DNA of 60,685 nucleotides from a virus. Lineage: Duplodnaviria; Caudoviricetes. The position numbers were made by a program, and so were the translations under genes. Below are positions 1 through 60,685 of this stretch, piece by piece (positions within the stretch are counted from its first letter, which is position 1; each line of letters begins with the position of its first letter). The DNA lies in the IMG/VR virus record IMGVR_UViG_3300005253_000613, positions 1 through 60,685 of that record; one strand, 5' to 3'. The notes below the pieces were generated by a model that searched no databases, was not told where the DNA came from, and saw nothing but the letters and a program-made list of their open reading frames with translations.

Positions 1-1
1 G

Positions 2-1273
2 ACCGCTTCTTGGGGTGACAAGGAAGATGAGAATTCAATTAAATTAAAAGAAACAGCACGTGAGAAACTATGGAGTTGGTGGGATGGGATCGCTTATGAC
101 AATCTAAAACAATTTGGTGTTACACGCAAGAGCCTCGAGACATTTAGGACTGCCGTAGAATATGGTATATTATCTGCTATGACAGATAAGAATTTCGCTA
201 CGGACGAATCATTCGGCGGTTATTTCGATCCGTTTGTAGTTTCTTCAATAGTGCGGAGTATAGAAGGTATAAAGCCAGACCGGCCGGGTATAATGAATTT
301 TATCATTGATAAAGTACCTGAATTAGTTATGCCGCAATTCGCTAAATTAACTACAAGAGCAATGATTCAATTAGCTGCCAATGAACATCAAGATACTAAA
401 GGTAACGAATTAAGAAAAGAATTTGGGTTGGGCAATGCTATTGGTTACGCATTATTTAGCCGTGATCTTGAAGATGTGATCGCTTCAAATGAAAGATTTG
501 TCGGGACGTTTAACCCTACCCGCACTGAGGATGATAAAAGAGATTTCATGCAAACTTTGCTTAGTTCGGGTAATGGGTATAATATATCCAAAGGTAAGTT
601 GTGGAAAAGTGGTAAGAATAAAATAAGCACACAGGATTTGATCTGGCAACAGAATTATAACCCACAGTTTAAAGATTTTTACAATAATGCAACTGACACT
701 AAATATGCTATTCAAGATATTTTCAATGGTTCAGAGTTGCCGGATAAACAGGGAAAAAGCATAAAGAAAGCGGATGAATGGATTAAGAGGAACGAAGATT
801 TAATCAGAATTGTTGCTCGTGGAGATATGTCGGCTTATGATGAATACATCGAAACTGGTAAATATAAGCCAATATATCAGGAAACAGGCAGGGCAGAAGA
901 ATATGACAGATTAAGAAAGGCATTCAGGAAGGACGTTGGCAAGTATTACGCCGCCATAGCACTGGGCGAAGGCTTGCAAGGTTCACTTGATATAACAGTG
1001 AACCAAAATAGAGAGGGAGGCAAGAGATTTATAGTTAATCTAAGATGGCCGGAAGAAAGAGCTTATAACCCAAATCCATATATTAATATTAAAATCAAAG
1101 ATTTCCCGCCCGAAGATAGGGGATACCAATACGCATTAAAGAAATTCCATGCTAAAATGGTTAGAGAACAACTATTGCCTAAATACCCTAAAAGACGAGT
1201 AAGGCAATCTCCACAGACATATAAACGTCAATTAGAATTAAGGCAACCACAGTATCAAGACGTATTCAGGTAA
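2..1273 (+). CDS. C-terminal part of a large hypothetical protein (possibly virion/ejection protein), 5'-truncated
   Basis: Frame of ORF 179..1273 is open back to position 2; no motif recognised. Confidence 0.6.
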   Translation, partial: TASWGDKEDENSIKLKETAREKLWSWWDGIAYDNLKQFGVTRKSLETFRTAVEYGILSAMTDKNFATDESFGGYFDPFVVSSIVRSIEGIKPDRPGIMNFIIDKVPELVMPQFAKLTTRAMIQLAANEHQDTKGNELRKEFGLGNAIGYALFSRDLEDVIASNERFVGTFNPTRTEDDKRDFMQTLLSSGNGYNISKGKLWKSGKNKISTQDLIWQQNYNPQFKDFYNNATDTKYAIQDIFNGSELPDKQGKSIKKADEWIKRNEDLIRIVARGDMSAYDEYIETGKYKPIYQETGRAEEYDRLRKAFRKDVGKYYAAIALGEGLQGSLDITVNQNREGGKRFIVNLRWPEERAYNPNPYINIKIKDFPPEDRGYQYALKKFHAKMVREQLLPKYPKRRVRQSPQTYKRQLELRQPQYQDVFR

Positions 1274-1276
1274 ATC

Positions 1277-2032
1277 ATGTCAACACATAAAAGCCAATCG
1301 GACGAGCATAATCATTTTGTTGTCTCTACTCCCAATATAGAGAAATATAACGACAGAACTCATCCACAGGAGATAGTTAGTTCATTGAATGAATTAGTAT
1401 CGGCTGCGAAAGAATATCCTCGTCAGGAGGCTGAAAGGTACTTTGATATAGGTTGTGTGATGGCTAAGAGTAGTTCGGGATTGACAATAAGGGAAATGGC
1501 ACAATTGTTAAAAACTAAAACGTATATTTTAAGTAGAGCAAAGACAGTGGCTGAAAGGCTCGATTGTGATAAAGAAAAGTTCCTAAAGATATTAGATGAA
1601 GTAGAAAGATGGAGTGCGGTTGAGTTGAGGGTACTCCCGCCAACGAAAAAGAATTACAAGAATTTACTTGCGAATGCCTTTAAAAATGTCCGCACAATAA
1701 CTAATGAACTGAAAAAGAATCCATCCGATACCAACGCATCGGCTTCCCTATTAGCAATGAGGGATATGATGAATAGGATATTGCCACCAGCTGCTGATAT
1801 ATTTGATAAGAATTACTTGCTTTATTATCCTTGCGTTTCTTGTGGGGTAGAAGCAATTGAAGATGGGCATACAATTAAAATACATCATACCTACGATTAC
1901 CTGCGTTACCCTTATTGCGAGGTATGCAATAAGGAAAACCGCCCTCCCGATATGACACGTGTAGCTGCTATGTATGCGAGTTACGCTATTAATACTGACC
2001 AAGCATATAATCAAATAATGGATTATGAGTAA
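1277..2032 (+). CDS. Hypothetical protein with C-terminal CxxC...CxxC zinc-binding motif
   Basis: CVSC and CEVC pairs; starts 3 nt after previous stop. Confidence 0.6.
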   Translation: MSTHKSQSDEHNHFVVSTPNIEKYNDRTHPQEIVSSLNELVSAAKEYPRQEAERYFDIGCVMAKSSSGLTIREMAQLLKTKTYILSRAKTVAERLDCDKEKFLKILDEVERWSAVELRVLPPTKKNYKNLLANAFKNVRTITNELKKNPSDTNASASLLAMRDMMNRILPPAADIFDKNYLLYYPCVSCGVEAIEDGHTIKIHHTYDYLRYPYCEVCNKENRPPDMTRVAAMYASYAINTDQAYNQIMDYE

Positions 2033-2480
2033 ACGAATTATCCAAGTCTATAAAAGTGCGTATTCCGACTTGAATATAATAAAAAGATGGTTTTATGATA
2101 ATTTTGGTTTTAAGATAGCCACATATCAGGCGGTAGCATTCGCACTTACTACATTAAAATCATTCGATTTAGCAGCGGTTAAACATATTAACAAAATCAG
2201 GGTTCCACCTGGGATAACTTCTATTGAGAAATTTAGCGTAACTCTTGATGCTGAATTAGTTGAAAGGGTTGATACCTTTATGCGTGCCCATGACAGAATA
2301 CTAATCCCTGACAGGCCCGCTTTGATCGCAGCACTTATCACTTATAGGGCGGTATCGTTGCCCGCTTGTTTGCCAATTGAACCCCTGGATTATAAATATC
2401 CAGAATATGCGAAAAGACCGGATGAAGAAAGATATATTAGGCGTATGCCGGAATTGGTTAAGACTGCATTGGAACTTTGA
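2025..2480 (+). CDS. Hypothetical protein, possible ribbon-helix-helix DNA binder
   Basis: KFSVTLDAELVERVD...RPALIAALI resembles an RHH pattern; overlaps previous stop. Confidence 0.4.
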   Translation: MSKRIIQVYKSAYSDLNIIKRWFYDNFGFKIATYQAVAFALTTLKSFDLAAVKHINKIRVPPGITSIEKFSVTLDAELVERVDTFMRAHDRILIPDRPALIAALITYRAVSLPACLPIEPLDYKYPEYAKRPDEERYIRRMPELVKTALEL

Positions 2481-3342
2481 GAACCCTAAACAGTGTCATT
2501 ATAATCTCACCTTCTTATTACAATGAGGGCATAGGTCTCCTATTAGTGCATAGTATCCGCATGAACATTTCTTAAACCATACGGGATTCCTTGTGGGTGT
2601 ATCTTCTATCGCAGAATCAATTAGGCAGCGTAGATTTTCTGTATTTTCATACTTTTTTTTAAGTCTTTTGTATTTCTTCTCTATTTTGCGGGCACGTTTC
2701 AATTGTTTGTTGATTTGGTTAATGAATTTCACCACTCCACCATCATTATAATAGATTGGTCTATCGTTCTCAGTTTTACAATAGATAGTGCCTGTACTAC
2801 TAAGTTCTTTTATATGAATTATCTTTAAAATCTTTTCCATATTCTCTCCTCATTGAAATTTAAAATCATCTGGCAATCTCATTACAGTCAAAGTAGCTGT
2901 CCCCCAGTTAGGATTCTTATCTCTTAGGTGTTTTAGAGCGTATTTGATACCATTGTGTTCAAATATTCTCAATGTCTCGTTATGAGAAAGGATTATCCCA
3001 TGTCTCAAAAAATAAGAACGAATTATTCTTCGCCTCGACGTTTTGAGCAGTTTAACCGGAGCGAACTTTTTGCTAAATGATGCACCGTCATATTCACGTA
3101 TTTCTAATATATTAAACATTATAGCATTGCTTTGATTCTGTCTAAGGTATCTTCTTTGTCTTTTTCTATAAGACGCAACCTGTATTCAACTTCTTTTATA
3201 AATTTCGTGTTGCCGGTTCGTTTATATGACGTATAGAACCTGCTATAAAAGATTTTATACGGTACTTTTCCCCCCTCTTTGTCCCTTGCTATTTTGTGAT
3301 TATTATAGAACCACAACAATAATTCCCTTGTAAGGTATTTAA

Positions 3343-3978
3343 TCATTTCTTTTCTCCTTTTAATATATCAATTAATTTCTGCTTTTGCCATTTCCTCACT
3401 GGTGAAGGGCGTATCTGAACCCCTTTTACGGCTTCTAATTGTGATGCTGAAATAGCTGCATATAGTGCCGCTTCATCTGACAAACCAACTGAAATAGTTG
3501 CGTCTGCTGTTCCTGCTGCATGTGCTAAATAAGATGCTGAAATAGATGCAGCAGATGCTGCCGCACGTATCCTTGCATCACCTGATGAATTTCCTACGAA
3601 AAGTGCTGCATGTGCTGGCATATACGCTCTATATGCTAATTCTCTATTTTTCTTTGTGTCTGAGATCAACACCAATCTTGCTGCTTCTATTGCCTTGCGG
3701 GGACGGTTGTCATTAGTGTAAAGATTCTCAAAGTTTGGCAATACGTGTTCAGCACACGCTATTGTAAATTCTAATGCGATTTTACGCTTCTTTTTCTTGC
3801 CAATAATCGCCCGTAAGGCCCAGATAGCAACGTCTAACCCGCTGATTTCTATTATTTGTAGCATCGAGATTTTTGATGCCGGGTTGTAGTCCGGGACATT
3901 GGTTGTCAAATGTTCAAATATGTCATTAGGGATTCTATGCTTTTGTAATTCCTCGCCCGTTGTGTATATTTCTTTCAT
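3343..3978 (-). CDS. Imm5-like domain phage protein
   Basis: ACAEHVLPNFE...DNRPRKAIEAAR followed by Ala-rich helices and WQ near C-terminus. Confidence 0.65.
   Translation of the reverse strand: MKEIYTTGEELQKHRIPNDIFEHLTTNVPDYNPASKISMLQIIEISGLDVAIWALRAIIGKKKKRKIALEFTIACAEHVLPNFENLYTNDNRPRKAIEAARLVLISDTKKNRELAYRAYMPAHAALFVGNSSGDARIRAAASAASISASYLAHAAGTADATISVGLSDEAALYAAISASQLEAVKGVQIRPSPVRKWQKQKLIDILKGEKK
3881..3969 (-). repeat. 89-bp perfect inverted repeat, left copy (partner 13882-13970)
   Basis: Reverse complement matches 13882-13970 base for base. Confidence 0.95.
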
Positions 3979-4312
3979 TTAATTACCTGTTAAAAAACGA
4001 ATTTCTTCTTTACTAAAGTATTCTTTTAATTCTAATGGCCTGTTAGATTTGACTATATCAGCATGAGAAGGCAATGAATCTGATATTTCAAATGTTAATA
4101 ATTCAAAACGATGACCTAATTCAAGTTTCTCCACTTGACGTTCAAATTCCATCAGCATAACCTTTTTTTTAAATTCATCTACCAATTGCATATTATTTAA
4201 CCATAGTTTATGTTTGATTTGAATACTAAAACCACGAAGCCAAAGAATGATAGCAGCCGATATTACAAACATTACAATAAATACATTCATCACTTCCTCC
4301 TATGTAATCAAT

Positions 4313-4753
4313 TTAAAAATCACCATAATTAGTTTGTAAGCATATCAACCCTAAATCTTTTCTCCACATATTAACCATTTGATCCCTGTCATCAAATACC
4401 ATAATTACGTTAAAATTGCCAGCTATTACCTCATCATATATTTCACGCTTAACTATACTGTCCTTTCTGTAATCTTTAACTTTTCTCATAAATAATTCGT
4501 AATTGTAGGGTTTTTCCCAATCAAAATGTTTGTTAATCCAATAAATAGTTTGTGCTTTGCATGATGGTGTCCCTTCTCTGCCTGATACGAAATATACTTT
4601 TGCAGCATTGCATATTGACAATGCTTTCACACAATCTATTACTGGTTTAATTGGCGTATCAGTTTCTATTTTATCATATTCGTATGGTTCTCTATTCTTT
4701 CTTTTTGCAATAGTTCCATCAATATCACAAATTATAATTGGTGTTTTGGACAT
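4313..4753 (-). CDS. HAD-family polynucleotide 3'-phosphatase (phosphatase domain of T4 PseT/Pnkp type)
   Basis: ICDIDGTIA (DxDGT), FVSGR, ELFMR...D.RKD..VK, VFDDR motifs. Confidence 0.85.
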   Translation of the reverse strand: MSKTPIIICDIDGTIAKRKNREPYEYDKIETDTPIKPVIDCVKALSICNAAKVYFVSGREGTPSCKAQTIYWINKHFDWEKPYNYELFMRKVKDYRKDSIVKREIYDEVIAGNFNVIMVFDDRDQMVNMWRKDLGLICLQTNYGDF

Positions 4754-5626
4754 CGATTTAACTCCTATTTTAAAATATATTTATTTATTCTGTCTTTTTG
4801 TAGTTGCTTCCATTTCTTCATCTGTCCATCTATCACCACCAAAATGTTTCTTCCATATTTTCTTCTCTGCCTTTTTCTTTTTTTTCAATGATTTAAAGTG
4901 TATACTTATCTCTTTCCCTAATTTATTTATTTCATCTAAGCTCGGCTCCTTACCCGGTATTTCGTTAAATTCAAAGCTCATATTTCCCCTCTATGTAATT
5001 AATTTAAAAATCAAGCATAACAAAACCACTGTCTTGTTAGCTCTGTTTAGAACTACGGCCATTACTGCAAACCACACCATAACGGGCAATGGCAAAAACA
5101 AGGCAGTTGCCAATAAACTATAAGCAAGAATGAATATAATAGCATAATGTACAACTCCAACTTCAATTCTTTGCACTTCAACCATTTTCATAATAAAAGA
5201 CATTCCCATTAACATTGTAGCTATTGATAGACTTGTTTCATATCCGGGCAGCATAATCTTTTCCTTTCTTAATTGTTTTAACATGGTTGTTTTTAATTTT
5301 ACGTCTTAAGATTTTGTGTTCGCTTGAATTTGGTATAATGGTTAATAAATATTCACACTCATGTGAAGTAAGGCACATATAAACCGCTTGTGTACCGTCC
5401 CATTTAGTCATCTGTCTCTGGAGATATTTTCTGTTGCTTTCACAATATTCCTGAGCCACTAATCTGCAATGCTTTTCATCGGGACTGCTAAATTCCTTGA
5501 CAGTACCGTCAGGATGGAAACACCTGTATATATGCTGCATACCTTCCGGACTATCGACATAAGATGATGTCACTTCAATATTATTGATGACGAATTGTTT
5601 AGTCCCCTTTTTAGCGTCTGGGTTTT

Positions 5627-5809
5627 TCATTGTTTCCCTGTAAAATTTGTTAAGAATCGACGGTTTTTAACACGTAATCGCCTTTTTATAGACTGGCTTA
5701 TCGAGTAAAACGGTGGGCTGCATTGGGCTCCATGAGTTACCCGTTGTTTAAGCATGTGTGTAATTACAGCATATATACCAGGGTCATATTTAAATTTTAG
5801 TATTTTCAT
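5627..5809 (-). CDS. Short MK[IV][IL]...KRRL family protein
   Basis: Starts MKILK, contains SIKRRLR near C-terminus; coupled to neighbours. Confidence 0.55.
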   Translation of the reverse strand: MKILKFKYDPGIYAVITHMLKQRVTHGAQCSPPFYSISQSIKRRLRVKNRRFLTNFTGKQ

Positions 5810-6061
5810 TGTGTGTTCCCTTTTTCGATTTCGGGTATAATTCCTTGTATTGCAAAGGGAAATAATGTTTAAGTGTCGCTAAATTACAAAGCATACTATG
5901 CCCATCTTTAAATACTATTAATTTTAACTTACTTTTCTTATTATATTCTTTTGCTTCATTAAGTTTTGCTTTGTATAGTTCTTCCGGTATATCAGAATGG
6001 GGGATATGCCGGAACGCTTCCTTCATTATAAAATCCGTAAATTGCTCATCATTGAATTTCA

Positions 6062-6790
6062 TTATTCGTCTCCTCTTTTCTCAAATGTTAATAAATCTTC
6101 TTTGGGGTTAACTCCAGATAGCTTTTCTGTGCCAGATAAATATTTATCATGGCGGTATACTCTGAATTTAAACCCATATTTAACAAAGTCTACGATCAAA
6201 TATTTATAGCAATATACAAGATAATGATGTGGTTCACCATAGAAATAAGTTCTTAGTTCATCTGTCTCAATATCACAGAGCTCAAAGTTGACTGGCAGAA
6301 CTCTGGAAAACGGTGTTTGTGCTATAATAGTCCCACCTGGCTTTAAGACCCTTGCCATTTCTTTTATAGCAGCCCGCACAAAATTGATGTGTTCAAGAAC
6401 GTGATTGACTATAATAAAATCGAAGGAATTGCCTCCAAATAATCTTATGTCATAAATATCCGTCCAATTAACATGAAAATCAAACAAATCGGGTTCAATA
6501 TCGCATGGGTAATATAGGCTTGGGATAGTATTACTCCTTTTTAGCATCTTATACAGAGGGAGTTCCGGTGCAAAATGAAGGACGCTTGCACCGTGAAAAG
6601 CATTCCAGAAACCTAACTTGTCAAAATACATAAACAAGTGTCTTTCACGGTCATTACAACCACAAACAGGGCAGCCATAATTCTCTAAATCACTACCTAT
6701 GACTTGGAATGACTTGTAAGTATCTGAATAGCTATGTTTGTATGGAGTGAAAGAATTGAATTCTCTTTTGCATATATAACATTGCTTCAT
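6062..6790 (-). CDS. Class I SAM-dependent methyltransferase with N-terminal Cys motifs
   Basis: CPVCG...RER, VLHFAPE, FDFIIVNHVLEH, EMARVLKPGG. Confidence 0.85.
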   Translation of the reverse strand: MKQCYICKREFNSFTPYKHSYSDTYKSFQVIGSDLENYGCPVCGCNDRERHLFMYFDKLGFWNAFHGASVLHFAPELPLYKMLKRSNTIPSLYYPCDIEPDLFDFHVNWTDIYDIRLFGGNSFDFIIVNHVLEHINFVRAAIKEMARVLKPGGTIIAQTPFSRVLPVNFELCDIETDELRTYFYGEPHHYLVYCYKYLIVDFVKYGFKFRVYRHDKYLSGTEKLSGVNPKEDLLTFEKRGDE

Positions 6791-7502
6791 TATTTGACCT
6801 CTATAAATCCACGTGGGAAAAATCTCATAAATTCCTCATCAACTTCTTTTTCCAAGTAGACAGTTGCGAATACACCGTCAAACATTTCGAACGCCTTGTT
6901 TCTGCATTCCTTATAAGTGTTACCTTCGATAACGGTCACACAATCCTTATCTAATGTTATTCCATTAACAGTATGTGTATGTTCCTGTCCAAATGTTACG
7001 TAAATTTTCATAACAACTCCTAAATATAAGATGGTGGTTGAATAGGGCATGACAGTTTGTTATAATGTTTGCACAATTTATTATCATTGGGCATAGCACC
7101 ATTAGGTAGACGGCTACATGGATTGCCATATAACCCACACTGAAACTTGTACGGACTTCTTGAACTTGTCTGTGGAGTTAACTTCCCCACATCTTGTAGG
7201 TTGATTTTTTCTTTCATAACATTCCCTAAATCAATAATCCCACTCACTATTATGAGCTTTATACCCGTTTTGTTCTAATAATAGGAAAGCCGCTATTGTA
7301 CAATTTTGGCATAATTCGATGGTTTTTATTTCACCACTGCCGCCACCACTACATCTATATCCTGTCCGATGTTCAAAAGTACATTCGAAAGCATCGTCCC
7401 AAGTAGTTTCTATTTTCGCCTCACATTTATCACAAATATCATAGGATTTTATTATTACATCTACTGTTTGCTTCTCTTTTATTTCAATTCTCATAATATA
7501 TC

Positions 7503-8420
7503 CTAAATCAACAATTCTTTTGGCGAAAAAACCGCCGGGTTAATATACTTCTTTGTAGTATCGAGTGAAGAATGTCCCATTAGTATTGAAGCATTTGCTA
7601 TTCCTTTACTTGCACAGACTGCCTGACAAACGTAATGCCTGAAACAGTGGGCTGTTGTCCCTTCATAGCCTAATAAATCGGCATAGCGCTTAATTTGTTT
7701 TCCCGCTCCGCTATCACTTAATCTGTCACCACGACTGTTTATTATGTGGTATTCGCAGCCATGATAATTCTGATCTAAAAAATCAATATAATCGGTATAT
7801 AAATTATAAGCAACGAAATTGTTGATTTTATAATCAAATGGTAAATATTTGATGTCTATATTCTTTCTTAATGATTGCCTCGTATCTTTTTTCTTGACTA
7901 ATGTTAATTCAATCATATTTTCATCATATAATAAACGCACATCCAAAGAAGTTAAATCTAATACCTGAGATATTCTTGGACCAAGAGAACCTAAGATAAA
8001 CAATAGCCAGGGATCACGTGCCCTTGATAAAGCGAAAGAACTATGCAAGGCACCTTGAATAAAGTCGGATACCATTCTGGTTGTCATAAGTACGTTGCCC
8101 CAATTATCTGCTTTAGCTCTAAAGGCTTTTTGGAGTATGAGAAAATCATCTTTACTGATATACATATTCCAGTACAAAAACTTCCCCAGTCCGAACATTA
8201 AAGTCGATTTACTTGTCAGGCTTAGATTCGTTCTATTGGAAATAAACCGGGACACATCATTTCTACCGAAAGATTCTATATTAATATCATCGACAAAATC
8301 ACGTACATGTTTTGACAAGAATCTAACGGATGATTCGCTCATGCCATCTACCCGCTTTGACGTGGCGAGTTTAATGTGTTCACTAAATTTAGTTAAGAAT
8401 TCCTTTTTATAATCATTCAT
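7503..8420 (-). CDS. Tyrosine recombinase / integrase
   Basis: GPRISQV (Arg), HCFRH, MGHSSLDTTKKY catalytic motifs; start moved to MNDYKKE (8420) because a promoter lies at 8461-8489. Confidence 0.9.
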   Translation of the reverse strand: MNDYKKEFLTKFSEHIKLATSKRVDGMSESSVRFLSKHVRDFVDDINIESFGRNDVSRFISNRTNLSLTSKSTLMFGLGKFLYWNMYISKDDFLILQKAFRAKADNWGNVLMTTRMVSDFIQGALHSSFALSRARDPWLLFILGSLGPRISQVLDLTSLDVRLLYDENMIELTLVKKKDTRQSLRKNIDIKYLPFDYKINNFVAYNLYTDYIDFLDQNYHGCEYHIINSRGDRLSDSGAGKQIKRYADLLGYEGTTAHCFRHYVCQAVCASKGIANASILMGHSSLDTTKKYINPAVFSPKELLI

Positions 8421-8460
8421 ATTAATCTTATGTTGAGTGTGACAACAATAGCTACAACAT

Positions 8461-8489
8461 AATATACAATATATTGTGGTATCATACAA
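8461..8489 (-). promoter_or_regulatory. Sigma70-type promoter for the recombinase operon
   Basis: Minus strand TTGTAT-N17-TATATT, 40 nt upstream of ATG 8420. Confidence 0.55.
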
Positions 8490-8585
8490 GAGGTAAATAT
8501 ATTTAATATCTATACCTATCATTATGATATAGTATAACTTGTGAATAGCACAATATATCATGCAAAATAAGAATAGGGCTATATT

Positions 8586-8617
8586 CATTAGGAAATTATG
8601 TAATAATGTTGTATATT
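8586..8617 (+). promoter_or_regulatory. Conserved early promoter/operator element, copy 1
   Basis: CATTAGGAA-N8-ATAATGTTGTATATT; same two blocks at 31746-31777 on minus strand. Confidence 0.65.
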
Positions 8618-8900
8618 AAAACCAAATAATAAACAGGATTTGGAATGAATGAGATAACCAACGCATATTCAATGATAGAAAGGGATGGCATGAGCATCCT
8701 GGATATAATAAACTTAGAAATAGATTATTTCGCATTCATGGTTCTGCATACTACAATAGCTGATGTGTGCGGCGAGAAAGCGATTGTGTATGTGGGTGAT
8801 AAATGTCTCCATCTGGATTATAGTGGCGGTGGGGTTTGTGTTGTAAATGTCAATTGATATATTTAAAAATAATTTTTCTCACTAACTTTAAGGAACAATC

Positions 8901-9560
8901 ATGTCTTTAAACACAATCAAAGATGTAGAAGCAAAATTAGACGAAGTCATGCAGTCATACAAGGAAGCGACAAGCCTTGTAGAGAAGATGAATTTAAAAG
9001 GGGTGCTCGATGACATTGAGGTATCGTATAAATCGATATTAAGGGAGCAATTTCAAACAGTTCAAGAAGATATTGTTGCTTCAATTGAGGAAGTTGTTAT
9101 GCAGGGAATAAACGGAATTGCTGGTTATGCACTTCAATATGGGCCATATAAAGTAACGATAAGTTATTCTGATAAAGGAGACGGGAAAGTTGATATTGCA
9201 TTTGGGAAAAGCCCTGTCAGACGAAAAAGGACAAGTAAGGGCACGCAATATGTCAAGATATTACATGAAGCTACACCTGGTGTCTCGAAAAAGGTAGTAT
9301 CTCATATAACAGCGGAGCTTGACAAAGATAGGGATGTAACAGCTAAAACCCACCTTGAATTATTCAATACCTTAGCAGAGAAGAATTACAGCCATGCTGA
9401 ATTTGTGGCCGAATATAAGATAACAACACCAAACCCATTAATCAATAAAACAGCAGCTAAATTATTCTGTGATTTAGGTGTTGCAATGTATAAAGTGGAT
9501 TACACAAATGATGAGTATGATTTAATAGAGATTGTTAAGGCAGGTTTTACATTGTTGTAA
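8901..9560 (+). CDS. Hypothetical protein
   Basis: 219-aa ORF with AAGGA RBS. Confidence 0.6.
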   Translation: MSLNTIKDVEAKLDEVMQSYKEATSLVEKMNLKGVLDDIEVSYKSILREQFQTVQEDIVASIEEVVMQGINGIAGYALQYGPYKVTISYSDKGDGKVDIAFGKSPVRRKRTSKGTQYVKILHEATPGVSKKVVSHITAELDKDRDVTAKTHLELFNTLAEKNYSHAEFVAEYKITTPNPLINKTAAKLFCDLGVAMYKVDYTNDEYDLIEIVKAGFTLL

Positions 9561-10326
9561 GGTGTAATCATGAAAGTATCTGAATTAAAGAAATTATCTC
9601 ATCGTAACTGGAATGAAATAAAAGTTTATGATTCAATATGTGTAATCAATAGTGGGTATAAACATGATTCAGGTTATGCTGTAATGTATATTATTGGCAT
9701 GATTTCAGGTACGTTTATCGAAATAGCTGCCTCTTGTGATGACATCCGCTGGTCTTTTCCAAATCATATGCGAAAGGGAGATTTACAAAATGATATGTTT
9801 TATCAGAGTGGTGTTTTGCATTATCATTCAAACCGTTACAATTTTGAAGTAGGACATAGTTCATCAACCGTTGATGTCAAATTAATACATAAACCGTGCA
9901 AATCATATCCCTCAAACAAAGCACGGAGTAGATAAAACATTCAATATTGTTGTAAGAGTGATTATGGAAAAATTTAATCCAGAAAACAAAGGCGTACTAA
10001 CTTATGGGGAATGTCTGGAACCAGCAATGGAAATCACAGGCTCAAGAGAAGCAAAGCAATATTTAGCTGATTACATAAAATATCAAGAATCCAATATGCC
10101 ATCAGTATCCGATGGTCAAACTGCGGAAGAGATATGCAAAAGCAATCTTGGGTATTGGGCTGGGTATTATGGTGACAGAATACGTAAAAGGGTTGAAAGG
10201 CTATTTGCTTGTCAACACCCTATATTTGGTAGTTTTAAAAAGAACGGTCGAGCAACAGGCAAAGAAGCCTTTGAATGTGGTAGAACTAGTCAAACATTAG
10301 ATGAAATTCGTAGTTAGTTCAAAACC

Positions 10327-10617
10327 ATGACACTAAAACAAAGCACAACGCAAATAGTTAATTCAATGATAGATGAATATGGGTTTTTATTCTGTCAGTA
10401 TTGTAATCGTTCTGACGGGCCTCTAAGTCCTCCGCACCATATAATATTCAAATCAGAGCGTCCGGGACATCCTGAGCTGCATAATGTGCGAAATTTGATA
10501 CTTTTGTGCTTTGAATGCCATGATAAATTTCACGGGAAAATTAAAGGGTTTACTAAGCACGGAATGAGAAAAGAATTGATAGTAGAACGAAATTTAAATA
10601 AATTGTTTGGAGATTGA
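10327..10617 (+). CDS. HNH endonuclease
   Basis: CQYC...HHII...NLILLCFECH. Confidence 0.85.
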   Translation: MTLKQSTTQIVNSMIDEYGFLFCQYCNRSDGPLSPPHHIIFKSERPGHPELHNVRNLILLCFECHDKFHGKIKGFTKHGMRKELIVERNLNKLFGD

Positions 10618-13366
10618 ATATGATAAGTTTTAATGCAATAAAAAGTTGGTTCTATCAACAATGGGTTTTGTGGGGATTAATAATACTGGCAATTATAGTT
10701 ATATTATGTGGCTTTGTTTATCTTGCATCTTATTTGGGGAGTCACCTGCAAACAAGTGCAGATAATACCTTGTTAGAATTGTCATCCTTAACAGACCCAA
10801 CAGAAAGAGGGCTTGCATATATTGGGGTGGCAATTATAATTTCAGCTATAATAAGAGCCATATTTAACAAATAGTAGAGCATAATTTAAATCAGTTATTT
10901 GGAAACGTGCCATGAAAATAATAATACCACCATATATTTGTGAAACAATCGACAAAATGATTGAAGTTTGTATCCAAACCGAAATTGAACATTTCAAAGC
11001 ATTCGAAGATGGCACAGGTGAAAATTGCTTAATCAGTGCAGATGATGGCTATGATGACGTTACAGAGGAACTAAGGGAGCGAATAATAGACTTACTTAAT
11101 TCAGAGCAGAAAATTAATCATAATATAATAAAGATGTGAAATGTGGAAACGGTTAAAAAAAGAAGATAGGTGGCTTATAGTATTGGCTATGCCTTTTATA
11201 TTAATGTGGGCATACGTGATTATTAGTAGTTTATTTTTAATATAGGAGAAGAAATGAAATGCCTGATTTAGAAATATCTGAATTTATAGAGGTGTAAAAT
11301 GGAATTCAATTTTTGTGGAATAATAGCAAGTGTAGTAATAGGATTTGTGTTGGGAGCATTTGCGTCACTAATCTTTATAATAATTCATAAATGGAAGCAA
11401 AGTTGAGGTGTGAAATGAGGAAAAGACAATTCGATGATTTTCGAGGTGAATTAGATGTTTACGAAAACGAATTAGAGTTTATAACGGATTTGATGAATAA
11501 TGTAGGTATAGAATTCATTGATTATTGCGGCAGATCATGGAAGTATAAGAATCGGTTATTTTGGCATAAGGATTTGGGGGATAATATTTGGATCAAAGGC
11601 ATATTTTGCTTGCATTTATATGCGGAGGGAATAAAGCAGCTAATCAATCAGGAGCAACAATGAACAAGAAAATGATAATAATTGGCTTTATACTCCTCTT
11701 CCTTTGTTCAATTGGTGCCGGATATGCAATAGGGACTATTATTTTTGACGGCATATCTGCATTACGGATGGTCGTGGCGATAGTACAGATTATCTTAATA
11801 GTAGTCAATGCTATTTTTCTCAGAAAATGGATAAATCAATAGGTGGTGAAATGAAAAACCAATATGGTTAAAAAGAATTGATAATGCACTTAGTGAATGG
11901 GTCGGCGATTCAATAATAAGATGGTTCAGTATACCGATATCAGCCGTTATATTGGGTCTGATTATTGGTTACTTTGTATTTATTTATTAACTATTCAGGA
12001 GCAACAATGACTAAATTAGAATTAATAACCGAAAATAAAAAACTACGCAAACGACTCCAAGAATCCAAAGAGGGGTACAAAATTTTAATGATTTTTTACC
12101 GAAGTGCAAAAAAAGAGATAAAAATGTTTAAAAAGCAATATGGCAAACTTTTTTAATATGGGAGGCAGAAAATGAAAAAGAAATATAAAATTCAAATAGG
12201 TTTTTGGCTATACTTAATTTTAGCATTCTCGGTTGTTATCGTTGGCATACCAGCGATTATTGGAATATTTTTTTGATAAGATAACAGAAAATTTGTGGGC
12301 ATTATTAATATTAATAATATCGTCTACAATCGCTTGTAGTTTGCTCACATTATATTTTATAAATATTTACTCTGGGATAATTAATAACAATAGAAAAAAA
12401 GATGAAGTACCATTTTAAATTAGGAGCGAATTATGAACTGGAAAAAGATAAAAAAATGTCCGTTGGCATATGAATTACTGATAGCCAGCCGTGACGCTCC
12501 CACTATATTCTATGGTTACATCCGATACTTATTCGATTTCTTTGATGAGAACAGGGTGATAATGATTATTGCATTAGACGAATTAACTGATAAATTCGAA
12601 GCATGGGCAATAGCTCCCGGTTCCGATGGGTATATAGGTACTTATGACAATAGGAAAGTCGCTGAAGAACATGCGATTCTAAAATCTTTTCAAATATTAG
12701 AAAACCAATTACAGGAGCAACAATGAAAAAACTGATATTAATAATAATAGCAATATTTATGGTGAGTGCATGGTGTTTTTTCCTGTTGGGTAATTACATA
12801 GTAACAGATGAACACATAGAGCCTTATAAATGGTTTTTTACATCATTCTTTGCTATATATTTTTGCATAATGGGCATTGTTAAAATACGGGGGTTAAAGC
12901 AATGAAAAAGACACCGTGGGATGATTTAAGCGATGAACAGAAAAATTTGTTTTGGGATAAAGCATCTGCAATAAATCTTAGTAAATTACAAGAATGTGAT
13001 ACCAATGATATTGCTAATATTACCAGTGTTTTTATCAACACCATTACCGACATTGCCCGTGTCATATATGAGGGGATAGATAATGAACAAACGTTCAAGA
13101 TAAAACCGCTGGGGTGGGTGGATATAGGGAATGACATATATGATGCACACATACCGGAAGGTTTATATCGAGTATTTATGGTAACTGAATATGACGAGTT
13201 AAAATATATTTGGTATTATATGAAATGGTATATTGAAGAATATAAGGAACAGAAAAATTGCGAATCAATCGAACACGGCAAGCAACTTTGCCAAGCTCAC
13301 TACGAAGAACAAATGATGAAAAAATTAATTAAGGCATAACTAAAGTTCCACTAATTTGAGGCTCAT

Positions 13367-13882
13367 TTGATACTAATAATAACATTACTACTGTTAACTC
13401 AGGGATTACACTGTCAGGATATTACTGGAGCAATAGATATAATAAAGCACTGTGAGGTTTACAGCAGCACGCCTTACATGGATTTAGACAGCAATCTTGC
13501 AATAGGTTATGGATATAAGGTAAATGTTCGATACGGACAATTTATGAGCGAAATAGAGGCATCGAATAAAATGGTTGAAGATTTACGTTGCCGGATAAAG
13601 CGATTAAACAAATTAGTCAAAGTAAAATTGAATAACAACCAACTCAATGCTTTGTTATCATTAGTTTATAATATTGGGATTGGAAATTTTGCACGGTCAG
13701 ATTTACTACGAAAATTGAATAAAGGGAATTACGAGTTAGAATCAGAATTTATGAGGTGGATTTATGTCAGGTGCAGAAACCAAGAATGTGATATTGAAAA
13801 TTGCAAGAAAAAGCAAGGTGGATTAGTTAAACGGCGTATAAAGGAATGGAAGTTGTTTAATTTAAATGAGAAAATAAAATGA
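13367..13882 (+). CDS. GH24 phage lysozyme with N-terminal hydrophobic segment
   Basis: E-x8-D motif, IGYG, LNNNQLNALLSLVYNIGIGNF, GLVKRR. Confidence 0.9.
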   Translation: MILIITLLLLTQGLHCQDITGAIDIIKHCEVYSSTPYMDLDSNLAIGYGYKVNVRYGQFMSEIEASNKMVEDLRCRIKRLNKLVKVKLNNNQLNALLSLVYNIGIGNFARSDLLRKLNKGNYELESEFMRWIYVRCRNQECDIENCKKKQGGLVKRRIKEWKLFNLNEKIK

Positions 13883-13992
13883 TATACACAACGGGCGAGG
13901 AATTACAAAAGCATAGAATCCCTAATGACATATTTGAACATTTGACAACCAATGTCCCGGACTACAACCCTAATAGAGAAATATTAAAATGA
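13879..13992 (+). pseudogene. 37-codon truncated duplicate of the 5' end of the Imm5-like gene
   Basis: MIYTTGEELQKHRIPNDIFEHLTTNVPDYNP then NREILK-stop; not in ORF track. Confidence 0.75.
13882..13970 (+). repeat. 89-bp perfect inverted repeat, right copy
   Basis: Identical to reverse complement of 3881-3969. Confidence 0.95.
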
Positions 13993-14469
13993 CAACCGAA
14001 GAAAAATCACTTAAAATATTAGATGTAAATACTTTAACGATTTCAATGCCAGATGGGAATCATGTACATCTCGGTTCTATGGAATGCGAAGATGCCAGAG
14101 GTTTTATATACTTAATAGATGATTTATATAATTATTTTTGTGAGGATAAATAAAATGATATTTTTCGATAATATAATACTCGAATTCTTAGCTATTGGGG
14201 GATGTCTGATATTAGTGATTTTATGCTTTGGAGAATAGAAGAAACATCCGTTAAGGTGGCCAAGGATTTGATTGAGCCTTTAACTAATGGATTGGAAAAA
14301 CTAAAGGCAAAACCAGAATTTTACAAAAATTTTGATGCTAAGAACGGATGGGGAACTTATGATGACTTTGTCCCGTGGGTAGAAAAGCTCTTAATTGCCT
14401 GCCTGGAAAATCCAGAAGCAACTATTTCAACAAATAGATGAATAAACCGTTTTTTATTTTAGGTTATAT

Positions 14470-15099
14470 ATGAGAATTCTAATAGCTTGTGAAGAAAGCC
14501 AAATAGTAACAAAGGAATTTAGAAAGTTAGGGCATGAAGCATATAGTTGTGATTTAATTGAAACTTCAGGCGAACATCCAGATTGGCATATTAAAGGGGA
14601 TGTTTTGACAATATTAAATGATGGTTGGGACATGATGGTTGGATTCCCCCCTTGCACATATTTGAGTTATGCAGGCACGAGGCATTGGGATAATCCCGGG
14701 AGGTTAAGAAAACGATTAGATGCTTTGGAATTCTTTGCCAAATTATGGCTCGCACCTATAAATAAAATATGTTTAGAAAACCCAAGGGGGTGTGCCTCCC
14801 CAACAATTGCGAAATACACACAACTCATAAATCCGTATTATTTCGGGGATAATTATAGCAAACCAACTTGTTTATATTTAAAAAAATTACCGCAATTAAT
14901 ACACCATAATCAAGATGGTTTATTTGACAAAGCAACATGGGTGAGCAAAGGGGAGTTTGTAGAATATAAAAGAAAAGACGGTACGATAAAAAAAGAATCG
15001 AAATGGTTTAGGGAACTGTCCGGCAATGCTAAGGAACTGAGCAAAACATTCCCTGGAATAGCGAAAGTAATGGCTGAGCAATGGGGTGGGAACCTATGA
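14470..15099 (+). CDS. Small phage C5-cytosine DNA methyltransferase-like protein
   Basis: ILIACEES, AYSCDL, GFPPCTYL (PC motif), ICLENP, SKTFPGIA..MAEQWG. Confidence 0.75.
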   Translation: MRILIACEESQIVTKEFRKLGHEAYSCDLIETSGEHPDWHIKGDVLTILNDGWDMMVGFPPCTYLSYAGTRHWDNPGRLRKRLDALEFFAKLWLAPINKICLENPRGCASPTIAKYTQLINPYYFGDNYSKPTCLYLKKLPQLIHHNQDGLFDKATWVSKGEFVEYKRKDGTIKKESKWFRELSGNAKELSKTFPGIAKVMAEQWGGNL

Positions 15100-15938
15100 A
15101 AGATACTTACTGGTTCAAACACGACTCAAACGCTCGTAATGATTTAAAATTAGTCAAGTTAAGACGGTTATCAGGATTGGAAGGAATAGGATTGTTTTGG
15201 TGTGTGATTGAAATGCTTAGAGAATCTGAAAATTATAAATTGCCGTATAAAGAAAAAGAAGATATATGTTTTGATTTAAGAAGCAGTGAAAAGGCTTTCG
15301 ATGATATGTTTGAAGCTGGATTATTACACAAAAAAGACGATATGTTTTTTTCAAATGCATTAAATAATCGAATGGAAAAACTTGATATTCAACGTGAAAA
15401 ATCAAGGGAAGGCGGTATTAAATCTGGTATTTCAAGAAGAGAAAAACCTAAGTTAGGTTCAACCAAAAGCGAAGGCCCTTCAAAGGGTGCTCCAACCACC
15501 CTTGAACCATTAGATAAGATAAGAGTAGATAAGATAAGAGTAGATAAGATAAGAGTAGATAAGATAAGAGTAGATAAGATAAGAGTAGATAAGAATATAA
15601 TACTGTTAAACAAATTACAGCAATATGTTTTAGATACTTTTCCTGCTGTAAAAACCGTAAAAACACAGTTAACAAATGAACAATGTGAAAAGTTATTAAA
15701 AGATTACGGATGGGAGATAGTAATAGAGAAATTAGAGGTTATGGAAAATAGAGATGCCAAACTCAATAATGGCAGGAAATATAAATCAGTTTATTTAACA
15801 ATAAAAGGGTGGTGCAAAGATGGAACAGATAAAAGATATAATCAAACAGGGCAAAATTTTCAAAATAGAAAAGCCGGTAGGAAAAATTCAGCTGAACAGT
15901 TCATCGAAAACGCTAAGGAAAATACAATCCTTAGATAA
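15096..15938 (+). CDS. Replication initiator-like protein (DUF4373 / Lin1244-type N-terminus)
   Basis: YWFKHDSNARND.KL..LR...G.EG.GLFW..IEML; central DKIRV repeat; start taken at MKDTY. Confidence 0.75.
   Translation: MKDTYWFKHDSNARNDLKLVKLRRLSGLEGIGLFWCVIEMLRESENYKLPYKEKEDICFDLRSSEKAFDDMFEAGLLHKKDDMFFSNALNNRMEKLDIQREKSREGGIKSGISRREKPKLGSTKSEGPSKGAPTTLEPLDKIRVDKIRVDKIRVDKIRVDKIRVDKNIILLNKLQQYVLDTFPAVKTVKTQLTNEQCEKLLKDYGWEIVIEKLEVMENRDAKLNNGRKYKSVYLTIKGWCKDGTDKRYNQTGQNFQNRKAGRKNSAEQFIENAKENTILR
15511..15594 (+). repeat. 15-bp tandem repeat TAGATAAGATAAGAG x5.6
   Basis: Perfect head-to-tail copies, no spacers; encodes DKIRV. Confidence 0.95.
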
Positions 15939-16518
15939 ACCAATTGTGGCATCAAGGCTTTGGCCCGGAGAAATAGACAAACAAGAATTAAGAGAAATGG
16001 TTCTAATGCTGGCAAGAAAATTTGATAAACCAGATTATAGTGAGGAAGGGTCTCTTAAATTCCAAAAAGCACGGAATATTTGGGAAAATGCAATTAAAGA
16101 GAATATGAGTAAGTTAGAATTCCGTAAATATATTGAATTATTTGATAAGGGGAAATTTTACGATAGTGGTTATAATATATGGCAAGAATCGGATTTTTTC
16201 GGAACAAATATGAAAGTATTATATACACGGGTCCAGGTAGAAGACTTGCAAGAACAGACGGGAGATATAAACATGTTCGGCAAAATGGTAATGTATGTGT
16301 TCGATTATAATGGAAAAGAATTAATTATGTATAGCTTCCATCATGATTTACCGTATGATAAATATTTACCAAAACAGATCGAAGGTGAATCTATGATTAA
16401 GGATTTTACAGAGGATGAACTTGATTTAAGTAAAGCAATCATAAACCTACAACTTGAAAACATAGAATTAAAAGATGAAATTGATAAATTGAATGTAATT
16501 ATTGCAAAAATGAAATAA
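15820..16518 (+). CDS. Hypothetical protein downstream of initiator
   Basis: 232-aa ORF overlapping initiator 3' end; true start uncertain. Confidence 0.5.
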   Translation: MEQIKDIIKQGKIFKIEKPVGKIQLNSSSKTLRKIQSLDKPIVASRLWPGEIDKQELREMVLMLARKFDKPDYSEEGSLKFQKARNIWENAIKENMSKLEFRKYIELFDKGKFYDSGYNIWQESDFFGTNMKVLYTRVQVEDLQEQTGDINMFGKMVMYVFDYNGKELIMYSFHHDLPYDKYLPKQIEGESMIKDFTEDELDLSKAIINLQLENIELKDEIDKLNVIIAKMK

Positions 16519-16519
16519 T

Positions 16520-16879
16520 ATGAAAGACTTTATATTAAATAGGGTAATATTTTATTCGGGTTTGAATTATGATTCATTAAAATCAAAATGTTGTTTAAAA
16601 ATCTATTGCCGGGCAAGGCAAGTATTAATATATCTACTTTATGAATATACAATAATGTCATTAAAACAAATAGGCAAGCTATTAAACAGAGATCATTCAA
16701 CAATACATCACAATAAAAAAGTAATAATAAATATGAAAACCATACTTAGTTATGCAAATGACCCTCAAATGGTAATGCTAAGAACGATAGAAAAAGAAAC
16801 GATACAATACCGTCAAAATCAAGAAATTAAACAAGACTGGGAAACTGATTCTTCATTAGGTATCAATATTAATTATTAA
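16520..16879 (+). CDS. DnaA C-terminal-like HTH protein
   Basis: RARQVLIYL...SLKQIGKLL.RDHSTIHH. Confidence 0.8.
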   Translation: MKDFILNRVIFYSGLNYDSLKSKCCLKIYCRARQVLIYLLYEYTIMSLKQIGKLLNRDHSTIHHNKKVIINMKTILSYANDPQMVMLRTIEKETIQYRQNQEIKQDWETDSSLGININY

Positions 16880-16890
16880 TTAGGAAAGAA

Positions 16891-17562
16891 ATGAGTGAAA
16901 AACTAAACACCATAAATATACAAGGCAAGCCCTATGTAATGGTTCACGACCGGGTAATCAAGTTCCATAAATTGTATGAAAATGGCTGTATTCAAACTAT
17001 TTTAGTAAGTTCTTATGAATCAGACATTGTAGTTATCAAAGCCAAAGCAATACCGGATATTGACAAATCAGAGCGTTATTTCACAGGTTATGCCCAAGAA
17101 ATAAAAGGTGAAGGCTATATTAATAAAACTTCGGCACTTGAAAATGCAGAGACTTCGGCAATTGGCAGGGCTTTGGGATTGTTGGGGATAGGCATAGTAC
17201 ATGGGCTCCCCTCTGCCGATGAAATAAATAAAGCCCACAATTATAAATCTCCGGTTCAAGAACCAAACGAAAGTGAGTACAGACAAACCCCAAAATCAAG
17301 CAACCGGTCCAGTGATTACAAACAAAAACCGCGACAGCTATCTTCAAAGCAAAAAGATATGATTATTAAAGCGGCAGCAGATAATATGGTTGAAAATGAT
17401 ACTATGGCCAAATACATCCAAATAGTATGGGAAGCAGAGGATTTGAATAAGTTGGAAGCAACTTATGAAGATGTAAATGATATGATACAAACAATCAAAA
17501 ACGGCAAAATACAAGCTGAAATAGACGCTAAAATAGATATGGACACAGGGGAAATAAAATGA
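16891..17562 (+). CDS. Single-strand annealing protein (Sak/Rad52-like)
   Basis: INIQGKPYV.V.DR...ALENAETSAIGRAL..LGIG. Confidence 0.65.
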   Translation: MSEKLNTINIQGKPYVMVHDRVIKFHKLYENGCIQTILVSSYESDIVVIKAKAIPDIDKSERYFTGYAQEIKGEGYINKTSALENAETSAIGRALGLLGIGIVHGLPSADEINKAHNYKSPVQEPNESEYRQTPKSSNRSSDYKQKPRQLSSKQKDMIIKAAADNMVENDTMAKYIQIVWEAEDLNKLEATYEDVNDMIQTIKNGKIQAEIDAKIDMDTGEIK

Positions 17563-18094
17563 CAGCAGAAGAAATATTAGAAGACTATAAAACAGCGTAT
17601 CCAGATAGTTATAATAACGATTACAATATTATACAGGCTATCAAAGAAGGCTTGGAAGGTAGTAAAAAAGCAAATGACAACCAAAAATATAACGACTTAC
17701 TTGATAGTTACAATCGTTTAGATCGTTGGTGGCGGAAATTAAAAATGGAAAACCACAGTTTGAAAATGGAATATGATCCTGAGTATGCTAAACAACATAG
17801 ATTCTTAGCAGAATCAAATGCAAAATTCTTTCATCGACATCCACATCGCAAAGTCTATTATGAATTATAAGTTAAAACCAGATATAATTAAATTATGGGA
17901 TCAGGCAAACACGCAAAAACCGGGAAGTTCTGGCTGGAATGCAATAATGAATGAAATTGATTATAAGCTCAAGAAATTAACTAAAATGGAAGGTATTTTC
18001 AAAGTAAATGAATTTTTACAATATGAAGTCTATCAATTAAAAAATGAATCAGGTTTAACAGAATGACACAAGACGTTTCTAATAACTTTGGAGA

Positions 18095-18355
18095 ATGATT
18101 ATGAAAAAGTTAATATTTGTAATATTGATTGCATTAACTATAACAGGCTGTGCAAGGAGTTGTGATGATTTCGAAAGGACAACACAAGGGAATGCAGACT
18201 ACCAGGTAATTCAATATAGTGGTGGCGTAGTAGTTGGGCAATGGTCTTTTAATGGCATTGTTAACAGTAGCTTAAGCTCGGACGGATATTATTTTATTAT
18301 TAATGATCGAATGATAGAAGTGTCTGGAACAATTAAGATAATAAGAATAGATTAA
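18095..18355 (+). CDS. Putative lipoprotein
   Basis: MKK-hydrophobic-ITGC lipobox. Confidence 0.6.
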   Translation: MIMKKLIFVILIALTITGCARSCDDFERTTQGNADYQVIQYSGGVVVGQWSFNGIVNSSLSSDGYYFIINDRMIEVSGTIKIIRID

Positions 18356-18389
18356 GGCTGGTTTTTCTGATAAACTTTCTAGTCTGAAA

Positions 18390-18451
18390 GGCTACTGTTG
18401 GCACTTAGGAAGTGATCGTCCTAACTCAGGTTCAAATCCTGTCAGTAGCCC
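18390..18451 (+). ncRNA. Minimal tRNA-like element lacking a D arm (element A)
   Basis: GGCTACTG/CAGTAGCC stem, TTAGGA/TCCTAA hairpin, CAGG-TTCAAAT-CCTG T arm. Confidence 0.55.
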
Positions 18452-18488
18452 AAAAATAAATGTTTGTTCTTTAATTATAGGAGTTAAT

Positions 18489-18632
18489 ATGGATGTCTTT
18501 GAAAAAGCAGAATTGTATGATAAAATTGATGAAGATGATGAAATGACCGATAAGGAAAAGCGGGATGCTTATCGTTCAGAAATAGCCTGGGAAGAACAGC
18601 AAGAAGAAGAATGGGAAAACGATTATCAATAG
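18489..18632 (+). CDS. 47-aa highly acidic protein
   Basis: AGGAG RBS; MDVFEKAELYDKIDEDDEM...EEQQEEEWENDYQ, 20 of 47 residues D/E. Confidence 0.7.
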   Translation: MDVFEKAELYDKIDEDDEMTDKEKRDAYRSEIAWEEQQEEEWENDYQ

Positions 18633-18644
18633 TTCTTTAACATA

Positions 18645-18849
18645 GGGACGGTGGCGGAATAGGTAGGCGCGTGACAAGTTATGTGGTGGAAAGTCAATTA
18701 ATCCGATTCAGTGTGCCAATAGAAATAGAGAAGAGGCAGGATCAAACACTGATGCAACATTCACATAATATGCAAGGTGACTTAATAATAAGGTTGGATT
18801 AACGGTATACACTGCTTCTGGCCGGCTTATCAAATCCTTGCCCGTCCCT
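18645..18849 (+). ncRNA. Expanded tRNA-like RNA (element B)
   Basis: Acceptor GGGACGG/CCGTCCC, Leu-like D arm TGGCGGAATAGGTAGGCGC, T stem GCAAGG/CCTTGC with ~50-nt loop insert, central TTATGTG/CACATAA and TCAGTGT/ACACTGA stems. Confidence 0.7.
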
Positions 18850-18873
18850 TTAAATTTTAGTTCTTTTTAAAAT

Positions 18874-19002
18874 CATGCAATGGTTATGACAACAACCAAG
18901 GTAAGCGTTAAGAACCGGTAGCGTGAATTCGCTCCCGGGGGGGGATCTCTGATTTGTCTATATGAGATCGAAGGCACGGGGTGGGGAATCCCGTTTGCGT
19001 GA
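18874..19002 (+). ncRNA. Expanded tRNA-like RNA (element C)
   Basis: CATGCAA/TTGCGTG stem, TGGTT/AACCA, CCGG.AGCG/CGCT.CCGG, GATCTC/GAGATC, ACGGG-GTGGGGAAT-CCCGT. Confidence 0.55.
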
Positions 19003-19030
19003 TTTTAATTTATAGGGGCGGTGGTTAATT

Positions 19031-19495
19031 ATGGAAAATTTATTGGGGCAGAAATTATTTACACTCAATGGTGAGAATTTAATAATTAGGTTTAACAGAG
19101 AATTGTTAGAAGTATTTACCAACATGAGATCGCATCCAAATACATTTAGCAGGTGTTGGTTTTCAACATATCCTTATAGAAGATTGGGTGAGAATTTAAT
19201 TTACGCCAAAAATCATTTTAATATAAAGTTTGCAGCCGGATCATCAACTTTGTGGATAAGAGCAAATGTTAAATATGATGCTAAAATTGGCGGTTGGTGG
19301 TATGATGTAAGTGAATGGTATAGTTTGCATGATGGGAGAGAGTACAATAAGAATATGACGATTAATGATTTGCTGACAATATTTAAACGACATAAAATAG
19401 ACACAAAAATAGATTTTAACAGAGGGACGGTGGAAACACTGACAGAGCTTAAGGGCAACCACTATACACGAAATGGCTATAACATGCCTCCGTAG
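19031..19495 (+). CDS. Hypothetical protein inside the RNA cluster
   Basis: 154-aa ORF; 3' end overlaps element D. Confidence 0.55.
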   Translation: MENLLGQKLFTLNGENLIIRFNRELLEVFTNMRSHPNTFSRCWFSTYPYRRLGENLIYAKNHFNIKFAAGSSTLWIRANVKYDAKIGGWWYDVSEWYSLHDGREYNKNMTINDLLTIFKRHKIDTKIDFNRGTVETLTELKGNHYTRNGYNMPP

Positions 19496-19561
19496 CTGAG
19501 GAAAGGCAATCGAATAGCGATCGAGGGAGTGTATAACTGGAGTCAGGCAAGCCCCGTTCCT
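19424..19561 (+). ncRNA. Structured RNA with tRNA-like closing stem (element D)
   Basis: GGGACGG/CCGTTCC closing stem, same GGGACGGTGG start as element B, TGAC/GTCA and TATACAC/GTGTATA stems; no T arm. Confidence 0.45.
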
Positions 19562-19567
19562 TTTAAC

Positions 19568-19642
19568 ACGCTCTTAGCTCAGATGGTTAGCAGCACTTGC
19601 CTTTTAAGCAAGGGGTCGTTGGTTCAAATCCAGCAGGGCGTA
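19568..19642 (+). tRNA. tRNA-Lys(UUU)
   Basis: Acceptor ACGCTCT/AGGGCGT, anticodon arm CTTGC-CTTTTAA-GCAAG, T arm GTTGG-TTCAAAT-CCAGC; CCA not encoded. Confidence 0.92.
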
Positions 19643-19661
19643 CAATTTAGTTCTTAAATAT

Positions 19662-19853
19662 CCCAAGCGGTGGCTGAACGATGAAGGCAATACTGCAAAA
19701 GGTTGGTTGAAAACCTTATAAAACTAAGCATACTGGGTAACTTATTTATAGGTGAGGAAGCTGAGTAAATCTTTTCCGGTTTAGATTAACAACAAACCGT
19801 TGCAGGTAGGTATGATTGAAAGACGTTTTAATTATAAATCCTGTTCGCTTGGG
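19662..19853 (+). ncRNA. Expanded tRNA-like RNA (element E)
   Basis: CCCAAGCGG/TCGCTTGGG stem, D-arm-like TGGCTGAACGATGAAGGC, T stem GCAGG/CCTGT with hairpin TATGATTGAAA/TTTAATTATA in the loop, long central domain. Confidence 0.7.
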
Positions 19854-21188
19854 GTGTTATTTAGTTCTTAAAGTATTTATTAAAACATGGTGAAATTATG
19901 AATGAAGACATTGAGAGGCTTATAAGTCCATTTAATTTAAAAGAATTACAGTATATACTTTGGAAAGTTGAATTAGTTACAATAAAAGAAGACTTTTGGA
20001 ACATAATGAATAATCATTTTCCGGGGGAATATGATAAACATGATAAAAAAGCATTTTTCGATAAATATGCCGGTAGAGACACGCATGTTCAAGAATGGTG
20101 TGGTGATTGGTGGATTTGCGAAGATGACAGTCACCCTATCACAAAAGAATGCTTTATGGTAATAAATAGATATAGCCCGAATTTAATTAACAAGAAGAGT
20201 TGAAATGAAGCAAATAACACATACAAGCGTGAATCTTAAAGGCCTGTTACGAAATATGAAAGGACGTAAGATTGATTTTATGACCGATGATGATGGGAAA
20301 TTCCTGTCAGATAAAGAAGTTCGTAATGAGATTGATAAGTTACTGGCAAAAGGTCATAAATTAATGTGTAACAGTACAGAATGTAATGGTTTTGATCCTT
20401 ATAGCGGTGGTTGTCCGGGACATATAATAGATTAATTAACAATAGGAGTTTTAATGAATATACTTAATAAGATAGAATCATTTGAGTATGATAAAAATAG
20501 ACATCAACAATTCGGTGTTAAATCTGCTATAATTTGGGGCAATTCAAAAGATACAAACGGATGTTTCCCTATATTATATATATCAAAACCAAAACATATT
20601 TCACAAGAAGATTACGAATTATTATTAGATAGTATTGATATTCAATTTATTATAAAGGGGCGAAAAGATGGAAAAGACAATCAATGAATTAAAGAGTGAC
20701 AAGGAACAATTAGAAATAGCAACACAATCAATTGTTGCTGAATTTGAATCTAAATATCCAGATATTGCAGTTGAACTACTTTCTGTATGGCATCCAACGA
20801 ATGATTCTGGAGAAGGAGAATGTTATGTGAAGGCTAAACTTAAAGTTTTTGAAAGTGAATGAAATGCAAAGACTTATTAAAGAATGTATTAAACAATATA
20901 AATATGAGAAGGAGCAACAGGATTGCGGGATAGAAGAGAATATTTATATGAAAGAATCAAATTGTCTTTGTGGTTATCTATCATGGGTTCAAAAAAAATA
21001 TAAAAGATTAAAACAAGAACACTTCGATTTAATATCTAAATATCCCGGTTTTGATTTATGTCAGAGGCATGGTGGCAGCATGTATTTTGATTATAAAGAT
21101 TGGGTAAAGCCGGATTTATCATTTACAGGACATAAACCCACATTAAATTAATGGGATTTAAAATCGCATCAATAATAGATAAAGGGAC

Positions 21189-21572
21189 ATGAAACACGAA
21201 TCATTAATTCAAACACAATGTATAAATTTCTTGGTAAACAAGGGCTGGCATGTAATAAGAATAAATTCAGGCAGTCACACAAGGAAAACAGGTGATAAAA
21301 AGCGTTATATAGCATATTACAGGCAATTCTCCTGTCATTTGGATATAATGGGTGCGAATGCAAAGAAAACGTATTCATCGGCAGGTATGACTGATTTATT
21401 GGCATTCAAAAATAATAGGGTATTACAAATTGAAACTAAGAAACCGCATGGTATGCAAAGAATGACACAAATGACCTTCGAAACAATAACAAATAAGCAT
21501 GGGAACGATTATTATATTATTCGGGATATATCGGAATTAAGGAAATTATTGAGGGAATTAAAAAATGATTAA
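21189..21572 (+). CDS. VRR-NUC (PD-(D/E)xK) nuclease / resolvase
   Basis: ESLIQ..CI.FL...GW, GMTDL, IETK, Q..F motifs. Confidence 0.8.
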   Translation: MKHESLIQTQCINFLVNKGWHVIRINSGSHTRKTGDKKRYIAYYRQFSCHLDIMGANAKKTYSSAGMTDLLAFKNNRVLQIETKKPHGMQRMTQMTFETITNKHGNDYYIIRDISELRKLLRELKND

Positions 21573-21997
21573 AGAAATAACAATATACACAGTTATTTGT
21601 GATAATTGTGGTGTGGACAGTAATGCCAATGGTGAATACATAGGCTGGAATGATTTAGAATATGCAGAATCTCTGGCCTCAGAAGACGATTGGATTAAAG
21701 ACATCGACAAACATTATTGCAATGATTGTTATAATTATGATGATGAGGATAATCTAATTATAAATAAAGGATGAGCAAAATGATTAATATACCTAAACGT
21801 GCCGGATTGTATTAGTATTATCATTTGAGGACTGAGTATGGGATTAGAATTAGAGAGGGAACTTTTTCCTGAGTTTGGTACTGTTCAACCGATAGAAAAA
21901 GAAGAAAAAGAGATTAGCGAAATCGAAATAGTTGAAATCGAAGTTTGGGAATGTAAGGATATAAAAGAATTTTTAGAACGGTTAGAATCGATGAGAA

Positions 21998-22630
21998 ATG
22001 AATAAAACAAAAATAAACTGGCCAGATTTGGATTACACCTGGAATTCCGTTGTGGGCTGTCGAAGGAATTGTTATTATTGTTATGCAAGGGAACTTAATA
22101 ATCGCTTTAAATTTATTAAAAAGTGGAATAAGCCTCAGTTTTTTGAAGAACGTTTAGAGCAGCCGGGAAAAGTGAAAAAACCAAGTGTGATTTTTGTGGG
22201 TTCAATGTGTGATTTATTCGGGGAATGGGTACCTGATGAGTGGATTGATAAAATAATTGAAGTTTGTAAAATAGAGACACAACATACATATATGTTTTTA
22301 ACTAAAAATCCAATTAGGTATTTTGATTTTCGATTTCCTGAGAACTGTCAACTTGGGGCGACTGTGACAAATCCAAGAACAAGAGAAAATGTTATGATAT
22401 TTGAGGATATACTATATGTTGCTTTTCATTATAAAAATAAAATATTTCTAAGCATAGAACCACTTTTAGGTTCTTTTAAAGATTTCGATTTATCCAAATT
22501 TAATCAAATTATTGTCGGTGCCATGACAGGTAAGAATGCAGTTGTCCCGGAACAGGAATGGATAAAATCAATTCAACATACTAATATACATTTTAAAACA
22601 AACATACATAAATACTTAGGTACAAAATGA
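21998..22630 (+). CDS. DUF5131 (phage Gp37/Gp68, radical-SAM-like) protein
   Basis: TKINW...TWN.V.GCRRNCYYCYA, IFVGSMCDLF, FLTKNP, FLSIEPLL. Confidence 0.85.
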   Translation: MNKTKINWPDLDYTWNSVVGCRRNCYYCYARELNNRFKFIKKWNKPQFFEERLEQPGKVKKPSVIFVGSMCDLFGEWVPDEWIDKIIEVCKIETQHTYMFLTKNPIRYFDFRFPENCQLGATVTNPRTRENVMIFEDILYVAFHYKNKIFLSIEPLLGSFKDFDLSKFNQIIVGAMTGKNAVVPEQEWIKSIQHTNIHFKTNIHKYLGTK

Positions 22631-23007
22631 GACCATATAAAGCAAAGAAAAAAGGCACTGATATTTGGCTCTATGGGTGGTATACTTATGACGATCGTAC
22701 GGATACTCATTTCCTTTATGTTTATGACAAAGATAACAATGTATCACATAAATATATCATTGACCCTTCTACCGTTTGCCAACAAATAGGTTTACCAGAT
22801 AACGAAGGCAATGAGATATATGATAAACAAATAATGGAAAGTATACAGTATACGTTTGCTGTAATATGGAATAATGAGGAATCTATATATGAATTGCACC
22901 GCAATAATGGCACGGCATTAGCTGATGCAAGGGATATGGAACTCAATAGATGTGAAAGTATCGGCAACACCATCGATAATCCAGATTTCTTTGGGAGTAA
23001 AGAGTGA
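22627..23007 (+). CDS. YopX family protein
   Basis: IDPSTVCQ.IGL.D.EG.EIY, IGNTIDNPD. Confidence 0.75.
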   Translation: MRPYKAKKKGTDIWLYGWYTYDDRTDTHFLYVYDKDNNVSHKYIIDPSTVCQQIGLPDNEGNEIYDKQIMESIQYTFAVIWNNEESIYELHRNNGTALADARDMELNRCESIGNTIDNPDFFGSKE

Positions 23008-23243
23008 AACCATATTTATATCTAACTGAAATATCGTATAATTGTCCAAAGTGTGGAACTGTCAATCAAATAGAGTGTTATGATAATCTTGATTTGCACA
23101 TAAAAACAAATTACACCAATTCCATACATGAAACATGCAATAATTGCCATGCTAAAATAGATGTATATTTTGTATTGGAACAAAAAGAGATGATAATAAA
23201 AGAAAAACTCAAGAAAGGTTGAATTAATATTTAGGAGCTAAAA

Positions 23244-24884
23244 ATGACTAACACAGATAAAGTTTACAGATCGCTTAATCTATCTATGCGGGAATGGACA
23301 ACTGACATCTTTCACGGCATGTCACAATATGATGAACATACTGATCTAAGCAGATCACAATGGAGTGAGGCAATTCAATCAAATATCAGGAATGGGGATA
23401 TAGCAGGATATGATTTAGGTCAGAAAATTGGTAGAGCCTTGAAACTTGATAAAGGAATGTATTTTTTAATTCGCAAAGAGCGGTATGTCGATATTAAAGA
23501 AGAGGATTTGAGTAATGTTGATGAAAATGATTCTATAATATGTAGCTCACCGGAATTGCCTATATATCTTAAAATCATCGGGTTTCCCGAATATGGTTTT
23601 GAATCATTTAATGATATTAAGATTTTCCTCAAAATAATTCCTGAATCCGAATATCAAAATCAGATAGCAGCTAAAAAGCTGAATGAAGAATTCCCCCCTG
23701 AGAAACCAAAGATAATTTACGGCAAAAATAAGCAAACTACAGATGATTTCCCTGAAACGGATTGTGAACTTATAGTTCCGTTTAAACCAACAAAATCATT
23801 CAAGACGAAAATAAAGGTATTGGATATTAAGGAAAACACAGAGCTTAAAGCAGGGGATTATGTGAGGATTAAACAGAATATAGAAGAATTATGTCAAACC
23901 AGTGGTGTTTATTATAACCCATTGATGAAACGAATTAAAATTGGCATCCATAAGGTCAATGACATAGAAGTTGGCAAGTTTTATAGTGAAACTGCTATAA
24001 ATATAAGCAACAAACAATGGGACGTGCCTATATCGGCTATCAAAAAGATAATCAAACTACCAGAACAATTCAAGATAGATGCAGGAGAACAAGGAAAAGA
24101 TGTGCTAAACGAGTTAATTCAATTAGGATATGAGCTTGTGGGTTATCCTTATAAAAAGTTCGAACATATCTTCGTTGACAAAAAAACATATCAGACAAAA
24201 CCGGGTGGGGATAAATTATTCTTTAGCAAACAGGAATACCCTGAACTAAACCTCGCTGAATTCTATACAGAAGTAGGCTTAGAAATGCCAGCAATAACCA
24301 AAGAAGGTAAATTGGCAGGTGAACCTAAATATACAGATGAAGAACGAGAAGAAATGGAAATGTTATATTGTGAAAGCAAGAAAATGAAGTTAAATATTTC
24401 AGACGCAAAAGAATTGTTAAATAAATATCATAATTTCAAAACTTACGTACATGGTGTTGATGATATATACTCATCGGACGACGAATTTACAGCCACAGAT
24501 GTAGAAAAAGAGATAGAATGCCATCCAACAGCTGTACCAGGCAAGGTAACATTAAAGGTGGCACGGTATATTGATGAATTAACAGATGACGAAATGCAAG
24601 AAGCGATATACGGCAAAAGCGGGACTAAGATGGCTGACAAACATCCTCGCCTTGTCGAGAAAATGCAGGCAGATGGATATTTACATGAAGACTTAAAAAA
24701 ATGTGCAACCGAGACTGCTAAGAGGGTATTGGAATCACGTATCGAGCGTTTACCAGATAGATTAGACTATCTAACATCGGCTATAAGAAACAAACTTGAT
24801 AGAAGGGAGGTAATCAAATTTAGTTGGATAGATGATAGGAATTTAATAATCGAAGAATTAAATCAATTAACAGGAGAAAAGTAA
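23244..24884 (+). CDS. Large mosaic hypothetical protein
   Basis: 546-aa ORF with AGGAG RBS; no catalytic motif recognised. Confidence 0.65.
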   Translation: MTNTDKVYRSLNLSMREWTTDIFHGMSQYDEHTDLSRSQWSEAIQSNIRNGDIAGYDLGQKIGRALKLDKGMYFLIRKERYVDIKEEDLSNVDENDSIICSSPELPIYLKIIGFPEYGFESFNDIKIFLKIIPESEYQNQIAAKKLNEEFPPEKPKIIYGKNKQTTDDFPETDCELIVPFKPTKSFKTKIKVLDIKENTELKAGDYVRIKQNIEELCQTSGVYYNPLMKRIKIGIHKVNDIEVGKFYSETAINISNKQWDVPISAIKKIIKLPEQFKIDAGEQGKDVLNELIQLGYELVGYPYKKFEHIFVDKKTYQTKPGGDKLFFSKQEYPELNLAEFYTEVGLEMPAITKEGKLAGEPKYTDEEREEMEMLYCESKKMKLNISDAKELLNKYHNFKTYVHGVDDIYSSDDEFTATDVEKEIECHPTAVPGKVTLKVARYIDELTDDEMQEAIYGKSGTKMADKHPRLVEKMQADGYLHEDLKKCATETAKRVLESRIERLPDRLDYLTSAIRNKLDRREVIKFSWIDDRNLIIEELNQLTGEK

Positions 24885-25463
24885 TGAAAACAGAACAAAT
24901 AATTGATAAAGCAGATACGAAGTATCAATATGAATCAAAATGCTGTGGTGTAAAAGTATATTCGACTGATATACCTTTTTGTCCCAAATGCCATGAATGG
25001 TGTAAATTAATTAAAATTGAGAAGTAAGCAATGAGTAAATTCATAGAAGAAATCGTAACCTCAATTAAAAGTGAACCATTGTCATGGGAAGATAATGATG
25101 GTGGAGAGTTGGTCAACAGATCAAAAGGTGTTTTGTTATTGCAATATGGGAATGGTGTGCTATTGTCTTGTATTAATGTATTAATTAATGGTAAAGAAAC
25201 ACCCACAACATATTTTGATGGGATGAAACTTGAACATGCTATAAAGAAATGGTATAAAGGCATAGGATTGGAGCATTTACGGGGGAAGACAAGATGAAGA
25301 AACTTTCTTGCGGTTTTGTGATCAAAATTGTGAAGTTCAATACGATCACAAATATAGATTGCCAGATAATTATGAAAGATGCCCACATCAAATAATGAAA
25401 GATGAAACAACAAGTATTTAAATAAATGTTTTATATATAAAATCACCGAGCGAATATTAACGA

Positions 25464-25737
25464 ATAATTTGATATTAAACTCAACAACTAAAGGATTAAT
25501 TATGGAATTAAAAATCAAACTACCTGACCATTATAAATTAATTGATATTGGAGATTGGGTAACTATAAGAGGCAAAGGTATTAAGCAAACTCAAATAATG
25601 GATATAACACCTTTGTATGCTATTTTAAATGACAACAAAGAACTCGAATTATATTATCATAGTGAGTTAGCGCTTAGAAGAAAAGAATCTGCATACGAAC
25701 GATCAAAAAGATTAAGCCCATAATTTGATATTAAACT
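25464..25737 (+). repeat. 18-bp direct repeat ATAATTTGATATTAAACT (25464-25481, 25720-25737) flanking one small ORF
   Basis: Identical copies. Confidence 0.75.
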
Positions 25738-25762
25738 ATTTATTTATAAATTACATATAAAG

Positions 25763-26434
25763 ATGAAGACTATTTTACATATCGTTGGTGCGGGTGGCTT
25801 CGCAAAAGAAGTAATCCAAATGATAGAAAGCCAGAACCATTTAGATATGGTTTATTATTCAAGAAACGAGGAAATTAAAATATCCGGTTTATATATAGAC
25901 CAAGAATGCCTCACAGACAAGGCTCAATACATGGGCATCCCAATATGGGACATAGCCTCTTTGCCTAAATTTAACGAATCATCAAGAACGATAATAGCGA
26001 TTGGCAATTCTAAGGCAAGGAAGCGGATAGTTGAGGAAGTATTGCCAAGAGACATGAATTATTATTGTATCATATCTTCTGATATTAACATTAAGGATTT
26101 TGGGACCAACTTAAATTCACCTGGGACAATCATAGCGAGAGGAAATTTATTTACAACAGAGATAGAAATAGGCAAGCATTCGATTATTAATCCCGGTTGC
26201 ACTATCGGGCACGATGTAAAGATAGGCAATTATTGCACTATATCACCTGGTTGTAATATATCAGGGAATGTAAAGATAGGCGAATGTGTAGAAATCGGAA
26301 CGAATACCTGCATCCGGGAAAATATTTCGATTTGTGATGATGTAATAATTGGGATGGGTTCAGTAGTTGTTAAAGATATATATAGATCAGGTATATATTA
26401 CGGGAATCCAGCCAAAGAGAAAGATTATAACTAA
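25763..26434 (+). CDS. NeuD/PglD-family sugar O-acetyltransferase
   Basis: IVGAGGFAKE, IAIGN, hexapeptide repeats, IGHD, YYGNPAK. Confidence 0.9.
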   Translation: MKTILHIVGAGGFAKEVIQMIESQNHLDMVYYSRNEEIKISGLYIDQECLTDKAQYMGIPIWDIASLPKFNESSRTIIAIGNSKARKRIVEEVLPRDMNYYCIISSDINIKDFGTNLNSPGTIIARGNLFTTEIEIGKHSIINPGCTIGHDVKIGNYCTISPGCNISGNVKIGECVEIGTNTCIRENISICDDVIIGMGSVVVKDIYRSGIYYGNPAKEKDYN

Positions 26435-26463
26435 CTATATTCTATTAAACAGAGGAGGCTATC

Positions 26464-26988
26464 ATGCCAGTAATGCAAAGAGACATAGACAACTTACAGC
26501 GTCAGATTACAGTTTTACAAGATCAAATGGAAGTTCGGCCGACAAATGGCGGCGACGACTGTTCTGAAATCAAGTTGCCTCAAACACAATCCGAAAGTTT
26601 GGAGGTATTGGGAGATATTACCTTAACTGGGGTAGTAAATGGAGTTGATGTGACTGATTTACAGCGTCAGATCACAGCGGTTGAAACTAAAATGGATAAA
26701 TGCAAAGCAGAGGGGAACTATGATTTAATTGAGGTAAAAGCGGAATTACGCAAGAATTTTGAGAAGATAGCTGGGTTCACAACGGCTACAATACAAAGGA
26801 TGAAGAATATTGAGGCGGATATTGTCTTTTTAAAGACAATGAAACATACAGATAGTCAGGAAAAAACAAGAAAGACGAAAGAAGCTATTAAAGCGGACAA
26901 GTTACAAAGGGAGAATAGAATGGGACAACTGTCAAAGAAATCAGCACCCATTTCGGTAGGCAGTCTAAAAAAGGCTAAGAAGAAATAA
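26464..26988 (+). CDS. Coiled-coil hypothetical protein
   Basis: LQRQIT twice around a GDITLTGVVNGVDV segment; GGAGG RBS. Confidence 0.6.
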   Translation: MPVMQRDIDNLQRQITVLQDQMEVRPTNGGDDCSEIKLPQTQSESLEVLGDITLTGVVNGVDVTDLQRQITAVETKMDKCKAEGNYDLIEVKAELRKNFEKIAGFTTATIQRMKNIEADIVFLKTMKHTDSQEKTRKTKEAIKADKLQRENRMGQLSKKSAPISVGSLKKAKKK

Positions 26989-27025
26989 TGCCAACGTTGA
27001 CAGAAGATATTCGTAGAGGTGTATC

Positions 27026-27211
27026 ATTCCAACATATGAATACAAATGTCCTTTATGCAACACAACATTAATAAAGGACGAGCCGATAAACCGGGTAAGG
27101 TTGACACGCTGTCCGAAATGTCCTGGCAGGTTAAAAATTGTCATTCAGCGTACTTTCATTGATTTGAGGGGGGAAGGCTGGACTGAGAAGAGTTATAGCA
27201 AGGCTAAATAG
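27026..27211 (+). CDS. FmdB-family zinc-ribbon protein, apparent ATT start
   Basis: (I)PTYEYKCPLC...RCPKC...DLRGEGW; in-frame TAG at 27014 and no ATG/GTG/TTG before the motif. Confidence 0.65.
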   Translation: MPTYEYKCPLCNTTLIKDEPINRVRLTRCPKCPGRLKIVIQRTFIDLRGEGWTEKSYSKAK

Positions 27212-27277
27212 CAATTTGCAACGAGCGTATTAAATAATGTGTCTTTTGATAGTCTCTCACAGCAACCAATTGGGCAC

Positions 27278-27307
27278 AAAAAAGGCAGGGTTTAGTCGCC
27301 CTGCCTT
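27278..27307 (-). terminator. Rho-independent terminator between convergent operons
   Basis: AAGGCAGGG/CCCTGCCTT stem with A-run (U-tract on minus strand). Confidence 0.8.
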
Positions 27308-27789
27308 GATTTTGATTATATATAATTGTAGAACTCACACCTCCTCTAAACTATTAATATTATCATAATGCTCGGCGAATGAATGAATTGCACTTTCGAA
27401 TGATTCCTCAGAAAAAATAAAACCAAGAATGAAACTTGCTAAATCTTTCATTTTTTGATCGTCAACTGATTCATCGTCTCGTTATTGTCCTGTCGTGTAC
27501 CAACAGGTATTTCTTTTGGAATACTCATAATAAACACCTTAAATATTAGACTGAAAAAATATTTCAAGTTCATCAATAAATTCATCGTTACTTACAACCG
27601 GCATATTAACACTTTCGAATTCATCGGTAAGCACAACAGCGAAATTATACATTCCTTCTTCACCTTGATTTTTTAGGATAAAGTATAATTTATTAGGCGA
27701 ATCATGTTCTTTTAACATCTCAAGCGTAATAGCTCTTGCTATCGCATAGTGTGTGCGTTGCCAGGAATCAAAACCATTTGCAAATTCTT

Positions 27790-28452
27790 TCATTTCGTCT
27801 CCGGATCTTGACAATGACTTAATTTACCATCTGAATTAATTGAATATTCCAGACCGTAGCCGAATAATTTCTGGCAAACGAGTTTACCGTCTAACCAGTC
27901 TTTATCATCACCATCTGTACTAATTACAACATCTTCGCCAAAGAAATGCTTGAAAGCAATTAGGCAAGCCGTAACAGTGAGATCGTAAGGCTTGTAAGCA
28001 GTTTTGCAAAAAGCAAAAAGGAGTTCTTGATTTCTTACTTTAGCGAATTCTCTTGAAAGATCATCTGGCGGAACAATCTTTTCAATATACATTGTTTCGT
28101 GGTCTCCTTCCCCCAAACCGGTACCATTATTGATTGGTGCGGTACGTTTAGCGAGTGTTTTACCGGCGAACCAGTCACCATCAACTTTAGATGTGCAAGG
28201 GTCAGCCAGAACATCAACTAACCCTGCATATTCAGAAGGCCAAGCGATACCAAGCGGTTCATTTGTAGTCCATTCTCCAACGGGCTGTACATCAGAGCCG
28301 TTAAAAAACACAGTGTTCTTATCAGAATCATTGTCAATTTTAATACCTAACCGCTCTGATTCAGCGATAATCTTTTCAGTAGCGTCTGCAAATTCAGCAA
28401 ACTTAGCGTCGTCTAATTCTGGTTTACGGTACCAGTAATGAGTGTAACCCAT
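27790..28452 (-). CDS. Conserved hypothetical phage/plasmid early protein
   Basis: MGYTHYW...FCKTAYKPYDL.V...L pattern; AGGAG RBS. Confidence 0.6.
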   Translation of the reverse strand: MGYTHYWYRKPELDDAKFAEFADATEKIIAESERLGIKIDNDSDKNTVFFNGSDVQPVGEWTTNEPLGIAWPSEYAGLVDVLADPCTSKVDGDWFAGKTLAKRTAPINNGTGLGEGDHETMYIEKIVPPDDLSREFAKVRNQELLFAFCKTAYKPYDLTVTACLIAFKHFFGEDVVISTDGDDKDWLDGKLVCQKLFGYGLEYSINSDGKLSHCQDPETK

Positions 28453-30817
28453 AATATCTCCTATTGAGTGTGAGTAAAAGTTAGTTCTTTAATTCGTCGG
28501 GGTATTCACCGATAAGCCAATAAGAATTATCATCATCATCGGCAATAAACTCCCACCAGCAGCCGTAATAATCAATATTATAGTTACCTGTTAGTGTGCC
28601 GGTTTTAGGTATATTATCAATTCTCATACCTTGTTCGGCATCAACGAATCCCTTATTTTGCTGTTCCATTTTACACCTCTTTTAAAAAGTGAGTTAAAAA
28701 TCAATTATATCTATACTTAATAAAACTTCTTATATCTGCTATAAGTTCCTTAACGTCACTGGTAAATTGTTCCTTAGAATCCTTCAATATAACGTCAGGT
28801 TTAGACTTATACTCAATGATAAATCCCAAAGACTTTTCAATTTGTTCCAGCGTCTTTATAATATCTATCCTCAAAGGAACAGAATCTTTGTTTTTCAAAG
28901 TTGCTTCGAGCGTGTTGAGTGAAGCGTGTATTTTAGTTAGGTTGTTCATATTATATTTTAATAGTGAGAAGTCTGTATTGAGGAAATTATTTATAAATTC
29001 CAACTCATATAATCAAGTTCAATCAATGCTTTTTTAACATCAAAAGAAGATTGGATACCATTAGCTTTCATAATGCCATAATATTCATACATTCCCAGCC
29101 CATCAATGCCAAAGTTATCCAAAATCCAATTAACTTTCCAAGCGAGTATATCGTCACTTTCTAACCAGTCTTTCAACCTATTTGTTGTTATGCGATATTT
29201 CATAAACATTTCCTTGCTTGATAAATAAAACCATTAATCCCTTGTGCTTCGACTTCACCAAATTCTGATTTGAATTCTACAAAATACGGTATGCGATCTT
29301 GTTTATCTCCCGTATTTTCTACAATATCAACAATTACAACCCGGCCGTGACAATCATGTTCATAATGAGTATTAATTCTTATGTGATGCACCATAGAATA
29401 GACAATATTATTCATATCAAACTCTTGTTAATATATTCAACAAACTCAATTTCAGGAATGCAGCCAGGATTTGAATTTGAGCAACGCCGTCCGTTCTGCA
29501 TTCTTTTAGTTATTTATGTATAAGTTCCAGTTTGTCTTATTGTTAATTCCGCATCTCCGTCTGTTTTATGATAGTATAATTTTATACTCCCTTCTAATGT
29601 GCCGTTTTTCATTTCAAACTCCTTTTGTGCAAAGTGACTGATCTAAAACAGAGGTTGTAGTTTCTGATATGAATTTATCTACTTCACAGCTACCATCAGA
29701 ATAAACCGCTGAGAAATATAACGTAGCTTCCGTTATTTCATCGCAACCATACCCACCATCATTAACACAACGGTTAAGTATTTCTTCAGTTATTAATTGT
29801 TCCAAGTCAAGCGTTGACGGTGTAATCATAACACCGATAACAGAGCCATCATATAATTTAATTGTGGCTTGGCCCTCAACTTTTATCTTGGTTAATTCCA
29901 ATGTTATTGATTTAGCCACCTCATTCAATCCGAGTTCTTTTCTCAAGTCTTTCATAATAGTTTCCTTATAAGTGAGTGTATAAAAATAATCAGTCTTCAA
30001 CTCCAGTCAATCTATGTGCATTAGCCACAATAGTTATAGCAGTACACACAATCCCTATGAAGCTAAAAAACAGCATGTTCATATTGACATTTACCGAATA
30101 GTAAATGAATACGAGCGTAAGAATCGTTAAGATCAGTAGTAATTTTGGCAAGTTCATAATAGCACCTTTATTTAAAATTTATTGATTCCAATATTAATTT
30201 AAAATCACCTTGAGCTACACTATATTTTAAGTAATGTTTCAACAACCCATTCAAAAACATAGGCTTGCAAAGCCACATGTGCAACAAGTTGAGCTGTTTG
30301 TGTGTGAATTGTACATACAAACATAAATTAGAATTAACTTGATATATTTTGGCTACAATATTATCAGCTTCGATTGTGATTTTAGATTTATAGCCAAAAG
30401 CAGTTGCATTATCCCATTCGTTATAATCGTACAAACGATAAGCAGAGATTTTATGCGTAGTTTCCATAGTTTTAATTCCTTATATTAATTTTGTTAGCTT
30501 AATTCATGTGGGTATTCATCAATATTCCAAACATATAATGTATTCTTTGCTACTTTAAATTCAGCAGTAGCTTCATTGTTATATTCTCCCAATATCAGCA
30601 TCATTTGTTGATAGTGTTTCTCAACTTTATTAAACATAAATGCTTCGAAGTCATTATAATGTAACAATTCTTTAATACCCATTATTGATGTTTTCATTGT
30701 TTTGTTCCTTTTGATAAGTGATTGAATACAATTAGTGTGTTAGTTTAGTATCAATATCACCTTAAAAGTGCAGTAGCGTCCATTTATAGCTGTCGAATAT
30801 TAGCCAACCTCTTGATT

Positions 30818-31243
30818 TTATAACATTTCGGTTAATTCCTTGCCGAGTTTCTTGATTTGCTTTTTGCTTAGGCTTTCACCCTGGTTAGAGCTTATAACCT
30901 CACATTCATTTAATATTTCTTCTCCAATGATATAAGCTAACATATTAGCAACCTTTTCAGAATCCCCAAAATCAATAAGACACTCGCCGTATAAATCTTT
31001 ATCATATTCTTGAATTGTCTTAATAGCCCAAAACACATTGGTTTTGTTAAGGAATTGTTCAGCTTTATAATAACCATTGATAAAATAATCTTCATTGTAT
31101 AAATGATGATGGAGCTTATCGACTTCAATGTTTTCCAAATCCTCTACTTTGGAAATACCATGTTGTATAATTTCGTTTAAGGCTTCCTGCTCTAACATAG
31201 TGCCGTTTTGTAAAACTTTTAAATAACTCATTTTAAACCTCAT
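30818..31243 (-). CDS. Acidic early protein, possibly Ocr-like antirestriction
   Basis: LHHHLYNEDYFINGYYKAEQFL...EKVANMLAYIIGEEIL; resemblance judged from memory. Confidence 0.4.
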   Translation of the reverse strand: MRFKMSYLKVLQNGTMLEQEALNEIIQHGISKVEDLENIEVDKLHHHLYNEDYFINGYYKAEQFLNKTNVFWAIKTIQEYDKDLYGECLIDFGDSEKVANMLAYIIGEEILNECEVISSNQGESLSKKQIKKLGKELTEML

Positions 31244-31256
31244 TAAATTATTGAAT

Positions 31257-31559
31257 TTATTTCCCTACTCGCATTGCCTGGTAGTTATATCCAGCCTTCT
31301 TTGAGTGACGGGCTACAATATTATTATCTTTGTAATAACTTCCAAACATAGTTTCGTCAGTAACAATAAGACCTTTGTTTTTCAAGGTCTCGAATGCACA
31401 GTCTTTATAATGGCCTTCATAACCATACTGGAACGGCAATCGAAACATAAGTTCATTCTTTAGCCCAAGATTAACAGTAACAATTGCATCAAAATATGAA
31501 TTGCCATTTGAAGCGTCGAAGCACTCCCTCGCTAATACGTCAATTGTTTTGATTTTCAT
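31257..31559 (-). CDS. Hypothetical early protein
   Basis: MKIKTIDV...NGNSYF...PFQYGY; AAGGA RBS supports internal start. Confidence 0.55.
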   Translation of the reverse strand: MKIKTIDVLARECFDASNGNSYFDAIVTVNLGLKNELMFRLPFQYGYEGHYKDCAFETLKNKGLIVTDETMFGSYYKDNNIVARHSKKAGYNYQAMRVGK

Positions 31560-31745
31560 TGCATTTTTCCTTATTTTAAAAGATGCATTACATAACCACA
31601 CAAGATGCCGAGAAAGACTAACCCGGTTAGTTTTCCAATCGTAGAGGTTATAAGGCTAATTGTATTGAAAAGATAGTTACTTAGTTTTACATACATTATG
31701 GTGAGTTCCCTTATGTTATTGTAATTGAGTGACTTAACTATAATC

Positions 31746-31777
31746 AATATACAACATTATGCTCATCATTCCTAATG
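31746..31777 (-). promoter_or_regulatory. Conserved early promoter/operator element, copy 2
   Basis: Minus strand CATTAGGAA-N8-ATAATGTTGTATATT heading the leftward island. Confidence 0.65.
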
Positions 31778-32419
31778 TTGTTTTAATATAGTGTATATAT
31801 ATTTACTACCCACTAAGCTATGGTTGACTTATGAGGTTCTAATTGTGGATGGTGGGGAATGGTGGTTAGGGGTGATGTATAGGGGTTGTGACAAATTTTA
31901 GATAGTAATTTTAGTTTTTTTAGTGCTTAAATATAGTTTCTATCCTACTCCTGTTTATCAATTATAATCAGGAGCTTATATCCCTAAACGTAGACTGGAT
32001 GGGGGATTTAAATAATCAAATACCCACCCCTGTTCACATTTGATCGCCCCAAGGGTGAGTGGTATCAGCCCGCCCCAAACTCAGGAAAACGAAAAAACAA
32101 ACTAAACGCTCAAAAGGTAATAGTGTCTTAGCACACCGTATTAAAGCGTAGCACCACCAAAGCGGTTAATATGGTGTTAGGATAGTTTAAGGGGATTAAA
32201 GTGTCTTAGGGACGAGTTATGTACTCCTGATTAGTACATAAAAATTAGGAAGTTAAGGGAGGTGGAGTTAGATTGTGGTTATGAAAGTAATAAAAATAGA
32301 GCAAAAGCAACGGTTTAGTGTTTCATCACATTTATCAGTGTTTGATAAGGTATGTGGTTCAATACTGTAGACGAGTGCTTAAAAAGGCTCGATTTTATTT
32401 AGCAACTATCAAAGGCGAA

Positions 32420-32518
32420 ATGAATAATGCTTTAAACATATTGTCGCTTGGTGCGGGGCTTCAATCATCAGCTATGGTTTGTATGATGAATGAATGTGAA
32501 GGTTTATGTGGGGTGTAA
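32420..32518 (+). pseudogene. Internally deleted PAPS-reductase-like phage gene
   Basis: N-terminal LNILSLGAGLQSSA joined directly to C-terminal-type NECEGLCGV in 32 aa. Confidence 0.6.
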
Positions 32519-32523
32519 ATTAA

Positions 32524-32927
32524 CTAAAACCGGCGATACTTGAAGAATTTCCCGCTAAAACACTTAAAACGAAAATATTAAAAATAACAGGGCATCCTTA
32601 TCTGAATACTTCTATCAATTATAAAGGATTAGTAATATCAGGGAGATTGGTAGTAGAGCGGGTGGCTCCACAAAGTGCTGGAATTAAGGGTTATATAATT
32701 AGGAGACTACATGGAAGTAATAGCTATAAAAGAAAAGATAAAGTCTGAGGTGCATAAACGGATACTAGGGAGTTGTCATGTTCCTATATTAAGCCTTAAG
32801 ATGGCAGGAGAGGTGCGGAGGGAATTGCGAGGATTAGACCCTGCTATTATGATTGCAATTAAAAGAAAACTACGTAGTTAAGTACAGCTAAAATCGCTGA
32901 TACTTGAAGAATTTCCCGCTAAAACAC
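32524..32927 (+). repeat. 40-bp direct repeat (32524-32563, 32888-32927)
   Basis: 37/40 identical, perfect 29-bp core GATACTTGAAGAATTTCCCGCTAAAACAC. Confidence 0.9.
32711..32881 (+). CDS. Short MK-family-like protein (56 aa)
   Basis: AGGAG RBS; MEVIAIK...IAIKRKLRS; below ORF-track cutoff. Confidence 0.6.
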   Translation: MEVIAIKEKIKSEVHKRILGSCHVPILSLKMAGEVRRELRGLDPAIMIAIKRKLRS

Positions 32928-33001
32928 AAAAATATGAAAAGAATCGAATTACGAAAAAAGTAAAAGATTATCTAAGTCCCGCCAGAAACTATGAAATTAA
33001 A

Positions 33002-33505
33002 ATGAACATATCAGAAATAGAAAACACAGTTATATTTGGTGACGCTTTGGAACAGGTCAGGAAACTGACGGACAAGTCTGTCAATTGTGTTATTACCTCC
33101 CCGCCTTACTGGCAATTGCGGTGCTACGGATTTGACGGTCAGTGGGGATGGGAACCGACGTTTCAGGAATATCTCGAAAATCTCTGGAGTTTAATGGATG
33201 AGATATATCGAGTGCTTACGGATGACGGAACTGTTTTTATCAACTTGGGTGATTCTTACGCAAGTAAAGGCTCTGGCCGTGAGCCAGGTTCAGGCAAGTT
33301 TCAATACGAATTTAATAAGTAAGCCAATTATCGCAGGTTGCCCGGAAGGAGGAGTTATCCTTGATCCGTTCTGTGGGACGGGAACCACGTTAATACGTGC
33401 TATTGAGTTGAACCGTAAATTCATATAGACGGGAAGAAGGAATACTGTGTTATAGCTAATAAAAGAATTAAGCCATTATTGAAACAAACAAATATATTTG
33501 ATTAA
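33002..33505 (+). pseudogene. N4/N6 DNA methyltransferase remnant
   Basis: VITSPPYW and INLGDSY, then frame break to VILDPFCGTGTT, then a second break before IDGKKEYC; central region missing. Confidence 0.85.
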
Positions 33506-33562
33506 TAGATTGTTATTCATTAAATTGCAGCATCGTTTTCCTTATTGACGATGTTGAGTGTG

Positions 33563-33592
33563 AGGGGAGTTAGAAATAACTCCCTTTTTTTA
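33563..33592 (+). terminator. Rho-independent terminator
   Basis: AGGGGAGTTA-GAAA-TAACTCCC followed by T-run. Confidence 0.85.
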
Positions 33593-33621
33593 TTTCTACT
33601 CCTGTTTAGTGCAAGAAGTGG

Positions 33622-33650
33622 TTGACAATGTAATTTAAATGATTTATATT
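33622..33650 (+). promoter_or_regulatory. Sigma70-type promoter of middle operon
   Basis: TTGACA-N17-TATATT directly after terminator. Confidence 0.75.
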
Positions 33651-34507
33651 GTAGCTAAAATATTATGAATAACCAGAAGATGACATGGAACAAGATAACT
33701 TAATAGCGATCTGCCCTACTGACAGGCTGCCGGAAAGGTATCCTAATATAGGGAAAAGCGATGATATATTATTTATGCCTCATAAGTTTGACAAGGCATA
33801 TAAGGGTTTTACACGGAAAATAGGTCACAACAGGGATATATTAATATTTCAGGATTACAATAATAACGTATGGCATGTTTCAGAAATACATCGGTGGTAT
33901 GAACTGCCATGAAGAAGGGACTTACAATATATTCGCCAATGGATATATCACGTCATTATCACCGATTATCTGACAGGGAAAAGGCTGACATATTAGATCA
34001 CATTATCAATGAAGACACTATTGCCACAAGCTCTTTTGGTTTTCTAAGAATAGCTATGGGTTATGAGTTAATAGGGTATAATGAATATATTAAAAAGTCT
34101 GAACTACCATGAAATACGCTAAATTAAAAAATATAGAAGAAAACAAGCGATATGGTGTATCCTTTTGGCCGGGTGGCGTATATCCAGTAGACAGAGAATA
34201 TAAAAAATCAGTTAGAATAAAGGGAGTGTTCTATGAATTAAATATATTTTTTGATGGAAATAAAACAAACATCCAGGAATATAATGAAACAACAGCAAGA
34301 TTGATACCACGAGAACAAATAGAATGTATAAATGAATTGTCGGAGTTGATGTGATTGATTATACACCACAAGAACGTGAATTTGTTGATGCGATGTCAGA
34401 AATACTTAGAAGAGGCCCTAAATATAGTAGTTTAAAAGAAGCAAAGGTAGCTATTGAGCATTTTAAAAAGGGAATAGTATATTACAACATAGATTAATGA
34501 AACTGAA

Positions 34508-34813
34508 ATGAAAGCCTATCATCAAGTCGAATTCAAAGATTTAACACCTGACCTTGAAATATTATCGGATGTTATCGGTATTGAGAATGTTAGGTTGTTA
34601 ATAGAAAAAGTATCGGGTGTTCAGTTCCGCATACCAAGATTGCCTACATTAAATGGCTTTTGCAGAAAATATATTAAAAACAATATAGAAAAGAGCAATA
34701 TGGTTTTAGCTTTTGAACTTGATAGTTCTGATAATTTTGTTAGATTGTTGAAAATACAAATAAAGAAGGAAGAAAAAGACAAAGAAGAAATGTTAAAACG
34801 GTTATATGGATGA
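34508..34813 (+). CDS. Mor-like transcription regulator
   Basis: DLEILSDVIGIENV..L....SG.QF.IP plus C-terminal HTH-like segment. Confidence 0.6.
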   Translation: MKAYHQVEFKDLTPDLEILSDVIGIENVRLLIEKVSGVQFRIPRLPTLNGFCRKYIKNNIEKSNMVLAFELDSSDNFVRLLKIQIKKEEKDKEEMLKRLYG

Positions 34814-35073
34814 AAATAATAACCAATCATATATTATGGAATTGCGGCCCGCCCGGAATATATGCACGTTTTGCTGATTTTGATAGAGATGGGAATATTA
34901 TTGAGAGGGGCATCTGCGAAAAATATGGGGCATTCAAATATATGAAGTCTTCACGAAGGATTGGTGAGATAATTCCAAATATAATTATAGAAACGAATAT
35001 CGGTTTATTAACCAATTTAAAAATAATATCAGTAACAGGATTTCTAAATAAACGATTAAAGGAGAATTTATGA
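34810..35073 (+). CDS. Short MK-family protein
   Basis: MKIIT...FLNKRLKENL; ATGA overlaps at both ends. Confidence 0.65.
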   Translation: MKIITNHILWNCGPPGIYARFADFDRDGNIIERGICEKYGAFKYMKSSRRIGEIIPNIIIETNIGLLTNLKIISVTGFLNKRLKENL

Positions 35074-35303
35074 GACACGTAATTGCACACGGAGAAAGCG
35101 GGAATACCCACGCTATTTTGGATGATGTCATTATTTCAGAAAAAGATGGCAATAAAGTCATCAAAGCGGATAAACCCTACACTGCTATCCATGAAGAACA
35201 TGGCCCAATAACTATTAATCCCGAAACCAAAGGTGATGTAACCGTCGGTTTTGTTCAGGAATTCGATCACGCAGAAGAAGAAGCAAAGAATGTGATAGAT
35301 TGA
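35070..35303 (+). CDS. Small His-rich protein (type usually partnered with DUF6745)
   Basis: VIAHGESGNTHA...HEEHGPITI...QEFD. Confidence 0.65.
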   Translation: MRHVIAHGESGNTHAILDDVIISEKDGNKVIKADKPYTAIHEEHGPITINPETKGDVTVGFVQEFDHAEEEAKNVID

Positions 35304-35650
35304 AAGTATTAAACATCACTGGCATAGAGCAAATAGGCCCAGATGGTACACCTATCATTTTTTTAGCTCATAATGTAAATGTCGTTTTGAATAAGGGTGC
35401 GCCCCTGCCTTATTTAGATTTCTCGGCGGCTAATTCAAAATTTCCATTTCTTGCCTTTACGGAAGAAGAACAAAAGCAAAGAGAAATAAGGTATTTATTT
35501 GGTATTAGCGTAAGCCTGTTACGCAATATTCCAGGGGATAATGTCATTAATATGTTAAATATAAAACTGAGGGGGATTATTCCTGCCCCCGGACGGCAAT
35601 GGAATTATTTTGATATGCTCGAATATAAAAAAAGATATGGTATTGAATGA
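35300..35650 (+). CDS. MK-family-like protein
   Basis: MKVLNI...LNIKLR; coupled. Confidence 0.5.
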   Translation: MKVLNITGIEQIGPDGTPIIFLAHNVNVVLNKGAPLPYLDFSAANSKFPFLAFTEEEQKQREIRYLFGISVSLLRNIPGDNVINMLNIKLRGIIPAPGRQWNYFDMLEYKKRYGIE

Positions 35651-35874
35651 AAATATTAGATGTTATATATAGATGTAACATTGGTAGAGGCTGCAAGTAT
35701 GCGCCTATTGTAGCCGACTATTTTTATACCGCATATAGGTTTACGCCGCCCGGATGCCGGGGTTTAATCTCATCTGACCGAATAATAACAGATGATGGCT
35801 ATTTAAGTGATTTGCAAGTAATGCCGGATAATACTATAAGAATTTTAACTCAACATTTAAGGGAAAAACTATGA
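35647..35874 (+). CDS. Short MK-family protein
   Basis: MKILD...LTQHLREKL; coupled. Confidence 0.6.
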   Translation: MKILDVIYRCNIGRGCKYAPIVADYFYTAYRFTPPGCRGLISSDRIITDDGYLSDLQVMPDNTIRILTQHLREKL

Positions 35875-36872
35875 TAGAACGAATTGATGAATTAACACCA
35901 GATCAAGAAGCCCGGATGCCGGAGTTCAAAGAAAAATGGACTAAGATTAATTTGTCTACCGCTGAATGCGATAGGGACCAAGCTAAATACTGGATGGATG
36001 AAGCCTACCGCTTAGCAGGTTATGAACCTGTAAATGAAATACATTGGGTGCGATCACCTAAAGAAGGGCTTGATCTTGCTAAGGATATGATGCTATCCGC
36101 TAATAACGACAATCGGGATTATATAGATGAATTAATCCATGGCTATAATTATGGCTGCCATGAAGCGAGTTATTTAAGTTTCTATGAATTCTTTTATGTA
36201 GTTTGCGAACTTGATATCCTTAAACCGCTTGTACCACAGTTTAATATAGCCCCACACTCTGGATGGTGGATACCATTCGATACTTGTATTATAGCATGTG
36301 CGAAACCAACATCTATTCATGTAGTGGGAGATGTATTGCATAAGGATTTAGTCCCTGCGGTAAATCATGCCGACGGCTTCGATGTTTATATTCTCAATGG
36401 GATATACATGCCGGATAATATTGTGATAACACCTGCCAATGAATTAGATTCGCAATTAATATTAAGTGAGGGGAATGTAGATGTAAGACGAGAAATAATA
36501 AGGAAAATCGGCTATGATAAAATGTATGAAGATTTAGGCGGTGAAACAATAGAAACAGTTTCTATGACTGACCTGTATAAGAAACATTCGATATTATCCT
36601 ATGAACAACAAGGTGATGTGATATTTAAACCCGATAATCTTGAAGAAGTGAAATATAAAAATCTAAAAGATGATTTTAAGAAAAGCCTTGAAGGTAAATC
36701 TTATTCATTGGTTAATATGCGTTTCGGTGACGGTTCAAAGCCGTTCTTGGTTATGGATAATATGTCAATAGGTGCTAAACATGTGGAAGGAGTGCCACCG
36801 AATATTACTAATGTATTCGATGCAATATGCTTCCGTAACCAAATGAAAGGCCTGCCACAGGAATTGAAATGA
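35871..36872 (+). CDS. DUF6745-like protein
   Basis: LTPDQEA...SP...GWWIPF...LHKD..PAV..ADG..VY..NG...N.DVRR.II.KIG. Confidence 0.7.
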   Translation: MIERIDELTPDQEARMPEFKEKWTKINLSTAECDRDQAKYWMDEAYRLAGYEPVNEIHWVRSPKEGLDLAKDMMLSANNDNRDYIDELIHGYNYGCHEASYLSFYEFFYVVCELDILKPLVPQFNIAPHSGWWIPFDTCIIACAKPTSIHVVGDVLHKDLVPAVNHADGFDVYILNGIYMPDNIVITPANELDSQLILSEGNVDVRREIIRKIGYDKMYEDLGGETIETVSMTDLYKKHSILSYEQQGDVIFKPDNLEEVKYKNLKDDFKKSLEGKSYSLVNMRFGDGSKPFLVMDNMSIGAKHVEGVPPNITNVFDAICFRNQMKGLPQELK

Positions 36873-37084
36873 AAATACTTAGACTAATATCACAAGAGAA
36901 ATCGGATTCATTACATGGTTTTACTACAAATAGTTCTATTGGTTTTAGATATACATGGAATTGTTGGCCAGGTGATTTATCTCACACTTTAGTGGAGCCA
37001 TATTATTTAGGCAGACCTATGTTATCCCAGAACAAACTTGAGATTATTAGGAAACTCAAGGAAAGGTTGAGGGAATTGAAATGA
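36869..37084 (+). CDS. Short MK-family protein
   Basis: MKILR...KLKERLRELK. Confidence 0.65.
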   Translation: MKILRLISQEKSDSLHGFTTNSSIGFRYTWNCWPGDLSHTLVEPYYLGRPMLSQNKLEIIRKLKERLRELK

Positions 37085-37323
37085 AAATAATTAAAGAATT
37101 TGGGACAGATTACATCTTAGGTAACAAATTCTTTTATAATGATTATACTGTTGAAAATCAACCAATTATTATATTTTGTCACGAGCCTGGAAAGACCTTT
37201 AATCACATTAGCTTATCTATACCATTATTTAAGAGGATTCACTCAACACTGTATAATCTTTCTCCTGTGGATTTGGATGAAAAGATCAAAAGGCGTTTAA
37301 ATGAAAGTCATAGATATAAATAA
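37081..37323 (+). CDS. Short MK-family protein
   Basis: MKIIK...KIKRRLNE. Confidence 0.65.
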   Translation: MKIIKEFGTDYILGNKFFYNDYTVENQPIIIFCHEPGKTFNHISLSIPLFKRIHSTLYNLSPVDLDEKIKRRLNESHRYK

Positions 37324-37477
37324 ATGTACTGATAATGCACAAAGGTTATGTTACAGAAGACATTTTCAATATGCGACTGCCAAGACACATGAGAAATTCG
37401 GCGATTTAACCCCAGTATTTCAATCATATTTCCGTATACCTGAAGTTGTAAAGAGGAAGCTAAGGGAATTAAAATGA
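37301..37477 (+). CDS. Short MK-family protein (58 aa, not in ORF track)
   Basis: MKVIDIN...VVKRKLRELK. Confidence 0.65.
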   Translation: MKVIDINKCTDNAQRLCYRRHFQYATAKTHEKFGDLTPVFQSYFRIPEVVKRKLRELK

Positions 37478-37719
37478 AAATACTAACAACTAGCAGTACG
37501 GTTGTAAAACCGGTCTACTGGGATTATAGATGGAGAAAGAGTATCCATATAAGTATATCTGATGGTATAGAGGTTATCATGAAGGCGAATGAGGTGTTAT
37601 ATACCACCCCAAAGGAATTTACAGATTGTATCGTGCCAGATTTTATAAGCTGCGACTTTGGAAGACATAACCCTCGTTCATTAGTTGCCGTACTTAAAAG
37701 GAAATTGCGTGAAAAATAA
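37474..37719 (+). CDS. Short MK-family protein
   Basis: MKILT...VLKRKLREK. Confidence 0.65.
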   Translation: MKILTTSSTVVKPVYWDYRWRKSIHISISDGIEVIMKANEVLYTTPKEFTDCIVPDFISCDFGRHNPRSLVAVLKRKLREK

Positions 37720-38548
37720 TAGAACCACAGTATCATTAGTTATATTAGTTCATAATGTAAAAGATCACATTGAGTTGTGCTTGAAAAGTGCCTGTCAATT
37801 AGAGAACAGTATTGTTCCGTTAATAGATGAAGTGATTTTTGTTGACCATAATTCAACCGATGGGACTATAAATAAAGCGATAGATTACCTAAGTTCTTTA
37901 AATATTAAGCATAGCATAGCTCATTATACAGGTAAATTTGAGTTTGATAAAGCACGTAATATGGGTATAGCACTTTGTAATAGCAAAGTTATCCTTATGT
38001 TAGATGCAGACGAAAGGCTTGTAATCACACATGAAGAATTATTCCGGCAGTTTATAGATAATGTCAGTCATGGCTGGACGGCTGGGATTATGGCAACAAA
38101 AAACCCAACCACACAATACGATGGCAGCACTGACTTTATTGCTTCCGGTATGAGAAGGATATTCCCTAATGATGTCAGCTATTTTTACAAAACACCTATC
38201 CATGAAGTTCTCCAGCACCCGCCCGATGCTTTAATGGTTGCTGTGCCAGGTGCTTATATAGCACATTTAGGCTATGATATGTTCTTAAAAGAAATAGGTG
38301 AAAAATATGATAGGAATATGAAAGGACTTGTTAGTGAAATAGACAGAGATATTACTAATGGTGTGACTTGGTATTTCATAGGTAACACTTTGGGTTTGAA
38401 AGGAAAATTTATCGAACAAAAGCAGGCTTATGCTTTAGCACTTGTGCATGGTAAATTAGGGATTGGGATAGGAAATTATATAAAAGAAAAACTTGAGTAT
38501 TTAGAACAAAATTTAATTAACCAACGGTATTTAAAGGAGACATTATGA
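37685..38548 (+). CDS. Family 2 glycosyltransferase with C-terminal TPR-like helices
   Basis: VSLVILVHN, VIFVDHNSTDGT, FDKARN, LMLDADE, IHE, HLGY; start may be GTG 37709. Confidence 0.88.
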   Translation: MPYLKGNCVKNNRTTVSLVILVHNVKDHIELCLKSACQLENSIVPLIDEVIFVDHNSTDGTINKAIDYLSSLNIKHSIAHYTGKFEFDKARNMGIALCNSKVILMLDADERLVITHEELFRQFIDNVSHGWTAGIMATKNPTTQYDGSTDFIASGMRRIFPNDVSYFYKTPIHEVLQHPPDALMVAVPGAYIAHLGYDMFLKEIGEKYDRNMKGLVSEIDRDITNGVTWYFIGNTLGLKGKFIEQKQAYALALVHGKLGIGIGNYIKEKLEYLEQNLINQRYLKETL

Positions 38549-38862
38549 AGAAGTGCAATTTAACACTACTATATGATAATATATTAGTACGTGAAGATAA
38601 GCCGGATGACATATCGCCTGGTGGTATTCATATACCAGACATGGCCAAGCGGGCGAAAAGGGTTGGTGAGGTTTTTGCGGTGGGACACGGTAGATTATCA
38701 AGGATGACAGATGAGGTTATTCCTCTTATGGTTAAAGTAGGTGACAGGGTAAGAATTAAGGATTTTAGCTTAGATGAGATAGAATATGAAGGCGAAACTT
38801 TATTGCATTTACACGAATCTGATTTGCTCTGGATAGAAAGAGAGGAAGAAGATGAAGGATAA
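38545..38862 (+). CDS. groES: Co-chaperonin GroES-like
   Basis: LYDNILV...SPGGIHIPD.AK...GEVFAVGHG...PLMVKVGDRV...LHESDLL. Confidence 0.9.
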   Translation: MKKCNLTLLYDNILVREDKPDDISPGGIHIPDMAKRAKRVGEVFAVGHGRLSRMTDEVIPLMVKVGDRVRIKDFSLDEIEYEGETLLHLHESDLLWIEREEEDEG

Positions 38863-39415
38863 ATTAATAACAGAAGAAGTAGACTACTTGGTGGAAAAAA
38901 AATTGGGGATTCAAGATGATGACTATTCAGAAAAAGCAAGGGAGAAATTAGAAAGCATCAAAGAAAAAGCAAAAGCCTTACTCCCTGATTTAAATAAGAT
39001 AAAAGAACAGGCTAAAGATCAGGGCGTGCCGGAGGATGAACACCCGCTCCCTGACCTGAAACGTCATGCAAAAATATATGACACACCATTACAGCCCAAT
39101 ACTGTGTCAGTTCTTAGTAAAAAGACAAAGCAAAGTTATCAGAAGGATATGAACTTCGACAGTACGAATTTGAATTATCTCTTCGGCTTTTACGCTTACA
39201 GGGCCATCCGAAGTTTTATTACACAAGCATTAAATGAGAAATCAGGCTTCCCTCAGACGGATAAAACTTATGCAGTATATCCTCATTTCTACAATATGAT
39301 GAAAAAATTCAAGGAAAAGGATTTCGACGATTTAAACAGGAAAAGCCAAGAACCGTTTATGAAAATAGGTGATAGGGCGCTAAGTAGCTTTATGGCCCAT
39401 TTATTGGAGAAGTGA
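38852..39415 (+). CDS. Hypothetical protein
   Basis: 187-aa coupled ORF. Confidence 0.55.
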   Translation: MKDKLITEEVDYLVEKKLGIQDDDYSEKAREKLESIKEKAKALLPDLNKIKEQAKDQGVPEDEHPLPDLKRHAKIYDTPLQPNTVSVLSKKTKQSYQKDMNFDSTNLNYLFGFYAYRAIRSFITQALNEKSGFPQTDKTYAVYPHFYNMMKKFKEKDFDDLNRKSQEPFMKIGDRALSSFMAHLLEK

Positions 39416-39416
39416 G

Positions 39417-39605
39417 ATGAAGATAATTTATAACCCCTTGTATGGACAGCATATTAACACTTCCTATCCGTTTTCCAAAAACGTTGGAGTGGTATCCTAT
39501 ACTGATATAACTAACATTGAATTGGCCAGTTATTTGTATCATTACTTTAAACAGCCCAATATCAAAAGATTAATACGGCGAAGGCTTAGAAATGAAAATA
39601 ATTAA
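39417..39605 (+). CDS. Short MK-family protein
   Basis: MKIIY...LIRRRLRNENN. Confidence 0.6.
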   Translation: MKIIYNPLYGQHINTSYPFSKNVGVVSYTDITNIELASYLYHYFKQPNIKRLIRRRLRNENN

Positions 39606-39786
39606 ACCATTACCATTATTACTAAAGCAATACAAAATACGTTCATACTCGAACCATCGAAGATATAATTGGGTCGGGGACAATTACTTAGATTGCAAGC
39701 TGCATCTTGCTAATGTGAGCGAGCTGCGTTTAGAACAAAATATAAATTGTGCAATTCATATCAAACGCCGTTTGTTAATGAAATGA
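39592..39786 (+). CDS. Short MK-family protein
   Basis: MKIIK...HIKRRLLMK. Confidence 0.6.
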   Translation: MKIIKPLPLLLKQYKIRSYSNHRRYNWVGDNYLDCKLHLANVSELRLEQNINCAIHIKRRLLMK

Positions 39787-39800
39787 ATTCTTCGTATATT
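39772..39800 (+). promoter_or_regulatory. Putative sigma70-type promoter
   Basis: TTGTTA-N17-TATATT ahead of ORF ~39820-40029. Confidence 0.45.
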
Positions 39801-40005
39801 AGCTATTTTGAGGGATATAATGGCAAGGTATATAAAAGTAGCGACAGTTGTTGATGGTGAACAAATAGTCACATCCGCAGATTTTGGGGCGTTAGGTAAT
39901 CTTGTAACTGATGATTGGATATTAACTCTTAAAGATGGGTCGTTCCAAACAATGAATTCAACTGATTTTGCAAATAAATATATATCTACATCTGGTAGCA
40001 CTGCA

Positions 40006-40707
40006 CTAACGGGTAGCGATTACGATTAACGAACTTGCTTTCTGAGTTATTACCTCTAATCCCGTTTTCCTGTTAGAACAGTTGACATGCTGTGATTTTA
40101 TCGGTTCCTTAATGTAAAGAGCCAGTGACTTAGTCCCTATTTTAAAACATTCGAAATGGATATATCCCCCGCAATTACGGATTATCCCTTTAAAATTCTT
40201 ATTCTCTAATTCCTTTTTAACTATTCCAATAAACCAATCAAAGTCTGTATTAACTACTATATCAACAGCTCTGCCATTTATATGTGGCGATAGTTTATAC
40301 AGTGGCATATAACCGCCGGTAATAATAAAATTGAGTTTATTAGCATCGCATAAAGTGTCGATAATAACAACCATTTCCTTTAGTTCCGGTGTAATAATCA
40401 GTAAGTCATCATTTAAATATGCTAAGTCTTTTATCTTAACATTGGTGGAAATACTTTCTTCGCCATTACCGCTTACATGATATAAGTAAATGTGGCTTTT
40501 AGTATGGAAATGAGTTTCGTAAGATATTTCACGTTTAATCACTGTCAATGTATTGATGATTTTATCGAGTGTCCTATTCAAATTACGCCCGCATTTAATG
40601 TTACCATCTTCGTAAAATCTTTCAAAATCATCAATTAAAAGATTGAACCTGTATGCGGTATCACCAATAGTACGTATTACTTTTTGCATTTCTTCTTTGG
40701 ATTTCAT
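40006..40707 (-). CDS. Peptidase M15-like domain protein
   Basis: SPHINGRAVDI...YIHFE zinc ligands; extra N-terminal region. Confidence 0.6.
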   Translation of the reverse strand: MKSKEEMQKVIRTIGDTAYRFNLLIDDFERFYEDGNIKCGRNLNRTLDKIINTLTVIKREISYETHFHTKSHIYLYHVSGNGEESISTNVKIKDLAYLNDDLLIITPELKEMVVIIDTLCDANKLNFIITGGYMPLYKLSPHINGRAVDIVVNTDFDWFIGIVKKELENKNFKGIIRNCGGYIHFECFKIGTKSLALYIKEPIKSQHVNCSNRKTGLEVITQKASSLIVIATR

Positions 40708-40728
40708 TATTTAAGATATAAAATAAAC

Positions 40729-40757
40729 TTGTTTAATCAAATAGATTTATTTATATT
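40729..40757 (+). promoter_or_regulatory. Putative promoter of packaging/virion operon
   Basis: TTGTTT-N17-TATATT. Confidence 0.5.
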
Positions 40758-40778
40758 AGCACAGTATGTTAGATATTA

Positions 40779-41102
40779 GTGTTTGGGATTATGAACGGTA
40801 CAAATGGAATACGAGATGAATCAAAGGACTTAGTACCGCTTCTTATACATCCTGCAATGGATATGGAAAGGTTGCAAAATGGTTTGAACCATGTGTTGTG
40901 TGAAGGTGTGAAAAGTTTGCAAGATGTATTTGAAATTACAAAGAATATTCCCGTTCACAGCACAGATGACCGTGTCAAAACGTTTAATGCACTCGTTGGT
41001 TTCGGACGCTATATTGAAACATGCAAACTCAACTCGTCGTCAGGAGATGAAGATGTAAAATTTCCAGGCGATTTGAAGATTAATGTTGAAGAAGACAATT
41101 GA
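40779..41102 (+). CDS. Putative terminase small subunit
   Basis: Position only: small ORF overlapping TerL start. Confidence 0.35.
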   Translation: MFGIMNGTNGIRDESKDLVPLLIHPAMDMERLQNGLNHVLCEGVKSLQDVFEITKNIPVHSTDDRVKTFNALVGFGRYIETCKLNSSSGDEDVKFPGDLKINVEEDN

Positions 41103-42594
41103 CATTGGTGAATACATTAAATTCATCCCGAAACAACTTGAAGCTAAAAAGTACATAGGAAAAGGATTCCGTATTTTTTATGGCGGTGCTCGTGGTGGGG
41201 GGAAGACAGCGTTTTCTTTAATAATGGCTGTGTTGAGTTGCATGCAATTCCCCGGACTTAGTGTTGTTTGCATCAGAGAAACCTATTCCGAACTTGAAGA
41301 AGCCTTCATAAATAATCTCCTAAGACACTACCCAACTAAAATATTCAAATATAAATATCAAGTAAAATCCCGTACGGCATGGTTTGCCAATGGGAGCAGA
41401 ATTATTTTCAGGGCTTGTGATTCCGAAAAGGCAACAAAGAAGATACAAGGCTTGGAATATCAATTAATGATAATTGACGAAGCCAATAATTTCGATGAAA
41501 TGACGCTTCAAAGATTACAAGGTTCACTTCGTAATGCCCATGTAAAAGGATTTGTTAGTACATTATTAATGACAGGCAATCCTGGTGGCCGGGCGGATAT
41601 GTATTTCAGAACACGGTTTATCTCACCGGATTATGAACGATGGACAGAGGGTGAACTTGAGAATAAGGAATTATATAAATTCGTCAAAGCAACTGTATAC
41701 GACAACCCATATATTGAAAAAGACTATATTACAACTCTAAAAGGTCTTGATCCAGCGTTAAGAGCGGCATGGCTTGACGGGCGTTGGGACACTTTCTTCG
41801 GACAATTCTTCATGGAATGGAACTTGAACGCACATGTGATAGAACCATTCAATATTCCACATTCATGGCCTAAAGCATTTGGTTTGGATTTAGGCTATAC
41901 AGTAAAACATCCTACTATTGGGCTTTGGGCGGCACAAGACCCGGAGACACTTAGGTTGTATATATACCGTGAATATGTCGGGCCTCCTACATCGGAGGGA
42001 GGAGCAACGGAACAATATGCACTTGATATTAAAGATATGAGCTATAATGATAATTGCGATTTAAGATTTGCCGATCCGTCTATGTGGAACTCAACAAGTA
42101 AAGACAGATGGGACGATGAATCACCGGCGCAAATATTTCTTAGGACAGGCATCCATTTAGAACCCGCAAATAACGACAGAATAAATGGTTGGCGTATGTT
42201 AAAAGCATGGTTGCACTGGACTAAAAACAATCCGCCACGATTACAAATATTCAATACATGCACGAACCTCATCCAGACTTTGCCGAGTAACAGGTATGAT
42301 ACGGGCTTAAAGAAGAAAACAGAGGATTTGGATACACGTGGCCCTGATGATGCCGCTGATGCCTTGCGGTATTTAATTATGAATGCCTTCGGTTATCCTA
42401 CCGGATATGAACAGACGGTAGTCCTTAATGAAGCAAAAGAAATAATAAAACGTGCCGAGGAGGTTAGTCTGGAGAGGTTACAGCAAATAGCTAAATCAAT
42501 GGAATATGAAGAATACCAGGGTTCGCCTCTTGAAAGTGTAAAGTATGATTACCATAATGATGTATTTGAAAGTGAGGCTTCGTATTATGGGTAA
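41083..42594 (+). CDS. terL: Terminase large subunit
   Basis: YGGARGGGKT Walker A, MIIDEA Walker B, TGNPGG, GLDLG and DDAADALRY nuclease motifs. Confidence 0.95.
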   Translation: MLKKTIDIGEYIKFIPKQLEAKKYIGKGFRIFYGGARGGGKTAFSLIMAVLSCMQFPGLSVVCIRETYSELEEAFINNLLRHYPTKIFKYKYQVKSRTAWFANGSRIIFRACDSEKATKKIQGLEYQLMIIDEANNFDEMTLQRLQGSLRNAHVKGFVSTLLMTGNPGGRADMYFRTRFISPDYERWTEGELENKELYKFVKATVYDNPYIEKDYITTLKGLDPALRAAWLDGRWDTFFGQFFMEWNLNAHVIEPFNIPHSWPKAFGLDLGYTVKHPTIGLWAAQDPETLRLYIYREYVGPPTSEGGATEQYALDIKDMSYNDNCDLRFADPSMWNSTSKDRWDDESPAQIFLRTGIHLEPANNDRINGWRMLKAWLHWTKNNPPRLQIFNTCTNLIQTLPSNRYDTGLKKKTEDLDTRGPDDAADALRYLIMNAFGYPTGYEQTVVLNEAKEIIKRAEEVSLERLQQIAKSMEYEEYQGSPLESVKYDYHNDVFESEASYYG

Positions 42595-44734
42595 TAACGG
42601 TAAACCAGTACATGATATATTAGATGTAGACGGACAGGTTGCGGTACAAGCCCCTACTGGTTTTGATGTCAGTGACTATAAATATATAATCGACTATATA
42701 TTTAATGATCTTGACAGCGTCAAAGAGGTATTCCGTGAAAAAGTAGCAGTCAGGAACCGCAATTTTGATTTTTACGCCGGGCGGCAATGGACAAACGAAG
42801 AATATCAAATGCACAAGAAACAGTTCAGGGTACCTTATGTGTTTAACGAAATTAAAAGCAAGGTCGACCATCTTGTAGGAACTCAAACTCAAACAAGGCT
42901 TGATGCAAGGCTTGTGCCACGTGAAAAAGGAGATGAGGCAGCGGCTGAATTGCTAACTTTTATAGTTAAGTGGGCAGAGCAAATGAACAATCTCGAATAC
43001 GTCGAAACAGATGTATTTACCGAAGGTCTGATAGGCGGTGTCAGCATAGCGGTTGTTTCATGGAAAAATGATGACATCCAAAATGGTTATCCTTGTGTTG
43101 AGAAAGTACCTACAAATGAAATGTACTGGGATTCACGTGCACGTAATCTAAATCTATCGGATGCAAGATGGATGGCACGTGTGGCTTATGTCCCTAAAAT
43201 AGACTTAATAGAATTAATGCCTGAAAAGGAAAAGGAAATATCAGAGGCTTCAAATATCGGTACTGAAATAGGGGATAATACAGGCAGGTTCTTTAAGGTA
43301 TTGACACAAAGGCAAAGTGCTTCAATACGAAACCGTTTCCAAACTTCACGGAATTATGAAAGAGATGTAGTGCAGTATATAGAATATTATGAAAGAAGAA
43401 AGATATATCAATATGTGGTAGCGGATGAGGTGCAAGGTAAAGTCCGTAATTTCGATATAAAAGAAGAAGCGGAAGAATTCTATGAAGGATTAATTGACCA
43501 ATATCTTGATGAAGGGCAATCATTACAAAATCCAGATGGCTCACCAAGAGTGGTTACAGATGTCATCTTGAAAAACAGTTTATATCAAACAATTATAGTA
43601 GGCGATCAAGTAATATCATGTGAGTTATTGGAATTGACAGATTTTCCGTATGTAGTGTTCTTTGCGTATTTCGATGAAGGCGATTATTGGGGCTTTGTAG
43701 ATGATTTAATATCACCGCAGATACTTGTGAACAGGTCGTTTTCACAATGGGACTATCAGATAGGCACATCACTCAAAAATGCCGTTACAGTAGTAGAGAA
43801 CATGCTAAAGCGTGGATTTACCATAGAAAAAGTGAGACAGGAACTATCAAAGACAGGGCCTGTTATCCCTGTGGCATCACATAATGCCATTAATCCATTG
43901 CCTAATTCACAAGTAACACCTGATTTATTCCAATCAATTAGTTGGAGCATATCAAGGATGAACGATTACGCAGGCGGGCGTAATGCTCTTGGCTTGCAAG
44001 AAAATGCGGCTGAATCTGGCAGGGCGGTGTTGGCACGTGCTGAGGCAGGCGGTGTTGGCAGGCTGCCACTGTTTGATAAACTTAGATTATGGCGGGCGGG
44101 CATAACCATGAGGCTGGTTTGGTTTATTAAGAATTTTATGGTTCCCGGCCAAGTGTTGAGGATAGTAGGTATGGATGAAAGCACGCAATATGTAGAGCTT
44201 GATGATGGTATATTAGACACTTTCAAGGAAATACAGATTGACGTTAAAATAGATGAAGCGATTAAGTCAGATAGTATTAAGGAGAGAAACTTCCAACAAC
44301 TGAAAGAGCTATTCAGTGTAATACCGGGCTTACCGCCTGAGATAGTAACTAAAATGTTACTCGAATATTCAGGAATCCCACAGAGTAAAAAGAGGGAGAT
44401 CACTGATATGTTAGAATTTTACCAACAATACATACAAGAAAAGGCGAAATTATCTAATGATGAAAAATTACAGAAAGAAGTAGTAGATTCACTCCAGAAG
44501 AAGCAGTTAAAAGAGCAAATGGAGAGAGGGGATCAAGTAAAAGAACAACAACAAGAAGTAGAGAAAGAAATCAAAAGCGTAAAAGTAAAAATGGATGACC
44601 TCGACAAAAAAAGAGAGGAAATGAGCAACCAGAATTTATCAATACAACAATTAAACACAGCAAATAACAGATTAAATACGCCAGCCGAAATGAAAGGCGG
44701 AATGGCGGCAAGCATCACAAGTGCATTAATGTAA
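42587..44734 (+). CDS. Portal protein (P22-like, C-terminal coiled coil)
   Basis: Follows TerL; FYAGRQW...PY.FN.I...V..L.G, FPYV.F, ESGRA..AR; ~715 aa. Confidence 0.88.
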   Translation: MGNNGKPVHDILDVDGQVAVQAPTGFDVSDYKYIIDYIFNDLDSVKEVFREKVAVRNRNFDFYAGRQWTNEEYQMHKKQFRVPYVFNEIKSKVDHLVGTQTQTRLDARLVPREKGDEAAAELLTFIVKWAEQMNNLEYVETDVFTEGLIGGVSIAVVSWKNDDIQNGYPCVEKVPTNEMYWDSRARNLNLSDARWMARVAYVPKIDLIELMPEKEKEISEASNIGTEIGDNTGRFFKVLTQRQSASIRNRFQTSRNYERDVVQYIEYYERRKIYQYVVADEVQGKVRNFDIKEEAEEFYEGLIDQYLDEGQSLQNPDGSPRVVTDVILKNSLYQTIIVGDQVISCELLELTDFPYVVFFAYFDEGDYWGFVDDLISPQILVNRSFSQWDYQIGTSLKNAVTVVENMLKRGFTIEKVRQELSKTGPVIPVASHNAINPLPNSQVTPDLFQSISWSISRMNDYAGGRNALGLQENAAESGRAVLARAEAGGVGRLPLFDKLRLWRAGITMRLVWFIKNFMVPGQVLRIVGMDESTQYVELDDGILDTFKEIQIDVKIDEAIKSDSIKERNFQQLKELFSVIPGLPPEIVTKMLLEYSGIPQSKKREITDMLEFYQQYIQEKAKLSNDEKLQKEVVDSLQKKQLKEQMERGDQVKEQQQEVEKEIKSVKVKMDDLDKKREEMSNQNLSIQQLNTANNRLNTPAEMKGGMAASITSALM

Positions 44735-44754
44735 TAATAATAGGAGATAGTATT

Positions 44755-45801
44755 ATGGATTTAGAACTTACAGATCAAGAAAGAGAAGAATACCGTATCC
44801 AAATGGAAGGTACACCCGAAGAAAAGACTGAATTAGAACAGGCGGGGCGTAAAGAAGAAGAAGTAGAGACCACCGAAGAACCGGAGCAACCAACCGAGGA
44901 ACCGATTAAAGAACCAGTGGAATCTACCCAAGAACCGGTAGTAGAAACCACCGAAGAACCAGTGGTGGAATCTACCGAAGAAGAGGACGCTTTCGCTGGT
45001 ATGAAAATACCTATATCAGTAACAAATGAAGAAGGTGAAGCAGTCATAGAAGAAATACCCTATGACCAGCTTGTTCAAGAACATAATGCTTTTATAGCTA
45101 TCAAGGAACAATCAGAAGCGGATAAAAATTATGTAAGTCAGGCATCTCCTATAATAGAGGCTTTCAATAAAAGTAAAGTTCTACAAGATGCTTTAATGTA
45201 TTTGAAACAAGGATATAATGATGAACAAGTCAAGCAAGGTTTGATGCAATTTTGGAGCGATGCAAAAACTGAGCCGGGAGAAGATGATTCTCAGACTGAC
45301 TATAACAAGGATATGGCTGAGCTTAATAACCGAATGCTGAGAGCAGAAAAAATTGCAGGCCAGCAAGCCGACCAATTAAAGAAGCAACAGGTTTGGAATG
45401 AGAATGAAGCGGTATTGCAGAAGGCTGTGAGAAAATATGGGCTTGATCCCAAGCAGGTTGAAACTGATCCTGAATTCCAGCAAAAATTAAATAGTTCATT
45501 TACTCAATTTTATGGGAACATGGACCTTACAATGGAAGTGCTGAACCAGAATCAGGCCAATGGTATTATAAACCATGCTTTAAATGTTATAGGTAATACA
45601 ACACACGCAGACGCACGTAAGCAAACTGCTGAATTAGTGCGTGCTAAATCAATTGTCAAGAAAACGCAAGCTCCAACTATACTCCAGGGACGAACAGCAA
45701 CCAACCGTGATGGCAGTGGCGGCACGCAGGAAAAAGAAAAACAATGGCCTGCGAGCGGAGTGCCTATGGCTGAGAGGGTGCGTCGTTGGGAAGAAATTTA
45801 A
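44755..45801 (+). CDS. Scaffolding protein
   Basis: Acidic E/P/T-rich N-terminus, between portal and capsid. Confidence 0.65.
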   Translation: MDLELTDQEREEYRIQMEGTPEEKTELEQAGRKEEEVETTEEPEQPTEEPIKEPVESTQEPVVETTEEPVVESTEEEDAFAGMKIPISVTNEEGEAVIEEIPYDQLVQEHNAFIAIKEQSEADKNYVSQASPIIEAFNKSKVLQDALMYLKQGYNDEQVKQGLMQFWSDAKTEPGEDDSQTDYNKDMAELNNRMLRAEKIAGQQADQLKKQQVWNENEAVLQKAVRKYGLDPKQVETDPEFQQKLNSSFTQFYGNMDLTMEVLNQNQANGIINHALNVIGNTTHADARKQTAELVRAKSIVKKTQAPTILQGRTATNRDGSGGTQEKEKQWPASGVPMAERVRRWEEI

Positions 45802-45821
45802 TTTACTAACAAAGGAATATA

Positions 45822-47117
45822 ATGAATCAATATCAAAACAAAAACCGCCCAGGGTTACGTAGTTCAACTACGGCTGACCCCAAAGCGGCCATGCAGGATA
45901 TTGACTATCGTATAAGGCGATTAGACCCGGATGCGACACCTTTACAGGTGTTGTCACGTTATTTTGGCCGGGGGCCTGTGCCTAAATCACATAAAGTACA
46001 AGTAGTACAGTATCATTCATTCGATAATTTCGATTATTGCTCATCTAACGGTGCTGGCGATGCTGGTGAGGAGAGGATGTTAAGGCTGGTCTTAGATCAG
46101 AGAAGTCGTCCATCTACTAATTCCGCAATGTTATATTATCCGCAGGATAAATTTTTCATTGCAGAAACAGGGCAGGTAGTCGAAGTAGTTATGAATGAAA
46201 GAGCGGCTTTACAGCTTGGCGAGAATACGAACGCTGAGATTACAGTATCAACTACTTTGTCGGGTAACACTACATCCCGTTCATTGGCTGGTACTGTTGT
46301 AGTTCGTAATATTGAGCCGGCGGCGCTGTTGCCGTTTACTACTTCTGATGTGATATATTTAGGCAGAACGATAGCCGAATCCCAGAGCATACAGGCAGAG
46401 CCTCAACAGCGAGACTATGTATATGATTGTAATTTTGTTGAGCATAAAGAAGCTGTCATTATAATGACAGAAGACCAGAAGAACTTAGTTCAGATGGAAG
46501 GGGTAGCCCCTGACTGGAATATGCAGCAAACAGAATGCTTTAAGGAATTTACTCGCAATGTCGAATTTACTGCTATGTTTGGAGAACGCAGCCCAGGTTT
46601 ATCTGTGGACAAGCGTCCAACAAGGCACATGCGAGGTTTATTCAATGCAATCAGGACTAACGTAGCATATTACGATCCAATCAACGTTGTAGGATTTGAA
46701 GAAATGTTCATCAATTTTTTGGTAGAACAAGGCTTTAGATATAATCCCAACAAACGCAAGAAAATCGCCTTATGTGGTGCGAGATTCTTGATTAATTTTA
46801 ACTTGGCGTTTAGAGATTATCGCCGTACATCCGATTTAAGCGGTATTGGTAAAACATTAGGGCTGAATGCGGATACATATATAATTCCCGGAGGCTTTGA
46901 AGTACAGCTTATCCGTTCTGAAATGCTTCACCAGAACACTAAACTTGAAAATTGGTGTTTCATTATTGATCCTACTATGGCTGAGTGGTGTGTCAACAAA
47001 GACTACAACTCACGCATGTACAAGAATCCAAGTGAACGTGATTTCAAGTTGATGGTTGAATGGCAGGGAACAATTAAATGGCAATTAGAACAAACACATG
47101 CGTTACTACGCACATAA
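45822..47117 (+). CDS. Major capsid protein
   Basis: Position; PDATPL, VEFTAMFGE, RHMRGL...I.TN pattern of HK97-fold capsids; 431 aa. Confidence 0.8.
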   Translation: MNQYQNKNRPGLRSSTTADPKAAMQDIDYRIRRLDPDATPLQVLSRYFGRGPVPKSHKVQVVQYHSFDNFDYCSSNGAGDAGEERMLRLVLDQRSRPSTNSAMLYYPQDKFFIAETGQVVEVVMNERAALQLGENTNAEITVSTTLSGNTTSRSLAGTVVVRNIEPAALLPFTTSDVIYLGRTIAESQSIQAEPQQRDYVYDCNFVEHKEAVIIMTEDQKNLVQMEGVAPDWNMQQTECFKEFTRNVEFTAMFGERSPGLSVDKRPTRHMRGLFNAIRTNVAYYDPINVVGFEEMFINFLVEQGFRYNPNKRKKIALCGARFLINFNLAFRDYRRTSDLSGIGKTLGLNADTYIIPGGFEVQLIRSEMLHQNTKLENWCFIIDPTMAEWCVNKDYNSRMYKNPSERDFKLMVEWQGTIKWQLEQTHALLRT

Positions 47118-47127
47118 GGAGGACAAG

Positions 47128-47784
47128 ATGAGATATATATCACATATTAGCAACTTAGTGCTCTACACAAAAAATGGTGCGATAGTTGATCGTTTTGATT
47201 ATAATGGTGTTTTAGTTAAAGGTGATGGCACTACTAACTTAGGTACTGGCAACCAGATTGACGTAGTGCTGAAAAGCTCTACGCCAAATGATGAAACAAT
47301 GCGTGTTTACACAACTGATCTTTTAGGTAATTCTGCAATATCAGAAGAAATGTGCGGTTTAGGTAATCTTGCCAGTCTCGATTTGGCATTGGCTGGTTTA
47401 GACAGCTTACAGCAGGGTTATAATCGAAATTATTTCGAAGCCGCTGTACTTACAAGTACAACAGATGTCGTATCTGATCTATCTGCCAATATATACTACG
47501 AAGTATTAACTGGCACTACGATTTATGACGGTACGACTTATACGGTAGGCCAAGTATTTTATACCGATGGCAGCACAACTGCCACAACAGGTACAGGTAC
47601 ATTTGCCTTGACGATCCCACCTGCTCTTAACAGAGAATGCCAAGCATTCCGTCCAGAGCATTTCAAGATCAAATCGTTACTTACAGGCAATGAATCGAGT
47701 GCTGACTGGAGTTATGCAGAAGGGTTCGCCCCTCGTGATAACATGACTACAGATGATCCCGATTACTTTGCTTATACTGAGTAA
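47128..47784 (+). CDS. Putative capsid accessory/decoration protein
   Basis: AGGAGG RBS after capsid; Thr/Gly rich; followed by terminator. Confidence 0.5.
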   Translation: MRYISHISNLVLYTKNGAIVDRFDYNGVLVKGDGTTNLGTGNQIDVVLKSSTPNDETMRVYTTDLLGNSAISEEMCGLGNLASLDLALAGLDSLQQGYNRNYFEAAVLTSTTDVVSDLSANIYYEVLTGTTIYDGTTYTVGQVFYTDGSTTATTGTGTFALTIPPALNRECQAFRPEHFKIKSLLTGNESSADWSYAEGFAPRDNMTTDDPDYFAYTE

Positions 47785-47788
47785 AACA

Positions 47789-47815
47789 ATAGCGCCTGTA
47801 ACGGGCGCTATCTTT
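47789..47815 (+). terminator. Terminator-like hairpin after capsid genes
   Basis: ATAGCGCCT/GGGCGCTAT stem then CTTT. Confidence 0.55.
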
Positions 47816-47835
47816 AATATTAATTTAGGTGTATA

Positions 47836-48354
47836 ATGAAAAAAAATATAGTAAAAAAGAGGAACAGGATACCCAGACCGGGGATGCCCGTGAAAGAACA
47901 ATTGCCCAAAATCCAGCCTCCTGAAAAAAAGGAGGAAAAAATACCCGAACCGAAAATGTCCGAGATAAAACAATTGCCCAAAATCCAGCCTCCTGAAAAA
48001 AAGGAGAAAGAAATCGTTTATGTCAGGGATGCGTCTGCTTTTCAAAAACCAACGGTAAAATACGTTGGGCGTACATCGGATGTAGATGATACGAAAAAGG
48101 CTGTGATTTTCTTGTCTAAACATAAGAGTTTAATGATTAATGCAGATGATGGTTCAATATATATGTTTTCGAACAATCACTTTTTCACTAATGATTCAAA
48201 GGCAAAAGAGGTATTGAGGTCATGTGGTGCTTTCAATTTTGAAATGTGGGAAGGCCAATATCCAAAAGACTTTGTGGCGAAAAAGAAGATAGAAGATCAA
48301 TATTTAACACGTGATCCTTATGAACATGATCCGATGGGAGTTGGGATATTATGA
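47836..48354 (+). CDS. Hypothetical protein with duplicated QLPKIQPPEKKE
   Basis: Internal repeat, basic N-terminus. Confidence 0.6.
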   Translation: MKKNIVKKRNRIPRPGMPVKEQLPKIQPPEKKEEKIPEPKMSEIKQLPKIQPPEKKEKEIVYVRDASAFQKPTVKYVGRTSDVDDTKKAVIFLSKHKSLMINADDGSIYMFSNNHFFTNDSKAKEVLRSCGAFNFEMWEGQYPKDFVAKKKIEDQYLTRDPYEHDPMGVGIL

Positions 48355-48773
48355 TCTATTCAGATGATTATTCGTCTGGCCAGCCCAAACGGAAAAACAA
48401 GAAGAAAAAAGAAACCGCAGAAGAGTATTATCGTCTTGGCAGGCGTTCGGCTTCTTTAGACCAAACGGCTAAAGACAATAAGCAAACCGCCGAAATGAAC
48501 ATGGTCCAATCAATAATGCTTCAGAATCAAAAGAATGAACTGTTAGATGTTCTGTCAGAAGTGAACCGCAGGCAAAACCAATTGGATCAGGCTATGGCAG
48601 AGGCTCTTGCCCCGCCACCATTGGGTATGGATGTAGGCCCGCCTGGTGGAATGCCGTTTGGAGAGATGCCTCCTGGCGGGATGGCATCACCACCTGAATT
48701 GGGTCCGCCGCAAGGACTGCCACAAGAATTACCACAATCAGCAACACCTATGGGGCCTCCCCCAATTATATAG
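48351..48773 (+). CDS. Hypothetical protein with Pro/Gly/Met-rich tail
   Basis: Coiled coil plus PPGGM low-complexity C-terminus. Confidence 0.6.
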   Translation: MIYSDDYSSGQPKRKNKKKKETAEEYYRLGRRSASLDQTAKDNKQTAEMNMVQSIMLQNQKNELLDVLSEVNRRQNQLDQAMAEALAPPPLGMDVGPPGGMPFGEMPPGGMASPPELGPPQGLPQELPQSATPMGPPPII

Positions 48774-48776
48774 AGG

Positions 48777-49445
48777 TTGGTAATGAATGGTGATCCGTTA
48801 ATAGTCAGAGTGAGGCGGATATTAAAAGATGTGGAATCAGTGGTTTCACTTGGTGAGTTCTGGAGTGATGAGGAGATAATCCTTGTTCTCAATGCCAGCC
48901 AGTCCATACTATTGAATTTTGCTATTCGTAATAATAGATTATCGCTAATTGAAACTCTGTTGACATCGACTATTTTAGGCAGCCCGCTTGTACTGCCCGA
49001 TGATTATTTACATTATTCCTCAGCCCAAGTAGGCATAGCCGATGATGATTTACAAATGGCAGGTGTCTATATCGGCGGGGATGCTTATTCATATCTTTAT
49101 GTCAAACTTGATGGCTGCTTTATTTTAAATGACGAATTATATTTCGCAAGGAATAGGAATATTAATAGTTTAGGTATCCTCTATTACTATAAACAGCCGA
49201 GTTATATAGGTGCAACGTCTTTGGGCAATGATGTCAGTCCACAATTCCTCAGATATGATTTCCATGATTATATTTACAATGATATTATCGTTATGGGCGC
49301 TGTGTATTTACTGGGCATGAAGGAAACACAGACACAACGTGATTTTAAGAAATACAAAAGACAATTAGAACTGTTACGCACAGAACCTCCTTTCATATTG
49401 AGGTACATAACAGATTCGAATAAAACCTTAACAAAGACTGCATAA
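48777..49445 (+). CDS. Head-tail adaptor/ring protein 1
   Basis: VRRIL.D...WSDEEI...LN.SQ, LPDDY. Confidence 0.65.
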   Translation: MVMNGDPLIVRVRRILKDVESVVSLGEFWSDEEIILVLNASQSILLNFAIRNNRLSLIETLLTSTILGSPLVLPDDYLHYSSAQVGIADDDLQMAGVYIGGDAYSYLYVKLDGCFILNDELYFARNRNINSLGILYYYKQPSYIGATSLGNDVSPQFLRYDFHDYIYNDIIVMGAVYLLGMKETQTQRDFKKYKRQLELLRTEPPFILRYITDSNKTLTKTA

Positions 49446-50152
49446 TGGACGCTTTGCAAACAGTAAATATGGTTAGATTATTATTAGATGATAGCATCGA
49501 TTGGTTTCACGATGATATAATATCAGCTATTAACGAATCGCAAATGCGGTTAATTAGACAGTATTATTTAGCAGGTGACGAACGTTCTTTACGGACATTA
49601 TATTTCAAAAACGAAGCACTCAGTGATGGCGATTATATTACATACACAATTCCAAGTGATCCAACGGCTACTCCTACACTGCTTTTATATCCACGTGCTT
49701 GCCGTATATATAATAAGGGCCTTGATACCGGTATCGAATCTTTGACCGCAACATATTTAGAGCCGCAATTATATTATAATTACGATAAGCCAGGTTATTA
49801 TATAGATGACGAATTCCCAAGAGCGGCTTATTATACAATCGAGAAGAAACAGTTCTTAATAGATAACTCTGACCCGTTAAACCCCGTATATGAATGGGGA
49901 ACTAAAATCAGGTTCATTAAACAACTACAAGAATCTCATGCGACTTTATGGTTTATAGCCGAGCCTCCACTGTTCGCATATACAACAGGCATAGGACAAT
50001 CCCGAAGTCTTTGGCTGCCGGAGGAGTGCCATATTGAAGTAGCAACTTTAGCTGCTGAATTGCTGAATGATTATGATGTGGGTGAACGGGAACGTGGCGA
50101 GGCGGTATTTGAAAATCAAAGACTGACATTAACGGGGGTTGGCAATGGTTAG
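49445..50152 (+). CDS. Adaptor/ring protein 2
   Basis: VRLLLDD...I..AINESQ, LPEECH.EV...AA. Confidence 0.65.
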   Translation: MDALQTVNMVRLLLDDSIDWFHDDIISAINESQMRLIRQYYLAGDERSLRTLYFKNEALSDGDYITYTIPSDPTATPTLLLYPRACRIYNKGLDTGIESLTATYLEPQLYYNYDKPGYYIDDEFPRAAYYTIEKKQFLIDNSDPLNPVYEWGTKIRFIKQLQESHATLWFIAEPPLFAYTTGIGQSRSLWLPEECHIEVATLAAELLNDYDVGERERGEAVFENQRLTLTGVGNG

Positions 50153-50921
50153 CTATTCTAATATAACATTAGGCGAAGTATTCCATGAAGTTATATCGGC
50201 AATAAATAAATATCGTTCAGGTATGAACATTGATTATACTACTATAACTAATTTTGTTAACCGTGCTGTAATTGAAGTAGTGACAAAAACACTTCCATTT
50301 AAGGACTGGGCTTATGTAAGTTCTGTAAATGTTACAAATCAAATGCAATTGCCGGTTAATTATTTGAAATATCAGAGGGTTCTTTTATCTGAGGATGGCG
50401 ATTATCCTTATCAGGAAGCACGTTATGTTGATATAAGAGAATATTATACACTGACTAATTGGCTAAATGGCCATTCATGGAATAGAAGTTCGGAGGAAAA
50501 GCCTGTTTTCACTATTTGGGGGACAGGTCTTCGCCCAACTATATTCCTTGCACCAAATACTGATTATCAAACAGGCATACAGCCAAGTGGACATATCTAT
50601 GACACGATTAATGTTTCAGGTATATTGGAATATCACCCCAGTCCAGATAAAGTGTCATTAGCTACTGATAGATTGCCTATTCCTTATGAATTTGAGGATA
50701 TGGTAATATTATCTACAATAATGAGAATGTACGCAAAAATAGGTGCTTCTCAATTATTACAGAACACTCAGATGAAATTTATTGAAGAAACATCTAAAAT
50801 ATCTGAATTATTTGTTGAAAAACGAAGAACTGAAAAGCGGGAACTTGATTCATTTGTTGAACCAGTTGTGCCACTTGTGGCAGCGAGTGAAGAACCCGGT
50901 GAATTAAAAGGTGAATTATGA
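50139..50921 (+). CDS. Adaptor/ring protein 3
   Basis: I..FVNRA, LP.NY, LPIP.EFEDMV. Confidence 0.65.
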   Translation: MAMVSYSNITLGEVFHEVISAINKYRSGMNIDYTTITNFVNRAVIEVVTKTLPFKDWAYVSSVNVTNQMQLPVNYLKYQRVLLSEDGDYPYQEARYVDIREYYTLTNWLNGHSWNRSSEEKPVFTIWGTGLRPTIFLAPNTDYQTGIQPSGHIYDTINVSGILEYHPSPDKVSLATDRLPIPYEFEDMVILSTIMRMYAKIGASQLLQNTQMKFIEETSKISELFVEKRRTEKRELDSFVEPVVPLVAASEEPGELKGEL

Positions 50922-51661
50922 CGGGCCGGGATTATATAGATGAATTAATATTGAGGCTGGCAAGACATGATGTTAGCACAGATATGAATACACCGTCTTT
51001 ATTAACTTTTATCAACAGGGCAAGACAAAGGGTCCAGAAAGCAACCATGCCCTTATACCCTGAACGTTATGGTAAAATATTCAGATTCTCAGTAGGTGGC
51101 CCTATCGGTAGTAACGGTTTTTTAACACTACAATTACCAATAGATTTTTTGGACGTTTTTGTTATATTATTGGAATGGCGGGCATCGTCAAATGTGACTT
51201 ACAGGACAGAAGCCCGTAGAACGGATGCACGTGAAATATCTAGTGTAGTGGAACATTCATGGAACGGGCCGTCGGAATGGACACCCGTTTACACTATTCA
51301 GAGGCCCATCAATTCCAGTCCGCCGTTTGTGACCGATTATTATTATAATTGTCTGATTTCATTAGGTGCTAACGGGCAGGCATTTTTAGATAATGTGACA
51401 AATGTTGTAGCCGAAATAGTTTACACGTCCGCATTGGATGATTTGGAACTTGATGACGATGACGAGACAATACCTGTTGATGTAGAAGAATTGGTGATTT
51501 ATTATGCCATGCTATTATCATTGCAACGCTCACAGGAAGAAATAGCCGTACAAAGCGTTCAGGCAGAAATTAATATGTTAATGGAATTATTCAAAACCAC
51601 TTATGATGTTGGCAAAGCTAAAGAGACCGTTCTATTGCCAAGTAAAGAAGGAGAGGACTAA
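50918..51661 (+). CDS. Adaptor/ring protein 4
   Basis: LL.FINRA, LP.DF, IP.DVEELVIYYA. Confidence 0.65.
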   Translation: MTGRDYIDELILRLARHDVSTDMNTPSLLTFINRARQRVQKATMPLYPERYGKIFRFSVGGPIGSNGFLTLQLPIDFLDVFVILLEWRASSNVTYRTEARRTDAREISSVVEHSWNGPSEWTPVYTIQRPINSSPPFVTDYYYNCLISLGANGQAFLDNVTNVVAEIVYTSALDDLELDDDDETIPVDVEELVIYYAMLLSLQRSQEEIAVQSVQAEINMLMELFKTTYDVGKAKETVLLPSKEGED

Positions 51662-52470
51662 TGGGTTCTACATTTAAAGAAATATATGGTGATTATCAGG
51701 ATTCTATTAAGAATTATGTGGAAAAACTCGATGTGACCCCGCTCTCATTTATGAGACAATATACAAAAGGTATGCAGGTATTCCAGAGGGAAACAGAGTA
51801 TTTCGAGAAAACGACTGTGGTCCAGAGGGACACAACTACTTCAAATTTCTTAGTACCGGATGATTTTGACAGGTTAATCGAGGCAAAGGATTATGACGGT
51901 AAGACACTGTTATATGTGGATTATATTCAATTCACAAGAATAGCGGAGAAATTCGACAACGGGCTTCTTGAAACTCCGGTTGATTACAGCACAAGGCTTA
52001 TAAACACATTCTTATATGGCAATTTAAGTTATCTTTATCAATATTCCGGCAATAATAGGTACGGTTTATTAAGCAGTGGTACTGACACTTTGACTAAGAT
52101 AATAACTATGTACAACAGGGTATTCTATATAAATAATGACGATACGACTAACAATACGGAAATAACAATTAATTACATACCCATACTTGAGCCAATATCC
52201 GGTTCGAGTTCTCAATGGACTAATTGGCAGCCATTGAACGGTGTGAATTTCAACACTGCTTTTGCTAATTTTAGATTATCGCCTGAAATCATCAATTACG
52301 AGGATACATTTTTAAATTATGCCATAAGCAGGTTTTTACGATCTCAGGGCAGTGTTAATTACAAAGTATATGAGCAGGAATTTTGGGCAGACGTTAAACG
52401 AGCGATAGCAAATAAACCAGTTAAATTCAGGGAGGGTGTCAGGTCATATAATATGGCACCTTTTAGTTAA
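51661..52470 (+). CDS. Adaptor/ring protein 5
   Basis: TF.EI, VPDDF, YED..LNYA. Confidence 0.55.
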   Translation: MGSTFKEIYGDYQDSIKNYVEKLDVTPLSFMRQYTKGMQVFQRETEYFEKTTVVQRDTTTSNFLVPDDFDRLIEAKDYDGKTLLYVDYIQFTRIAEKFDNGLLETPVDYSTRLINTFLYGNLSYLYQYSGNNRYGLLSSGTDTLTKIITMYNRVFYINNDDTTNNTEITINYIPILEPISGSSSQWTNWQPLNGVNFNTAFANFRLSPEIINYEDTFLNYAISRFLRSQGSVNYKVYEQEFWADVKRAIANKPVKFREGVRSYNMAPFS

Positions 52471-52472
52471 TT

Positions 52473-55400
52473 ATGTACGCAAAAACATCAACGACTAAAT
52501 TCAAGGGATTGAATTCAACAGTAGCACCGGAACTAATAGATGATGGTGAGGCAAGGGATTTGCTTAATTTCCGTATGGAGAAGATAGGTAAATTAGTCAC
52601 ACGTGACAGATATATTGTAGGATTGAAAACTGACCCTGATCTATTTTCAATACTTGTGACACGCCCTACGCCTGCGACTGAGCAAGCTATGTCATATTTA
52701 GTTGGCAGTGGCATAATTGGGTTAGGGGAACTAATATTAGAGGAGAAATGGGAGGACGAACTTGATACCGGAGGCAACACGGTTAAGTACGGTTGGGATA
52801 CAGACAGAGTGATGGTTTATTTTATAAGAGGGAGAGAATTTACCCAAGAAGAGCGAGATGGTGTTATTGTCCCGATTGATTCCGATAAAAGAAACAGGGG
52901 CATATATTTATTTTCACCTATGACAGGAAGATACCGCAATAAATTAATAATCAATCAAAATATAGAAGTCCCCTTAACAACCCCCCATGTGGAGGTCGGC
53001 GATAAAAGAGACGCTATCCCACAAGGCTCAAACGAGAATGAGACACAACTCTACGCACCCAACAGGTATATTCCGGTCAAAGACGACCCTGATGATGCCT
53101 CAGCACGTTCTAATGACGCTCCCTGGATAGATCATTATGTCGATATGTCGCAATACAGGCATCAGTTGATTATATCCGACAGGACGAATGGGGATTTATT
53201 GTTAGAAGATGAATTCGGTAGAAGGGAGATACAGCAGTGCGATGAGGAGCAGATTCACGGTCTGCACTTACGGCCTAATACTTTACATAAATTTGATATA
53301 GACGCAATAGAACTTGATGACAGATTAACAGATGAAAATGACGAAACGGAAGGTGTGGAAAGTGGGATGGCGTTGTATCAGTTCGAATTGCCTAAGATAG
53401 TGCAGAAGATTTCTGAGGATAATTATAAAGAAGTATTTGAAAGTTTGGTTGATGAAACAGAGATTGACAGTGAGCTACAAAAAAGAGGGGCATTAATAAA
53501 ATTGTATAATTGGCAGAATGTGCCAAGTTCAAGCCAGGCCTATATCAATTTATATAGCTATGCACAATTAGAGACGCAAGAAGCATACGTATTTTCTAAC
53601 GCAGAGGGTAGGGAAATTGTGCCTCATTTGGAGGGCAAGCCTAAATTGCCAGAGGATGAGTTCTCTGATGAAGACGGACAAATAAGAAAAGAAACATCGG
53701 CGAATACCTATATTTGGGACGACTATAAACTCCAATACTACCCATCGTCTGGCGGAACTCAAGGGGCCATATATTTACGAGATATAGATCGTATTTTTTC
53801 TAAGCTATCATCTGGCCCGTCAATTACTAAGTTAAATCCAAAGACAGGCCCCGCCCAAGATGTACCACTTGGTGTATGGAGGTATAAATATGTATGGGAT
53901 TTCGGTGATGGAGTTTATTCTGCTCCGTCCGCTGAACTATTATGTCCTGACATATTATGGTCGGCGACTAATGATACTGATTTGTTAGATGGAGAGACAC
54001 CTTATGAAAGAGGCAGGTTATATAAAGGCGATGAATTCTTAGATCAGCATTTCCCCAAACAGCATCCTTACAATGATTCGGATATAGTATCCGATACATT
54101 AATAATACCACGCATTTTCGACGATACCTTACCTTCCCCACAATTAACTAACTTTGGTGGGCTATTCTTTGATTTAAAAGCTAAGGTATATGAAGGGTTG
54201 AATCATAGGTTCGGCATTAAAAACTGGTCAGTTATTGCTGATGTAAACGCTGCGACGAATATAGAGAAAGGTGAGTTCGCTACTATGGTTACGGTGTTTT
54301 ATTCTGCGAGTAGCGTAGATTTAAAAGGGGTAATATGGCAAGGCTTCGCATTATCAGGTAATATATTTAGCAGCTCAGGGCCTTCTGTGTTGAGTGATTG
54401 GAGAAACGTCATAGATTTGAAAGAGGGAAATGCACCACCTTATTTTAGGCATGAAGGTAGATTAATTGTTCCTATCTTTGGGAAAAAAATAGGTGATTTT
54501 GATGTAAGGACTTTAAATTCATTATTTGATAATTATGGTAGATTAAGACTTGGGTGGGCGGAGACAACGCCATTTGTATCGGGGAACCCTAATTCTTCTC
54601 CTCGTCACATGTTTGTTGCACCAGGGATAAATCAATCATTTGATAAAGATGGATGGACGACTAATCCGACACTTATTCATCAGGCTCTGACGATAGTATT
54701 AAGTTTGTACTCCAGTGGGTTCGCTGATTCAAATTTATATTACAACATAGTCTGTCAAAGCCCAAGTGGCTCGACTATCGACCCTGGGGACTGGAATAAT
54801 TCAGAAGATCATGTTTACAACGGTGTCAATTTAAACTTATTAAGGCCCAATACTATATTAAGGGCTGTCCAAGACGAGGGCGATAGGTTGAGCGTCACAT
54901 CGTCTGATATACCCGTTCAGGTATTAGATAGGTTGATATTGTCTGGTGTAAGTGAAATTCATGTAGTGGATACAAAAGATTCGAACCATAACATTTTCTT
55001 TGCTTCGGAAAAAGACGAAACCGGTTTTCCTGTAATCGATTATGATGATGCCCGCTATAGTTCCGGTCTTGAAATAAGCAATACAACCGGCGTGCAACAA
55101 GCAGCCAATAACCCCGTTGTGGGCACTAATGTAATCGATAATGTAGATATTTATGTTTACGGTGAAGGTGAGAGATTTATGGGTGTTGAGCAATTATCTG
55201 CTTATTTCCCTTCTTCACTATTGTTTAACGCACCACGAATAGCAATTAAGATACCGAAAGATAAAGTACCCGCACGAGCGAGGAAATTATTAATCTACCG
55301 CACAAGGGCTTCTCATAACAATCAATACCAGCCGAATGAATATGGCTTAGTCGATGTAATCGATGTCAAGAGAAATGATGCAGGTGAAGCTACTTATGAA

Positions 55401-57344
55401 GATAATGATGGTGATGTACTATATGAGGGCTTTTATTATTTCGATAAAGTTAAAGATTCCTTATTGGATTTTAGTTCAACACCGACTGAATACGAAGGGC
55501 TCAGGGACGCTTTGAAATCAAGATTCAACATGGCATTAAATGAAAGGATGTATTATGCTAATTTCATAGAAACCTATCGCCCTATTAATCCACGTTCTAT
55601 GTTCGAATATGCAGATTCGATTAACAATACTTATTATTTGGAACTGCCGTCGGAGACATCACAAGGATTCTCGGCAGGAGATATTATAGATTATAAATAT
55701 GTTTATGAAGATGTGAGCGGGATTATTTCAAAGCCGGCTACATCATTGCCAATTACTATCGCAGGTGCTTCCAATAGGGCAGTTGTACTTTACTTCATTC
55801 CCGCTACATTCGAGACTTACATCGAAAGGGTGAAGATATACAGGGCGGAGGGAACTAACGCAGATAGAAAGTATTATTTCATCGGCGAGATAACAGCTGA
55901 AGATGAGGGTGTATTTGTTGATGATAAGATAAACCCGGGGGATCAATTACCATGTACGGATGCGGATATTATCAATACCGAAAGCGGGGTTAGATGGAGT
56001 GAGCCGTTCCGTCCCGATCATATTAAATTAACAAGTTTAGCAGAGTACAGGTCAGGTGATGGTCTCCAAATAACAGGTCTTGAGACTTTGTATGGTAATC
56101 TCGTCATATTCAAAGAGACATCTTTTCACAGGGTAGCAGTACAAGCAACAGACCCGCCGCTTTCACGTACCGATGAAATTGATTCAAGAGTTGGCTGTAT
56201 AGCACCTAATACCTTAATTAATGTAGATAATATGCTTTATTTTCTCTCTTGGAAGGGATTTATGAAGTATGATAATAATGTGTTGTCTAAGGTAGACGGA
56301 TTATTCGATGAAGAACTGCAATTTATTCTGCAAAATGCTTCTCATGAATCAATCAGAGACGCATCTTGTGGCTATAATCCTTCTTATAATGAAATATATT
56401 TAAATATTCCCATGCTTCCGACAACTAATAATAACGGCAGGCAGGACGTTAAAGGGCATGGTGATATGTATGGTTATGAACGTGAATTATACGGTCATAT
56501 ATACGTAATATGTTTGAGCAAGGGTTACGCTACGAAATTTGCTTATCAGACCTCCCCGAATACTTCTTTATTGGGAACACCGCCTATTAAATATTATAAG
56601 GATGTTTATGATGTCAGACAGTTGGGGAGGCATTATCATACAAATTCTTTAGGTGAACTTAGAAGTGGTGATATATTGCCGGCCCGGTATTATTCAGATT
56701 ATGTAAGTCCTGCGAATAGTCTGTCAGATGATACCTTTTGGGCTGGCATTTACATTGAAACACCTTATGACCCATTGAATGGTCTTGCGGCTTATGAGGA
56801 TTACGATGAAATAATGGACGGCAATTTCGATCAGAGCTTTCTTAACGGTGAACCCGTGTTCAATTTCGGGACAACTAATTTTCCACCTACTTTATTGCTG
56901 CCTGTTATTAGCGGGTTTAAAAGCAAGTTCTTTACAGGCAATGCAGAGACGATGATGAAAAGAGTGAGGAAGGCATTACTGAATATATTCAGTAAAGGCC
57001 CGATTAAAATGAAAGGGGTTACTTTACACATAGATCAGGAAGACGACGTAATAGAAGCTACATTAGGCGATGATAGGATAAGTAATTCGGAATACACACA
57101 GGAATTCGATTATAACCCGACGGTTAAATTAACAGATTATATATTGACAAATACTACGTTCAATGGTACTTTTAGCAATATATTATCGTTTGTGCCACGT
57201 TCCCCTCGAGATGATTTTAACAATGTAAATGATGACGCTCCGGGCAAGCCTATCCGGTTTTCTATTGAAGTGGAATCACAATTACGAACACAAATAAATG
57301 AAGTAGCTATACATTGGAGACCGATTTATACATATTTGTCCTAA
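52473..57344 (+). CDS. Large tail nozzle/stabilisation-type protein
   Basis: FKGLNS...A.DL.NF N-terminus; VRWSE, ITGL...LVIFKE, VGCIAP.T...YFLS.KG propeller-like C-terminus; 1623 aa. Confidence 0.7.
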   Translation: MYAKTSTTKFKGLNSTVAPELIDDGEARDLLNFRMEKIGKLVTRDRYIVGLKTDPDLFSILVTRPTPATEQAMSYLVGSGIIGLGELILEEKWEDELDTGGNTVKYGWDTDRVMVYFIRGREFTQEERDGVIVPIDSDKRNRGIYLFSPMTGRYRNKLIINQNIEVPLTTPHVEVGDKRDAIPQGSNENETQLYAPNRYIPVKDDPDDASARSNDAPWIDHYVDMSQYRHQLIISDRTNGDLLLEDEFGRREIQQCDEEQIHGLHLRPNTLHKFDIDAIELDDRLTDENDETEGVESGMALYQFELPKIVQKISEDNYKEVFESLVDETEIDSELQKRGALIKLYNWQNVPSSSQAYINLYSYAQLETQEAYVFSNAEGREIVPHLEGKPKLPEDEFSDEDGQIRKETSANTYIWDDYKLQYYPSSGGTQGAIYLRDIDRIFSKLSSGPSITKLNPKTGPAQDVPLGVWRYKYVWDFGDGVYSAPSAELLCPDILWSATNDTDLLDGETPYERGRLYKGDEFLDQHFPKQHPYNDSDIVSDTLIIPRIFDDTLPSPQLTNFGGLFFDLKAKVYEGLNHRFGIKNWSVIADVNAATNIEKGEFATMVTVFYSASSVDLKGVIWQGFALSGNIFSSSGPSVLSDWRNVIDLKEGNAPPYFRHEGRLIVPIFGKKIGDFDVRTLNSLFDNYGRLRLGWAETTPFVSGNPNSSPRHMFVAPGINQSFDKDGWTTNPTLIHQALTIVLSLYSSGFADSNLYYNIVCQSPSGSTIDPGDWNNSEDHVYNGVNLNLLRPNTILRAVQDEGDRLSVTSSDIPVQVLDRLILSGVSEIHVVDTKDSNHNIFFASEKDETGFPVIDYDDARYSSGLEISNTTGVQQAANNPVVGTNVIDNVDIYVYGEGERFMGVEQLSAYFPSSLLFNAPRIAIKIPKDKVPARARKLLIYRTRASHNNQYQPNEYGLVDVIDVKRNDAGEATYEDNDGDVLYEGFYYFDKVKDSLLDFSSTPTEYEGLRDALKSRFNMALNERMYYANFIETYRPINPRSMFEYADSINNTYYLELPSETSQGFSAGDIIDYKYVYEDVSGIISKPATSLPITIAGASNRAVVLYFIPATFETYIERVKIYRAEGTNADRKYYFIGEITAEDEGVFVDDKINPGDQLPCTDADIINTESGVRWSEPFRPDHIKLTSLAEYRSGDGLQITGLETLYGNLVIFKETSFHRVAVQATDPPLSRTDEIDSRVGCIAPNTLINVDNMLYFLSWKGFMKYDNNVLSKVDGLFDEELQFILQNASHESIRDASCGYNPSYNEIYLNIPMLPTTNNNGRQDVKGHGDMYGYERELYGHIYVICLSKGYATKFAYQTSPNTSLLGTPPIKYYKDVYDVRQLGRHYHTNSLGELRSGDILPARYYSDYVSPANSLSDDTFWAGIYIETPYDPLNGLAAYEDYDEIMDGNFDQSFLNGEPVFNFGTTNFPPTLLLPVISGFKSKFFTGNAETMMKRVRKALLNIFSKGPIKMKGVTLHIDQEDDVIEATLGDDRISNSEYTQEFDYNPTVKLTDYILTNTTFNGTFSNILSFVPRSPRDDFNNVNDDAPGKPIRFSIEVESQLRTQINEVAIHWRPIYTYLS

Positions 57345-57356
57345 ATATTTAGTATA

Positions 57357-59852
57357 TTGCTAACCAGGAGTAGAATGATGAGAAATGAAAAAATAAATGT
57401 TTTAACAGTAAACGAAGTCAACATTGCGTCCGTATTGCGAATGCCATATTTGGCTCCTACCCCAGGTATATTGTCAATCGGTAGTGATGGTCTGGTAGTT
57501 GTAAGCGGGGCATCCGGGTCAGAAGTAACGGCTGCGGCAGTCTTAGCGGACAATGCTATTGTAAGGGGAGATGGTGGTGTTAGGGGAATCCAGGATAGTT
57601 TGCCGACGATAAGTGACACTGGTGATTTAATCATTCCCGATGGTGGAGAATTACAATTAGGAACAGGATTAGATGGCCGTATTTATTCTTTAAATGATGA
57701 TTTAATAATTAAAAATCAGACTCAGGATAAGGATATAATATTCAATGTTAATGACGGTAGTGTTGATACAACTCTTATGACGTTGAATGCCTCTGATATT
57801 AATGTTGGTATTGGGAAAGCACCGGAGGTTAATTATGCACTTGATGTATTTACTAACTTTAAAAGAGCTGGTAGTACCGTTGCCATAAAAGCAGAAGTAG
57901 ATTATGAAAATGATGCTGATGTAACAGCACAATCTTATGGCATTATAAGTTTAGTAAGATATAGAGGCACTGCTTCCAGTACTGAAAGTAAAGGTCAGCG
58001 AGCAATGGATAGTTCTATGTTTTCTTATAATACCGGAACAACAAACCGAATAGCAGGATATAGACTTGATCTACGCAACTTGGGTCCTGGAACAGTGACT
58101 AATGCAACAGGGCTTTTTATAGAGAATTACACAAATACCGGTGGTGGTACAATTGATAATGCGCAAGGATTATTAATTGAAAATCATAATGTAGCAACTA
58201 ATAATTATGCAGCTCGTCTTGAATTGAACACAGGAGGAAATAATGCTTGGAATGTTTATGCTTCAGGCACTGCACCTAATTATTTTAAAGGCAATGTTGG
58301 TGTTAATGTAGTTGACCCTGATGTTGCATTAGAAGTATTAGGAAGCACAGGTGTTAAAATCAGTTTTAATGCTACAGATAACACAACTATAGTAACGGAT
58401 ACAAACGGTTATTTGACAATTACACCGAGTGGTAGTCGTGTAATCGTGGCCGGTGATATAGAGATTGGCTCTGCTGATGGATTTTATTATGGCGATCCGG
58501 TAACTGATACAAGTTGGAGAGAGATCCGAAGTGGAACAAAATTATCTTTCCAACGTCGTGAATCTTCGGCATGGGTGGAAAAGGGATTTTTCGATACAGC
58601 TTCATTTCATAGTGATGCTTTTCATGCCGAGGCTGATGCGGGTATTGCGGGTTCATATTGCTGGCATCCTGGAACTACACCTGAAGCCAATCCAGATGGG
58701 CCGAGGCTGTGGATAGATGGGAGTGGTGATTTATATTTGCTGGAACAGAATGCTTCTCCCACTACAAGGGTGCAAAATAAGATAGTCAGAACGGATGCGA
58801 ATGGAAAGGTATCGTTTGGGATAAGTTCTCCAAGTTCTGCATTACATATTAAAGCAGGCACTCCGGGGGCAGTCGGCTCACACCCCGCAGGACAAGTAAT
58901 TATTCAAAATCCGGCTGATGATGTAACCGCCAATGTAGCAATTACTGCTTATGAATCAGATGTCAGTGGTGATCCCGACCAACAACTCTGGTATCTTGGA
59001 AGCTCAACGGGTAGCAATTCAGATATTACTTTCCTAAACCGAAGAGATGCTGCACTTACGCTGGGAACAAACGACAACGTCCGTATAACAATTTTAGGTA
59101 ACGGTAATGTAGGAATTGGAACTGTACCTGATAATACTTTTCATGTTTACAGTACTTCTGCAAACGTAATAAAAGCTGAAAGAAGTTCATCTACAGTAGA
59201 TACAGTATTAAGAGTTCTTGAATTACATAGGAGAACAACAGGGACAGCCGCAAGTGGGATAGGTGCAGAAATGGCATTCCGAGTTGAGGATGGAGGAGGA
59301 GGCCTTGAAACTGTTGCAGTAATACAAGGTATTTTAACGGATGTAAGTGAAACAAGTGAGGAAGGAACACTATGTTTTGAAGTCGTTTCTGATTCAGAAC
59401 TTATAGAAGCACTGAGAATTCAAGGTGTATCTGGAGGTTCTGCTAAGATAATGGCAAACTGTTCTATAAATGCAAAAGATGGCTTTGCGACTGAACTATG
59501 GGATGTGGCAGGCAGTAATTTTGAAACCGCTGTGGTGAATACAGAATACTATTCGTCTAATCAACACGGTGGAATATATGGAACTATTTATAGGCAATAC
59601 TTTAATACAGTTTTAACCTCAACCAATCCACGACTTGATACTGGGAGTCGTGTTACAAAAATGGTGGATTTTGTCCTTCATACTAAATATACAGGGAATG
59701 ACCGTGGTCTGGCTCACGGTAATATGACCGCTTATGGAAGTAGTGATGATCACGCCTATATTATGTTAAGCGGGGCATCTGGCGGTGGAAATTTGTCTTT
59801 CTCTCTTACTGGTTATTCAATAATTACTGGCTGGGTTGATTACACGAAATAG
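57357..59852 (+). CDS. Tail fibre / receptor-binding protein
   Basis: DNAIVR.DG, repeated GNVGIG...P...L.V fibre units. Confidence 0.75.
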   Translation: MLTRSRMMRNEKINVLTVNEVNIASVLRMPYLAPTPGILSIGSDGLVVVSGASGSEVTAAAVLADNAIVRGDGGVRGIQDSLPTISDTGDLIIPDGGELQLGTGLDGRIYSLNDDLIIKNQTQDKDIIFNVNDGSVDTTLMTLNASDINVGIGKAPEVNYALDVFTNFKRAGSTVAIKAEVDYENDADVTAQSYGIISLVRYRGTASSTESKGQRAMDSSMFSYNTGTTNRIAGYRLDLRNLGPGTVTNATGLFIENYTNTGGGTIDNAQGLLIENHNVATNNYAARLELNTGGNNAWNVYASGTAPNYFKGNVGVNVVDPDVALEVLGSTGVKISFNATDNTTIVTDTNGYLTITPSGSRVIVAGDIEIGSADGFYYGDPVTDTSWREIRSGTKLSFQRRESSAWVEKGFFDTASFHSDAFHAEADAGIAGSYCWHPGTTPEANPDGPRLWIDGSGDLYLLEQNASPTTRVQNKIVRTDANGKVSFGISSPSSALHIKAGTPGAVGSHPAGQVIIQNPADDVTANVAITAYESDVSGDPDQQLWYLGSSTGSNSDITFLNRRDAALTLGTNDNVRITILGNGNVGIGTVPDNTFHVYSTSANVIKAERSSSTVDTVLRVLELHRRTTGTAASGIGAEMAFRVEDGGGGLETVAVIQGILTDVSETSEEGTLCFEVVSDSELIEALRIQGVSGGSAKIMANCSINAKDGFATELWDVAGSNFETAVVNTEYYSSNQHGGIYGTIYRQYFNTVLTSTNPRLDTGSRVTKMVDFVLHTKYTGNDRGLAHGNMTAYGSSDDHAYIMLSGASGGGNLSFSLTGYSIITGWVDYTK

Positions 59853-59905
59853 AGATATAAAAATATTTTTAAATTAAGAGAAAAATTGTCTTTATAGGAG
59901 ATATT

Positions 59906-60187
59906 ATGAGTTTCACACAAAACAGAGAAAACAGCAAAGGGCATACGAATACTTTGCATGAAGTAACGACAGTATATGCAAACCAAGATGAGGATATTAT
60001 CAAAACTGTCATTACCTCGTATAAAGATCAAGCAAGTAAAGATGCTGGTTTGCACCATGAACGAATACAGGTAGGGATTCCTTTATCGACAGCCCCTCAG
60101 AGTATAGTTGATCCTGCAATAGCTTTCAAAACGGCAATGGAAACGGCGGTACAGGCTGTCGTTGACTGGGACACTATCAAAATGTAA
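59906..60187 (+). CDS. Hypothetical protein (possible fibre chaperone)
   Basis: AGGAG RBS, position after fibre. Confidence 0.5.
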   Translation: MSFTQNRENSKGHTNTLHEVTTVYANQDEDIIKTVITSYKDQASKDAGLHHERIQVGIPLSTAPQSIVDPAIAFKTAMETAVQAVVDWDTIKM

Positions 60188-60220
60188 TTGTTGAATTAAT
60201 ACTAACAGCAGGAGTTTATA

Positions 60221-60685
60221 ATGGCGGAAAAAAGAAAAGAGAAAAAACTAACGAACAATGATTTATACAGCGTTCTACAGGGGATACGTAATATAAATGA
60301 TTACAATAACAACCCCGATATTAAACCGGAAATGAAGCTATACGGTAAGAAGTTTTCTTATGCTTTAGCCAAAAATCAGAAAGAGCTCGAAAATGAAGGC
60401 CTTTATTTAGAGACAATACTAAAGCATTCCGATAAATATAGTGAATATGATAAGAAACGAATGGAATTGCGTAAAAAGCACGCAAAAAAAGACAAGAATG
60501 GTACGGAATTGATAATGAATAATATGTTCGTGCTAGAGAATCAAAAGAAATATGACAAGGAAGCCGAGGATTTGCAAACAGAATATAAAGATGAAATAGA
60601 AACGCATGAAAAGCATATAGAGAAATTCAATGAATCCTTGCTTGACGAAGCTGACTTCAAATTCCATTTACTTGAAGAAAAACAT
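60221..60685 (+). CDS. Hypothetical protein, 3'-truncated
   Basis: AGGAG RBS, MAEKRKEK...FSYALAKN; open to window end. Confidence 0.6.
   Translation, partial: MAEKRKEKKLTNNDLYSVLQGIRNINDYNNNPDIKPEMKLYGKKFSYALAKNQKELENEGLYLETILKHSDKYSEYDKKRMELRKKHAKKDKNGTELIMNNMFVLENQKKYDKEAEDLQTEYKDEIETHEKHIEKFNESLLDEADFKFHLLEEKH

What the first reader, a model, noticed from the sequence alone, without database searches (positions are those of the whole stretch)
19662..19853. Element E repeats the T-loop-hairpin architecture with unrelated sequence
Seen: GCAGG-T...hairpin(TATGATTGAAA-GACG-TTTTAATTATA)...AAT-CCTGT puts a hairpin at the same T-loop position as in B, with a D-arm-like 5' end and a >100-nt central domain (GGTT.GTTG/CAAC.AACC). 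CTGCAA near the 5' side can pair with TTGCAG overlapping the T stem, giving an alternative fold. Two sequence-unrelated RNAs with the same odd topology suggest an RNA class rather than random decay (inference).
Basis: partly seen in the sequence, partly recalled or inferred. Interest (0 to 1): 0.75.

Follow-up and report, generated by a model that had tools for sequence, protein, structure and literature searches.

The report
Oversized tRNA-like RNA beside phage tRNA
A temperate phage from marine sediment carries, next to its one normal tRNA gene, a 190-base RNA gene that keeps the outer frame of a tRNA but has a hairpin inserted in its T loop and a large new middle part, much like the still unexplained small RNAs of phage T4.

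Summary
Window 19662-19853 (+) folds better than its shuffles (z about -3). It has a full tRNA frame: a 7-bp acceptor stem, U8-G9, a 3-bp D stem, and a 5-bp T stem that abuts the acceptor. Its T loop is 33 nt and holds an 11-bp hairpin, and about 110 nt replace the anticodon and variable region.

A strict descriptor of this frame hit three sites in the 60.7-kb window: tRNA-Lys, E and a second oversized element at 18645-18849. It hit nothing in 30 shuffles. The second element is tRNA-Leu-derived and has an insert at the same T-loop spot. The two elements show no detectable sequence similarity.

A relative from another study keeps E. Its 12 substitutions and 1 insertion fall in loops or keep pairs, and 6 lie in one 11-nt loop.

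tRNA, tmRNA and all other Rfam models fail on E, and it has no anticodon loop. No further homologues were found, so an "RNA class" is not shown.

Best reading: a tRNA-scaffolded stable non-coding RNA, analogous to T4 RNAC/RNAD. Its function is unknown.

The parts
19662..19853 (+). Element E, oversized tRNA-like RNA gene (tRNA frame 19664-19852)
   Evidence: Fold z -2.8/-3.0; strict tRNA-frame descriptor hit; kept in a relative; no ORF of 40 aa or more on either strand
19664..19670 (+). Acceptor stem 5' strand CAAGCGG; pairs with 19845-19851 UCGCUUG (6 Watson-Crick pairs + G7.U66). C19662 and C19663 add two outer pairs with G19852 and G19853
   Evidence: mean pair probability 0.92 (outer two pairs 1.00); unchanged in the relative
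19671..19688 (+). U8 G9, then a D-arm-like stretch GCU-GAACGAUGAA-GGC (G10-C25, C11-G24, U12.G23)
   Evidence: Geometry from the sequence. Thermodynamic probability is only 0.10. Similarity to reference tRNAs is not above chance. 19679 C>U in the relative lies in the loop
19699..19717 (+). Hairpin H1 AAGGUU-GGUUGAA-AACCUU (6 bp, 7-nt loop without U33); the nearest thing to an anticodon arm
   Evidence: probability 0.59 (window allele) and 0.93 (relative). The relative has one A inserted in the loop after 19706
19740..19753 (+). Hairpin H2 ACUUA-UUUA-UAGGU
   Evidence: The two changes in the relative keep the pairs (A-U to G.U at 19740, U.G to C-G at 19742). Predicted in the relative's ensemble (0.77) but not in the window allele (0.00)
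19777..19799 (+). Hairpin H3 CGGUUU-[11-nt loop 19783-19793]-AAACCG; the loop is hypervariable
   Evidence: 6 of the 11 loop bases differ in the relative while both stem strands are unchanged. Probability 0.43 / 0.75
19802..19844 (+). T arm: stem GCAGG/CCUGU and a 33-nt T loop (U19807, AGG, hairpin, AAU)
   Evidence: Stem probability 0.68 / 0.85. Abuts the acceptor 3' strand as in tRNAs. Unchanged in the relative
19811..19836 (+). Hairpin inserted in the T loop (11 bp including 2 G.U, loop GACG)
   Evidence: probability 0.98. The G.U pairs would be A.C mismatches on the other strand, which points to the + strand
19693..19698 (+). CUGCAA, can pair with UUGCAG 19800-19805 (alternative fold that excludes the T stem)
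   Evidence: probability 0.25 / 0.13. 19697 A>G in the relative turns A-U into G.U, so the pairing survives
19568..19642 (+). tRNA-Lys(UUU), the only canonical tRNA in the record
   Evidence: ARAGORN; Rfam RF00005, 58.7 bits
19646..19655 (+). Spacer motif TTTAGTTCTT (also at 18856-18865 and 19860-19869; variant TAGTTCTT at 18631-18638)
   Evidence: the 3 exact copies in the window all lie in this cluster, each 3-7 nt after the discriminator of an RNA element
18645..18849 (+). Element A, second oversized tRNA-frame RNA. Its 5' 27 nt are tRNA-Leu-like. T stem 18772-77/18836-41 with a 51-nt insert 18779-18829 right after U54
   Evidence: score 13 against null 5.9, 0 of 300; the top two hits are both tRNA-Leu. 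Absent from the relative. Its fold z is only -1.2
18874..19002 (+). Element B, about 130 nt, tRNA-like: CAUGCAA/UUGCGUG, UG, D hairpin, T arm ACGGG-GUGGGGAAU-CCCGU, two central hairpins
   Evidence: z -2.0. Fails the strict descriptor. Absent from the relative
19424..19560 (+). Element C, structured RNA closed by GGGACGG/CCGUUCC, with no T arm next to the acceptor
   Evidence: z -2.5. 1 change in the relative

Best explanation
E is a phage gene for a stable non-coding RNA built on a tRNA scaffold.

It lies on the same strand as tRNA-Lys(UUU) and three other structured RNAs, inside the early gene block. It is most likely made as part of one long transcript (inferred).

What remains of the tRNA is the acceptor stem stacked on the T stem, U8-G9 and a short D stem. 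I infer that this frame lets the host tRNA-processing enzymes cut the RNA out, RNase P at the 5' end and RNase Z or exonucleases at the 3' end, since no CCA is encoded. I also infer that it protects the RNA's ends.

E cannot decode. It has no anticodon loop, about 110 nt with three hairpins sit where the anticodon and variable arms should be, and an 11-bp hairpin sits in the T loop where the D and T loops normally meet (shown from the sequence).

The working parts would then be the added hairpins and loops. The H3 loop differs at 6 of 11 bases between two otherwise nearly identical phages, which fits a specificity determinant such as a base-pairing or protein-contact loop (inferred).

The actual target is unknown. 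One guess is a decoy or regulator in the conflict over tRNA-cutting defence systems, because the neighbouring real tRNA is tRNA-Lys(UUU), a known target of such systems.
For: - tRNA frame beyond chance. A strict descriptor hits only A, tRNA-Lys and E in the window, with 0 hits in 30 shuffles.
- Fold stability. z is -2.8/-3.0 on the + strand, and four coding controls are near 0. The G.U pairs favour the + strand.
- Not a tRNA. ARAGORN and Rfam find only tRNA-Lys, even at E up to 10 on E alone.
- Second element. A is clearly tRNA-Leu-derived and has its insert at the same T-loop spot. Taking A's insert out would leave UUCAAAU, the T loop of the phage's own tRNA-Lys.
- Conservation. A contig from another study keeps C, tRNA-Lys and E. 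All 12 substitutions and the 1 insertion in E fall in predicted loops or unpaired stretches, or keep a pair. The acceptor, T arm, T-loop hairpin, H1 stem and H3 stem are untouched.
- Precedent. T4 has RNAC (139 nt, canonical T arm plus acceptor closing two long hairpins) and RNAD inside its tRNA cluster, next to a homing endonuclease gene. Their roles are unknown (PMC3014915, passage read).
- tRNA-Lys(UUU) is cut by defence nucleases (PMC13056530, passages read; PMC11464382 and PMC12409363, title and start of abstract in the listing).
Against: - No expression data. No RNA run was listed that holds the stretch.
- Only two alleles are known. No compensatory double change was seen. My rough estimate that 12 random substitutions would spare all pairs is about 0.07, and H2 and H3 were chosen with the variant in view.
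- The D stem has thermodynamic probability 0.10, and H2 has 0.00 in the window allele.
- E's D-arm sequence is not significantly tRNA-like.
- In E. coli an engineered tRNA-Tyr with an aptamer in the T loop (between 57 and 58) was not detectable, while a V-loop insert was stable (PMC5397188, passages read). A T-loop insert may therefore destabilise rather than help.
- The two extra pairs outside the acceptor stem (C-1:G73, C-2:G74) are not typical of RNase P substrates (recalled).
- A's tRNA-frame fold is 10.9 kcal/mol worse than its unconstrained MFE, and its z is only -1.2.
- The relative lacks A and B, so those two are dispensable.
Confidence: 0.5

Rival explanations
1. E and A are decaying tRNA pseudogenes. 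They were once class II tRNA genes, picked up insertions, and are now non-functional DNA on the way to deletion.
For: - A is tRNA-Leu-derived but undecodable.
- The relative has lost A and B through a 779-nt deletion between 11-nt repeats.
- A's fold is not better than its shuffles (z -1.2).
- No homologues were found elsewhere.
Against: - Decay should hit stems as often as loops. In E all 7 acceptor pairs, all 5 T-stem pairs and the 11-bp insert hairpin are intact, and z is -3.
- None of the 13 changes in the relative breaks a helix.
- The inserts are themselves structured.
- From general knowledge, phage genomes lose useless DNA quickly.
Confidence: 0.2
2. The elements matter only in cis, as processing punctuation. 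The tRNA-like ends recruit RNase P and RNase Z to cut the early polycistronic transcript into separate mRNAs, and the released RNA has no job of its own.
For: - The elements lie between coding blocks on the same strand.
- The motif TTTAGTTCTT is repeated after each element.
- The tRNA frame is retained.
Against: - A plain tRNA, or the tRNA-Lys already present, would do this job.
- It does not explain about 110 nt of structured insert, the conserved T-loop hairpin, or four such elements in a row.
- The hypervariable H3 loop has no role in this model.
Confidence: 0.12
3. E and A are real tRNA genes broken up by unconventional introns (in the T loop at 54/55 and in the anticodon/variable region). 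Splicing would yield a working tRNA.
For: - Removing A's 51-nt T-loop insert would restore exactly UUCAAAU.
- Both elements have the insert at the same site.
Against: - After any simple excision E has no 5-bp stem with a 7-nt loop carrying U33 and R37. H1's loop is GGUUGAA, and 8 nt in the relative.
- ARAGORN's intron mode finds nothing at default thresholds. At 80% it makes only a spurious call that uses the spacer as a T arm.
- The T-loop hairpin is a perfect 11-bp helix without a bulge-helix-bulge.
- No group I or group II model hit.
- No RtcB in the record, and no RNA ligase among the 34 different ORFs I scanned with Pfam.
- Lipoprotein signal and Shine-Dalgarno motifs suggest a bacterial host (sequence).
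Confidence: 0.05
4. No RNA function at all. The region is a DNA-level recombination patchwork, with cassettes joined at CGGTGG and TTTAGTTCTT, and the folds are by-products.
For: - The 779-nt indel is bounded by the 11-nt repeat AGGGACGGTGG.
- There is a third GGGGCGGTGG copy at 19015.
- Differences from the relative are bunched in 19633-19793, like a recombination patch.
- ORF154's C-terminus is replaced at that junction.
Against: - A patchwork explains how the cluster is shuffled. It does not explain why each cassette has intact tRNA-frame stems found in 0 of 30 shuffles.
- It does not explain why E folds 3 sd better than its shuffles.
Confidence: 0.08

Closest known systems
Phage T4 RNAC (species 1, 139 nt) and RNAD (species 2, 119 nt)
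   Same: - They are small RNAs encoded inside a phage tRNA gene cluster on the tRNA strand, with a protein gene interspersed (segB in T4, ORF154 here).
- RNAC ends in a T arm plus acceptor strand that closes a body of long hairpins.
- Their biological role is unknown (PMC3014915, passage read).
   Different: - There is no sequence similarity. blastn of E against 50,697 phage records, T4 included, found only six 35-nt chance-level matches.
- RNAC has a canonical UUCGAAU T loop and an imperfect acceptor stem. E has a perfect acceptor stem, a D-stem frame and a 26-nt hairpin inside the T loop.
- T4 is a virulent phage. This one is temperate.
Engineered tRNA-scaffold RNAs (Spinach-tRNA fusions, PMC5397188; tRNA scaffold for recombinant RNA, recalled from Ponchon and Dardel, not seen here)
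   Same: A foreign structured RNA is carried inside a tRNA frame. A 183-nt V-loop fusion was stable and processed in E. coli (passages read).
   Different: - These are man-made.
- The T-loop fusion (between 57 and 58) and the D-loop fusion were not detectable in cells, whereas E and A carry their hairpin in the T loop.
- The V-loop fusion still decodes. E cannot.
tmRNA
   Same: An acceptor and T-arm 'top half' of a tRNA closes a large non-tRNA body.
   Different: - Neither Rfam nor ARAGORN detects a tmRNA. Only a very low-threshold ARAGORN call spans tRNA-Lys and E.
- There are no pseudoknot series, no tag reading frame and no G3.U70.
- tmRNA has a canonical T loop (recalled).
Bacterial Y RNA-like YrlA (PMC4201824, title and start of abstract only, listing)
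   Same: It is a non-coding RNA that mimics tRNA. I recall, and did not see here, that some are phage-encoded.
   Different: - There is no Rfam hit and no Ro60/TROVE gene in the record.
- In YrlA the RNA ends form the Ro-binding stem, not the acceptor (recalled).

Membership tests
tRNA (Rfam RF00005) | Covariance-model score at or above the gathering score (29 bits), or an ARAGORN call | tested here: not met
   Only 19568-19642 scores (58.7 bits). E gives no tRNA match even at E up to 10 when searched alone. ARAGORN at default thresholds and in intron mode finds only tRNA-Lys.
tRNA (Rfam RF00005) | 7-bp acceptor stem, U8, D stem starting at G10, 5-bp T stem abutting the acceptor 3' strand | tested here: met
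   0 hits in 30 shuffles.
tRNA (Rfam RF00005) | Anticodon arm: 5-bp stem and 7-nt loop with U33 and a purine at 37, directly after position 26 | tested here: not met
   The only 7-nt-loop hairpin (H1, loop GGUUGAA) lies 9 nt after A26 and lacks U33. Its loop is 8 nt in the relative.
tRNA (Rfam RF00005) | 7-nt T loop (UUCRANY) | tested here: not met
   The T loop is 33 nt, with an 11-bp hairpin between U-AGG and AAU.
T4 RNAC/RNAD-type phage stable RNAs (no curated model) | Encoded within a phage tRNA gene cluster, on the same strand | tested here: met
   E starts 20 nt after the tRNA-Lys gene. T4 layout.
T4 RNAC/RNAD-type phage stable RNAs (no curated model) | tRNA-like T arm plus acceptor closing a larger body | tested here: met
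   for E; for RNAC.
T4 RNAC/RNAD-type phage stable RNAs (no curated model) | Sequence homology to RNAC or RNAD | tested here: not met
   blastn of E against the phage collection, which holds T4, found no such match.
T4 RNAC/RNAD-type phage stable RNAs (no curated model) | Accumulates as a discrete stable RNA during infection | not testable with these tools
   No RNA run holding the stretch was listed.
tmRNA | Detection by the tmRNA model; tag reading frame; pseudoknots | tested here: not met
   Searches find none. ARAGORN -m at a 70% threshold gives only a 352-nt 'permuted' call across tRNA-Lys and E.
YrlA / bacterial Y RNA | Rfam model match and a neighbouring Ro60 (TROVE) gene | tested here: not met
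   No Rfam hit. PF05731 is absent from the record, which is estimated 78% complete.
Intron-bearing tRNA (archaeal bulge-helix-bulge or bacterial group I) | Bulge-helix-bulge at the insert borders, or a group I core, and a decodable tRNA after excision | tested here: not met
   The insert is an uninterrupted 11-bp hairpin. No intron model hit. No RtcB. There is no anticodon arm after excision.

The most novel reading that the evidence does not exclude
E, A and probably B and C belong to an undescribed group of phage 'tRNA-scaffold' RNAs. In this reading the T loop (right after U54) and the anticodon/variable region are ports for exchangeable hairpin payloads. The cassettes are shuffled between phages at conserved junctions: CGGTGG at positions 5-10 and the TTTAGTTCTT spacer. 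The hypervariable loop would set the specificity of an anti-defence or inter-phage competition function, for example a decoy or inhibitor for tRNA-cutting immune nucleases, working beside the phage's replacement tRNA-Lys(UUU).
Probability: 0.15. Interest if true: 0.8.

Novelty: new variant of a known kind. Interest (0 to 1): 0.55.

Why it matters
Phage T4's tRNA-cluster RNAs RNAC and RNAD have had no known role for decades. This finding shows the same design in an unrelated temperate phage, with a tRNA frame closing a large foreign body.

It adds two things. First, a hairpin sits in the T loop at the same spot in two elements that share no sequence similarity. Second, one loop differs sharply between near-identical phages.

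If these RNAs are made and stable, they are natural versions of the tRNA scaffolds used in biotechnology. They would show that a T-loop insert can be tolerated, which failed in an engineered case.

They would also give a tractable handle on what non-decoding tRNA mimics do in phage infection, at a time when many bacterial defence systems are found to cut tRNAs.

Tried and rejected
Searches for homologues that found nothing:
- Exact-word scans with pieces of E found 0 in IMG/VR and 0 in JGI metagenomes. GTDB genomes gave 3 hits, all chance, with no similarity outside the 19-mer.
- Protein-anchored searches for related phages in IMG/VR found 0 relatives with ORF101, the replication initiator, TerL and the ORF154 family alignment.
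- A tRNA-Lys word found two unrelated contigs, L007 and L008, with nothing like E.
- blastn of E and of A+B against 50,697 phage records gave only chance-level 35-nt matches.
- The 223-aa upstream protein has only 2 close relatives among 5.8 billion proteins (99% and 75% identity). This phage lineage is therefore rare in the databases.

Other dead ends:
- Expression: no RNA holder was listed for the stretch.
- Antisense targets: the longest perfect complement of E in the window is 13 nt (19742-19754 against 14753-14765). That is about what chance gives.
- Promoter and terminator scan of 17500-20600: counts are near the shuffle level and nothing flanks E.
- Partner enzymes: no TROVE, RtcB or reverse transcriptase in the record. 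No RNA ligase or repair enzyme among the 34 different ORFs scanned with Pfam.
- MAFFT and Smith-Waterman comparison of A, B, C, tRNA-Lys and E: no pair scores above its shuffles.
- My recollection that E's D arm resembles tRNA-Ser was not borne out.

Tools that were not available:
- The search of protein representatives was not accepting jobs.
- Supplementary files were not consulted.

Full report
**Setting**

The window is a whole IMG/VR virus record of 60,685 bp, estimated 78% complete. It is a temperate tailed phage with an integrase (7503-8588, minus strand), a large terminase, a portal and a head protein. Runs that hold it are labelled marine sediment metagenome.

Between ORF 18489-18632 and ORF 19898-20203 lie 1.26 kb with one canonical tRNA, tRNA-Lys(UUU) at 19568-19642 (ARAGORN; Rfam 58.7 bits). 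The same stretch holds four structured elements on the same strand:
- A: 18645-18849
- B: 18874-19002
- C: 19424-19560
- E: 19662-19853

The protein gene ORF154 (19031-19495) sits between B and C. The 10-mer TTTAGTTCTT occurs exactly three times in the window. All three copies are here, each 3-7 nt after the discriminator base of A, tRNA-Lys or E.

**The observation**

Put into tRNA numbering, E reads as follows:
- Acceptor stem: CAAGCGG (19664-70) with UCGCUUG (19845-51), plus two further outer pairs.
- U8, G9.
- D stem: G10-C25, C11-G24, U12.G23.
- T stem: GCAGG (19802-06) with CCUGU (19840-44), directly abutting the acceptor 3' strand.
- T loop: U-AGG-[11-bp hairpin 19811-36]-AAU.
- No CCA is encoded.

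The + strand folds at -52.7 kcal/mol, with z -2.8 and -3.0 (1 of 150 shuffles as good). The minus strand gives -1.9, and four flanking coding controls lie between -0.8 and +1.1.

A loose geometric descriptor is worthless, since it gave 13 + 10 hits in the real window. A strict one behaves differently. It requires:
- a 7-bp acceptor stem with at least 3 G-C pairs and at most 1 G.U;
- U8, R9, G10;
- a 3-bp D stem;
- a 5- or 6-bp T stem abutting the acceptor;
- a T loop of the form U...AA.U, up to 90 nt long.

This descriptor hit exactly A, tRNA-Lys and E on the + strand. It hit nothing on the minus strand, and nothing in 30 of 30 dinucleotide shuffles. I wrote the descriptor after seeing E, so the test is not blind.

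A slightly relaxed form was run on seven other loci, about 60 kb in all. These included the tRNA clusters of T4, Vibrio phage Ceto and an IMG/VR contig with 38 tRNAs. It gave only short hits of 95 nt or less, all on the tRNA strands (4, 13 and 10 hits), and no oversized ones.

**What E is not**

- Rfam gives no match to E for any of its 4,227 families, even at E up to 10 on E alone.
- ARAGORN finds nothing at default thresholds or in intron mode. Its lower-threshold calls are spurious.
- There is no anticodon arm. The only 7-nt-loop hairpin (H1, loop GGUUGAA) lacks U33, lies 9 nt after A26, and has an 8-nt loop in the relative.
- E's D-arm sequence is not more tRNA-like than its shuffles (score 6 against 5.7). 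My recollection that it resembles tRNA-Ser is therefore unsupported.
- The CUGCAA/UUGCAG alternative has probability 0.25/0.13. It survives the relative's A>G change as a G.U pair, so it remains possible.

**The second element**

A's first 27 nt match tRNA-Leu. The score is 13 against a null of 5.9 +/- 1.3, reached by 0 of 300 shuffles, and the two best of the 34 reference tRNAs are both tRNA-Leu.

A's T arm is GCAAGG-U[51 nt]UCAAAU-CCUUGC. Without the 51 nt it would read UUCAAAU, which is the T loop of the phage's own tRNA-Lys. E's T loop can be read the same way, as U[26 nt]AUAAAU. Both inserts therefore follow U54, and both contain a hairpin.

A and E have no detectable sequence similarity. 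The support from A has limits: its fold is not better than its shuffles (z -1.2), and its tRNA-frame fold is 10.9 kcal/mol worse than its unconstrained MFE.

**A relative**

In run X5, which comes from a different study, a 3,990-nt contig covers 18400-18643 and 19423-20300. It skips 18644-19422, a 779-nt stretch bounded by the 11-nt repeat AGGGACGGTGG. That phage therefore lacks A, B and most of ORF154, but keeps C, tRNA-Lys and E.

Its differences from the window are distributed as follows:
- 0 differences in the 244 nt upstream;
- 18 substitutions and 2 indels in the 878 nt downstream;
- of these, 12 substitutions and 1 insertion lie in E, and nearly all differences fall within 19633-19793.

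The bunching looks like a recombination patch, or a locally fast-changing segment.

Within E, the acceptor, the T arm, the T-loop hairpin and the stems of H1 and H3 carry no change. Two changes in H2 keep their pairs (A-U to G.U, and U.G to C-G). The insertion is in the H1 loop. Six changes fall in the 11-nt H3 loop.

This fits a structured RNA, but it is weak statistically. My rough estimate of sparing every pair by chance is about 0.07, there is no double compensatory change, and H2 and H3 were picked with the variant in view.

A second X5 contig of 888 nt shares tRNA-Lys, the spacer and the first 17 nt of E, then diverges. This hints at a third, more distant form. I could not retrieve it.

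**No further homologues**

All collection scans and blastn searches failed. The phage lineage itself is rare: the neighbouring 223-aa protein has 2 close relatives among 5.8 billion proteins. The claim of an RNA class therefore rests on two paralogous-by-architecture elements in one phage plus one relative.

**Mechanism**

I commit to a tRNA-scaffolded stable non-coding RNA, with confidence 0.5.
- Shown: the frame, the inserts, the inability to decode, and the conservation pattern.
- Inferred: co-transcription with the early genes; release by RNase P and RNase Z; stability from the closed ends; and a function that resides in the added loops.

The closest precedent is T4 RNAC/RNAD, whose roles remain unknown (PMC3014915, passage read).

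Against easy stability stands an engineered T-loop aptamer fusion of tRNA-Tyr. It was undetectable in E. coli, whereas a V-loop fusion of 183 nt was stable (PMC5397188, passages read).

A decoy or regulator role in conflicts over tRNA-cutting defences is only a guess. It is prompted by the neighbouring tRNA-Lys(UUU), which such nucleases target (PMC13056530, passages read; PMC11464382 and PMC12409363, seen only in the listing). No partner protein was found: no TROVE, RtcB or reverse transcriptase in the record.

**Rivals**

- Decaying pseudogenes: 0.2
- Processing punctuation only: 0.12
- A DNA-level recombination patchwork with no RNA function: 0.08
- Intron-bearing tRNAs: 0.05

**Verdict**

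E is a real, unusual tRNA-derived RNA gene, and a new variant of a known but unexplained kind. Class status and function remain open.

Noticed in passing
window 18644-19422: This 779-nt segment holds A, B and the first 131 codons of ORF154. It is absent from a relative's contig, and the joint lies in an 11-nt direct repeat AGGGACGGTGG, which is the 5' end of both A and C. A third, slightly different copy, GGGGCGGTGG, sits at 19015, just before the ORF154 start. Positions 5-10 of A, C, E and this copy all read CGGTGG.
   Followed up: partly
window 19031-19495 (+): ORF154 is a real but unnamed protein family. It has three homologues at 69-76% identity on short metagenome contigs, and no Pfam, PHROG, PDB or Atlas match. 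The homology stops near residue 128-131. The window's last 24 residues are read out of RNA element C, so the C-terminus was replaced at the recombination joint. Its place inside an RNA cluster recalls segB in the T4 tRNA cluster, but nothing shows that it is an endonuclease.
   Followed up: partly
window 18856-18865, 19646-19655, 19860-19869 (variant at 18631-18638): TTTAGTTCTT follows each RNA element and precedes the next one by 6-8 nt. In the relative the copy at 19646 keeps TAGTTCTT but changes its first bases. It could be a processing signal, a cassette boundary, or the trace of duplication.
   Followed up: partly
window 19568-19642: The phage's only canonical tRNA is tRNA-Lys(UUU), a species reported as a target of bacterial defence tRNases. 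It may serve as a replacement tRNA. The relative has 19633 G>A, which turns a U.G pair of the T stem into U-A.
   Followed up: no
L008 (IMG/VR contig, 13,545 bp), about 12162-12380, minus strand: This contig carries 38 ARAGORN tRNAs in 13.5 kb. By eye, in the printout, one gap holds what looks like a tRNA whose anticodon loop is interrupted by about 200 nt. It could be an intron.
   Followed up: no
window 19742-19754 vs 14753-14765; 18741-18753 vs 32334-32346: E and A each have a 13-nt perfect complement to a + strand coding region elsewhere in the phage. This is about the length expected by chance.
   Followed up: partly
window 3343-3978 (-), 22627-23007 (+), 21998-22630 (+): These ORFs are an Imm5-like immunity protein, a YopX-family protein and a DUF5131 protein. 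Shine-Dalgarno motifs before several ORFs and a lipoprotein signal at 18095-18355 suggest a bacterial host that uses Shine-Dalgarno sites and has low G+C. The host was not identified.
   Followed up: no
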